64,000 nucleotides of DNA from Tubulanus polymorphus. Taxonomy: Eukaryota > Animalia > Nemertea. Shown here piece by piece: positions 1-64,000 of this stretch (its first letter is position 1; every line of letters starts with the position of its first letter). The DNA lies in contig NC_134031.1 in the NCBI RefSeq assembly GCF_964204645.1, forward strand, positions 14,681,807 through 14,745,806, given 5' to 3'. The translations under genes and the position numbers were made by a program. The notes beneath the pieces were generated by a model. It did not search any database, was not told the DNA's origin, and saw only the letters and a program-made list of their open reading frames with translations.

Positions 1-568
1 GCAATCGGAGCGATCCTATTGGATGGCGAGTTCAGACCCGAAATTAGGTATTGTTGATGCTATGAGCCCAAAATTGAGCATTGGGAAGACCCAGTGGGAA
101 GATCGAAAATATTGATCTCGTTTATGAGACAATTTGGCTTTAGTCAGGTAATTAAAATGCTTCGGGCTACAATGAGACGAAATGGGTTAAAAAGAGTATT
201 TTATCTAGTCGAAGAAAGGAGACCGAAATTAGACGTTTGACTGCCGAAGTGGTCCCCTGATAGAATTGAGAGTGATTCCGATATTTGACATTCATGCGTA
301 TTGCGAAATAAAATGAGAGAGTTGAATGGTGGTGTGCTTTAATAAATGCAATGATTGAACAGATGAAAATGAATCGAAAAAAGTCTAATTGTACATTTGT
401 TCGTTGGCATGAAGTAATTATTGATACAGACCCCGACAAACTGCGGTTCTTGTACACTATCCATATAATTAAACAAACTCTAACACTATGTGTAAATTAA
501 ACATGTTCGTCTGCCATACGTTGTTATATCAAACTAATATAGAGGGAGGGGTGGATGGAGGGAGAACC

Positions 569-787
569 CGCGCAACTGTGGACTGGGTCCAGAGACAAAT
601 TAAGCCCACACAACTTCGTAACTGGATCCAGAGACATATTAAACCCACACAACAGTGGAACTTGACCCAGAGACAAATTAAACCCACGCAACAGTGGAAC
701 TGAATCCAGAGACAAATTAAACCCACGCAACTGTGGAACTGGGTCCAGAGACAAATTAAACCCACGCAACTGTGAATATGGGTCCAG
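569..787. repeat. 39-bp tandem repeat, ~5.5 copies (CAACTGTGGAACTGGGTCCAGAGACAAATTAAACCCACG)
   Basis: Units read directly; the unit contains the terminal motif AACTGTGGAACTGGGTC of the MITE at 16827-16934. Confidence 0.9.
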
Positions 788-1244
788 GTAAGGGAGCCAG
801 TTCTTCTCATACCGTCTAATTATGACTTAATGTAAAACATAAATTGAAATCGGAAAAGATGACGAATCCACGACGTATCAATATATTATCAGAGCAACCA
901 TTTATCAGACAGCTGCTCTGTCTGCAGAGATGATCGTCTGCCGAGATTTTCCCTTTCCATTAAATCTTGTAAAATATATTCACAGAATAATAAGATGTCA
1001 CAAGCAATACAGATGATTAACTATACACGTCATTAGTTTCATTGTGAAAATCGACCGTCAAAAAGGTAAATATCGGTACATCAAATAATCAATACTTCCA
1101 CTCACCGATAAACTGATTCTATCAAATCCCGCTAGGAAATAAAACTGATATGATATCTTTAATATTAACTTTTCAATTAGTTTCGGAAAGTCATTCGTCC
1201 ATATATCAGAGAATGATCTATCGGTAAAGTGAGTGAATAGACTG

Positions 1245-1420
1245 TGACCACGCCTCCCAGCCACCACACCCGACTGGTCACCGGACACCAAACGTGACTG
1301 GTCACCAGTCACACCAGTCACCACACCTGCTGGTCAACAGTCAACACGCTTGACTGGCCACCGCACACTAAACGTGACTGGTCACCAGCCACCTCACCTG
1401 ACTGGTCACCAGTTACCACA
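1245..1420. repeat. Degenerate CACCACACCTGACTGGT-type minisatellite
   Basis: Repeated gactggtcacc/caccacac units; the same unit occurs at 37545-37695. Confidence 0.8.
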
Positions 1421-1840
1421 TCCAGGCTTATGCAATCAGTACAGCTCCGCGGTCTGGTGGTCAGCCTTTTTGGCGGGAAATGACTGTTTTGCGATATGGA
1501 TTAAGCCTTCGTTACCGGCCAGTCCATCAGAAGGTCAGAGGCCTGTCTCCTCTCTTCTTCTCTTTCAAGAGGAGTCAGAAACTTGACTGTCTTTCATCCT
1601 CCCCTCTATCTTACCTCTCGTCCTCTCTCTCCCATCCCTTCTCTCCCATCCTCTCTCCCATTCTCTGTCCTCCCACTCTCTCCCTCCCCTCTCCATCTCT
1701 CTATCTGAACGGTAACGCGGTATGCAGTGACTGGTTGCAATAATGTCTTGTTGAACGATGTAGTTAAAGGGGACGGTAAACTCTTCGCAGAACTACATCC
1801 GTCTTTCATGTCAGTTAGCGGAATCGTTATTAAATTTTAA

Positions 1841-1913
1841 CCCTCTGCCAGTCGCAGCGGGCTCACACCGGCGTGTATATCGATAACCCCGGCGGCAGTA
1901 GAAACAGGAAGGG
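1841..1913. mobile_element. Possible piggyBac-type relic MITE
   Basis: TTAA (1837-40) + CCCT...AGGG + TTAA (1914-17); only the extreme termini match. Confidence 0.4.
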
Positions 1914-2357
1914 TTAACGCAAGCACAGTTACTACCAGCGCATAAACACCAGCTTTATTAAATTCACCCTTTCGTCGCGGGATCTTTAATTAAATCGTAG
2001 TTATTGGGTTTTCTGAATGTGTATAGCTGCAATATGTCTGGGAACAATGGACTATCATTCCTCAGTCCTCAGTCGCAGTTCTACTGTCCCTCCCAACCAC
2101 AAATATAAGAATAATTTTACTAATTTGAATTTGAATGGACCCACGTTATACGTGGATGATCACTGGGTAAATTTCTATAATATTGTTCAAGTTTAATTAT
2201 AGTTTGTAAAAACCGTTTATAATTCTGTAAATCTATACGATTCGTTGAGAGATGAATATGTGATGTTTACAAATTAACTTACGTTGAAAATCGAAATGGA
2301 AAATTGCTGATGAATAACCGGGTATCCTCACTAACCAGGGGTCGGTTTATAGACGAG

Positions 2358-2853
2358 GAACCAGTTGCATAGTCACGCGTCTTAAGTTTAAGACCAGTCG
2401 AAGATCATTTTAGTTCAATTATGACAATAACCAATCTAACAACTTAAGAACATTCTAGGCTCATTTTTGTTCTACAGCCAATCTAAACTAAAGTCCAGTC
2501 TAAGCTCATTTTGGTTCTATAGCCAATCTAAAAACTTTAAGACCAGTCTAAGCTCATTTTGGTTCTATAGCCAATCTATGAACTTAAGACCAGTCCAATC
2601 ACATTTTGGTTCCATAACTAATCTAACAACTTATGACCAGTCTAAGATAATCTTAGTTCCTAACAAACTAGTCTTAGAGTTCAAGACCACTTTTTCAGTC
2701 GTCATGACTGTGCAACTGGGCCCTGGATCCAGTTGCCCTTGTGAGTTAGAGTTAACTCCAAACTCATAATTTATTTCCAAAGATGTGAGTTTGAGTTAAC
2801 TCTGAACTCTGAACTCAGGGCCCAGATCCAATCCTGAAATGTGGAACTGGATC
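2358..2853. mobile_element. Two abutting PIF/Harbinger-like MITEs (2358-2722 with internal ~43-bp repeats; 2726-2853)
   Basis: TIRs GAACCAGTTGCATAGTCA / TGACTGTGCAACTGGGCC, then CTG, then GATCCAGTTG...GGAACTGGATC. Confidence 0.7.
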
Positions 2854-4519
2854 CGTGCAGAGACCAATATGATATCAAATGTTAGTTAAAGAATTGCCAC
2901 TTCGACAATTTCGTTAACCTATTAATAATGACCGCCCCATCTATCTAATCTAAATTCCTCTGAAAAACCCATAATAAATAACAATATTCATATCTGGTGC
3001 AAACCGTTGATGTTGTGGATATCATTATTAATTCATGGCTGATTCGGGCTCAATTTGGGCTCAATTTTCATATATAATTTCAAAATGTAGTGATAAACGA
3101 CCGTTTGTCCTCTCCCGGTTTCTTCACATGTATCAGAAATAATCCACGATTGAATGATGATTAATATAGACAGATGATGCACGACTATACATATTAATAT
3201 TATAGACTGACGATGGACACACGTGCGGGTTCGAATTCAAAGCACGCGCGGCACGGACTCCTCACCGCGGGCTCCTCATCGGTTCCTCACCGGCGTCAAG
3301 TGGTTGAGAAACTAGATTCATCCATTTCACTCGAGACACGTTCACGACCGCAATCTATCGTTTCAACTTCCGTTATACTAATTTCCGGTTCAGTTTGCCA
3401 TCACGCAAGCAGCTCTCTCACCTTCCCCACCTCTCCCTCCCTTTACTAACCCTCTCTCCCTTTCCTTCCATACCTTTACCTCCTAGCTAATTGTTTCTAT
3501 ACGACGACTTTTATGAATCGAAACAGAAGGTGAGCTTGACAAAATAACAAAGTTGGAGTCCGATGTATAGAAATATGTGGTTTGATATATCAAGATAGCT
3601 GGAGCTTGTGGCGCACATCGAACCAGGTGAAGTTTGCTTTATCAAATTAAAGCACCGAGTTCGATTAAAACTGGGTTTGACATACAAAGGCGGATTTAGG
3701 GGTGGACCGGGTGGACAGGTCAACGACCTTCAAAATTCGAATGCGCCTTCAAAACAGTCTGGAAAAATTAGCCTTTTGACAATTTAAAAAAAGCCATAAT
3801 AAATCCAAACAGGCCCTGATAAGAGAGAAAAGACCTTTTTCTCACAAGTTTTCCGTTTCATCATACATCTTTCGCACGTTTAGCCCTCTCACTGCTAAAT
3901 CCACCCTTTCAAATCAAAAGGGCCTAATCCAAATTTTCAGGTTCTCCCTTCTAACAATTCTACATCCACCATGGATAAATATAATATATCCGGCTCGCTT
4001 AAGGAGATACCAGTTTTGAGTGATAATCATTTCTGACGTCAAGGTGATTTGCATAATCCTGCGCACAAACACCAGAGTGACGCGTAAACAGCTTAGAACC
4101 CGAAAAAGGGCAGTTCAGTAAAAAACCGATATAACGATTTTTGTTATAATGTTCTAACAAAACAGAAATTCTGCATGTAACAAAATGCTTGTCAGTCCTA
4201 AGTGAAGAATTTTGAAATAGAATGTCTATTGGATCTAACAACACAATATTTGCAAACAAGGGCACTTCTCTAAAATTTCTGGTGGGGAGGGGGTCGGTCC
4301 CGCCATGTACGGCCCTACAAACTTAACCTTATAACTACGGAACTAGATACGACTTGGAAAAATATGAACAATCGTTGAATCACTTATTTGGAAGCGGATT
4401 CTCGATATTCTTAATCACGTTCAATTCTTGCATTCTCGTCGCCCGCCGCACGCACGAGTTTAAAAAGACGGTCAATAAAACTATAGATAAATCGTCGCCG
4501 GGCGCGAAATAAAATCTGT

Positions 4520-4690
4520 TACCAACGGAAGTCAACGGTCACGTGATCGTGCCTTGGATACACTTGCGCATGTGCAGTAAACAGTTCGGGACGGCGGTCG
4601 AAATGTCGCTAGATAAACAGAGGACTTCCGGTTCGTTGTTTGCGCTCGTGAATCTGGCGTGTTTAAATCTTGAAATATCGCGCGTCGTTC
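4520..4690. promoter_or_regulatory. CpG-rich promoter-like motif cluster
   Basis: CGGAAGT (4526, ETS), GTCACGTGAT (4538, E-box), TGCGCATGTGCA (4565, NRF1-like), ACTTCCGG (4624, ETS). Confidence 0.4.
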
Positions 4691-4859
4691 TCCGAGATCG
4701 ATCTGAAATCCTAAACTAATGTAAACTTGTTCAACTCTCGGCTGCTGTTAGACGATGAAGACATCTGTAAACAAGAGCGCGAAACGTAAAACCGAAATCT
4801 CCAGCGATTAATGAATTTTATTACCATTATTTAGTAACAGGATAACGTAGGAGTTGATA

Positions 4860-5300
4860 AGTAGAGGAGGGAGGGGAGAGGGGGAGAAAGAGAAAGGCCG
4901 AGGGAGCGTAGGGGGAGCAGGGAAAAGGGGAGAGAGGAGGTATGGAGAAAGAAGAGAGAAGAGAATAGAGAGAAGGGAAGGAGAGGCTGACTTCAAATAC
5001 TCTGGTCTTGAGAGAGATGGAGAGGGAGAAGGCAGCGGGAAGGAGAGTGACCTCATGTAATTTAGTATACTCTGACCAAGAGGGAGAGGAGAGTAGGAGA
5101 CGATGGGGTAGAGATAGAGTAGAGGTAGGGAAAAAGGAGAAAGAGAAAGAGGGAGATAGAGAGGAGAGACGAGAAGAGAAAGCGGTGAGGGCGATATCAT
5201 ACTCTGGTATAGAGGGAAAAGAGAGGGAGGGTGGGAAGAATGGGGGTGGGGGTTGGGGGGTTGAAGAGTAGAGGTAGGAAAAGAGGATAGAGAGAAAGCA
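4860..5300. repeat. Degenerate GA-rich polypurine tract
   Basis: Plus strand almost purely G/A; it produces the spurious P/S/L and E/R/G ORFs. Confidence 0.85.
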
Positions 5301-5750
5301 GACTCGATATGAAAGAGGTGATATAGTAAATTACCCACACGTCAAGTCTCCATCGACCGTCTTAGACACCCGCGAACCCCCTCGCCTCCCGGAACCGCAT
5401 TCCCTACGGTGATATCGGTGTATATGCGTATTGTTGATCCCTGTACTCGAGAAATAGAAGGGCCGGTGTTTATCGCGTGTATACCACTTGAAATCACTTC
5501 ACTCCAGCCCCGTGTGATCGGGTGACGGGGCCGTCCCGATCGTCTGGCGTGCGCGTATTGACATAACAAACCAATTATCAATATCTACGATAAAATTCAA
5601 TCCGACCGCGAACTAGGCGCCCAGCAACCGAACCCCGACACTCCATACTTAATTATGTACTGATAGTTTTAGTTGTGGTTTAAATTAAATTATCTTTTTA
5701 TTTCCGTTTGGTTAATAATGATTAGTAGCAGCGGTGTGGAAGAGAGGTAG

Positions 5751-5975
5751 CACGCAACACAGGCACGCTTGTCTCTAACCCCTGCCCGAACCTTCACGCA
5801 ACACCGGCACACCTGTCTCTAACCCTTGCCCAAACCATCACGCAACACCGGCACACCTGTCTCTAACCCCTGCCCAAACCTTCACGCAACACCGGCACAC
5901 CTGTCTCTAACCCCTGCCCAAACCTTCACGCAACACCGGCACACCTGTCTCTAACCCCTGCCCAAACTTTCACAC
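5751..5975. repeat. 44-bp tandem repeat, ~5 copies
   Basis: Unit CACGCAACACCGGCACACCTGTCTCTAACCCCTGCCCAAACCTT starting at 5751, 5795 and onward. Confidence 0.92.
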
Positions 5976-7145
5976 ACTTCTCCGTCTGCTAAGATTTGAC
6001 TCAAGTGTTTATCATTGAAAATTTACTAATCTATATTTTACCTGTCAGATTTCGCACCCTAGACAGACACTTTATGTTCAATTCAACTAAGTTGCCATCA
6101 AAACCCTTAACGTAACAGCAAAATCAACCATCTGCTGGTGGTACATAGATAGCCCTGTAACTCTAAACCCGGAGTACACTACTGTTGAAATGGCCCCTGC
6201 TCTACACCCAACTCTGACCACAACACAAATCACGTAATCAATTCAACCTTTAAAGACCGCTATTTTGATCCTCAGCTTATTATAAGTTCACTAAAAGCTT
6301 CCTAATTTAAGCTCATTTACGAATCGCTATTGATGACGAATTGCTAATAGATCGTATTTGAATTACTATTCCTCTCCAAATCGACGCTTTCTGTGTTTCT
6401 GGTAATTTTCAGAAATTTAGCCAAGTGAATGGTACACCGATATGCTATCAGCGGCCTTTGTGACGGACAGGAACCGTCGGATACGGTCTAACTCTAACCC
6501 TCTAGGGAAGGGAAGGACTCTTTACCGAATAGGTTGAAGCACAAATTGACTGAACATGTCATCCCTCTTAGAAGCGTTCTCCCGGCGGTAACTATATCAT
6601 TGTCCGCCGAAGACTTTCCTTTGTTTCTCCCTTTTACACAGAATTCAATGCGTTCACAGTCGGTTTCCGGTACGGTGCTATGGTTACTGTTCAACAATGC
6701 TTTCAAATGATTAACAAACGCGTATATAGAAGTGGCTATACGCTCCACGTCGCAGGGGGGTCCCGGCAAAATATCAGACTTTTCAATTTGTTGGTTTGAG
6801 TCATTAAATACCGAGTCAGGAAGTGGATAGTTTTCGCAGCGTATTTTTCGCCGTTAAACGCGTTCTATCAATCTTTCACTTTGACACGAGGCTCCTTTCA
6901 TAAACCAGCGCGTTATAAATTCCCTATTATCCCCGACAAAAAGATAGCATTTAAGAACGAGCGGTTCTTCAATGAATATTTGATTAAGGAACAGATTACA
7001 CGGCTCCGTCACGTTAATGGTATTTCAGACTCGTCGGCTGTTATCGGCTATATCGCGCCGGAAGTACATCTCCAGTTAGATTATCATCACAATAATCTCT
7101 CAACAATTAATTACAATACAAGAATAATCGTCAAGGGTTCAATCG

Positions 7146-7382
7146 TCTCTCTCTCTCTCTCTCTCCCTCCCTCCCTCCCTCCCTCCCTCCCTCCCTCCCT
7201 CCCTCCCTCCCTCCCTCCCTCCCTCCCTCCCTCCCTCCCTCCCTCCCTCCCTCCCTCCCTCCCTCCCTCCCTCCCTCCCTCCCTCCCTCCCTCCCTCCCT
7301 CCCTCCCTCTCTCCCTCTCTCCCTCTCTCCCTCTCTCCCTCTCTCCCTCTCTCCCTCTCTCCCTCTCTCCCTCTCTCCCTCT
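7146..7382. repeat. (CT)n-(CCCT)n-(CCCTCTCT)n compound microsatellite
   Basis: Read directly. Confidence 0.95.
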
Positions 7383-8624
7383 ATCTCATCTCACCTATAT
7401 TCTATCTAGGCCTCATTTTTTCATCGAGGTAATGAACTTTGAAACCCTTGACATTTTTTCTCTGTCCACACAGGTTATGATAATTAAAAGGCTTGTTGGT
7501 TCCGAGGCAGGTGGGTCAAATATTTATATAACTCCAATTCAACGTGCCCTACTTGAAATAGTTATTGTGTAAATCTAACTCGGTGAAAATTTGCGGTATC
7601 GTCGTATGTTTCAGCGAGTCCGTGAATTACAAGTGTCGCAACCGGGCGTGTAGTATATCGTTTCAATCGACTCAGCTGTATGAAGACAGGACACTACCAC
7701 CCGTATCTCATTCGTTTGTACAACAAATATTTCAAATATATTTCAATTTTCAACGTTGGTTTCTATCCAAACAATTTCCGAGAGAGAGTGAGAGGGAGGA
7801 AGGGAGAGCGGGGAACGGTGAGAGAGTACACTTGTACTTTTAACTGAAGCGTTCATTTATTTCTGCAGGTGACACAACAGTTTAAGAAAAATGATAAATA
7901 TGTGTCGAAACTTTATCCACAAAAAAATTTCCATCGTGAAACAACAAGATTTTCAATCAATTTCATGTAGAAATTACTGAAAATGATTTCCAAGTAAAAA
8001 GTTTTATATAACAGTTTTTTAAAGAGATTTGATATTTCGTTTTCCTCACACCTCAGAATATTGTAAATCTTGAGTCGAATGGCCCGATCATTTCGTAGAT
8101 CACGTTGACCTCAAGGAGCAAACAGCAAATCGTAAATGTGCATTAAGTCATGGAGAATTATGTCACTTGTCCGGACTGATTGCTAGATCCCCTAGAAACC
8201 TGACACTTACTCGCAAGTCCGAGAGTTTTAATTCAAATGGCAGTTCAAGAAGAAGGGTGCCGGGTATATGTATGCATGTATTATGATGTAAGCCCCTAGG
8301 CCGTTTAGGGGGAGGGAGGGGAGTGGAGGATAGTTTAATGAAGCGAAGATAACGGTTCAATTATTACGGAGATTAATGAAGGATTATTGTGTTCGACTAT
8401 ATCGGTTGCCAACAGGGACATATTTCATATGACCGCAGATACCTGTGTGTCATTGATAGGAACTATACGCGGTCAATTCGGATGGCAGACGATGGTCAGA
8501 AATATGCTAATTTGAATTGTAACATGTCTTAAGGGGCAATTGCCAGGCGGCAACAATAATAATACAATTATATTGCTAATACAACCAAATCGATGCAGTG
8601 ATTCTTGTGATTCTGCCTATTGCA

Positions 8625-9000
8625 TTTGAATCCATTTTCACAGTTGTGTATGTAGGTTTAATTTGACCCTGGACCTAGATTTACAATAATTGTGCGCGTT
8701 TAATCTGACTCCGAACTCAGTTCCACAGTGTTTTGAGCGCATTTTATTTGTCTCTGAACCCAGTTTCATAGTTATGTGCATTCATTTCGTATCTGAACTC
8801 AGTTCCACAGTTATGTGCATTTCATTTGTCTCAGAACCCAGTTTCACAGTTGTGAGCATGTATCTGAACCCAGTTCCACAGTTGTGTGGGTTTGATTTGA
8901 CTCCGCACTCAGTTCCACAGTTGTGCGCGTTTAATTTTTCTCTGGACCCAGTTCCTGGGGTGTATGGGTTTAATTTGACTATAAACCCAGTTCCATAGTT
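8625..9000. repeat. Diverged 39-bp tandem repeat, reverse orientation of the 569-787 family
   Basis: Units resemble TGGACCCAGTTCCACAGTTGTGCGCGTTTAATTTGTCTC. Confidence 0.8.
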
Positions 9001-9201
9001 AACCTCGATCAAGAAAAGTCGTTTCAAAATTATCATAGAAATTATCAAATCCCAAATTCATTGGAGTAACCCTTTCTCGGAGTCACCCTTGATGATATCG
9101 ATGACTCAAAAATTCAGTAGATATCTTTTGTTTCACTTTCGGTCTTGATGAATTCAAGTAGTTTTTCACGCTTGACAAGTATTTCCGTTATTCTAGCTCA
9201 A

Positions 9202-9394
<193 letters not shown>

Positions 9395-10006
9395 GCTCCT
9401 CTCTCACCTGAAGCGATTCACCCGTATCCTACTATCCTGCTATTACCCCTCGATGTCACGTGTCTCAATCGTCTTAACGCGGTATTTAACCACTTCGATG
9501 AAAAGACGGTATTTTAGCCGGAGGCGGGCGGCTCCGGTAAATCTCGATACTTCAGGAAGTCAAACTCTTCACAAGATCAGAGAGAGTATCTTCTCACTAT
9601 GGTAACATCCTGATAAAACTATGATTTAAGCCTGAGGAGGATTTGGCCGACGCGATTTTCAGGATGTTCCGGGAAGGTTCGAAAAATGTTTCCATTCTTG
9701 CCTCGAAGTGTTTAGGAGTGCTTGGTGAGATATCTCAACAGTCATGTGACCCAGTTCCACAGTCGTGTTAAATCAGTTCATACTCAAAGGCAGAGTCGCA
9801 TTTTGTTGAACCGGGGCCAGTTTTAACTTAAACCCTGAGTTTAACTTAATCGGCTCAGATATAGGTCCTATGAATACAGTATACAGAAAAAGCGCATTAC
9901 TAAAGTTAATGAAATCGAATTTGCTGTAGATTATACCTAAGGGGATAAATTGAAATCAATCTTCTTAATAGATCGGTTTGTAACATCACACCAACCCACT
10001 TAAACC

Positions 10007-10952
10007 CATCCTCCCACGGAAGGGATTCGAACCTGATGGCATCGCTACACTCAGCCCCTGCCACGAACCCCTGCCACTGTAGACCGGGTGCGCAGGTACA
10101 TGCGCAGCTTTGCCGCACGAAAACTTGCGGCACCGATCAGATTGCTTGTTGTATAATTGCTGAGGTAAATTTCACGGAAGAACTATAAATGGGAAAACCC
10201 GGGCTAAAATAAGACGGGATATCTGATTGGCTGATAATGAGGGAGAGAGAGGGAGAGAGAGGGAGGGAGGGAGAGGGAGGGAGAGGGAGTGCGACGGAGG
10301 GAGAGGGAGGGAGAGGGAGGGAAAGGGAGGGAGAGGGAGGGAGAGAGAACGATCCTTTTTTGAAGAAGAAGACATTTCGTTGTTTTGTTTAGAGAGAGTC
10401 CCCATGTTAGAAGACCATAGGTCAGGTGTGGGTATATGAGGGTATGATAAAGTGTTAAGTTGGATTGTGTATCAAGGATGTGTTTTGATTTGTTCATAAT
10501 ACCTAAAGAATTGCCAATTTTTATTTGGAAATTTGGATTTAAGAAAGGTTTACGTTTGTTTTGTTTTTGTTTTGTCGAGGTTTGGAGTTAGTTTATATAG
10601 GAAATTGAGGTCAGAATTGATGTTTTGTACTAGAGTTTCTAAATTTTTGTGAGATTCTAATCAGTTAGTATCATCTGCAAATAGAATTAATCTAAGTGGT
10701 TAGAGCGTTTGTGAATATCATTAATGTAGATTAAAAAGAGGAAAGGGCCGAGAATCGAGCCTTGAGGGACGCCTGAGACGAGTGGAGAAGAAACAGTTTT
10801 GTTGAAGGAGACTAAATGTTGACGATTAGCTAGATAAGAAGAGACCCAGCTAGATCTAGAGCTTGTAGCTGCGTACTCGGTCTAGTGTGGCAGGGTACGA
10901 ATACCGTGGCAATTTCGATGCCATCAGGTTCAAATCCCTCCCGGGGAGGATG
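10007..10952. mobile_element. Mutator(MULE)-like non-autonomous element with long TIRs carrying a LINE fragment
   Basis: Termini CATCCTCCC / GGGAGGATG, ~100-bp inverted arms, 9-bp direct repeat ACTTAAACC at 9998-10006 and 10953-10961; sister copy at 39830-40181. Confidence 0.7.
10350..10856 (-). mobile_element. Degenerate non-LTR retrotransposon (CR1/L2 group) reverse-transcriptase fragment
   Basis: Minus-strand [20 protein letters not shown], frameshifted LILFADDTN, and LYHTLIYPHLTYGLLTWG. Confidence 0.85.
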
Positions 10953-12046
10953 ACTTAAACCTGGCACTGGACTAGAAAGCGAACGAGTTCATGTACTAAC
11001 GTTCAAATAGCTTTGAACAAGAAGAATAATAAACTCGTTAATGAAGGCTTGATGAGATACGAGGAGTATGTGCATTTGCCGTAAACAGGAGATTATCACC
11101 AACATAATTCATTTCGATGATTTCAAACGAGCGCTTAATATTTTCCCGTTCAAATCAGCTTCCGACCTGTAAACAACTCGGCCCCGGTGAACATTGGTCG
11201 CATTGAAATAGGCGCTTCACAAATGTCACCGTTTATTATTATTTAACATATCGATATTGAGATCAACATCATTTTGTAATTCATTGAATGCTGTTTGATA
11301 GTTGACTGGTGGCACAATTTTAGTTGTTTCACAATATATGATTGGTGTAAGAGACCTTATAAGGTTCCTTCTATCAGTTAAACAGTTGACTATTGCGATA
11401 GCCTCCTCTACGCGGTAGGGGGGCTAATGTCGGCAAACATTATCTGTATTTATCGCTAAAATCTGCCGTAGATCTCCATAACATCGCCACGAAATGTCGG
11501 CAAAGTTGATAAATCCTAATGGTCGTCAAGCTGTGATTATTGCCATGGTAACAATTTTCGGCCACAGTCGGTGGAAGCCCACGACGTGACCTTGAGATCA
11601 GACACGTCATTCTTTCTGCTTTAAGGTGCTATTTCGGTGGTTTATTCATCTACACTGAGAATTAGGAAATTGTCCGTTGAAAATTCCGTACAAAAATCTA
11701 GTAACCAGTGAAGACGTAAAAGGGAATATATGTTTTTGTGAAAAGAGTTACCGCACCTGGCTGGTCACTGCAGCTAACAGCGGGCGTATCCAGAAAGTTT
11801 GAGCGGAGGGAGGGGTGGGTCAAGCGCAGTGTTCTCCCTGATATAATTTTTTTGCCAGAACCGAAAAGGCAAACGATAAACATTTGCAAACTATCAGAAA
11901 TCTTTCGAACACGGAGCAGGGGTTGAGACCCCCTAAAATCTCCGATGGATTCGCCACTGAAACGGTTGCCAAACTGACAATACAAACTAACAAACTTCCT
12001 CGGTCAACACAATTCGGCGCACACGTTGCTGACAAACTGGATGTTG

Positions 12047-12350
12047 TAGGTTCAGGTATACTGACGACCTCGCGTAAGGGAAGTGCTAACTTATAGGCTT
12101 TTAAAGACTGCAACCATTAAACAGCCCTATTCACCATTAATCTCGACATTTTCAAGCCTTTTTAGGTGGTAAATCATCAGATTGACGATAAATAAGGTTC
12201 AGGGTTACTGACGACTTTACGTAAGGGTAGTGCTAACTTATAGGCTTTTAAAGACGGCAACCATTAAACAGCCCTATTCACCATTAATCTCGACATTTTT
12301 CAAGCTTTTTTTTCAACCTTTTTTTTTTGGTGGAAAATTATCAGATTATT
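12047..12350. repeat. Local tandem duplication of ~150 bp
   Basis: AGGTTCAGG...GTGCTAACTTATAGGCTTTTAAAGAC...ATCAGATT occurs twice. Confidence 0.85.
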
Positions 12351-12468
12351 AATAAATAAAACCTAGTAGTACCTGTATACCAGATCTATGTCATGACCTC
12401 CCATATTTCCCCTGCATCAATCAGGATTTATGAAATTTATGTGTGTCTGGAAGAAAAAATCAACTTAC

Positions 12469-12656
12469 TGGTCGTAGTCGGTCTTGCAAAATAATTTTCT
12501 ATCCTTGACGAAACACGACCTGGTTAATGGTTCCTGGCATATATTGCACTGTAGACAATGTTCATGCCACGAATTGTCCATAACCCTTAGTAAAAACCGA
12601 TCTTCAATAGGTCGACCGCATCCACTGCAAATCTCTTTATGATTCAACGCGGGCAT
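12469..12656 (-). CDS. lmx1: Lmx1-type LIM-homeodomain transcription factor, LIM1 coding exon (exon 12469-12661, ATG at 12656)
   Basis: [53 protein letters not shown] is a complete LIM zinc finger with Lmx1-like residues (LRV..SWHE.CLQC, SC..KDRKL.CK.DY); acceptor ctctctgttttcag and phase-2 donor CA|gtaagt. Confidence 0.88.
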
Positions 12657-15321
12657 ACTTCCTGAAAACAGAGAGAAATTAGAAATAGGGAGTTTGTAGT
12701 TATGATAGAAATTCCCGTCGATCAGTCCCGCCTTCCAGGAAATACCTATAAAAAAGTTTGTCACACCTGACGATGGTCTCAAAATGTTGAATATTTTCAT
12801 TCTTACTTGATGAATAAATTGTATAACATTGGTTGATATTTTAGATTTTGACATATAGTGGGTTTCAGCTCCACGCCCGAGTGGGAGCCTGCTTTATTGC
12901 AGTAGCACTATACATATATAGTAACGATAAAATTTACGACGACATAAACGAGGTTTGTTCTAATAGCGAGATTCGAGTATTCTATTTCTTTCCAATTTCA
13001 CAGGACTTATGGTTCCACGATATTGTAAATCGGTATGAGGCTTTAGAATTAATCAAATTTCGAATTCTAACCCAGCGATTCAAATAAGCATGTTACCTTT
13101 ATCTCGATGGAACAACACTCTCAGTCCGTCTTGTAAGAACGATTAAATCTGACGTTAAGCATGTGAAAAACAAGTGCGAGAGGTTTCCTGTTTTTCTATG
13201 TTGTATTGAATTACCTATTCAAATTATTCAATTTGAATTCTACCTTATGTAGTTTTAATCATTTTTCTGGGTTGTATACATTATATTTAATTGATAATTT
13301 TGTTCTAACCCTAGTATTTCTGAAAATGACTACTAAAAGGATCAAGTCGAAACGTCGGATAAACCACTGAAGCTCGAGGACATTTCAGACTCATATACTC
13401 ATATATTCTTAGTATGCGGGGATTTTATCGAATGAGCGTTTTTTTTTCATTCAATGGCGCTTCGGTCCTATTTCGGCTAATAACTCGTATGTTCTTTAAT
13501 GAAACCCGGGGCATGGACTTGAAGCTTATTCTCCGAAGAATTACAAATTTCGAAATAAGTTTCTAGAGTTTAGTCGGCGCGTTCAAAACCGACGAATTCG
13601 AAAAACAAACTACCGTTTAATGATAGTTATTAAGTAGAAATTTGAAACGAATGAAATCAATTACCTGGAAAATTTTTCACCTGTGCCGGGGTCGGGTAAT
13701 TACAGTTGTTATCCATTTGATTCTGAAAATATATGAATTCAGCCAACATGATTCGAGGCGATATAGAAGCCACAATATACCAGTCGGATTATCCCTCTCG
13801 CTCTCTCTCCCTCTCACTCTCTCTCTCGGTGGACAAATTGACTTGGTTTATACTGATAGGTCTGAAGAGTGAAAGACTGACTGAAGCCTCTGTATATTTT
13901 ATTATTTGAAATATCTATGTATTCTGTTCTATTTGAATAGTTGGTAACATTGAAGCACCAGCTGCACTTAAAGTAAAGAGTCACTTGTTGCCTCTAATTT
14001 TAACAGCTGGGAATTTTTTGTTTTATCTTGTTTTCTGTTATAGCGAAAAATTCAATTAATATTTTACTACTTTTCATAACGAAATGATCCTGTTCCTCAA
14101 TTCAACATAATATCCACAGTTCCACAGTTTTACGAGCCGGTTCCACAACTCTGCCGAACCATAAGTTGTCAGTTAAAATTTGACTCTAAAATAAAACATA
14201 GAAAACGAACTTGTTCTAACTGATTAGAGTCAAATTTAACGCAGAACTGTGATGGAATTGAGTCCTCGTTTGGTATTCCTAGGTCAGGAACCGGTTCCAC
14301 TGTTCGGGTTAAAACCTTTCACGCAGACTAAATTGCGTGAGAAATGAACGGTTTATCAACCAAACAAGAGCGACTACTTGCGACTTATTCAGTCTAAAAT
14401 CATATCGAATGATAATATATTAGCCTGAAGAATTAAGGGTGGTAGGAGCTCCTCCCGAAATATTTCTGATGTTTTAAATACACGCTTTTAGTCTTTCAAC
14501 AATAGTTGGATTTTAGATTTTTTGTTTCATCACCGATATTGTGATCATACTGATTCAAGATCAAAATATTCTAAACCCAAAGATACTCTAGATGAGCTTT
14601 AACATATGTTGATGTGACCAGAGAAATGTAATGAGACACTTCCCTGATGTGGCAAATGAAACTTTCACGCGTTCCCAGCGTTGGTAAGAACACTTCCAAA
14701 AACTTTGTTTTGCATTCCGTGAGAAAAACTATCAGAACTTTAAAAGTTGATAAAACGAACAGAGATGAAAAGACGCCAAAATAAAGTGCTTCGGCCTCAG
14801 AAAGTTCTTTATGCTCATACACCTTTAATTAGATTAATTGTATGATCTTACTCTGATCCTTCCCACCCCTCTCCGGTTGAAATGAAGTGCTTGTCTGTTG
14901 TTCAATTAAGGAAAACCCCACAATCATGAAACAAACTCACAAGAGAGTATATAGTGACGTTTTTAGACTTAATTCTATTCAATCAGCCATTTTCAAAACT
15001 ATGAGATTAGTGACGTTTAGACTAAATTCTATCATCATTTTTTTTCTGAACTTAGAGAGTAGTGACGTTTGGAGTCAATTCTATGAGACATTTTGTTAAA
15101 AATCAAGAGAGTCCAATTCAATTCCTTCTTCAAACGAAAATTTATCGAATGCATTGAATAAACTTATATTTGAATAGTGACCTCGTTGGTCTGGAACAAA
15201 TGTTAAAAAAATGAATACATAGTTGACTAACCTCCATACACCCAGACGTGGAGTAAAGATTATATAGAGTAAAACTCTGTACATACAAAGTTAAAAGATT
15301 AAAGATAATTTATTTTCTTTA

Positions 15322-15363
15322 CTGATGATGGTTTCTAAGCAGATTAACCGAAACATTCATGTC
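15322..15363 (+). ncRNA. Minimal hammerhead ribozyme motif (Penelope type)
   Basis: CTGATGA-T-GGTT..AACC-GAAAC-ATTCAT-GTC; stem I is weak. Confidence 0.55.
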
Positions 15364-15474
15364 TATTAGATTTGGATTCTTGGTATAGATGGATAGACTT
15401 CGTTTTTACAATTTTAGATTTGTATAGGCTTTTTAAGTATAATTTCAAACAAATTTCGCTAATTCACTTCATAC

Positions 15475-15780
15475 CTTGATGATCAATATTTACGATGAGG
15501 ACGACGACGACGACGGGATGACCGAGATTCGTTTCGTGTAAATCCTACGCGCTTCTCTACGTCGAAACTGTAAATAGGAGTTCGGGCTAAAATGTTTGAA
15601 GGATACGGCGTCGTCGCACGCGCGTTGGAGGAGCCAGCGGTAAACTTCTCACACGGGACTCATTATTGACAGGCGACACGATCACTAAGCGTGTTATTAT
15701 CGGACTGAGACACGCCCACTAAACATTGTCCGATAAAGAGACACGCACGCCTGATTGACAGGCAGACACGAGAGCCAGGG
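15475..15780 (-). promoter_or_regulatory. Putative Lmx1 promoter and non-coding first exon
   Basis: Minus-strand donor AAG|GTATGA at 15475/15474, CpG-rich, no in-frame ATG; TGATTGACAG (15752) and TTATTGACAG (15663). Confidence 0.45.
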
Positions 15781-16174
15781 TCCCGCCAACATCCATCCAC
15801 TCAAATACACACACACGCATCCATTACCGAATTTATTTCTAATAGTTTCGCAATGAAAGTCGATTTATTTACGGAGAATCTGAACGAAAATTGCCGATTC
15901 TGATATTACGGTAGACTAGGACTTTTTTCAAAATTTTTCGTCAAATGAAAAGCATTCCCGAGAAATGAAATTGAATCTAAAGGGTTTTATTCATATGCTG
16001 TGTTTTTTGCAGCTGATCTGATTTACTTAAAGATCAAAGTCGTCAACATTGATTCATAAATCATCGTTGTCACCATCGATTAGACAGTCAGCCAATCAGA
16101 ACAAAGTATCAGCCCACAGATCAGCATCAGCAGCCAGCCCGCTCTCTCCATCACTCAGACACCGTATCAATTAC

Positions 16175-16175
<1 letters not shown>

Positions 16176-16256
<81 letters not shown>
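16176..16256. repeat. (CTG)27 perfect trinucleotide repeat
   Basis: Read directly. Confidence 0.95.
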
Positions 16257-16257
<1 letters not shown>

Positions 16258-16306
16258 ATCCGACCATAGAAGTGTAAACTGAAAATCAGTTCGGATCAGA
16301 TTCGTT

Positions 16307-16638
16307 GAATCCAGTTTCTCGTTAAGTTGTCAGATGAGGTTTGACTCTTCAGAGTCATATAATTGAAAATGAACTAATGTGACTCTATGGAGTCAGAGTA
16401 ATTGAAAATGAAGTCATTCAACTCTATGGAGTCAGAGTAATTGAATATGAACTTATTTCGATCTATGGAATTAAAACAATTAAAAATATAGTAATTCGAC
16501 TTCATGGAGTCAGAGTAATTGAAAATAAACTAATTTGACTCTATGGAGTTAAAATAGTTGAAAATGAACTAATTTGACTCTATGGAGTCAGAGTAATTGA
16601 AAATGCACTGTATTGACTCAAGTGTTCTTGAAACAGGG
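16307..16638. repeat. MITE with its internal 39-bp unit amplified ~7 times
   Basis: Unit GACTCTATGGAGTCAGAGTAATTGAAAATGAACTAATTT, bounded by TIR-like ATCCAGTTTC / GAAACAGGG. Confidence 0.75.
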
Positions 16639-16719
16639 AATAATCCCTCATTTGATCGATTCTTCGATTTAATTTGATTTGAATTGATGTCCTCTATAAA
16701 CTTGCTGTGAACGAAACTG

Positions 16720-16934
16720 GATCCAGTTCCACGGTTGTGAGTTGAAGAGTTAACCTCGAGTTAAAATTAGTTGATTTTCAAGGAGTTAACTCTGAGTTGA
16801 ATCATGGACTCTAGGAAAGGATCCTGGGTCCAGCTCCACAGTTCTGAGTTAAGATTTGACCCTGGGTTAAAACATTGAAAATGAACTAACTTTAACTCAG
16901 AGTTAACTCTAACTCACAACTGTGGAACTGGGTC
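16720..16934. mobile_element. Two abutting PIF/Harbinger-like MITEs (16720-16823, 16827-16934)
   Basis: CTG|GATCCAGTTCCAC...GGATC|CTG|GGTCCAGCTCCACAGTT...AACTGTGGAACTGGGTC|CAG. Confidence 0.8.
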
Positions 16935-17881
16935 CAGGGGATTTAGATTCTAAAATCGGAAGTCCGCGAATATAGTTGATATGATATGATTGATATGATA
17001 CGATATGATTACGATTTATTTCCAAAAGGCTTTTCTACAATGAATAAACACACTAGAGATGTATTGATATTAGATATAGCACTGCTTTGAAGCAACATGA
17101 ATCGGTAGGCTTGAACATGAAAGCAGCCCTAGAAGAAAAACTAAAATGTAATAAGGAAAGGAAGAAAAAACGACATGATACGGACCATAATACAACGTAA
17201 CCGTTTACTGGTATGCATATATATAAGAGTGGGAATATCGGTAAACAAGAGAATTTTTGAGCCTTTTTTTCTAAACGAATGCAGTTTTTTGATTATTTTT
17301 GACGCCGTCAAAACCGCTACAATAATGTCTATATAAATTCATAGCTAGGATGCGCTATAAACGGGGTTCTGCGTGAGTCAATGTGCTCTTCTACGTCATC
17401 GATATTGGCGCTTAAAAGTAACAATTGCAGTAATTTTGTGAATTTTGGCGTTTATTTTGTGATACTATACATTTCATAACTCTTATTATATTATGATAAA
17501 TTTCAATAACAACTTTTGAGAGGATGCACATCTATATATCGGGGCTAGACTGGTTTCCGATCAATTCAATTCAAATATTGATATATTCAAATTCAAAATA
17601 ACTTTATTGATCCTTTATATGAGATAAGGTATATCATATTATTTATTGTCGACAATATTAAGTAATAAATGTGTTGCTTTTCGAGGCGTCAACAAACTTT
17701 CAACTTCAGTTTTCTTGTTTATATCTATACTTATATAGTTGGATGATCTGTCGAATTTCTATATGAAATCGAAATAAACAATTGGATTCTATCCTGTTGT
17801 TAGCAAGTAACAAATAGGTTAGTAAGACATCCACATTTTTCGCAACTTATCACAATTTGGCCAATTATCAGTTAGCCTATC

Positions 17882-18201
17882 CAGTGGCGGATTAAGAATT
17901 CCATGGAGGGGGTGCACAAATCCAAATGGGGGGTCTGGAAAATTTCATTTTTTTAATTAGACGTGCGGAGATGCGTTCTGGGCACCATCAGATACGATTA
18001 AACTAGCAATTTGAATAGTGATTTTCACACATTTCATGAACGATGTACTGTCGAAAAAAAGCGCTGGTTATTGTAAACGACGACACCAGCTTACACAATT
18101 TCAGGAATTTTTCACATGCTTGTCTTCGTTCTCACGGAGAGGTCAGTCCATAAAAAATGTGCGAGGACTTGCCCCATGTGCACCCCCTGGCTCCGCCGCT
18201 G
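17882..18201. mobile_element. CAG-terminal MITE with 5-bp TSD (hAT-like)
   Basis: CAGTGGCGGA...TCCGCCGCTG, with CTATC on both sides. Confidence 0.8.
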
Positions 18202-19575
18202 CTATCGCTAATTAAATAAAATACGAAAATAAATCTAAAAACTCTACAACAAGTGATAATTGATTTCGCCATCTCCTCTTCCGTCTTTTTCAGTTTGTAC
18301 AATAGGACAGCTCCGAGGATAGGGCGACTTTTTACATTTTGTTGTAACTTTTTGTACAAAAAATACAGAATACATCGCGATAAGAATTTCATGGCAATTC
18401 ACACGATAAGCAATACGCAAACAGGTCGGCTGTTGTCTAAAACGAGAGTGAGCATCTAAACTAAGATAGATTTTTAAAAAACTGTTCGATGGCTAGACTC
18501 CTAGGTGGCAGCAGCTGCGGTAGCGTCATATCCAATGTCGACTGGGGAAGGGGGAGGCAATGAGGGTTCGAAAGAAGCCACAAACCTTTGCATGTTTGCG
18601 AATAGTCGGTTCCGAGGCCGGTCCCATTAATACGCTGATGAAGAATGGATCAAGTTCGGATGTGTAGTAGTAAGGGGAACTTCCGTTAGATGGCGTATTC
18701 GTCGAACCCGGTACACGTTACAACCGGCCGCCTAAAATATCGATACCGGTAACAAAATCGTCTCTTAGTTCCCTTAGAATGTTGCCCTCTTAAGAATTCT
18801 TGCAGTATCAGCAATCTCAGGTGATATTGATCATTTGGAAAATCTGACACGAAAATGTTTGAATCTATTTCTAACTACTATTTGACTAAGAATTATCGGG
18901 AAGAAAATGAAAAAAACGAAAGATAAAATCTGATATCTATATATCGTTTCTATGTAACAATTGTATGAACAATATATCGATAGTGGTGCTGCTACACTGT
19001 CGGCCGATGTAAATTTGGCTTGCAATTGAGGATCTTATGTCGAGTGTCCAATAATAAAAGAAAGATGAAGAATAATCAGGATAGTTAATGATCGAAGAAT
19101 CTTCGAAGTTTTCAAGTCATCTGTGAAAGTGTTGATTTCTTATATAGAAAATCATATCAAGGACTTTTTCTACGAAATGTGTCAATTTTACCAGGCGTCC
19201 AAAGAGCCTTGGTCTTAAATGTAAAACGCTTTTATGAAATGAATTATCACTTCGTGTACGAATCGCATGTGCTGAATTTGAATAGCAGCAAAACGTTTCA
19301 ATCTATTCTTAACTTTGTTTTGACTCGAAATGCGCACTCGCAGCAACAACAGGATGAATTCTAAATGATTTGACGAAATCTATCTCCGTCTTGACTCGAA
19401 CACATTGAAACCACCGGATGTTAATTCTAAATCCACAGAAACCACGGAAGAGTTCATTTCAAACTAACGCGTATGATTCGTTGAATTACGCATTGAAGTG
19501 TTAATTGAATACATAATAAGTACAAAATCAGGTGGTTGAAGCAACATTTCTCTCGCTCGCTCGCTCTGCTACAAG

Positions 19576-20547
19576 ATGCAGCACTATCGTCAAGAGACCC
19601 AGCAATTATACCATATCGAGGGCCGCTCACACGCCGATACGGAGCCGACCTTCCGCAGCCGGGCGTCAACTTGGCATTCGACTGAACGTTTGGAACAGGC
19701 AAGAAGAAATGTAGATATGAGATTGAAACGGCAACACTTGCACCAAGCGGATTTGCTGTCGGTTCCGTGCAACGGAAATTCGATGTCGTGTTTGAGAAAT
19801 TCAACTGCGATTTCTAGGAGTCACTCGGTTCTGGATGACACCCTCCGCTCACAGAAACACAATATTGGACGTGTAGTCCCGTCGGCGTCCGAACTGCACA
19901 GGTCACAGAAATCGCCGCCGTACATTTTCGACGAAAACGAACGCCGACGTTTGCAAAAGGAACTTGAACGTTTAGAATCGCAGGTGGCGCTACAATCGTC
20001 TTCTAGTCCGGAGAACTCACCCGTGACGCCGTTCGGTATAAAGTCTCCACTTCCGCCGATCGGAACGAAGACAACGCAGGAGAAAATGCGCCACCTACCG
20101 GAAATATATGTGCACAGTCCGACTGTAAATAAAGTCAGGTCAGTCAGGTCTCAAGCGTCCGATGGCATCGATTCACCGGTTACTCTGGGTGATATATCAG
20201 AATCGCCCCTAATAGAGCGACGTAAGCAACACCGGAGAAATGGGAATAACAATTCAAAGAAATTCGAGAATCGTCAAGAAAATGTGAATTACACCGCTAA
20301 AGAAAAGCAGCACGAAGCACATGTGAAACTTCCCGCACCCGGAAACGTATCGCCTGACACTGAAACTGCAGCGAAAATACACGCCAGAAAAATGAACAAA
20401 CGACAAGACGATCGTAAACTGTTGGCATTTCTGCGGTCGGCACAGGCTCGCAGACGACCGGCTGAGTGTCACCATAGCGAAGACCAGATAATGTTCGTTT
20501 GTTGCGATTACGTACGATTTTACAATTTTATCGAAAATGAGTTCTGA
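19576..20547 (+). CDS. Uncharacterised 323-aa, largely disordered S/R/E/K-rich protein (single coding exon)
   Basis: 972-bp non-repetitive ORF, higher GC than its flanks, A at -3 of the ATG, candidate upstream acceptor at 19438; no domain recognised. Confidence 0.75.
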   Translation: MQHYRQETQQLYHIEGRSHADTEPTFRSRASTWHSTERLEQARRNVDMRLKRQHLHQADLLSVPCNGNSMSCLRNSTAISRSHSVLDDTLRSQKHNIGRVVPSASELHRSQKSPPYIFDENERRRLQKELERLESQVALQSSSSPENSPVTPFGIKSPLPPIGTKTTQEKMRHLPEIYVHSPTVNKVRSVRSQASDGIDSPVTLGDISESPLIERRKQHRRNGNNNSKKFENRQENVNYTAKEKQHEAHVKLPAPGNVSPDTETAAKIHARKMNKRQDDRKLLAFLRSAQARRRPAECHHSEDQIMFVCCDYVRFYNFIENEF

Positions 20548-21008
20548 ACTGTAACTCATCCGATTGTGACCTAAGAATCATAAGAATGACTTAAAATTCG
20601 TTTTGAAGTTTTGTAATGAGATATTTAAGACTTCTGCTGCTATTCTGCTGAAGAAGCATGAATCAGTTAATTTCTAATATCGATTTTTAACGACACTGAG
20701 ATTTCTGCGGGTTTTTGAATGGCTTGATTTGTATATATTTCTACTGTTTACACAATCGATGAGTTGATTATGATATTCATGATTATTTTTCAAATGCAAG
20801 GGGCTTGTCGTATAGACTGGTATTAACTTGAGCCTGGGGCTAAGTCAATTGACAATGAATTAGGTTAACCCTTTGGTTACATCAATACCAGTCTAGACAG
20901 CCGTGTCCATTTGTCGGTACAGCCGTCTTAGGAGGCTTGGGGGATGTCCTATTATTATGTAGGACAGGCAAATTGACAATTATATTATTACAACTCTTTG
21001 TATGTATT

Positions 21009-21249
21009 GCTATGGTGGCTGATTCGGGACACGCAAAAACAAACATTACCGCGCAAAAACCAACTTTTAACGCGCAAAAACCAAATTTTCCGTTTTTGCG
21101 CGCTGCAAAAACGAACTTTAAGCGCGCAAAAACGGAATATTTAGTTTTTGCGCGTTAAAAGTTTGTTTTTGCGAGCAAAAGATTTGTTTCTGCGCGTTTT
21201 CGTGGAGGACGAAAAAAAATTTTACATGTCCCGAATCAGCCACCATAGC
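21009..21249. mobile_element. MITE with 23-bp perfect inverted ends and GCGCAAAAAC subterminal repeats
   Basis: GCTATGGTGGCTGATTCGGGACA / TGTCCCGAATCAGCCACCATAGC; superfamily not determined. Confidence 0.85.
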
Positions 21250-21899
21250 TAACATATATTGGACATTTAATTGGCATTTTAGGCAGTTGAATATTGGTGT
21301 TTGTACTGAAAAGTTCTTGTTGAAATGGGCTACTAGATCAGGAAGATATATTCACTTAGTTAAATAGTGTTGAAAATGTAGGGAATTTCAAGTAGCCAAA
21401 TATCAAAATAGGTCGAGAAATAGCTGGCTGTCATGTTTAAGTGTATTCAAATAAAATGTGCTAATATCAGTGAATAGAGTCGTGATTATATTAAATGTTT
21501 TATGAGAATTATCATTGGTATAATTTCTGTATATTTCAGTAACTTCTTATGTCGTCATTTTGTTGATGGGTCAAAACTGAGATTAATTATACGAATTAAT
21601 CCCTTTTTAACAACGAACAATATAATATATGAGATCATATACTCAATGCACAATGCTCAATACTATATGCACAATGAACTGTAAATAAAGTTGTGATTAT
21701 AATAAATCTTCATTGTCCCAGATTGCGCGATTGGTTGTTAGTGCGTCGAGTGCGGTAGAATCAATAATCAACCGATTTCAAGTGGACTGTTAAAAAGAAG
21801 ATAAAACTGAGCCGAGGCTTTCTTGACTTAGATTTACTGCTACTCAAGTTTGATCAAAATGAAGCAACTAGATTTCAGCATCCAATTGCACGGTTAAAG

Positions 21900-22350
21900 A
21901 ATTCCCCAATTCCGCTGTTCAACGATTCCACAGGTACCATGGTTCCACGATTCCACGGTTTCACAGTTCCGCAGTTCACGAATTCTACAATTTTACAGTT
22001 CCGCAATTCCACGCTTCAAGAACTCCACAATTCCACAATTCCACAGTTCCACACTTCAAGATCTCCACAATTCCACAGTTCCACGCTTCAAGAACTCCAC
22101 GATTCCACGGTTACACAGTTCCACAATTCCACGCTTCAAGAACTCCACGATTCCACAGTTACACAATTCCACAGTTCCACGCTTCAAGAACTCCACAATT
22201 CCACAATTCCACAGTTCCACACTTCAAGATCTCCACAATTCCACAGTTCCACGCTTCAAGAACTCCACGATTCCACGGTTACACAGTTCCACAATTCCAC
22301 GCTTCAAGAACTCCACGATTCCACAATTCCACAATTCCACAGTTCCACGG
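21900..22350. repeat. 8-bp-monomer satellite (TTCCACAG/AA/GA, TTCAAGAA) with ~168-bp higher-order duplication
   Basis: Read directly; its translation repeats with a 56-aa period. Confidence 0.88.
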
Positions 22351-22459
22351 TTCAGTTCAACAATGCCCTCTAGAGTTGGACAGAAAAATCGTATTTTAAG
22401 GATTCCTAATAATTGACGTTACGCACGCGTTACAAACGTTACAGAATATAATTGAACAA

Positions 22460-22679
22460 TGTATTTATTTGTTTACATAGTAACGACGTTCCAACCGCGA
22501 ACAATCGACTTACTACTTCACAACGGTTCCATGACAACAGCGCTCGAAAAAAATTCATCCGTACATCTTCCGGTACTCCGGGTCATTGACAGACGAGCTG
22601 ACTATCAGTCATATTCAACCGGATAAAGTGCGCGGTTGATTTTACTCCGGGATTTCGGGAAATCACGCGTTTCGTTCAG
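22460..22679 (+). promoter_or_regulatory. Putative RFX/forkhead promoter and 5'UTR exon of the CNBD gene
   Basis: X-box-like GTTTACATAGTAAC (22471) overlapping TGTTTAC, GGTTCCATGACAAC (22525), donor CAG|GTAAGC at 22679; candidate acceptor tttacag at 26431. Confidence 0.5.
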
Positions 22680-22822
22680 GTAAGCTTTGACGAAAGATAT
22701 AAAATCACGCAATGATTAAGAAATAGAGTCAGAAATGTTTTGTTGTTGAGATAACCAGTTTATTCAACGTCTTCGCTAGGGATATCTAATTCTGATTCTA
22801 TCTAATGCTATATTGTCATTTT

Positions 22823-23015
22823 CCGTCGATGACTATTAGGATCTAGTCGAAACGTCTGACTAAAACCTCACTAGCTCAAAATCGAAACATTTCAGACTCG
22901 TGGTCTTACTCTTGGAGTTGGATTCTATGCTATCATTACAATAGGAGTATTTCATCAAGATAGCCATCTTCTGGAATACAGCATCTCCGAAGATGAAAAT
23001 ATTGTCGAAACGTTG
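22823..23015 (+). mobile_element. Penelope-like pLTR remnants with two degenerate hammerhead motifs
   Basis: CCGTCGAT-GACTA..TAGTC-GAAACGTC and CCGAAGATG..TC-GAAACGTT; the flanks match the copy at 13320-13390. Confidence 0.6.
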
Positions 23016-23791
23016 AATGAACCTACTAGCTCAAGGAAACATCTCAGTCTCTTTTTTGACGTTCGGTATTGTTGGATTTCATATTATCTTCAAAACACGG
23101 CCTCAGAATGTCTCGGAAAGGTGAAATATTTTGCAGGTGCGGATTTCAAGATGCAATGAGAAAGTGCACGGTAAACATAACTTTCAGATTATCACCAGTG
23201 ACATCTCAAACAGACCGGTTTAATTCATTCATCGAAATACATATATTTTGAATCCGTTCAATGGGATCTCAGCCTATGATGAAAAAACATAAAAAACAGT
23301 TAAAAAAACGATTTTACAATATGAAATATCAGTGGGATGACATATCAAACGGGAATCTCGTACACGGAGAACGATATATCGTTACAGCAGCAATATTTTT
23401 AGATATTGATGTGTGCCTTATTCATCATCGCCCCGGTTACAACTCAAACTGCTGCGGTTTCAAAGACACTATTTCAATGATGCTCGTAAATAATTAAAGA
23501 ATTGAACACAGCAGAAATCGAAATGTGCCCTGCTAATGATACGAATAATGCATAAACCATAGATGAGTTTACAGTGTATTTGTTGAGACGGAGAAATTCT
23601 TCATTACCAGAGCGTGGGATACGGAGTGTGGCTGACGTTATCAGTGTCGCTGTATAGCCACTATCAGGAGTGTCGCTGATACTCCGATTGGGACTCACCG
23701 GGATCACTCGTAAATCCAGGCAGGTAGGTCACTAATAGCCTTCAGTAAAAAAACCACGATGTACACAATTTTAAAAGATTTAAATCCAAAT

Positions 23792-23834
23792 ACACTACGT
23801 TTCGGACTCACACTACAGATCATCGTCAGGTGTG
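23792..23834 (-). ncRNA. Hammerhead ribozyme motif (Penelope type)
   Basis: Minus strand: ACAC-CTGACGA-T-stem II-GAAACGTA-GTGT; stem II is degenerate; sister at 40237-40278. Confidence 0.6.
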
Positions 23835-23949
23835 AAGGAATAAGTGTTGATTGATATAGGGAAGAACATGTTAATGATTAAGTAATTGAGTGAGTAGGTA
23901 TATCAGCGGTTAATAAGGAATGAAGTAACATATTTGAGCTAAAAGATTA

Positions 23950-24449
23950 ATTGAAGAAGTCCTACAATTCGAATATTATATGAAATGATTTATTAGACCG
24001 AAATCACAACGTTTCGGCTATTGACTAACAGCCATAATCAGATGGAATGACCAGAACAGAAGTAACGTAGCATATAAACTTACAGGACTTAATCAAAAGC
24101 GATGTGTCGGAATAAAAGTAAACAGAACAAGTGACAAATGAAAAACAACCAAGGGGTACCGTAGAAACCACAAAATTTTATGAACAGTCAGGATGAATAC
24201 AAATATGTAACTAATAAAGTGGAGTAGAAGTGGATGGGGATAGCAGTGTGACACATAGAGACATTAACCAAAATCGAGTAGAGAGTTGATATGTCTAGAT
24301 ATTAATTGATTATGTTGAGAAAAACCATATTTAGATTGGTAGATAAATTGGATTTCGAAAGTTTACAAATAAGGGCTGATAATTCATTAGAACGAAACCA
24401 CTCTAATAAATCATTTCATATAAAATTCGAATTGAGGGACTTCTTCAAT
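23950..24449 (-). mobile_element. Penelope-like remnant bounded by a 48-bp inverted repeat, with hammerhead at 24005-24044
   Basis: 23950-23997 vs 24402-24449 inverted (45/48 identical); CAT-CTGATTA-T-GGCTGTT..AATAGCC-GAAACGTT-GTG. Confidence 0.65.
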
Positions 24450-24781
24450 AAATGGATTAGAGTGTTTCATTCGACTACTAAACTTCAGCTAAGCTCAGGT
24501 CGACTCGATCATCTCGTCTGATCGTCGGGAGGAGAGTCTGCGATTTTATCATCGGGAACCTTTCCGACATGAGTTTACTTACGACCGCGACGTATTGATC
24601 GCAGACCCGCGTCTTTACCCTAATTGCGAGGATAGAACGAGTTCTATTTTCTTCGATTCCATCCGATCGTCGTAGCCAATCGGCGGCGAGTTATGCGTCA
24701 CATGACCTTTTGATTCAGCGACAAAAAAGATGAATGAAGTGGTCACGTGTTTACTACCGCTATTCTTACGACTACTTAAGT

Positions 24782-25171
24782 ACACCTTTGCGATTGATGT
24801 TATGATCGCTTCATCGCATGGTTTTATCGCATCGTCGTAAAGGTATGCGGTGGCATCCGGAGCCGATTTCATCGCATCATCGTTTCATCGCAACAAATCA
24901 AACATGTTTGATATTTTCGCATGCGATTTTTCCGTGCGATGAAAATCGTAAAGGCGTGCGTGCTACGCTGCCGATGTTCCGAACGCATTTTTTTAGTAGC
25001 CAATCAGAATTAAGTATGAAGCAGTCACATGATGCTCAAAATGGCGGCTCAGTCACGTGAATGAATCCAACTCGAGGCCCTCATAAAAATCGCAGAGGTA
25101 TGCGGGGATGATGCGATTTTCATCGTGTCATCGCATGCGATGGTAAGATGACACGATGATCGCAAAGGTGT
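24782..25171. mobile_element. Palindromic MITE
   Basis: ACACCTTTGCGAT / ATCGCAAAGGTGT inverted ends, internal ATCGCAT repeats and the palindrome ATCAAACATGTTTGAT. Confidence 0.6.
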
Positions 25172-25464
25172 GCACACAGTTTTAGCCGGGTCGTAATATG
25201 CGCTAAGAAAACCATTATCTAATTGGTGCTAATATCTGAGGAATGATTGGTTAGAGCCTTGAAGAATAGACTAATACTTCCTCTATATTTGTTAATAGAT
25301 TTAAATGGTTCAGCGATACACCCTACAGATTTTCTTACAAAGTTAATTATCATCTACGTATATTGTTTAAGCAAAATTCGTCATTTCCTAGATACCCAAC
25401 CATGTAAAGTGGCAATTAATTCTGGATATATGCAAATTAACTTCTATCTGGATCACCTGTATTT

Positions 25465-25890
25465 TTTACAAAATAAACTTCAATTGGTTCAAAATAATGC
25501 TGCTAGGCTTGTAACAAAAATTAATCGTAGAGAACGGATCACCTCTGTTTAAAAAAAGTTACATTGGCTTCCCGTCTTATACCGCTCAAACTTTAAGCTG
25601 TTACTCACTACTTGGTTTGTATTTCAAAAGACAAGTTTCAAAAAAGAAAGTTGGTGAACATTCACATTAAGTTTCAGGAAACCTTTTTAAGGAACCTTTT
25701 ACCAAGACTGGATAGTCATACAGTTCCTGCTTTTAGAATAGGTTAAAAACTTTCATGTTTCCTAATGCTTTTAATTCTTAGAATACTACAGTGTTTTCTG
25801 TTGGAAGTGGAATTAGTGTTATATGTAAAGACAGTTTTTTTTAGAAAAGAGCGCTATACAAAAGCGTATATTATTCGTATTATTATCATA
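25465..25890 (+). mobile_element. L2/CR1-group LINE 3' remnant
   Basis: KLQLVQNNAARLVT...ITSV*KKLHWLPVLYRSNFKLLL, followed by an AGCGCTATACAAA..TATTATT-type tail. Confidence 0.8.
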
Positions 25891-26257
25891 TGGCGCTATC
25901 TAATTTGGATTTTCACTTGAGAATTGATTTCTCTGTACTTGGAGGATTGATTTCTCTGTACTTTGAGAATTGATTTCTCTGTACTTTGACAATTGATTTT
26001 CTCTTATCAAGACAATAGATTCGAAATACTTTAAATCTAGTTTATGAAAAGGAAGAGACGCTACAGGCTCTTCATTCGTTCCCTTCGATACTATGGGAAG
26101 CTCGACTATGGTTGTTTGATCAGCAAGAACTCTGATATGTATCCTGATCGAATAGCAGGGGTTCACCCGGGTTTCGAACCCAACAACTCTCATCCAGTGA
26201 GTCAAACACCCAACCCACCAAGCCGCAAAGTCGGGACGAAACGGCTTCTAAATCCTG

Positions 26258-26364
26258 GGCCCAGTTTCACAAAAATGTTTCACTCTTAAATCGATTTAAT
26301 TTCTTCATTAATTCAGTTTATCTTAAATCGATTTATGCCTTAATCATTTTTGTGAAACTGGGCC
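26258..26364. mobile_element. PIF/Harbinger-like MITE, 107 bp
   Basis: Perfect 20-bp TIR GGCCCAGTTTCACAAAAATG, with CTG duplicated on both sides. Confidence 0.88.
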
Positions 26365-26507
26365 CTGACTCAGTTATAGTGAAATGTATTGGATTGGTTC
26401 TGGTAGATTAAGCTTGAGTTTATCTTTACAGCCAGAATAGACTCGGATTTTAATCCACCTCAGGATTCTTTAATCGCCGCCGATAATCCGGGAATCTCAA
26501 TTCAAAA

Positions 26508-27245
26508 ATGATATCTCTGATAAAACAGTTGAAAGAAAGGAAACAATTCATCGAAGCGACCCTTAAGACGCGCGAAGAAGACTCACAGAGGGCGCTACAA
26601 CAGGATGGTGGGATTCCACCAGTGTTTAACAAACGCTTTTTCTCGTCAAAAGGTGCCGCTGTAGTCACACCGGAAGCGCGTAGAATAATGGCGGAGAACC
26701 GAAAGCGCATTACGTCCGATAAGGTGGCGCCACTCTCTAAGTCTGAGATGAGCGCGATGCGGTGCGTAGTTGACGGACTGCGTATGATCCACCGTGACGT
26801 CGATTACGTCAAGGATTGCGTCACTCATTGTTTAACTTATGAAAAACTTCCTCCGTTTACGTACGTGACGTGCATGCAGCACGAGACGTGCCTGTCGTGT
26901 TTCTATCTGATTTGTGGCGTCGTTGAAGTGACGTACGACGCGTCTTGCGACTCGGGTGTTTCCGTACACGAACCGAACATTATCTACACTCATTCGACCG
27001 GCGAATATCTCGGTCTGATATCGGCTAAAGAGGGCGTACCAGATCTAGCCCCTCCCTCGTCGGTCTACACGAAACAGCCCTGCGAATGTTTACGAATCGA
27101 TCGAATAAAATTCCACAAACTACTGCTGAAACGACGGGAGCAAGACTGCATCGAGAAAATGGAATTCCTCAACAGTAACAACTGTATTCTAAACGTCCTC
27201 AGCGCCGATGAGAAACAGGCGTTGTTACAGAGTTTACGCAAAATC
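26508..27245 (+). CDS. Cyclic nucleotide-binding domain-containing protein (CNBD-like), coding exon 1
   Basis: AAAATG start with an upstream in-frame stop; CNB-like CFYLICGVVEV...GEYLG...CECLRIDRIKF; phase-0 donor ATC|gtaagt. Confidence 0.85.
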
Positions 27246-27349
27246 GTAAGTGAAAGAAAAAAATTAATCATTTCATTGTCAAATCGTTAGACCAGTCAGG
27301 CCACAGTCGAATAGGGCACTTTCTCAACCACCCATCACAGATGAATTTC

Positions 27350-27905
27350 GTGCAAGATTCCTAATACGATCTTCATACGATTCCTATAAGATTCCTATAC
27401 GATCCCTATAAGATTCCTAATAAAATCCCTATAAGATTCCCATAAGATTCGTAAAGGATTCCTAATAAGATACCTAATAAGGTCCCTATAAGATTCCTAA
27501 CATTATCCCTATAAGATACCTAATAAGGTCCCTATAAGATTCCTAACAATATCCCTATACAGTCCCTATAAGATTCCTATAAGATTCCTATACGATTTCT
27601 ATAAAATTCCTATACGATTCCTGACACGATCCCTTTAAGATTCCCAATAAGATCCTTATAAAATCCATATAAGATCCCTTTACCGGTAAGATTCCTATAA
27701 GATTCCTAATAAGATTCATAATAAGATTCCTGTAAGATTCCTATAAGATTCCTAATAAGATTCATAATAAGATTCCTGTAAGATCCCCATAAGATCCCTA
27801 TAAGATTCCCATACGATTTATATAAGATCCCTTTAAGATTCCTATAAGATCCCTATGAACACCCTATACGATCCCCAAGATCCCTATAAGATTCCTATGA
27901 GATTC
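27350..27905. repeat. 11-12-bp minisatellite (TAAGATTCCTA)n
   Basis: Read directly; lies in intron 1 of the CNBD gene. Confidence 0.92.
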
Positions 27906-28432
27906 TCATTTCTATCCATTCAACCGACAAATTCTAATTTTAGTTCTAATTTAATTCTACCTACGTAACTTACAATGAAAATAAACAACGCTGTAACCGA
28001 GTAACCGGGTTAGTCATGATCTTTAATCTTACTGAAATAGAAGAAATTCACACCGTATGTGAGAAAATGATTTCACATGTTCCTCAGTGTGTGTATCCGG
28101 CCAATCTGGAAGTTTCATAGACACCACCTTAAGTTAAATGATTCGCTAGAACAGCTGCACAGATATTGATGAATTTAAATTTCGCGTGAAAACCTACCTT
28201 TTTAACAACATTTTATTGAAATGTAACACGATGATGTGTATATTTTGCTGTAAACCGCTCTAAAACGCAGTGGAGATCGGTATAGAAATAGATGTTATCA
28301 TATATTATTAGAACCTATATTTACCTAGACTGGTCTTAAGTTGTTAGATTGGCTATAGAACTAAAATTAGTTTAGACTGGTCTAAAAAGTTGTTGTTAGA
28401 TTGAGCATAAATTGTGTGCGTTGTCTTTTCAG

Positions 28433-28502
28433 GAAATTCCAGCCAACAAATTAGTCGTCAAGCAAGGAGAAATATCAGAATATATTTACTTCATTATAAA
28501 TG
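28433..28502 (+). CDS. CNBD-like gene, coding exon 2 (EIPANKLVVKQGEISEYIYFIING)
   Basis: cttttcag acceptor, G|gtatgc donor, phases 0/1; typical start of a CNB domain. Confidence 0.9.
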
Positions 28503-29738
28503 GTATGCTATGTACAATATGTGCGCGAAACTGCGGGCGCAACAGTATGCGCTACAGTGTGTGCGGTAAACTGTAAATTCTAGTTTTTTGACGCCTTGTA
28601 AAACGTTACCATTATGAAACCTAAACAATGTTAACCATTCAGCGTCATTTTACAAACGACAGCCGTAAATCGATGTGCAAAACGTCACAGGTTTATGTGT
28701 ACACAAACAAGCTATCTGGCAAGACATTATTGATAAAGATGTAGAATGTCTTCTTGTGATTATATAATGAACCCTATTTGAACGTCCAAATATCATATTG
28801 CATTAAATAAATGTCGCATGATAAGCCGCATTGTAATAGCGGCTGTATGATTATACCAGAAGCGGCAGGCATAAATAGAAATGATAAGTACATCGGATTA
28901 TTCGGTAAGATGGCGGATTGCGCAAGTCTGAAATAAAAGTAAGAACCTGAATGGGGATGCTGGCGGAATGGCGAAGCTATCTACAATCTGTGTAGGGCTG
29001 GCGTGAATTTTATCGACGGCTACGAGCGGTCAATATAAAAATGTGTAAACATATAATTTCAATATTCAAATGTTTGAGAAAATGTGTTCGCTATTAGGGC
29101 CAGGTATGATCGCGAATAGCAATTTATAATAGCATAGCTGTCGTATACGGCTCCGCGTCCTCTGATGGCATGTGCTTCAGGTGACCATTCAATTCAATTC
29201 TTTATTGATCCTCATGTTAAACATTGTCGTGAAGTGGTCGATTCGACCAGATGGGACAGATCCGAGAGAAAGAAGCAACACGTCTGGTTACTACGAAACT
29301 TGCGAACTGATTTTATTTCACATAGATGGAGAATAAACATAAACCAGATGTCATCCACAAACCAGATGATCGGCTAAGTAACCGAACTTTCGAAATAAAC
29401 ATTACATATAAGAATCCTCATTTCAATAAAGTTACACATTTAAGAACACAACATACAAAACACTGCGTAATTCATACAGAATAACATAAACCAGCCTATT
29501 GTTATTTCAAATGACAGTGTCTACTTCAACCCGCTCAAGAGGATCGAGTGTGGAAGCCCCGGGAGGGCTTACTTAAGCCGGTCGACCTGCTACCAAATCA
29601 CCAAAATCACAATTCCCCAAATTTCTTAAAACATCAATTTCAAATTTGCAATACCACATTAACTTATCCGAAAAATTCTACATTTTATTCGCAGGCGTCA
29701 AATAATTTATTAAAATTAATTTTCTTGGTCTATTTCAG

Positions 29739-29819
29739 GTCGTTGTCAGAGGTATCGAAGAGTGAAAATTACCGAATTCAAGGAACAAATTTTATTTGAA
29801 TTGGACACGTTGGAAGCAG
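29739..29819 (+). CDS. CNBD-like gene, coding exon 3 (RCQRYRRVKITEFKEQILFELDTLEA)
   Basis: tatttcag acceptor, G|gtgcga donor, phases 1/1. Confidence 0.85.
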
Positions 29820-30292
29820 GTGCGAGATTGCATTATGGGAAACAATCTTTATACCACAATTCCGAGCTGCATGTAAATACAACGATAGGGGCACACTATG
29901 GCGACCGTTATTAGGGAAATTACATATCACTACGGTGACATATAAGCGCCATCTGGATTAGAATTTGTAAGATATTCTAATGTGCATTGAAAACGGTTCA
30001 AACGTAAGAATCTCCAAACTTGTAGTAAAATCAGGCTGTCGTGCATTCCCATGCAATCGGGGGAAAATCTCAAAGTCATATTGGCGATTTATACGCGAAA
30101 AGAGATTCTCGATTCTTTACGACAGCAAAAAATATTCCAGTATTTGCAGAACACAGAAATTAGCGACATGCGTGCCATTTTCGACATGCTTTTTTATAAA
30201 TAAAACTGGTGCACTAAAACTATATTGAGTATAAGTCAGTTCCTGATATTTCATAAGCTCAACTCATCCCATCTGTTAATTATTTCATTCAG

Positions 30293-30386
30293 GAGGGTGT
30301 TTCGCCGAAGAATGCGTTTTGAACTCAAGCCCCAGCGAGTGCAGTATAATAACCAAACAACCAACAACGCTTTATCAACTCAACAG
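30293..30386 (+). CDS. CNBD-like gene, coding exon 4 (GCFAEECVLNSSPSECSIITKQPTTLYQLN)
   Basis: ttcattcag acceptor, AG|gtatat donor, phases 1/2. Confidence 0.85.
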
Positions 30387-30623
30387 GTATATATCTATAG
30401 AAGGGACGGCATTTACCGCGACGCATTGTAGGAAAATCTATGCACGTACTGAGACGTCCTTTTACTGATGCTTAATGCCAGTTTTCCCGTCGTCAAGTTA
30501 CATGTTTCAAACAGATTGGTGGTCCGAGGGAGTCACAATATTCGTTTTAAGCCCGGGCTAAATTCGGTTAAGAAAGATGTGTTCGCCGTCTAAAGGTTAA
30601 GTACCGTACTCTTACTTCTGTAG

Positions 30624-31220
30624 TGTAACGGAGCTAAGGATCAAAGGGAACCAACCCTAAAATATAGTTTTCCAGAAGGCAAAATCTCCACTAGTTTATA
30701 ATAGGTAAAAACAACAGCTATGACAGTGACGCAGTGAATCAAAATACTACAATAGGATATTTATTTCCATATGAATGATATAACCATGTCGGATCTTCGT
30801 ATTCTCTCTATAATGGACGACGCATCCATATGCCACGTAGACCGATGATTCGCGCACGCACAGGAACCTTATCTAACGAAATAGAATCACTCGCGGGCGT
30901 CCCTGGGGCACTGACGCCATTGGCCATTTTAACAAGGGAACTTCGAATCCGGATTGAGACATCAACTCACACAATCTAGGCGGGGCGATGATACATTTTG
31001 CACACAATCTCGATCTCTAATATAGCTACTTAACTAAAATTGGATTGCTCCTACTAAATCTAACCTACTAAATCTGCCATCGCCAGAAAAGTGCCATCGG
31101 CAACGAAGTAATACTAAATATAGGGTGACTCCTGGTGATGCCTACGAGTGATAAGTACAATGATATAAGTGCTAATGGCTACGAGTAATAAGTATAGTAA
31201 CATAAGTGCTAGACAGAACA
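30624..31220 (-). repeat. 3' LTR of the Pao element (~597 bp)
   Basis: Follows polypurine tract AGAGAGGAG, starts TGTTCTG, ends GTTACA; its start matches 34711-34771. Confidence 0.85.
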
Positions 31221-34200
31221 CTCCTCTCTGAAAAGGAGTTTAGGAGAAACGTATTTACTACAGTATGCAATGTTCAATTTCTACCAATGATTTATTCTGG
31301 TTTGTGGTCTTCATAAAGTATCGCTTTCGATCAATCGCAATTTTTGCACTGGTCGCTTTAATACACCATTTGCAGTTTTAACTGCAACGGAACGGAACAA
31401 GTCATCTCAACCTGGATAGACCTCAACGACACGTCCCATTTTCCATTCGGTCTTCTTCACGTTATCTTCAGCAACCAATACAACATCACCAACTTTCAAG
31501 TTCTGCTGAACTACAGTCCACTTCCTGAATCTATTTAGTTCGGCCAAATATTCCCGATACCATCTAGTCCAGAATGACTTTTCGAGTCTTTGGCAGTACA
31601 GCCACCTTTTACCAAGACTAGTACTTGGTAAACTCACAAACGACTTGGCGTTATCTGACCACATGGTACACGGTTTCCCTCGGCGATTAATCATACGTTC
31701 GAATGACTTAAGAAACTCATCAGCCGTCATGTCCTCTAATAGTTCCAGATGGTCAGCTCTGATGGTCATACAAGTGAATATGTAGGAATTACTGGTGTCC
31801 AGTCTTATCATACAATGGTCCGGCATAATCACATCCAACATGTGTGAATATAATAATTTAATATAATAATTTATTTTCGTAAACCGGTTACGAGGTATCC
31901 AGTGCAAGCCAACAGGCTGTACATAAAATTAAGGCGCTGGAACCTTGTGCAGAGTGCAGGGGAATGTGCAGTGATACTTATAAATAATGCTATTAATAAT
32001 CTTAATGTAAACCAATAATCGACAAGTAATCAATGCCGCTAGTAACTCTAACTCTGGAATAGTTCTTTTTTCTTTCATCGGGCTTACCCTGGTTTTAGAA
32101 CACAACAGAGCAACCTTGAACTCATCATTTGGATTTTCACTATGGATATACACACACGCAGCATATGCCTTTTCACTGGCGTCACCAAATCCGTGCAGGG
32201 TCTATTTTACATCATGTTTTGTCTCCATGAGTACATATCGGTCAAGTCTTAGATCATCAAGGTTTTTCACATCAGCTTTCCACTGACACCACTCCTCATG
32301 TAGTTCGACAGGTAACGAATCATCCCATCCACAGACGATAGTCCACGATCGCTGGAATAACATTTTTCGCAGTGATCAAAAACGGTGAGAGTCATATTGT
32401 TCATAGCATACCATTGGGTCATAAATCCGATGTAGTTGTTTTAGAACGCTATGACGAGTTTCAATCAGTAAATCTTCCATCTTATCACAAAAGGAGAACA
32501 TCAACTGGTCATCGCTCGGTATAAACATGGTACCTAGTGGCTTTAAACCAGATTCAACATCGGACAACATTTTGACGTGTTGAGTCGCGAGGTCTTCTTT
32601 CTTCAATTGACCGAGAGCTTCAGGTTTATTAGAACTAAACTTCTTCCACGGGAATCCACCGGATTCCAGAACTTCCTTTAACTGTAAGGCTAAGTCGGAA
32701 GCTTCCGAGATTTCATCTTCACCAGATAGGACATCATCGACATAAGTATTGCTTAATATTTCCTCACAGGATTTTGGGTATTGTGACTGTAAATTCTCAG
32801 CATGTTGTCGCACGACCATGATGCTACTGAACGAAATCTTAACAACATGCCACATAGGTTTGGTTGCAACTGGACCGGGAAGCAGTGTTGCATTTATAGA
32901 AACACCTGGGCCTTTTGCAGAGCCATCAAACACGGGCCGCACCTTCGTAGTGTAACCGGCTGGTTGTTGTATCGGCAGGCTGGCTGGGGAACTAGCATTT
33001 ACACCAGCGGTACAGGATTCCATCGTTCAGGAACAACAAGGCAGTTAAACCTTATAGGTGCAATCTTTATTGCATCCCGGAATGAGAATGATTATCATAA
33101 CTTTACATTGTCTTTATATACAGAATCATGAGTTTGATGTGAGAACAAGGTGTCAGACAAGTTGTAGACATCAGGACTCAGAAACTAACACCTAGTGACA
33201 TATTTTGAGAGACATTAATTAATTATTGATTAGCACTGACTAGAGCTAATTACTATGAATATATGAACATATTGAGTAATGTCACATGTTGATTACGATT
33301 AAAGCACATATTAATACTATATTCATAAGTTATTTACATTATTAATATTATTATTATTGTTAAGCATTTCCATGTAGTAAGAGATATGAAATATTATGAA
33401 CCATTCGATATGAAATTGTAGATATATAAAACACGTTCCCAAATGTTTTGATACTTTCTCAGTTTGTATCATAAATATTGCCAATTTCTGGTCCTTAAGT
33501 CCTAAAAAATGATAAATTTACAGCGTAAAATCGTACAAACGTGTCAATTATACTTCTAAACGCTTTATTTGCGCAACAGTTTATGAATTGAGCGTGGGCC
33601 ATAGAGCGCTATAACCGCCTCTGATCTCGACTTTCAATTATAATTACGTAAGCTATTCATGAACAAAATGCGGCCGGCGCACAATAGAAACTTCGCTCTA
33701 TGTATTATTTCATGATTATAGAATATGCAACTTATATCAGAAAGACAGTAGTAGCTTTATTTGGTCTGAGTACGGGATGGTGCAGCAGATACCAGACTGT
33801 TCTCATTAAAAATAGAAATAAATTCTCGCAAGCACGAATTCATTTTTATTTCTTACTCAAATTTTCAACCTTTAATCTGAAACAAGACTTATCTAATTAC
33901 TCTAATAATTCCATATATATGAATAACATATAAATGAATATCATTTAAATGAAAGCCATGTATATGAATATTATATATAACATATTAATGAAAAGCAAAG
34001 TGCTTTCTCTCAGGGACCTATCATCACCAGTTTTCTTCAGAATATAATTCTACCTGAATATCAATTTACTATAAAAATAATTAATGGACGGGAGATTTGA
34101 TATTTCAAGAATAGCTTGTTTTTGTAAGGGCATCACCGTATTTATCCTCCAGTGTCTCCAGAATGTCTTCGTAACTGGGATCTTTTAGAGCGGCAATAAT

Positions 34201-34771
34201 TTTCCGAGCATTACCAGTTAAAAGTATCAAGGTGAAATGTGCTTTTTCTGCCTCGGTGTAACCCGGTTTCTGGAATTCAGACTCGATCAGGTTCTTCCAC
34301 AGGTCGAACAAATGAACATCCCCACTATATTTTGGGAATTCTTTTCTCTTTTTCTCATTGTAATGGTGCTGAGTAATTTACTCAATGCATCTTCACTCAA
34401 GACACTGTTACCAGAACCACTACCATCAAGTGGCCGTCAGAGTTAAATAGGTGTAATTATAGGACATTTCATCGTCTAATTCCTTCTTCACTTTATCTAG
34501 AGACATCTACGCGAGCTTCGTTCTCTGGACAAACATCAATATCTGATTGCACTTGCTGTAGAGCAGTAAACGCCTCCTCTAACATCTTATGGAAATTCTT
34601 CACTATGGCGAGTTTCACTTGATCATCATCATTGGCTGCTTCACAATTCTGGTAATACGCTTCAGTTGCATTGTCATACTTGGTGAATCGAATACGGCAC
34701 ACTTTATGCTGGGTGACTCCTGGTAATGCCTACGAGTGATAAGTATAATAATATAAGTGCTATACAGAACA
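30624..34771 (-). mobile_element. Decayed BEL/Pao LTR retrotransposon in intron 4 of the CNBD gene
   Basis: gag (LLTGNARKII..LEDKYG), RT (TTKVRPVFDGSAK, YVDD), Pao LHGFGDASEKAYAACVY / TIPELELLAA, integrase and FWTRWYREYL; TG..CA ends and 5-bp TSD TGTAG (30619-23, 34772-76). Confidence 0.95.
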
Positions 34772-36193
34772 TGTAGTAATACGATAGTAATTCACTGACC
34801 GACTTAGGATACACTACGAAGTATCCTAACAGTACATGACACTGATTATTTTGTGCCTCAGTTGTGAATTGCGGGTGTTTAAAACATTTCTAAGACACTC
34901 ATTCACGTAATCTTTGGATCAAAATGAATGATTGGAGTTAGCGATATGTTCTGACAGTATTGCCGGCCCCTACGTGGGCTCTCATAATGGTTCTTGGAAG
35001 GGGACAGGCCCATTGCGCAGTTTTTCAGAATGGTTCCATACCACAGGCAGAGGCCCATTGCACAGTTTTTTCAGAATGGTTCGCATACCACAGATAGGTT
35101 GTACTGGCGGATAGGGAGGCCCTAACGCAGCCTCTCGGCTCTGGGGGCTGCGGATACGTGCATTGGTGGTACGTTTTTTAGGAGAGCGTTCCACGGTTTT
35201 TGGGGATGGGTTAACAAATAATGTAGTTAACTTTGTACGGGGAGGGGTCTAAGAAAAATGTGCGTACTATCCTGACAGGGGCTCTCTTAAGAAAATGTAT
35301 GTATAAACGAGAGATATAAAAAGATAATGTCAAACAATAATACAAAATACATGCAGAATCCTAAGATCATCGTCTCGGCATTTTTCAATTAATGGTAGTC
35401 CCACAAAGCATTATATCACGTAATTCATTGGTTGATTGTAGGGGCTTTTTTAAATGAACGTACGGGTGGTGTGGTCAATATAGCAAGTACAAAGATCGAA
35501 CAAAATGGAAATGGCTGGGGCAGAATTTGCTGGTTATGTTTCGGGTAGGGGTAGGGGAGGTGTGGGGTTGGTTCCAAGAACTCCTGAACATTTGGAGCAT
35601 TTGGATTCATCTCCCGGCCAATTAAAATGAATGTATTTCGTAAGCAAAAAATATCAGGATTCGGGATTTATGCGCCGAGGAGGTGTGCTCAAGACCTACA
35701 CATCCGAGCACTCAACGACAAAGCCGTCCATTGGACGGGTATTCAGCTACTCTATACTATGGGAGGAAATGTTGCTTGAATTCTAATTGGGAAGGTCATT
35801 CGGGATTTATTAGGCTGACATTTAATGAGCCGCGCATAATTTTCCAACCCATCGAGGATGGGTATTTTCACTAGTAAATAATATAATCATTTAACTCCCA
35901 TTGGAAATAACCATTTTTCAAGTTGTTTTATCGAGGTTTTTCGAAGCCTCATTTTGTTTTACAACCGCTAGGAAGCAAAATTTCACAAGCAATTTCACAA
36001 TGACGACTGAACCCGACCTTAATTTCAACGATTCGGTCAAATTATTACTAGTTTTTAATGGCGAATTCAACAATAAGACATGATTATAATAATAAGAGTT
36101 GTGATATTTGTCTCCGGTGTTTGAAAAGATTTTAAAAACGAATTTTATGCTAACTGGTATGAGATACTCGAACCAGTGCAAGTGCAGCCCCAG

Positions 36194-36326
36194 GGCCCAG
36201 TTTCACAAAAAAGTTAACCTCAAATTGCTGGTGTAATTGCCATTGGTTACTTTATATTCTCAATGACGAGGACAACAATTCAAACTTAACCGATTTAGGC
36301 TTAAACTGTTTTCTTGAAACTGGCCC
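36194..36326. mobile_element. PIF/Harbinger-like MITE
   Basis: CAG|GGCCCAGTTTCACAAAAA ... TTGAAACTGGCCC. Confidence 0.7.
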
Positions 36327-36353
36327 CTTTTAGGTTTGTTTGCAATTTTCCAG

Positions 36354-36560
36354 AAGCGAGTTTGAGCTGAAAGATCGAACTCACCTAATCGATATAGTTC
36401 GATCGAAAATCAATACTATTCCCGATGACGTCATACTGAAGGGTCACGGCTACGATGAAACAAGATGGCGTCGATTCAAGCAGCAGCAAGTCAAGTCGGC
36501 CATTTTGAATAATCACAGTTACATAGCAACGCGTCAGCAGAATATTAATATTCCGCGAAT
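36354..36560 (+). CDS. CNBD-like gene, coding exon 5 (SEFELKDRTHL...WRRFKQQQVKS...NIPR)
   Basis: ttttccag acceptor, AT|gtaagt donor, phases 2/2. Confidence 0.85.
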
Positions 36561-36855
36561 GTAAGTGTATCATTTTCTCGTGCAATTTAAAAAAAAAATA
36601 TTTTTGGCAAATTATTGCTGAGTTTATTAAAATTTTACCGTGCTAGAACTGGTTTGGGGCGTTGTTGCTATGATACGTTGTTTATTGTTAAGTGAATACT
36701 CAACAATAAATAACACGTATCGTAGCAACCAGATTGTCCAACCAGATTGTATCATGGGAGGTTCTTTGTTCAGCGTCTAATCGCTAGTTACTTTAAATAG
36801 TTACTTTAAAAAGAAAGTCATAAAAGCAGTTGTGTCTTTCCGAATCGCTGTTCAG

Positions 36856-37004
36856 ATTTCTCGGGAAACGTAGGATTGAATCGGCTAAAGCTAGTTGCAG
36901 TTCAACGGCGCACATGCTCGCCGAGTTAACCTCGCCCTCGACGCGCAGTAGATCATCTTTAGAATTCATAACAACAGCCACAACAGACACCAGCGAAAAA
37001 ATAG
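36856..37004 (+). CDS. CNBD-like gene, coding exon 6 (FLGKRRIESAKAS...TSEKI)
   Basis: ctgttcag acceptor, G|gtaggg donor, phases 2/1. Confidence 0.75.
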
Positions 37005-37136
37005 GTAGGGTACTCTACAAAATACAATGTAGTGTGAACATTTTCCGGCTCAAGTATAAAATATGGAAAAGTAGTCCAATGGCCTTTTTACCTGACGTAT
37101 CAATACGCACAATGCTGACCGAAGATCTGCAAATCT

Positions 37137-37425
37137 TAACATTCCCGACACACCGGTACTCCCGACATACCGGCACTCCCAACTTTCCGACATACCGGCA
37201 GTCCCGACATGCCGGCAATCCGACATACCGGCAATCCCGACAATCCGACATAACGGCGATCCGACATACCAGCACTCCCGACATGTCGACACAACCGGTA
37301 CTCCCGACATACCGGCACGACCGACAGAATGTCGGAATGTCAGGATTGTCGGGAATGTCGGATTGTCGGAATGTTGCGATTGTCCGGTATGTCGAATTTC
37401 CGGTATGTCGGGATTGCCGATGTTA
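37137..37425. repeat. Fold-back array: CCGACA-type repeats followed by their reverse complement
   Basis: CCGACATACCGG units switch to CCGGTATGTCGG units near 37325. Confidence 0.8.
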
Positions 37426-37723
37426 TAATTCAAATACAGAACTATGAACCGAATCACTCATTCATTTCATCTTAAGCTTTCGCAATGAGGCACTTTACCA
37501 TATTTCATACTTGATCCCATTTTCCCGTTTACTGTAAAAACGATGGTGACCAGTCACCACATCTGACTGGTCACCAGTCACCACCCCTGGATGGTCACTA
37601 GTCACCACACCTGAATGTTCACTAGTCACCACATCTGACTGGTCACCACACCTGACTGATCACCACAGCTATCTAGGCCACCACACTGACCTGACTAACT
37701 TCCAACCTGCGCCAATCAACAAG

Positions 37724-37795
37724 AATTAGGTGGTCTAGTGGTTAGGATAGTGGCCTAGCAAGCAAGAAGCCCTGGTTCAGATCCGGAGAGGCTTG
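37724..37795 (+). pseudogene. tRNA-derived SINE head or tRNA(Ala, AGC)-like pseudogene
   Basis: A box TGGTCTAGTGG (37731), loop CTAGCAA, B-box-like GGTTCAGATCC (37774); stems are imperfect. Confidence 0.6.
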
Positions 37796-38058
37796 GGTTA
37801 GGGTTGTTGTTTTCTGGGCTGGCAAGGCTTATCCTGAACACATTTTGTTCGCATACAAGAGATCCAGGGTGTGGCTTCTGGAAGGGTAACGGTAGTTATT
37901 ACCTAGTATTGGAATTAATTTTTATGATAGCTTTGGAAAGAGGAATTATCGGCGGCTAACGTCCTCTGTATACAAGCGAACCATTTTTCACAACAGGAAA
38001 TATATGTAAATGATATGTTAATGATGATGTATAATATGCACGTCATTTTTTCCTGAAG

Positions 38059-38144
38059 AACACCTGGCTCATATCCCAGCATCGATTAGAAATGACGGGG
38101 ATCGAAGAAAACTGTTCATCGAAATCGTAAAACAGTATAACAAG
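38059..38144 (+). CDS. CNBD-like gene, coding exon 7 (HLAHIPASIRNDGDRRKLFIEIVKQYNK)
   Basis: ttttttcctgaag acceptor, AAG|gtttgc donor, phases 1/0. Confidence 0.7.
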
Positions 38145-38242
38145 GTTTGCGTCACTTGCAAATTAGCACCACTCATATCTAGATCTATTTTGGTCGTGCA
38201 TTCAACGGTTCATTCCGGTAATATTTTCAATTGTCTCCGTAG

Positions 38243-38305
38243 ATACAGCGAAACAAGAATTTACCTTGTGAACGTGAAGAACAGCGTCACCTGACGGAAA
38301 ATACA
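38243..38305 (+). CDS. CNBD-like gene, coding exon 8 (IQRNKNLPCEREEQRHLTENT)
   Basis: tctccgtag acceptor, ACA|gtaatg donor, phases 0/0. Confidence 0.6.
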
Positions 38306-38388
38306 GTAATGAGGATAATAATGATGACAATTAGTTGCTCAAAGGGGCTTTACAATTTTTACATCTTAAAACTAAAACTAACTTGTAG

Positions 38389-38406
38389 GTTTTCTATCTG
38401 GCGTTG
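38389..38406 (+). CDS. CNBD-like gene, putative terminal exon (VSIWR*)
   Basis: ctaac branch point and ttgtag acceptor; AATAAA at 38561. Confidence 0.5.
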
Positions 38407-39829
38407 ATGTTGCTCAAAAAGTTGGTTCAACTCGTTCTCCCAACATCCACTCGTCCGTAAAATATGTAGTCCTTACTTAACACTAATAACCTACTCACTC
38501 ATCTATTAAGATAACATTTATCAAGAAAATTAGAAATTGTAAAAAGCATAAAAAACTGCAAATAAAGTTCTATTGATTCCGGATACTCAAAAGTGTACCT
38601 TAAAATCCGTTAGAAACATGTGCTTTTGAATGAGATGAATAATGATTTAGGTTGACTTATCGAGAATACAGACATCATAAACTAAGACAATTATCAGCTG
38701 GTTTGATCAATATTAATGGACTTTCGCTTTAGCGAAGTCCATTTTGAAATCGCATATGAAACTTTCTTCCTTTGGTACAAAATAACATCCCAACGAGGTT
38801 TAGTTTCTCTTCAGAACTTTCAAAACATTCAATGTAGTAATAAAATCTCTAACCCTATTGAATTTCATCGGAATCCGTTGCTTATTTGATAATTTAGTCA
38901 TTTATTGTTGTCGGAACTACATTTCGTTTCGGAAGAACACATGCCCTTTTACGTATATTCATGCTTCACACACGTGCGCGGCACATATACTCGCTGCTAG
39001 GTGAGTAGTATTGATCTGCGCATGTATACGAAAAGCACGCCTCGTGTGGCCTAGTAAAAGTTTTGTTGGAAACTGCAAATGATTCGATTGACCAGGTTTC
39101 GTCGTGGCCGACCGTGTAAAGCAGTGAATTTTATAGAAGGGCAGTAAATTTGGGAAAGGGGGAAGTGAATCTTGGGAATTGTTCAATTTACGAAAATAAA
39201 TTGTTTAACGTTAACCAACTTCGTCCACAGTGTCTGAAATAAATGAAATCGTCACACCATGAGCGTGGAGTGTATATTTGAGTCAGTCAAATCACCACCA
39301 TGTATATTCATGTCGAATCGTCATGCAGTTGTGTGTGATGGAGATCATATCAATAGACAGATTTTCATGAAAACTTCTGGATTCAATCAAGAGGGACATC
39401 TTAGGCTTTTTTGATTACTTGGAGCATGGATTCTCTGAAATTCTGCCAAAAACTTCATGCCGAAGATAGGCATGCGTTTCCATTCATTATTTGAGAAAAG
39501 AAACTTTTTCCTTGATATTCCGTCATTATTTTCTATTTGATTGTCCGTAAACAGTCAATTTTCTACCATCATTTGAATTCGATCCAATAGTTATCACTCT
39601 TTTTCATTTGTTCTTCTTAAATCTCTACAGTACCATGTTCAATTTTGATGCTGACTAAACATACGTCACTCATATACATTTTGGGAAAGTCCATATTGAG
39701 AATTCGTTTCTTGTTTCTTGTTTCTATCCTCATCCAATCCAGAGATAAGAAGGAAATAAGAAAATTTAACCAGGAAAAAATTAGGCAGAAAAAATTAAAC
39801 AATGCGGACCAAGTGAATACTCGAAAACA

Positions 39830-40181
39830 CATCCCTCCACGGCAGGGATTCGAACCTGATGGCATCGCTACAATCAGCCAAGGCACGAACCCCCGCCACA
39901 CTAGACCCAGTGCGCTGGTACAAGCGCAGCTTTGCCTCACGAGAACTCGCGGCACAATCAGATTGCTCGTTGTATAATCGCTGAGTTAAATTCCACGGAA
40001 GAACTATAAATGGTAAAACCCGGGCTAAAATGAAACGGGATATCTGATTGGCTGATAATGACATCATCTGCGCGTGACATCACAAGCTGCGCGTGTATCT
40101 GCGCACTCGGTCTTGTATGGCAGGGTTTCGTACCGTGGCAATATTGATGCCACCAGGTTCGAATCCCTGCCTGGGACGATG
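39830..40181. mobile_element. Mutator-like MITE with ~100-bp TIRs (uninterrupted sister of 10007-10952)
   Basis: Arms 39830-39932 and 40084-40181 are inverted; flanks TCGAAAACA / TCAAAACAC (TSD with one indel). Confidence 0.75.
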
Positions 40182-40236
40182 TCAAAACACGGCGCCTGGA
40201 AACTGTAAAAAGGCATTTGTTTGTTATTCTCCCCTC

Positions 40237-40278
40237 ACACCTGACGATGATCTCTAGGGAGAGTTCGAAACGTCGCGT
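40237..40278 (+). ncRNA. Hammerhead ribozyme motif (Penelope type)
   Basis: ACAC-CTGACGA-T-GATCTCT-AGGG-AGAGTTC-GAAACGTC-GCGT. Confidence 0.65.
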
Positions 40279-40427
40279 ATTCTGATTTTAGATCTTGATC
40301 AATACAATTCGGTTATCAATCTTTTAATTTCTGTATGTAGCGGGTTTTAAGATTATTAAGCTGGCCCAATTTGCAACTAGTAATGGTACCTTGAATGCAA
40401 TTTCAATTGCATTATTATGGCACCAAG

Positions 40428-40542
40428 GATCCAATTCCACAGTTCCTAGTTAAGATTTCACTCCGAGATTCAACTCCTTGACAAAAAATGAACTCATTTT
40501 AACTCGAGTTAACTCTAACTCACCACAATGTGGAACTAGATC
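40428..40542. mobile_element. PIF/Harbinger-like MITE (family of 16827-16934)
   Basis: GATCCAATTCCACAGTT...GAGTTAACTCTAACTCAC...TGTGGAACTAGATC. Confidence 0.7.
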
Positions 40543-41582
40543 CCGAGTGTGGAGTTAACTCTGACCTACCCAACTGTGTTACTGGATCCTGAGTTGATTT
40601 TAACCGACTTTTGAGCAACTGACCACAGATGATCTAAAATTTAACTGGGTTGAAAATAGAATTCAATGGTTTTGAAGTTTTTTGCACGTGATTACGAGGA
40701 CAACAGTTTCTGTTTGTTTTCTGAGAAATTCCTTTTTTTCTTCATTTAAAAGCATAAGTGCGGACCGGAAGTTGACGCTCGGGATATACACAATCGCTTT
40801 AAAGCGGACAGACTAAGTATCGCCCGAGCCCGATGGAAATTCGCATCTGATAGCGTCGATTATAACATAATGTTACTGGTTAGTAGCTTCTACACTCTCT
40901 TTATATGGGATTAAAAGAAAAATCCGTTTCTGAATTTTATGATAGAATTTGGAAAATTTGTTTTAAAATCTCTTTTTCGAAAATATTTATTCTTTGATCT
41001 TCTATCTAGCAATCGAACAATGTGATGTGTTCTATTGATACCGGATCCATTTTGAGAAATGCTATAGAAGGAGCAGCAAACATGGCCAAAAGGGTGCAGT
41101 ACCGTAAAGATAATACAAAACCGCCAATAGCGTAAGCATAGGCCCCCCCCCCATCAATGTCGGAAACACAGTCGAGACTCGAGTCCAAAAATAGCCGTAA
41201 ACCTGTAAAAACTAGATTAGCTATAGAAGTTAATTTGACCTTTAATAGACTGGTCTTAAATCTAAGACATGGCGATGTCCAATTGGGCCCTCGACCCAGT
41301 TCGAAAGCTGTGTGAGTTCGAATCGAACGTATCCATCAGTCATTCGAGTGAAGCCTCGCGTTGAAGATCATACAAACCCTGTCCAGGCCTTGATTCTATA
41401 CATGTGTTAGTCTTATCAGAGGAATGTTGCATTGATAATTTCACTGTATGTTTAGATGGCAGACTCCCATTCACGAAGAAAGAGATCGCGCGAAACAGAA
41501 ACTCGCTTTTAATAGATACAGAATGGAAATATTGAGGCGTCGTCTGCGCAGAAACAATGACGATAAACTGCCGATGAATACT

Positions 41583-41907
41583 ACAATCTGATTGGTCGAG
41601 GGACTCCATCCTGCAATCTGATTGGACCAGTCCATCCTGCAATATGGTTAGTCGAGAGACTCCATCATGCAATCTGATTAACCCAAGAACTGTATCCTGC
41701 AATCTGATTGGACCAGTCCATCCTGCATGGTTAGTCGAGAGACTCCATCATACTATCGGATTAACCCAAGAACTGTATCCTGCAATCTCATTGGACCAGT
41801 CCATCCTGCATGGTTAGTCGAGAGACTCCATCATGCTATCGGATTGACCCAAGAACTGTATCCTGCAATCTGATTGGTCGAGGAATTGTATCATGCACAA
41901 TGATTGG
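41583..41907. repeat. Tandem repeat of CTGCAATCTGATTGG-containing units (~80-bp higher-order unit)
   Basis: Read directly. Confidence 0.85.
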
Positions 41908-42072
41908 CAAACAACTAAACCCCAAAAAGCATCAGTTTAACACATGTTTTTTTTATATATTGATGAATTTATTACATAAAATAAAATGTAAAATTGTGTA
42001 TTATATGTGTCCAGTTTTTATAAATCGGAAAATCTTTGTTTTATCAAAATATCAGTTACAAGTTTGCTATAC

Positions 42073-42603
42073 CAGGGCCGGCGGAAGGTATAAACTAATT
42101 GGACTATTAGTGTCCCGTGCACCGAAAATTCTCGAGGTCAAAATTTGCCGGTTCTATAGCCACACATCAAGAAATTGTCATGGCCGCCGTTAGCATTGTG
42201 GCGATTTGTTGGAGAGATACTGGAAGGTAGTTAAAATTAGAAGGTTGATACACTGGATTTAGAAATCTATAGACACAAAACCGGCTTTTTAATATCGTGA
42301 TGAAACAATGTACAAGATTGGGATATGCAAACTTGAAAATATCGTAAACAGGATTATCTTGAGCTGCTATATTATGGAATTACTACATGTTTATAATATC
42401 AGAAATATACCAATAAAACATGTGAAACTATGAAACACATTTACTATCAATATTAACGATGAGAAATAATTGTAAATTACTCAGACTTACTGAATGATAC
42501 CACCAATGAACAAAGTTTTAAGTTTAAGAAATTTTGAAACATCATCGGCAAAATTATTGGTCCGGCCATGGCCGTACTGGCCGTACCGGTTCCGCCGGCC
42601 CTG
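42073..42603. mobile_element. CAG-terminal non-autonomous DNA transposon with 5-bp TSD
   Basis: 14-bp TIR CAGGGCCGGCGGAA / TTCCGCCGGCCCTG, with TATAC on both sides. Confidence 0.85.
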
Positions 42604-42710
42604 TATACATGATATAACTCATTTCAGTGTGCGCCGTATTTATGATATCAGATATTTCGTGAACGTTTATGATAATCTCATCTTAAACGTGTCTCTAATA
42701 GCGGAAGTGT

Positions 42711-43163
42711 CTACCAACCACCCCTCCTGCCGCCGCCACTTCGCCCTCCACTCCGACCTCCACTCCTGCCGCCACTTCGACCTCCACTCCTGCCGCCACT
42801 TCGGCCTCCACTCCTGCCGCCACTTCGGCCTCCGCTCCTGCCACCACGGCTGCTGCCGTGACCCGCGCGATCAGTCGCCGTCGATGACGCTTTAGAATCG
42901 GATCCACCGCCATCAGCGCCACCTGACGATTGACTTGAGGCATCTTTACTCCCGTGACCGGCTGATCCGCTTGTGGATTTACTCCCGTCGGACGAGCTAC
43001 TGTGAGTTGCTGAGCCCGTTATCGCACGTTTACGTCTACTTTCGGCCAAAACGGCAGCGCCATCTATCGGTTTTTGTTCACTTTCCCCTCCGTCAATAAG
43101 CAGACTGTAACACACATGCGCAGTGAGAGCCGTCAGGCAAATTACTACCACGAAATTCCTCAT
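42711..43163 (-). CDS. Secreted Gly/Ser/Arg-rich prepropeptide (150 aa), antimicrobial-peptide-like architecture
   Basis: Hydrophobic N-terminus (aa 1-20), acidic pro-region, RRKR furin site, (GGRS)9-GGGRRGGW tail; ATG directly after acceptor tttcag; repeat variation is synonymous in this frame. Confidence 0.88.
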   Translation of the reverse strand: MRNFVVVICLTALTAHVCYSLLIDGGESEQKPIDGAAVLAESRRKRAITGSATHSSSSDGSKSTSGSAGHGSKDASSQSSGGADGGGSDSKASSTATDRAGHGSSRGGRSGGRSGGRSGGRSGGRSGGRSGGRSGGRSGGRSGGGRRGGW

Positions 43164-44073
43164 CTGAAACCATTCAAATTAAATCCAGACGATAAAATAA
43201 AGCATTATTCATATTTTTGAATAAATTGAGTTTGATAACAGGACCCGGTTCCACGGTTCCGAATTAATTTTGACTCATTTTGTTAACTCGCGACTAGGGA
43301 AGAGGATCCAGTTCGACAATTCCGAGTTGATATTTTAATTAAAGCATTGGGAATAAACTAATTTCATCTCGGAGTGAACTAACATACAACTGTGTAACCG
43401 GATCCTATTTTGTTGGATTCTGTTCATGCAAAATAGGATCCAGTTCCACAGTTGCGAATGAGAATTAACTGTTAACTCACGGTAGATCGGTAAGATATAA
43501 CGTTAAGTTCCAGAGGTTGTGAGGTAGAGGGGATTTAATCAACTTTTGAATTGAGCAGATCCGAATACTTTTTGTGTCAAAGACTCGACCGTTGTTGTTA
43601 TCGTATATTATTGGTCTGTGAAAATCGGCCCCTAAAATAGTTAAAACTCAAAGTGAGTCTGATTTTGGTTACTTCGTGTTTTCAATGAGGACATCAAAAT
43701 TAACCATTTTAGCTTGTTCACGGAAGCATGCAGAGGCCCTGATTGAGTTGTAGAAATTACAGTGGTTCCATATCGCACCCTGAACTACTGAAGAACACAC
43801 TGGAATCACTGTTACAATTATTGGGTTACGCTGTTCATCGTCAACTACACTGAAACCCGCGATCATTTTGTACCAAAACAATCAGATTAAAAGTAACGTT
43901 CTTGTACATCGATGAGCAAATGGACTGCAAACAATGTCCGGATTAGACTAGATTCGAGATCAGACTAAAATCCGGATTAAGCCGATCCAGATTAAGTGGA
44001 TTCGACTGTGTACTTGTCTCATATTATTATTTCTGCAAATAAATCAAATCGAATCATAAAACATTAAACATAC

Positions 44074-44370
44074 CTTAAACAGATTGAATAAAGCTCCGTT
44101 CGGCTGATGTATATATTTCACTCGCTATCTGTAATGTTGTGTGTCTGGTCCGGACTGTATTTCACTCGCTGATCCGGAGAATGTGTTTACTACAATCAGA
44201 GTCTAATCGAGTTTATATAAGCCACTAGAACATCCCGTTTCCTTACAGGATGATTCACAGGTTTCCCCAGTTTAGGCTGCATTCCCCTCCGGACTTCCAG
44301 GAAATGTTTTGGCCGTTTTGTTGTTGTTGTTGCTTGTAACAGGAATTTCTAATGTCGAATATAGATAAGC
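44074..44370 (-). promoter_or_regulatory. TATA promoter and 5'UTR exon of the GGRS prepropeptide gene, with kB-like sites
   Basis: TATATAAA 44219-44212, Inr-like TAGT near 44191, donor AAG|GTATGT at 44074; GGGATGTTCT, GGGGAAACCT, GGGGAATGCA and AGAAATTCCT upstream. Confidence 0.65.
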
Positions 44371-44940
44371 TGTGTACATACATGCACACTGTCACGCCAT
44401 AAAAGCAGTAAAATATAAATCGCACAATTACAGGATCGAAAAAGATTTTAAAACATCGAAACTACTAAAGTTTGTTTAAAACTCGAATTTTCGGTTTTAT
44501 GCTAAAACCATTTTCAAGAGTAACTAAAAGTATGGCATACACAGTATATAAATCAAGCAAGAACGACACACACTATTGCACATAAAAACTAGGTGATAAT
44601 GACCAGAGAGGAAATGTATAGGGTCAAACGTTTATTATGGGGGGAGAAACCAAGGTTACCATCACACCGATGGATTTACATTTTACCTACAGAAGTACTT
44701 TCAACGCTTATTAGCGGCATTACTATCACGTCATATATCGACTTGCGAAATACTCCCTTGTTCGGTAAAACGTTCGCTGATTGGTCCATTTAACATGAAT
44801 TACCGCAGAAGTCTAATGTCGTTTGTTACAAGCACTGTGATCGGCCCGACCTTATTCTGGTCCACTGGTAATGACTCCAACGACTCGTGAGGTCAAAGGG
44901 TTTGGGACCAGCTTTAGCGTAATGGGTTCGAATCCCTTGA

Positions 44941-45219
44941 CAGGTGAAGATCTAGGATTTTCCAGGATTTCCAGGATTTCCCAGGAGGGGGTTCATGAAA
45001 AATGTTTATGTTAAACTGCTGACTAAAATCTCTAATGATAGGGGCCTATACGGCATATTGTTTGGCCAAACATAAGATAATATGGTACCGATTATCTGGT
45101 ACTGTCCGCCCACTTTGTCTTGAGTACAACCTTCAAGAAAACGATTGAAATTTTTTTGGTAGCTGAGAGGGGGGGGGGGGGTTCACGACCCCTGAAACCA
45201 CCGTCTGGATCCGCGCCTG
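44941..45219. mobile_element. Degenerate CAGG-terminal MITE
   Basis: CAGGTGAAGATCTAG ... CTGGATCCGCGCCTG; no clear TSD. Confidence 0.55.
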
Positions 45220-46447
45220 TTGCATTAGATGTTTTGTATTATCGTCAATCGAGTTCCAACCACTGTATATATGTCAAAGAAAAACGAAAAATACACAAAT
45301 TGGTATTTATGATTAGATTAGATTAGATTAAACATTTACTTCATGACTATGAAAGTATAAGGAGTTTCATACAAGAAACATGTATATATAACAAAATATC
45401 AATATATACAATAAGAAATAAATAGATAGTATCGCAGTTATTCAAAGGAATCAATAATTATGTGTTTTTCATTTACAATAGATAGGCTGTAAAGAGAATC
45501 AATTAATATATGTATGCAAAGTCCTCGACCAGATCGCCATCTACCGGAATTCACTGGGTTTTGTGGCATATAGTAAACAACGCGACTTCATCGATGCAAT
45601 AGAAAACCTTTATCTACTGGAATGATATTTGCTAATTATGATAATGATCTTTATCTAAATTGTTTGCTGGTCATCCCCCAGAATATTTTGAAAGACCGGT
45701 CTCTTTTTCACCCATTCTGACCGATTTTAGACACGGTTTGATCATATTAGGCCCTACGTATATTCATTCAAAGTGTACCTTGTTATTTGAAAAACTGAAA
45801 ATGAATTATACGAAGGAATGGATGTTGATTACTTTCACGACTAAATGTAATCAAAGTTTGTATACATGTGATCTAATCCGTTTGAATGACAAGTAAATAC
45901 TCTTCACTCCACTGAACTACTCCAGTCACTCCACTAGATGCTCCAACTACTACGTTTTCATGGGCTTTCGGTTCGATTCAATTTTCCATATATTGTACTG
46001 TATGAAATAGATGCATTTTGCCATAATGATCTGCTTTAGTGTTTGTTGAGGCACCCGCTCAGACACGAAACCTCGTGACAAGTACCACTTCGAACCACAA
46101 GTGGAATCGTTGGAAATATCGTAACGAAAAATCTAACAAAAATATCGCAAAGTCTCTAAACTGACTCAAAAAATTTTGGAAGTAACTCATGGAAAATCAA
46201 CAAAATTAAATTTCACGTCGCCGCTTCATATAGTTCGGATAAAGTCGGATAGGCGGCGCTGTAACCGTGAGTCACTAAAACGAGGTACTGTCTGTGTGTT
46301 TACTACAAACGTCAAAGCGGCTGCATCTGTACAATAACGCACGGTACGGCTGATTCTGATTGGATACGTACAGATTGACTATAAGAGGGCGCTGCTATCT
46401 GCTAGCGATGTAACCGGTCGGATGTTGGACGATCATTGTCGCGTGGG

Positions 46448-46707
46448 TTTAAATAGTTTAGGATAAAGTATCAACACTTCATCAGTTGTGGAGGAGTCAG
46501 TCTCGCGCAGGAAAGACGGAGAGATGTTACTGCTCTGAGTCTACTATGAAGTCATCAGAGTTTTTAGTGAACGCAATAGGGTTGGTATGCACCCTTGTGG
46601 TACCCTACACCGTTCAGGACCTACACGCGCCCTGCTATCACTGCGAATTCTTCAATTATGGGATGCAAAAAGATCAGCCATACAATACGAAAAAACGCCA
46701 AGAACTG
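46448..46707 (+). other. Putative first exon of an unidentified plus-strand gene
   Basis: TTTAAATA at 46448, Inr-like TCAGTT near 46481, strong donor CTG|GTAAGT at 46707. Confidence 0.4.
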
Positions 46708-47096
46708 GTAAGTTATCAATAGAATTACAATCTATCTTTTTTGTTAGTTTTTGATAATTTTCCTCGAACTTCACGCAATAAAATTTACCGGGTATGCCGA
46801 ACTTTATTTATAGTTTCCAAGTTTTCTTGTCTTCGATATATAGGAACCCAGTTTCGTCATTGGCCAAACGTTGTCTTAAATCGTAACATCGGTATGTAAT
46901 TGTGAGATTGGCAACTAAACCAAAATCAGCACAGGCTGGTCTTAAAGTCGTTTGATTAGCAATAGACCTAAATTGAGATTAGACTGGTCTGAAAGTTGTT
47001 AGGTTGACTATAGTTGTTTGAAATTGTTTGACTCGGTATAGAACCAAGAGCTTTGACTGGTTAGACGAGAAGATACACAATATCCGCGTATGATGA

Positions 47097-47257
47097 TGAC
47101 GAGAGAAAACCCACAATAACAAAGCCAAAATTGAAAAATTCTATATCAGAATGATTGTATTTGATGAGCGACGTTTTGGCTAACAACTGTTAGCCATCAT
47201 CAGGCTGATATAGAATTTTTCAATTTTGGCTTTGTTATTGTGGGATTTCTCTCGTCA
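47097..47257 (-). mobile_element. Penelope-like remnant: hammerhead inside a 53-bp inverted repeat
   Basis: Arms 47097-47149 and 47205-47257 (52/53 identical); AGC-CTGATGA-T-GGCTAAC..GTTAGCC-AAAACGTC-GCT. Confidence 0.75.
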
Positions 47258-48029
47258 GCTTGGACTGGTCTTGATCGTTGTTTCATTGACAATAGAACTA
47301 AATTGGAGTTTAAACCGGTCTTAACCTCTTAGGATCGGCTATGAAACCAAAATGAGACGGTTCCTGAAACTGAACTTGACAGTCAACTCTGACCAAATTT
47401 TCTAGAACACCCCATTTTATTCCGGTGCCTCTGAGTTGTTCACTGTGATGATCAAACAAAGAACAAGCAGAGAAAGTAATTTGAGAAAGTGAATTAGTGT
47501 TGATTTACATTTTACATCGATCAGCCATTAAACGACTTAAACAATTAACGCCGCTCTGTATTTGAAGCGGCTTAATTTGAATTGAGCGTGTTTCAGTGTT
47601 ATTCGTCATTTACGGTTCGAGCGTACTGAAACATTTACAAACTTTTGAATTGTGACCGTCTTTTTTAAATGAATGTCTGATAATCTTGCCGTGGTAGATG
47701 TGCAAGCGAATCGGTGAAACTCTGGAGCCTGATTTCTGTTTTGTTTCAGTACGGCAGAGCTAACGTATATATACTCTTTGTAATAAGACTCAGTTATTGC
47801 GGAACAAACGATTTTCTTCAGGGGAAAAATCGAAATCATATAAATACATATGATATACACATGTTAGATCTGTATGTTGTCTATATGTGTGGTGAATGTC
47901 AGATATACGTAATTATGATATTATCATTATTAACATTACTGGCCATTTATCAATATCTGTATCTTCGAAACGCACAGGGAACCTTCGCCTTGCTCCTAGC
48001 TCCTCGACCGTAAACATAGACTTTTAGAG

Positions 48030-48490
48030 TCGGTAACCAGTCTCTAGAGCCTGCAACAATGTCTCGAGCCCGTAATCTGCTTCAAAGTGTACCAGCTTCT
48101 AAAGGCCCATAATCAGCTTTTAGAGTCTGTAACTAGCTTATAGAGCCTGTAACCAGTTCCTGGAGCATGTAATCAGCTTCTGGAGTCTGTAACCAGTTTC
48201 CGGAGCCTGTAACCAGTTCCTGGAGCCTGTAACCAGTCTCTGGAGCCTGCAAGCAGTTCCTAGAGCCTGAAACCAGCTTCTAGAGCCAGTAACCAGTTTC
48301 TGGGGCCTGTAACCAGTTTCTGGGACCTGTAACCAGTTTCTCGGGCCTGTAACTAGTCTCTGGAGCCTGTAACCAGTTTCTGGAGCCTGTAACTAGTTTC
48401 CGGGAGCCCGTAACCAGTTTCTGGAGCCCGTAACCAGTCTCTGGAGCCCGTTACCAGTTTCTGGAGTCTGTAACCAGTTTCCGGGAGACT
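48030..48490. repeat. 20-bp minisatellite (TGGAGCCTGTAACCAGTTTC)n
   Basis: Read directly; homogeneous at the right end, decayed at the left. Confidence 0.92.
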
Positions 48491-50644
48491 GCGTAACGAA
48501 TCTTTAATAGACAATTCGCTGATATCTCATTCTCTACTCAAAAGATACAAATAGACATTTTTTTGTGTTCGCTGAAAATGTCGAGAAATCTGATTCGTGT
48601 GATTTAACAACGGACGAGTAAATCCTTTAATCCTCTAGACTAGAGCGAGAGTAACTCTATCTACATCTACTGAATAACAAGCCTAATCCAGGAATACAAC
48701 ATATCACTGAAGATTTACTTCAATTATTGATATAGTTTTCAGGCGCTGAAAAATGATATTATTTCATTATTGAGTCGACGACGATGACGCTGTAACGCGG
48801 GTTTTCAACATAAGTGAATAATCCCGCTATCTGTCGAAGATATAATCAATATTCAAAACATACCGATCGATAAATCCGTATCGATTATCTCCTACTCGAT
48901 TGTGACATCATCAATAAATGGGTGAATGAAAATGCATAGCCGAGTTTTGATTAAAACGCGTGTGTATTTATTTCCCTTACATCAGTAAACTGTAGTACAC
49001 GCGCGCGCACCGTTCAAAAATTACGTAGGCTTATTACGTATACAACCCACAACTTTCAATCTACAACTTACAACCCACAATCAACGACAGGTTATTTACT
49101 TCATTTAATATTTGTAGTGATGTTTTTGGCTCTGAACTCGATGGTGGTTTATTTAAAGCGGTTTGAATATTTGAATCATTTATTATTCAACGGTTCTGAC
49201 GGTTTCATCGGTTTGAATTTCAAATTGCTGCGAACAGCAGACGGGCTCGACGTCGTCTGCGCCGTGCGTGAATTATTAACTCAGAATTGAAGCCGCCGCG
49301 GGGGGGGGGGATTTATAATCTATAATCCACGCCGATCTGGTTATTTGACTAGTTCAAATCCTCCACGACCATATTTCTCATCCGGGTCATCTATCAGCAA
49401 CAACACGTGACCTGACGTCATAAAACAAACACTAATCTGGCGATGAAACGAGCACGTCTTTGGGAAATAAAGAATGTGGAATTCACGAAAACCGTGACTG
49501 TGTGCGTGTGTATGTGTGTGAGGAATCTATTGGGATTGATTCAATCGCGGCTGCTTAGAACAAATAGAGAAAATAGATCGTGAACCAGAGCCCCGGGCCG
49601 CAAATCGAGTCAATTCTATAGGAAATAACAATAGCATTTGCAAAAAGCCACTATTCCAAAATTTATGGGTGGCAACTGCCCCCGCGAAATAGGTCCCTGA
49701 ATTATGATTCTTTGGATTTTAGGGGAATATGATTTCAAGCTTGATAGGCTCGGTAGCCTTGGAATGAAATGAGCTTAATGACGCTTTCATACAGAGTTTT
49801 TGAAGAATCAGTTAATATTATACAATCTACAACACTTCCTGAAGCAAGAGAGATAAAACGGGAATCGTCGAGGGAGGAAATTGATCGTCTGCCAGTTCGA
49901 TTCTACACGGACCAATTAAAACACTAACAATTCATACAACAATAAATTATCTATATATCTGGAGAGGATTCACAGCATCGACCGGAAGTGCTGTGTGCGC
50001 CGTTTCACGGCTTGGAATTGATTGAGAAAAGTAACTACCGGTGTTCATTCTAGAATTGCCTCGAATTCCCCCCTATGACATCATCAAATGGCTAGGAGTT
50101 TATTTAATTTAGTGACGGACCCCTGCAATTTAAAGATGTCTGACTCCCCAAATCCCCTACGACATTTAACTTCCAATATCTTAAGAATAGACTTCCGCTT
50201 TCACAAATGACGTATCAATTCAATTTAAATCCGTGCGTTTTAATAAATGCGTTCATACCGCCATGGTAATCAATGAGGTCAAAGGGTGATTTTGTGTAGG
50301 TGCAGCCATTTTGAAAAAGTCTATAACTATTTATTATTAGTAGGACTTGATTGAATTCGATTATCAAATCGAAAGTTGTTTCAACTGAAATCGAAAAACT
50401 GCTGCGACGTCGATATTGATCTGAACAAACAAACCAGAATTATTCAAAACATCAAGTTTCAATCCTGTCGATTGTCGAATGTCGATTATCGAAAATTAAA
50501 TCAATCGAATATGCGTTTACTGTATAGACGTTATCTCTAGACTGGCAGAGCACAACTGCGGAGATATTTCCGGTGGAACTTTTATTCTTTCATCATCAAG
50601 ACATAACTAACAAAAACTACGAATTTGATCTTTCCCACATTCGA

Positions 50645-50860
50645 ACAGTTCTCCGGTTCCGGTTCCACAGATCTGTATCCGGTTCCACAGTTCAGGACCC
50701 GGTTCTACAGTGCTATACCCAGATCCACAGTAAGTCATGGATCCAGTTCCACAGTTTTGTATCCAGTTCCGCAGTTCTGTATCCAGTTCCACAGTTCTGG
50801 ATACAGTTCCGCAGTTTTGTATCCAGTTCCACAGTTCTGTATTCAGTTCCACAGTTCTGT
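50645..50860. repeat. 20-bp minisatellite (ATCCAGTTCCACAGTTCTGT)n
   Basis: The unit matches the Harbinger-like MITE terminus. Confidence 0.88.
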
Positions 50861-51371
50861 GAAACATCGACGATGAACACTTTAACTGTATCAAATCTAC
50901 GTTACTTACAACTGTAGAGGCCAGGAATAGTTCGTTAAGGACTTCAAATTGACTCTGGAGTCACAAATAGTCATATATGAACTAGTCGAGATGACTATGC
51001 TACCTGGTGTTACTGTTCAGCTACTAACGACGAGTGTATAGAACATTAGTATCGACCCGAACCCCAGGAGGCAGTGTATTTATCGACCCCTTCCTTCAGG
51101 GGCCCGTATATCGACTCGTTCCCCGCCAGGGGGCGTACTTCCTTTGTTCTTCAACGATTAGGTTCAGAGTAAATTTTGAAATAAATAATTTATTTCGAAA
51201 AAAAACTCAAACATTCAAATTCACCTCGGAATTATTTGAATAATATTCAGAGTTTAACTCCGGGCTTGAATTTGAATTTAAATCTAATTTTAAACAGCTT
51301 TGAAACTTTATCTCTCTCCGTTACAAACACAGGAACTTAAATTCTGAATATTCAAATAACTACGCTTCTGG

Positions 51372-51488
51372 CCCAGGAGTAAAACATGAACCAGGAAGGA
51401 GTAAATCACGAACCAGGAGTAAAACATGAAGCAGGAGTAAAAGATGAACCGGGAGTACACCATGAATCTGGAGTAAAACATGAACCAG
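51372..51488. repeat. 18-bp minisatellite (CCAGGAGTAAAACATGAA)n
   Basis: About 6 copies. Confidence 0.85.
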
Positions 51489-52267
51489 TAGTATCTCTAT
51501 CTGTGAGATTGTTTTATAGTGTCTGAGCCGGACAGAGATGTAGCTGTGATTTAAACCGGTCTAGCTGCCCCTGACAACCCGTCATCATCTCCCGGTAAAA
51601 TTATATACATATATATATGAATGTATTATACAGACCCGGATGTCGTACATTGTACTTACTCATAAAATATATGCCATCAGTCAGTGACCTTCACCTTGGC
51701 GACAGTAGACAGTGTTAAATGATCACATATCGGTCACTTGATTCTCTCCGGAGAAGAGAGAGTGAGAGGAGTGAGACGATGAGAGGGAAAGACAGTTTAT
51801 CAATAGTGACTCCCTACTTGTCTTCATTGTGTTTCGCTTAAATCTTACATTCGATGAAAATTAGAACAAAATGTGAAAATTCATCGAGATTGTGCCATCT
51901 TAATTACACAGATTCGTTCAGGAATTTTGAATCGAGGGCTAAATTCTGATTGTTGATTTTTCTGATTCATGTATGAAATTCGTATTTCATTTGCCGTGAA
52001 AGAAAACTCTACATTCATCACTGAGTAGTGCAACTAAATCCAATGATTTTAACGGTTCGATTTCGACGGTTCTAACGGTTTTGTTTTGATGACGGAAAAG
52101 CCTAAAATCGAAATTTACGAGAATGAAATTTCACGATAAGACACAGTGAGCGCGAAAAAGTAGAAACAGTGGGTACAAAGCAATAAAATCAGATCATGAA
52201 GCGGTATTGAAACGAGCCGTGACAACCTGTACAGAATCCACAGAGAAATTAGGGATATCCATTTAAA

Positions 52268-52558
52268 TTAAAGCGCAACGACCCTCTTTAAATCAACAAT
52301 TATTTCAAAACGGCTCATCCTTTATCCTAAATGTATTCAAATAATTAGTTTGTAATTAAATACTTGGTTTGTAATTAGCTTAGAATTTAGCACTTGTAAT
52401 TTTGTAACTTATGTTGTATATAAACCTGTAGTTTAATCATTTGATTCACTTGTATTTCACCTGATGAGGGGATATGATCCCGAAAACGTTCGTGTTAATA
52501 AACTGTATTTACTCATTAGAAAATGAGGTTTTTAATGTTATCGCTTCTATGGTTATTC
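52268..52558 (+). mobile_element. 5'-truncated Penelope-like retroelement with 15-bp TSD
   Basis: ORF end IKAQRPSLNQQLFQNGSSFILNVFK*, hammerhead, AATAAA; GGATATCCATTTAAA at 52253-67 and 52559-73. Confidence 0.85.
52458..52494 (+). ncRNA. Apparently intact minimal type I hammerhead ribozyme
   Basis: CAC-CTGATGA-G-GGGAT-ATG-ATCCC-GAAA-ACGT-TC-GTG: both core boxes present, perfect stems I and II, palindromic stem III. Confidence 0.82.
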
Positions 52559-52654
52559 GGATATCCATTTAAAATCTGTAAAATCTGGATCTATGTGAAA
52601 TTTACTGGTCTCAAGAGCGCTGAACTATCTATTCCATACTAGGTAAGTGCGGGA

Positions 52655-53445
52655 AGGAAGAGAGGGTGAGAACTTGGGGAGAGAAAGGAGAGGTAGAGGG
52701 AGAGAAGAGAGGGAGAGCCGGTGAGAGAGTATCAGAGAAAGATGAGAAGGGAGCGGAGAGAAGAGAGATCAGAGCTATATAGAGAGAGGGTGAGAGAGGG
52801 TGATGTAGAGAGAGGTGAGAGGATGAGAGAGGGGAGATAGGGTGAAATAGGTCACAGGTAGAAAGAGGTAGATAGAGGAGAGAGTTTAAGGAGGTAGGAA
52901 GACGCGAGAGGGGTGAGACGGAAAGAACAGAAAGACGAGAGGAGGAACAAAATGCGTTCTGTCTTCAATAGGAGAAAAGAACAAACTGCGCTGTCGGTTT
53001 TGTGTATTAAGTGCTGCGTGAATAAAGCGGTGCGCTGAGAGTATCGACACTCGAGTGTTGAGATGTCGAAACGATGCTTGTAATTTGTGTAAACCATCGG
53101 GATGAAAAAAAATAACCGCAACTTCAGTCAGATTAACACGCAAACACTTAGAGATAGGAGTGAGACGGAGTGATAAGAGCGAGAGTCAGAGAGAGAGAGA
53201 GGGAGAGGGAGAGGGAGAGGGAGAGGGAAAGGGAGAGGGAGAGGGAGAGGGGGAGGGGAGGGAGGGAGGGAGGGAGGGAGAGAGGGAGAGAGGGAGAGAG
53301 AGAAAGGGAGGGAGAGAGAAAGGTAGGGAGCGCAGAGGAGGCAGAGAGGGAGAGAGAGAAAGGGAGGGAGAGAGAAAGGGAGGGGAGGAGAGGTGAGAAG
53401 AAGAAGGAATGGGAGGGAGCACAGAGGAGGATGAGAGGGAGAATG
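52655..53445. repeat. Two GA-rich polypurine tracts (52655-52950, 53150-53445)
   Basis: Read directly. Confidence 0.85.
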
Positions 53446-56306
53446 TTATGTTGATCTACTTTCTCTTTGTTCTGCGGTACCAAATATCGAGTGGATTAAA
53501 CCCTTAAAGGACAAACGATTGAATCCGATTCAAACAGCTTTTATTTCACCCAAAACACGCACATTATGGCGTCAATGATCCCTCTACAAGAACCACGAGA
53601 CTCCTACGTCGCACAATCTGGAGAGACGGAGTGATAGGAGATAGACGGAGAAGGAGCGACAAATTTAGGTAGAAGGGAGGGCTGGAAAGACGGAGTGAGT
53701 GGAGAAAACACTTAAACGATTTATCATTAAATTTCTGATTTATCTTCGTAAACTTCAAAACTTCAACTTTTAAAATCATATGTTTGCTTTAGCGAAACAG
53801 TAGATAATGCAGGCCTACTCTCGAAATTAAATAATAATCACGCGGCTCTGCCATTAATTCGGGATTTATCGACCAGTTAGCGAAGCGTAAACAAACTCCG
53901 GGATTAAAAACCTGTACTGATTTTTGATTGAAACTCTTCCGTTACTTTCTGTCGGGGGAGGGGGAGGGGGGGGGGTGATTCCGGATGGATACCGTATGGT
54001 CTGTGGCGGTGTAATCTAATTAACCAATCAGCGTGCGTAATCAGCGATCGCGTGACTGGTCACGTGAGAGTAACTCGTTGATTTATTGGAGATATAGGTG
54101 GGCAATAACGTAATTAAATCTTGTGAGTGGCGTGGAGGGGGGTTTAGAGGGGCGTTTGAGGGGTAATAAATCTTGCCCTAAAGAGATTTTCATAAAAACT
54201 TCCCGACGCCAAAACCGATAATTTGACGGGTTGATTACAGTTCAGTAAACTGGGGTGGAGGGAAGGGGGGGTTAACGGTCACGAAGGCGCCCTACGCAGA
54301 ACCACCCGCACACAAACACGATTAACTGCTAGACAGTAAGATTCATATAGAAGATAAAATCGATAGATATTTGCGTCGATATCGGATCTGGAGGGAGTGT
54401 TTGACTTTTCTGGTAAAGTTTCGTCCGCACATAGATATTCACTAGTATACGGAGACGGGACGCGTAGAGATAATCAGGCCGCGAGGGGACTTCTCGAGTA
54501 TTCGCACAACTACCCACGACGGACTAATTATGCCTTCTGTGTCTGCCGAGTCGCTCCTACTTGACCAACAATTGTCAAAACAAATCATACTTGACTCGGT
54601 GCACAAGTCGTTCCGATGTCTTTGCCATCGACAAGCTCTGAATTCTTAAATAATGTCGGGAGACAGAAAGTGTCGCGCGAGTGACTGAGACTCGGCCGAT
54701 GAAGTCGTGACTCCTCGCTGCAGCTCCCCGGGGTCAATTGAGTGGTAAATGAGCGTGGATTACTCTACTTTTTCCACTCACTGTGTAATCCTATCCACTC
54801 ATCTTGATCTATTGACCTTTTCAACGATAATTATTCTCAAAATACATAACTCTGTTGCCACCGTTTTGCTACGTTACGTTATTGCTTTACCGAAATCTGG
54901 ATTTACAACAATACCGTACCGTAGCAACACTGCACAAATTGTTGCCGTTGCCAGGATACGGTATTTTGACAAAGATGGATTTACAACAATAGCGACAAAG
55001 CAACAGGAACAGAGTGTATTATGGTACGGTATGATGACGGTGATGAAAGGTTTTTACTGTCAAAGAGGATACAGTAATGCCCCTCTCCTATCCGCGCTCT
55101 CCTCCCCTTCCCCTTCCCTTCCCCGCCGTGCTGTATTCTTTATGACTCGTTTTAAGTGACACTTGTTCTGTTATCTAGCCGGCGATTCAAACTAATCTCT
55201 GATTGGTCTATTCATACTTTCACTCTTGTATAGTGGTCTAGTTTTGGCCAAGCAGGCTGTTTACGTGACGGAAAAATATGAAAATGAAACTGATGACATC
55301 CACTTGCCGCAGTGGCCTTCAATAGTTCACCAGTTCACTTGCCGCAGTATCTCTTGAACAAGCAGTGGCCTCCTAGTTCTACATTTCACTTGCCACAATA
55401 TATCTTGTACAAGTCACATGCCGCTCTAGCCTTCTTGTTCCCGATAGTTCACTTGCCACCTCTTGTACAAGTCACGTGCCGCAGAAGACTTCTAGTCCCC
55501 GAGTTCGCCACTGCAGAAGTCGCATGCGGCAGTAGCCTCCCCGAGATAAGTTTGTTTTCGTCGAACAAATCTCTAAAAAAATCGATTTTATTGATAAGAT
55601 ACTTATCGCAGCCACACCCATAACATACGTATACTATTCTATAAATACAACGACATTTTTAGTTTGACCCTTTGAAATAAGCAAAACAAGAAAATCTTCT
55701 ATTATTTCCTGTTAACCCTGGTTTAGAGATCATGTAGCTGGGCCACACCCAATATGTGATATTATGATCATAGATGGAATTTTGCTCTTGAATTTCAAAT
55801 CGATTCGCTTCATTTCATCATCGATTTAACGATTAGTTAAAAGGTTTTTATCTGATATTTCGTTTTAGGCGTAAATAGAAACAGGATATCTCGAATTTCG
55901 CGCAGAAATTCTGTTCTTGTGTTGTTTGTGAAATGACGCGGGGTCACATTTTATAACATTTCGAAATATCAAAATAGAGATAATAGACACAATTAATTTC
56001 GTTGTCTTCTGAGTAGAACGTGTGTCCGTATTTCAGTTGTACGATCGTGCGTGGCTACTGGGTTTTACTGGCGTTTTGTATCGATATTTCACTCCCGGCG
56101 TAACACTGCGTAGGTTTTTACTCAGGGTATATCAGCGGAGACGCGTTGTGGTATCGGTCAATAGGAAATAGTTAAAGCACCGCGCTCTGTAAGCGCTAAC
56201 AGTTAGAAACGCGTCAATAATGTTCGCAACATAATTGCTGCTTATTCTGAAACTCGTGGAATTCGCCTCCAGCGTTTAAGACTGCCCTGTTCCGGCCTGG
56301 ATCCTG

Positions 56307-56435
56307 GGGCCAGTTGCACAGTCGTGACTTCCGTTCAAATCGTAAGACTGGTCCTGAGCTGTTAGATTGGCTATAGAAGTAATTAGTTGGTCTGAGACTG
56401 GTCTCAAGTCTAAGCCATCACTTTGCAACCGGCCC
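56307..56435. mobile_element. PIF/Harbinger-like MITE (short member of the 2358-2722 subfamily)
   Basis: CTG|GGGCCAGTTGCACAGTCGTGAC...TTAGATTGGCTATAGAA...TTTGCAACCGGCCC. Confidence 0.7.
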
Positions 56436-58681
56436 GCCTGGGTCTCGAACCTGAAATGACAGGCTTCAATATCAACAAATCCAGACATGAGGACGAGGAG
56501 TCTACCGTATTTGGGATGGGTTAGCCCTAAACTACCGACAAATATCTAATTAGTGATTGCCAATATTTGTAATTGCCGTTATTTAAGAGTTCTCAATAAA
56601 TTCATTGTATTTGCATTGGTGGATTTTACTGGTAAATGTTTAATTTAAATTCAAGCTGACATGTTTCCCATAATACACCGGGCGAGAGAAAGAGAGAGGG
56701 GAGTGGGAGAGAGGGGAGAGGAGTGAGAGTGGGTAAGAGCGATGGTTGATTTGTGTGTTACGGCAGTTTAGTGTAAATATTAATGGAGACAATATTGAAT
56801 TTCTATGCGTTTTGTTCCACTCGAGTTGTTCACAATTTTAATTACAAGCGCCCTCCTTCCCTCTTCCCTCCCTCCCTCCCTCCCTGCACGTGAATATCGA
56901 CCCACACACACTGTTACCAGTGACTCGCTGCATCAATCGCTGTTGGAAAACAAATAATTCGTAATTGTTTCGTCGCAATGGAATAACGAAATTTAGAAAA
57001 TAAGACAACTAATGGAATGGGATATACAGCACCACCAGATGGCGCAACAAAACACTGGGTCATTCGTACTAAAAATCAGTTCAGTTTCAATGAAATTTGA
57101 ACTTTTTAGGCTTCCAAATCTGAAGATTATCAAACAAGTCATTGAATAGATATAACATCCGCTTTCTCACTTAGGTAGGTCATTGTACAGATTTAACACA
57201 AAATTGATTTACCAATGAGAAAAGCGACCCAGCGCCACTAGCGATCCTAGCGGATTATCGTTGAATCCTCGCTTCCCTCAGTAGCGTTTTATATTCAGAT
57301 CGTTAAATTCCGTCAAACATCGGGAATTTCCGATCAATCCTCTTGCAAATACCCGTTTGTGAATAGTTACCCGGATGTGTAGTTCTCGTCAGGCCTGATG
57401 ACGGGTTGCAGACCATTAATAGACGGAATATAATCACACTACCCTCAACAACCCCTTAGTCTCTGCCCCGTCTGTGTTCCTGAGACAGTTAACCGCGAAA
57501 TAATTCTTACAAATTACCGTCTATCCAAAGAACATATCTACTTTGATCTGCGCGCGCAGACTCGGCGTATAGCCAATAATCAACTATACGAGTGGTATAT
57601 GTCTGGAGATCTCAACCGTGAAATACCAAACTGATGTTGGATATATCTAATAAACCCTTATCGCATGATACGAACGGTCTTTCTTTTATCGAACATTTTC
57701 TCATCTCAATTTACAGCTGATATTTGGAGACAGGGAAATCCTTTAAAACTAAAGAGTGTAGATTAATGATAAGCAGGAAAGAGTCAGTTACGCTTTAACG
57801 CGGAAAATACGAGGGGCGGCGACGTGTCCAGGGTCAATGTGTTCGATGAGCTAATGTTGATTTGACTTGAAAATAGAATTATCGATCGCGGGTCTTGCAG
57901 TAAAATCTAACTGAATTCATGAACAAAAAAAATTAATCGATGATCGAGTTTATACGTTTTCCCCTTTTAACTGGATCCAGAGTCAAATATTGACAGTAGA
58001 ATTTGCTGCGATAGTTTTTTTTTAACTTTCATTTATACAATATTTCTGCGCTATGTTGTTAAAACACTGCAGGTTCGGATTTCACACTTGACTGAAGAGG
58101 GTAGAGAAGGGAGCACACTCTGGTCGATAAACACGGTTCTGGTTAAACAGGCTCTCTCTGTATATACGAAACTGGATATACATACGTACAGCGTCGAACC
58201 GAACTTTCCCACCCTCAGCAGCTTCCGTCAACACACAAAAGGCTTTATAACACTTTTTTATTGGAAAATTATTCTTTATTTAACAAAAAAACTATAGGCT
58301 TCAAATAGTTTTGAAAAAGGGACCCAGTTGGACAGGGAATCGGATTACAGTTGATTATGGTTCTTGATTATCCCTGACATTGCCGTTATGTTAAGTCTAA
58401 GGGGAAATGGTGTGTTAATGCGCAGCTTCCCTAGAGAATCACCACAAGATCAGCCTAGAAAACTTGTGAAGATTCTAAGATGCATATCAGAAACGATTTT
58501 CCTAAATAAATCATCAAAATGAATTTATTACAACAGATTTTTACAGAATTTGTCATTTTCGTGACATTTTTTACAGGAGATTAATCAGAATCAACAAATT
58601 TCATCAACAAATTTCATTTGTTTTTGTAAAGGTGTCTGAACATCCGTTATTACTAATTTTGTACGTAGTTACATATAAACT

Positions 58682-59048
58682 ACTATGTTATGCTATGCTC
58701 TGTTCTGTTCTGCTCTGCTATGCTATGCTATGCTATGCTAGGCTAGGCTAGGCTAGGCTAGGCTCTGCTAGGCTCTGCTATCCTATGCTATGCTAGGCTA
58801 GGCTAGGCTATGCTATGTTAGGCTAGGCTGGGCTCTGCTCTTCCATGCTATGTAAGGCTAGGCTAGGCTAGGCTAGGCTCTGCTCTGCTCTGCTATGCTA
58901 TGCTATGCTATGCTAGGCTAGGCTAGGCTAGGCTCTGCTCTGCTCTGCTATGCTATGCTAGGCTAGGCTAGGCTAGGCTAGGCTCTGCTCTGCTATGCTA
59001 TGCTATGCTATGCTATGCTAGGCTAGGCTAGGCTAGGCTAGGCTAGGC
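58682..59048. repeat. Compound pentanucleotide microsatellite (GCTCT/GCTAT/GCTAG)
   Basis: Read directly. Confidence 0.95.
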
Positions 59049-59051
59049 CTG

Positions 59052-59711
59052 TTGGCTTGTATTAACAAATTTCTATTTCAATACGTTTTTGAAGTTATTC
59101 GTTTCCCGAGCGGCGAATTCTCCTGTCGAGTTCTCATCTCGTCGCTATATGTCATCAGTTTTTTTCAGCCCGTTAGCCCTCGTCCTCGTGTCCCTAGAAC
59201 GGATGACCGTGATACAGTTCCCGTTTCAGGGCCCGAGATTCTGGACCCGTAAAACAGTCACCATAATCATCGCTGCTACGATCGTTCTATTATTTTGCTT
59301 GTCTATGTATCTAACCCGAGGTGAAACGTACATGTTTAAAATTGGTTGTGTCATTAGTAATACTGGTTACCCACTAGTCGCTACAATTCTGACATTCGTT
59401 TTCAGCGCCTTTCTACCGACGTTCGTTATATCGCGTTCGACTCTATTCATTCTAATTTCGCTATTCCGCAGAACAAAATCTTCATCAACCTCCGCGGCGT
59501 CGGTACAAGTATCTATGATGGTAACCGCCAACTGTCCAACTATATGGTGATATTATGGGCTAGGCCTGATTTCGCTTTCGAAGTTACTCATAGCTTGAAT
59601 CTTTGGAATTTTTGTGTGAATTTCTACCTGTATGTTCTGACGGGGAAAGATATTCGACGAACATTGAAAAACATATGTTCTTTTAAAAATGTTCTTTTGA
59701 AAATTACTTAA
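59052..59711 (+). pseudogene. Class A (peptide-receptor-like) GPCR pseudogene, roughly TM2/3 to TM7
   Basis: SCRVL..LALVLVSLERMTVIQFP (TM3), FLPTFVI (TM5), NFCVNFYLYVLTGKDIRRTL (TM7/H8); frameshift at T7 59159-65, deletion and frameshift in TM6 near 59533, no TM1 found. Confidence 0.85.
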
Positions 59712-59719
59712 TGTCGCGC

Positions 59720-60110
59720 AACTGTGGCGGTAACTAGATCCAGAACTGTGGAACTAGGTCCAGAACTGTGGAACTAGGTCCAGAACTGTGGAAATGGGTC
59801 CGGGAATGTTGAACTAGTTCTAGAAATGTGCAATTCGTTCAAGAACTGTAAAAATGGGTTCAAACTGTAGAAATAACTGGGTCATGGTGGAACTGGGTTC
59901 AAAACTGTAAAACTGGATACAGAACGGTGGAACTGGATACAGAACGGTGGAACTGGGATCAGAACGGTGGAACTGGGCCCTGAACTATGGAACTAGGTCT
60001 AGAAAGGTGCAATTCGGTAAAGAACTGTGGAACTAGTTTCGAAACTGTGGAAATAACTGTGCGTCATGGTGGAACTGGGTCCAGAACCACTGTGGAACTA
60101 AATCCAGAAT
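59720..60110. repeat. 20-bp minisatellite (CCAGAACTGTGGAACTRGGT)n with ~180-bp higher-order duplication
   Basis: Reverse complement of the 50645-50860 family. Confidence 0.88.
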
Positions 60111-60509
60111 TATGTAGTTGTGTATTCTAGTAGGTCAGAGACGATGCCTCGGATGTTTTCGGTAGCGATCAGTATTTTACTGTGATCGCTGCGGGGTATG
60201 AGAAGCCGGCAGCAGACGACAGTTTGATTGATAATTAAAGTATACACACACGGCTCTCACAGTACTTGTTACATGTCGCTCATTGATCCTCTTAACTTCA
60301 CACAGCAGACGAGACTCCCGTTTTATCTCGTTTCATCTCGCGTGAACTTAAAATCTTAAAACAACGTTACAACGTTGCATGCACGCGAGATGCGATTGAC
60401 GTCATAGCATTTCCGGTTTAGTGGCAGATGATGTCTTGAGTAGCTCGTGTTTGGAATTATCTTTCTCGCGTGGCTCCGAGAGGTGGGCTCCTCTAGAGGT
60501 TGGCTTCCA

Positions 60510-60870
60510 TATCTCACCTCATCTCATCCCTCTACTTCTCCATTGCCCCATTCTCTTCCCTCTCCCACTCTCTCCTCTCTTTTTCCTCCCCACCCTCTCC
60601 TCTCCCTCTTTCCCCCCTCTCCTCGCCTCTTCCTCTCGCTCTCCTCTCCCTCTCTCTCCCCCCTCTTATCCACTCTTCTCTCCCACTCTATCCTCTCTCC
60701 ACTCTCCCTCCCCCTCCATTTTCTTTCCCTCTCATCTCTCCTCTCCCTCTCTCTCTCCCCTATCTCTTCTTTCCCTCTCTTCTCTCCTCTTAGTCGCTCT
60801 CTCCTCATTCTCCTCTCTTTCTCCAACCCTTTCTCCCTCTCAACTCTCACCCTCTCTTCTCCTCTCCGCT
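60510..60870. repeat. CT-rich polypyrimidine tract
   Basis: Read directly. Confidence 0.85.
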
Positions 60871-62479
60871 CAGCTACCACTGAGTGAGCGATGAAGCCGA
60901 CTGATTCAGTGTTTGTAGTCTGTGCGCACGCTGTTGAGCCCTGAAGGAGAGACAGAAAATTAGATTGCGTAAAATAGGATGACGACACAATGTTAGCTAC
61001 AATCGGCGCTCAGTCAGTCGATCGCTACAATTGAGTGAATTGATGAATGTGATTGGATTGTGTTATGACGAATCATCCACTCATAGCCACTCACAGGCTC
61101 GGCGGTCATTTACCAGTCACCGTACCTCACCTGCTACTGCCTACTACTAGACCTCACCTGCTGATAGTCTTACACATTAGGCCACGGTCGTTCCCACCGG
61201 GAAACAATTTCAGACATGTCGCCTCTCCATCACGTGCCACAGTCGGATTTGACCTTCAGACAGACAGAATATATAGAGTATCATATTTGAAGAACTAGAT
61301 TATCCCCGGGGTTCGAATTTAATCCGCTTCAGTTACTGGGGGTAACAGTTTATACTATATATAATATACAGATTAATGTGACGTCATCGGCATGTGTGAT
61401 TAAAATCCGATAATCCAATAATCCGATAATCTATGACGGGAATTGATAAATGGTTTATATGTGTTTATGAAAGTGATAAGTCATATATAGTAGCTCCGGA
61501 CCGCACTGTGAGTGGAATGTTACCCCGGACGGCCGCACCTCCGTGAGCGGAGAATGCAACCACCACATTATTGGTGTAACGGAAAATTGCCAATAAACTC
61601 TATACAAACCACGATTGGAGACATGTCAAATTTATTGTACATATTTTGACGGATGAATTTGTATTTCAATGTGTACGCGCCGCAGGGGGGCTGATGGGGA
61701 GCTGCAGTGAGAGGTTTTTAATATCATTCCGATCTCATGTTCAATATACAGACTGTCACAATCTGTTTCATATTCGTTCCATTAATAACTGATCAAAAAC
61801 ATGAATTTCACTCACAAATATATCGAATACTAGAGCTACTGATTCGAGTTGTTGAGTTGAGAAAGGTCGACGCCAAACAACTTGATTCCGATCTTGAGTA
61901 CGGCAGAGAAGAGAGGAAGACTTGGGCAGTAAAATTACCCTCCCAGCTCATTGAAAGAGGTCCGCCCAGATGCCGGCCTTAAAGAAAATCTGAGCAAGAT
62001 TCAATCGTTGGTAACATTTTTCTAGAATATGCACATGCTTACAAACCTATTAGATGTGAGGCCAAATTGTAGGGGAAAAATGAACGTTGCTTCTCCACTG
62101 TCTGGAAAATTGACCCCCCCCCAAGACATGGCCGGCTGCGGGCCTGTAACCGCTGCTATTCACTACGGGGCAAGAAGCCCTTAACGAAGGAAGCACCCTT
62201 AGAAAATCTGATCAATATTGACCAAATGTTATCCGTCGCGATGCGATCAGATGCAATCAGAGTCTAGTGTAATATTGGAAGAGTCAAATAAAACAGTTTT
62301 TTGCTAGAGGAATCTTTTCTGTGGTAGAATAAACAGTAATGTAGCGCGGTGGTGGTCGCGGAGGCTGTGTCGATGTTTGTCTTACTGTATAGTGGAGTAA
62401 ACAGACTGTCTGTAGATTGAATGTGCGTTTTGATTGCTACGAGTCCTTCATCAGACAATATCTGTAAGGAATCTGTGGG

Positions 62480-62487
62480 ACAGAGAG

Positions 62488-62535
<48 letters not shown>

Positions 62536-62582
62536 AGGGAGGGAGGGAGGGAGGGAGGGAGGGAGGGAGGGAGGGAGGGAGG

Positions 62583-62660
<78 letters not shown>

Positions 62661-62705
62661 GGGTGTATGAGAGAGGAGAGAAGGGGAGAGCGGAGAGAGA
62701 GGGGG
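62480..62705. repeat. (GA)n-(GGGA)n-(GA)n microsatellite
   Basis: Read directly. Confidence 0.95.
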
Positions 62706-63144
62706 TGATATAGAAGCTAGAGGCAGACAAAGAAGGTATTGATTTACTCAGATGATCTCTCCCTGGCTCTCCTCTCTCCTCAACTCTCTCTTCCCCTCTC
62801 TCTTCATCTTACTGATCGATTCGATTGATCGATTTGATTGATTGATTGATTGATTGTCAGTGTCCAGTCAGTCAGTTATAATAGCGTCATTTATTTATTT
62901 GCGTCTTGTTTGTGCAGTAGACGGATGAGAGTTATTTGATTCGTGGCGATCAAAGATCAGAATATCAGTATTTTTCTAGTGGTCTCCGCGGACGCTGATT
63001 AATAATGATCGTTTTCCTATAGATCGTGACAACAGCATCTCGCAGGATCAGCAGTACCACTTGATACAGCAACTCAGGAAAATTTCAATTAGACAATGAA
63101 AAAATAGCAGATAAACATTGATAAAACATTTCTAGATTTTATAT

Positions 63145-63735
63145 AGGTACTCCTTAGTTTGTATACAAGTGCCCCTTAGTTCGTATACAAGTGCCCCCTA
63201 GTTTGTTTATAAGTGCCCCCTTGCTTGTATATTGATACCCCCTAATTTGTTTAAAATACCCCGTAGCTTGTATTTAGGTACCCCCTAGTTTGTATATAAG
63301 TATCCCCTAGTCTGTAGCCTATAAGTGCCCCTTGTTTGTATGTTGATACGCCCTAATTTGCTTAAAATACCCCTTACTTTGTATTTAGATACCCCGTTGG
63401 TATGTAAGTATATAAGTATGCCCTAGTTTGTAAATAAGTGCCCCCTTGCCTGCCTTAATTCATTCAAGATACCCCTTAGTTTGTATATATGTACCCCCTA
63501 GTTTGTATATGTTCCCCCTACTTAGTATTCGAGTACCCCCAAGTTTGCATGATAGTACCCCAAGTTTGTATATAAGAACCCCCCCCCCCCCTAGTTCATA
63601 TATAAGTATCCCCTATGTACCACTTATTTTGTGTTTAAGTACCCCAATCGTATATGAAAATACCCCTTAGTTTGTATATAAGTACCCCCTTGTTTATATT
63701 TTTAGTACCCTCTGGTGTGAATATAAGTGCCTCCA
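63145..63735. repeat. ~21-22-bp minisatellite (GTRCCCCTAGTTTGTATATAA)n
   Basis: Many degenerate copies. Confidence 0.88.
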
Positions 63736-64000
63736 GGATTAGTATAGTAAAGTGTTCGGGTGTATTGATGATTTTCCTTTAGAGAATATAAATGTTTTAT
63801 TGATTGCGATAAAAGAAAATACAGACAATCTACAGCTTTTGAAATCATCTTATTCATATTGAAAAAAATGGAATTAATTTTCCCCGTAATTCGGCTACAA
63901 AACTAAACATCAAGATATTCCACCGCAACGAAATTCATAATTAGAAAAAGTGAATGAATGAATAGATTTATTTTCACTTCAATCAAATAACAATTATTAC

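Follow-up and report, generated by a model that had tools for sequence, protein, structure and literature searches.

Positions 42711 to 43163 of the window (the whole 64,000-nucleotide stretch of DNA that was analysed, from the ribbon worm Tubulanus polymorphus) hold the coding sequence of a gene that is genuine, transcribed and spliced. By our searches of protein libraries and of the worm's own genome, its 150-residue product is an orphan without detectable relatives, and it is predicted to be a secreted-type precursor whose mature part carries a (GGRS)9 array. The copies of that array differ from one another only synonymously, which supports constraint at the level of the protein. Reading function from composition, we tentatively propose a secreted, polyanion-binding polycation that would condense mucus, tube or granule material.

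A spliced, transcribed gene on the minus strand

The sequence-only reading had placed an open reading frame at 42711-43163 without naming a strand. The frame is present at exactly these coordinates and lies on the minus strand, where it runs from ATG to TAG over 150 codons plus the stop; on the plus strand, the same register contains stops throughout 42711-43163. We mapped public sequencing runs on window positions 41500-46000, among them two runs of one 2014 sample (X5 and X6) and a run of 2024 (X2). Contigs of 1223 nt (X5) and 1190 nt (X6) read from 44143 to 44074 and then continue from 43163 to 42014 and 42043, respectively. The 910 nt that they skip have plus-strand ends CT..AC, equivalent to GT..AG on the minus strand, so the minus strand is the transcribed one and the gene has two exons. 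The splice donor reads AAG/GTATGT and the acceptor tttcag/ATG, and the start codon is thus formed by the first three bases of exon 2. As no ATG occurs in 44200..44074, the exon 1 region scanned, the reading frame opens at the first AUG of the mRNA.

Summed contig depth in X2 is 18,000-114,000 over exon 2 and about 80-100 over the intron, a contrast of more than 200-fold that identifies X2 as RNA. The transcript is apparently abundant, although the depth of contigs reflects expression poorly and cannot rank genes. Together, the spliced contigs of the two 2014 runs and the X2 depth over exon 2 bear out transcription of what had been only a candidate. The gene is single-copy, with exon 1 contributing 5'UTR and exon 2 the coding sequence and 3'UTR (Table 1).

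Both ends of the transcript are approximate. A second small contig carries exon 1 out to 44170, which is the limit of RNA support, and the position near 44185 is inferred from the TATA box (TATATAAA) at 44219-44212, which is real and correctly placed. At the 3' end, the contigs stop at 42014 and 42043, with an AATAAA at 41973-41968. A cluster of NF-kB-like sites upstream of the TATA box was not supported: in the promoter at 44180-44480, GGGRNNYYCC-type consensi gave no exact kB site and one that is off by a single base, which is not above chance given an expectation of 0.62 per 300 nt.

Within exon 1, a 13-nt sequence (AGCGAGTGAAATA, minus strand) occurs twice as a direct repeat, at 44170-44158 and at 44126-44114, and the two copies delimit a unit of 44 nt. 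In the 2014 sample, one RNA contig of 74 nt has CACACAACATTACAGAT immediately in front of 44170, and there is a break in the main contig at 44143. These observations suggest that the 2014 individual has an extra copy of the 44-nt unit in its 5'UTR, a small VNTR.

Table 1. Features of the gene and of its predicted product, in window coordinates.
Feature	Position	Strand	Basis
TATA box (TATATAAA)	44212..44219	-	read in sequence; some 30 nt upstream of the 5'-most RNA support
Exon 1, 5'UTR only, no ATG	44074..44185	-	RNA contigs cover 44143..44074 and 44170..44114 (X5/X6)
Intron, 910 nt, GT..AG	43164..44073	-	joint 43163 to 44074 in one contig each of X5 and X6
Exon 2, whole CDS and about 700 nt of 3'UTR	42014..43163	-	contigs colinear over 43163..42014 and 43163..42043
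CDS	42711..43163	-	150 codons and TAG; first AUG of the mRNA, A at -3
N-terminus of signal-peptide type, residues 1-20	43104..43163	-	hydropathy and inspection of -3/-1
Acidic spacer or pro-piece, residues 21-42, net -4	43038..43103	-	sequence
R-R-K-R, residues 43-46	43026..43037	-	furin-type convertase consensus; predicted cut
Ser/Gly/Ala/Thr/Asp-rich half, residues 47-105, net -1	42849..43025	-	two AGHGS; single copy in genome
R-(GGRS)9-GGGRRGGW, residues 106-150	42714..42848	-	12 Arg in 45 residues
24-nt DNA tandem under the (GGRS) array	42748..42847	-	4.2 copies, 94% identity

Layout and composition of the precursor

The translation matches the layout described by the sequence-only reading: a signal-type N-terminus, an acidic piece, RRKR, a Cys-free Ser/Gly/Asp half with two AGHGS motifs, and (GGRS)9-GGGRRGGW. 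Residues 1-20 begin with M-R-N, continue through a 12-residue hydrophobic core (FVVVICLTALTA) and end in HVCYS, with small residues at -3/-1 (C-Y-S). R-X-K/R-R is the consensus of furin-type proprotein convertases. Both the signal peptide and the furin cut are predictions, read by inspection of the sequence (hydropathy, -3/-1). The stretch F4-I23 has a mean Kyte-Doolittle value of 2.3 (hand sum of standard values) and is long and hydrophobic enough that it may serve as an uncleaved signal anchor. Even with such an anchor, residues 47-150 would face the lumen and would be released at RRKR.

The mature part, residues 47-150, lacks Cys, and apart from I48 and W150 none of its residues is hydrophobic. 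With 16 basic and 5 acidic residues, its net charge is +11. Residues 47-105 are dominated by Ser (20) and Gly (12), followed by Ala (8), Thr (5), Asp (5), His (3) and Lys (3), and hold the AGHGS motifs at 68-72 and 100-104; in the tail, Arg recurs once per fourth position. The mature chain is thus a polycation with a near-neutral head. The label 'block polyampholyte' was considered and rejected, as charge segregation along the mature chain is no different from that of shuffles. The ESM Atlas model of the exact sequence has a pLDDT of 0.36 and a pTM of 0.14, which suggests a disordered protein.

Several modifications are conceivable from the sequence. The dibasic RR at 146-147, which follows Gly, could be trimmed to leave an amidated C-terminus, and the Ser/Thr/Gly-rich half is possibly glycosylated or phosphorylated. 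Trypsin-like proteases would dice the array into SGGR.

Evidence for protein-level constraint on the repeat

At the DNA level, a period of 12 nt, the length of one GGRS, matches at only 72%, versus 94% identity for a period of 24 nt (42748-42847). The 24-nt unit is AGG AGT GGA GGC CGA AGT GGC GGC. The array thus arose by recent duplication of a two-GGRS block, and the alternation of codons is largely inherited from that block. Nevertheless, the four full 24-nt copies have accumulated six differences among them, and all six are third-position synonymous. The two halves of the unit add three further differences, again all synonymous (AGG/CGA and GGA/GGC). A random substitution in the unit would be synonymous with P 0.28-0.31; the probability of six out of six is about 5e-4, and that of nine out of nine about 1e-5. 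Individuals also differ at 42801 (codon 121 position 3), and this polymorphism brings the synonymous differences to ten.

The statement of the sequence-only reading that repeat codons vary only synonymously is consequently correct in its count, nine of nine, and needs qualifying in that most of the alternation stems from the duplicated 24-nt block. What remains supports constraint at the protein level. More than 20 other tandem arrays occur in the window, so repeat formation is commonplace here and the special feature of this array is its synonymous-only pattern.

We also compared the 2014 sample with the assembly. The coding sequences differ by three substitutions, of which two change the protein (E29Q, G85S) and one is synonymous and lies in the array. 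Indels are absent, and both individuals have the same number of repeats. The 3'UTR differs at four sites and by a 1-nt deletion.

The protein has no detectable relatives

The sequence-only reading had called the peptide undescribed, and neither family nor protein matches emerged from Pfam, phmmer, two word searches or ESM Atlas neighbours. A Pfam scan of the protein returned no family, its only match being a meaningless one at E=8. With residues 1-104 as query, a word-index protein search gave nothing at E<=1, and an exhaustive phmmer search of 1.84 billion cluster representatives gave zero matches at E<=0.001. A word-index search with residues 95-150 returned only two spurious open reading frames on simple repeats. 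The ESM Atlas contains an identical sequence, so the protein had been predicted earlier, and offers no feature neighbours for it; the structure 'neighbours' that it lists were set aside as meaningless, with TM below 0.45 on a model of pLDDT 0.36. An exact look-up of the 150-residue protein in one protein library found no record. These queries are short and of low complexity, hard for any search, and the ribbon-worm proteome coverage of the libraries is uncertain.

Within the 268-Mb genome, searches for paralogues of residues 1-53 and, separately, of residues 47-105 recovered only the gene itself, which answers in the negative the suggestion that the signal and pro region might reveal a family. 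A search of the same genome with the whole protein gave 166 matches, all to the tail only. A cluster of second genes was considered among them and rejected: each of the 19 loci inspected is a (GGRE)n or (VGRS)n microsatellite in which several frames are open, not a gene. The genome abounds in (GGRE)n microsatellites (AGGG-type), often beside (RE)n/(GA)n; with three frames open, they yield misleading protein matches for any Gly/Arg-rich query.

A nemertean neuropeptide survey drew on the 2014 T. polymorphus transcriptome, the source of which was the anterior three quarters of one animal (PMC4986456). We sought the motif in the supplements of that survey, which includes T. polymorphus, and it is absent from them.

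Surroundings of the gene in the window

The intron carries minisatellite or TE-like motifs of the GGATCCAGTTCCACAGTT type. A GGATCCAGTTCCACAGTT-like core is common to minisatellites and single copies at 565-774, 8739-9001, 21944-22354, 50658-50860 and 59732-60052, and to the intron at 43230-43460; they look like a single family of dispersed elements prone to tandem amplification in this genome. In the 3'UTR, positions 42527-42606 are GC-rich, with GGCCGG motifs that are nearly palindromic and a 9-nt tandem (TGGCCGTAC). Parts of unrelated contigs from other runs (X7, X5) match this segment, and a comparable motif, CCGCCGGCCCTG, is found again at about 42075, so that 42527-42606 is probably a fragment of a dispersed repeat. 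Just past the 3' end of the gene, 41608-41877 is an 83-nt tandem repeat (3.2 copies, 94% identity) that yields two similar open reading frames, starting MVSRETPSC..., at 41644 and 41810.

On the other side of the gene and outside it, 44671-45128 is an expressed repeat family: depth reaches 5,700-9,300 in the 2024 RNA run, with only short partial matches carrying 4-7 mismatches to longer contigs. Farther away, an intronless ATG open reading frame of 323 residues, rich in Ser, Arg and Gln, lies at 19576-20547 (+) and has no Pfam match. A rhodopsin-type GPCR exon lies at 59089-59550 (+), with 7tm_1 at E=4e-7 just under the Pfam cutoff and Srg above its cutoff. The window also holds a DUF5641 retroelement fragment at 31407-31907 (-) (E=2.5e-20) and a weak cNMP-binding-like open reading frame at 26508-27290 (+) (E=0.002, below cutoff).

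A candidate polycation for condensing secreted material

If the predicted layout is right, the hydrophobic N-terminus would route the protein into the secretory pathway, where a furin-type convertase would cut after R-R-K-R(46). The cut would liberate a disordered chain that is about 104 residues long, has no Cys and is almost devoid of hydrophobic residues. Its tail would behave as a flexible polycation, binding polyanions electrostatically and through Arg hydrogen bonds, and its likeliest partners would be the animal's own acid mucopolysaccharides together with acidic and phosphorylated secreted proteins. Binding would condense these partners in secretory granules and/or cross-link them after release, as mucus, tube lining or adhesive, and binding to microbial surfaces would arise from the same chemistry. 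Since acid glycans and acidic proteins of its own are the most abundant polyanions of a mucus-secreting, tube-lining worm, we rank a role in mucus, tube or granules slightly ahead of that of a classical antimicrobial peptide.

Several observations speak for the condensing role: spliced expression, the first AUG, the TATA box, the stable repeat number, the synonymous-only changes, the composition, disorder and orphan status. A chain with Arg at every fourth residue on a Gly/Ser background and no hydrophobic face could not adopt amphipathic membrane-lytic structures, and its evident capacity would be multivalent polyanion binding. There are precedents for such chemistry. In the cement granules of sabellariids, basic Gly-rich repeat proteins form coacervates with sulfated polysaccharide and a polyphosphoserine protein (PMC12621633), and a secreted Gly-rich protein of tick cement phase-separates into adhesive (PMC11772090). 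Other features count against a material role. The protein has neither the Tyr/DOPA nor the abundant His of known cement polycations, nor aromatics for cation-pi self-coacervation, and its sequence of signal peptide, acidic spacer, RXKR and cationic repeats is the classical layout of an antimicrobial precursor too. One Arg per four residues is a modest charge density, so purely electrostatic binding would be weakened at seawater ionic strength, a point that counts against the material and the defence readings alike. A bolder form of the proposal, which we think unlikely, is an extracellular RGG/RS 'phase-separation grammar', in which an aromatic-free Arg-Gly-Ser polycation would coacervate acidic secreted polymers into mucus-tube or adhesive material.

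The strongest competitor, possible but to our minds rather doubtful, is a host-defence peptide. Through its cationic chain, or the Arg-rich tail of that chain, the protein would attach to LPS, teichoic acids or nucleic acids and would kill or agglutinate microbes in the manner of protamine, as a constitutive component of mucus. The layout, with its signal peptide, acidic spacer, RRKR and Gly-rich cationic repeats, fits that of glycine-rich antimicrobial peptide (AMP) precursors (PMC11772090), and armadillidins are built of G-rich tetrapeptide repeats in which the fourth residue can be R or S (PMC7017220). Non-amphipathic, Arg/Ser-rich chains can also serve: antimicrobial activity is reported for the arginine-rich domain of HBV core and for protamine (PMC3681751, PMC7352774). 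Orphan status combined with apparently high expression is typical of lineage-specific AMPs. The composition fits less well, as the Gly-rich AMPs compared are rich in F/Y/H (PMC7017220, PMC11772090) and the 104 mature residues include only two hydrophobic ones, of which one is aromatic; this argues against a membrane-lytic peptide. The pro-piece, with its net charge of -4, is too weak to mask or neutralise a mature part of +11. Arg makes up only 27% of the tail, and protamine is far richer in it. The promoter is not enriched in kB sites, and there is no paralogous family sharing a signal/pro region, unlike in many AMP families. The sequence-only reading had offered two functions, an antimicrobial peptide or an extracellular coacervating or nucleic-acid-binding component of mucus or adhesive. 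The second of these fits the composition at least as well as the first, which loses ground in its membrane-lytic form.

That the gene has no specific adapted function seems to us quite unlikely. It would then be a young, possibly de novo or fast-evolving orphan with abundant mRNA and a low-complexity secreted product, its repeat a by-product of minisatellite-prone DNA. The failure to find relatives or paralogues, the more than 20 tandem arrays of the window, the recent origin implied by 94% identity among the array copies, and the fact that two of the three coding differences between individuals are non-synonymous (E29Q, G85S) would all suit such a history. It accounts poorly for the nine of nine synonymous array differences and for a repeat number shared by two individuals, and it sits badly with very high transcript depth and a canonical anatomy (TATA box, clean splice sites, a first AUG with A at -3, signal peptide, convertase site). 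Far less probable again is a precursor of many very small signalling peptides of SGGR or SGG type, or of an amidated C-terminal product. Every 4-residue unit is perfectly conserved, the RR near the C-terminus with Gly before it could yield a Gly-derived amide, and nemertean peptidomics records monobasic cleavage at Arg with a second basic residue 3-6 positions upstream (PMC8557429). The units have single Arg separators, though, and lack dibasic flanks; the period of four puts neighbouring Arg at P5/P9. Convertases favour P4/P6 for the second basic residue. Peptides cut from the array would be no more than 3-4 residues of G/S, the neuropeptide survey supplements lack the motif, and very high expression is atypical of a neuropeptide.

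Defence peptides, cements and glues all belong to the broad and known kind of secreted, Gly-rich cationic repeat proteins; what is new here is an orphan precursor of secreted type, and the support from RNA, from splicing and for constraint on the protein shows that its gene is real. The described examples that we compared all rely on aromatic or His residues, which makes the (GGRS)9 chain an unusually clean natural polycation. If it cross-links mucus or tube, it would offer a minimal model of extracellular coacervation, and secreted RGG/RS coacervation, if true, would amount to a new, genetically simple two-component biomaterial from a phylum whose secretions are molecularly almost unknown. 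Should the protein be antimicrobial, a phylum without characterised antimicrobial peptides in the literature searched would gain a defence peptide of the non-amphipathic, protamine-like sort.

Comparison with known systems

The ribbon-worm precursor shares its generic layout of signal peptide, pro-peptide and Gly-rich repeats, read by inspection, with the glycine-rich AMPs (class per PMC11772090). The arthropod members of that class (armadillidins, ctenidins, acanthoscurrins, serrulin) likewise have a signal peptide and cationic, Gly-rich short tandem repeats and are lineage-restricted (PMC7017220, PMC11772090); the repeats of armadillidins are GGGX tetrapeptides, where X may be R or S (PMC7017220). 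They differ in being peptides of 5-10 kDa rich in F/Y/H, whereas the ribbon-worm mature region has one Ile and a terminal Trp. Its repeats lack the aromatic, hydrophobic or His residues of the GGGF, GGY and GGH types, and its three His all lie outside the array. Sequence similarity is absent: residues 1-104 showed none to armadillidins, conserved signal peptide included, among 1.84e9 representatives or by word search. The ribbon-worm protein also has an extra 59-residue Ser/Thr/Gly half.

Sabellariid cement proteins (Pc-1/2/4/5, Sa-1/2) and the Gly-rich proteins of tick cement resemble it in being secreted, basic and disordered with Gly-rich repeats, and they condense with polyanions or phase-separate into material (PMC12621633, PMC11772090). 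There is no homology to them, and the charge of the ribbon-worm protein comes from Arg, not Lys/His, with no Tyr/DOPA. Basic and Gly-rich as it is, it falls outside the sabellariid type, with 0 Tyr and 3 His in its mature part. It also stands apart from two other secretory classes. Multi-copy neuropeptide precursors are a poor match for an array with single-Arg separators and the next Arg at P5. Xylosylation takes place at Ser-Gly in acidic surroundings, and a serglycin-like core does not fit either, as the Ser-Gly of the array is preceded by Arg and not by acidic residues.

The intracellular RGG/GAR and RS domains (fibrillarin/nucleolin-type GAR, SR proteins) have the same Arg spaced by Gly/Ser on a flexible chain, which suits polyanion binding and phase separation. 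The ribbon-worm protein differs from them in its secretory N-terminus and convertase site, and has no RRM and no F/Y beside RGG. It does not belong with the RGG/GAR RNA-binding proteins: it has no Pfam domain, its N-terminus is of secretory type, and the first AUG starts the signal sequence. Secretion as predicted would keep it on the other side of the membrane from the Arg methyltransferases and SR kinases of the cytosol. Protamine and the arginine-rich domain of HBV core resemble it in chemistry, being hydrophilic, Arg/Ser-rich, non-amphipathic and polyanion-binding (PMC3681751, PMC7352774). Their task is nuclear or viral packaging of nucleic acid, carried out with denser Arg clusters, whereas the ribbon-worm chain is Gly-diluted and of secretory type.
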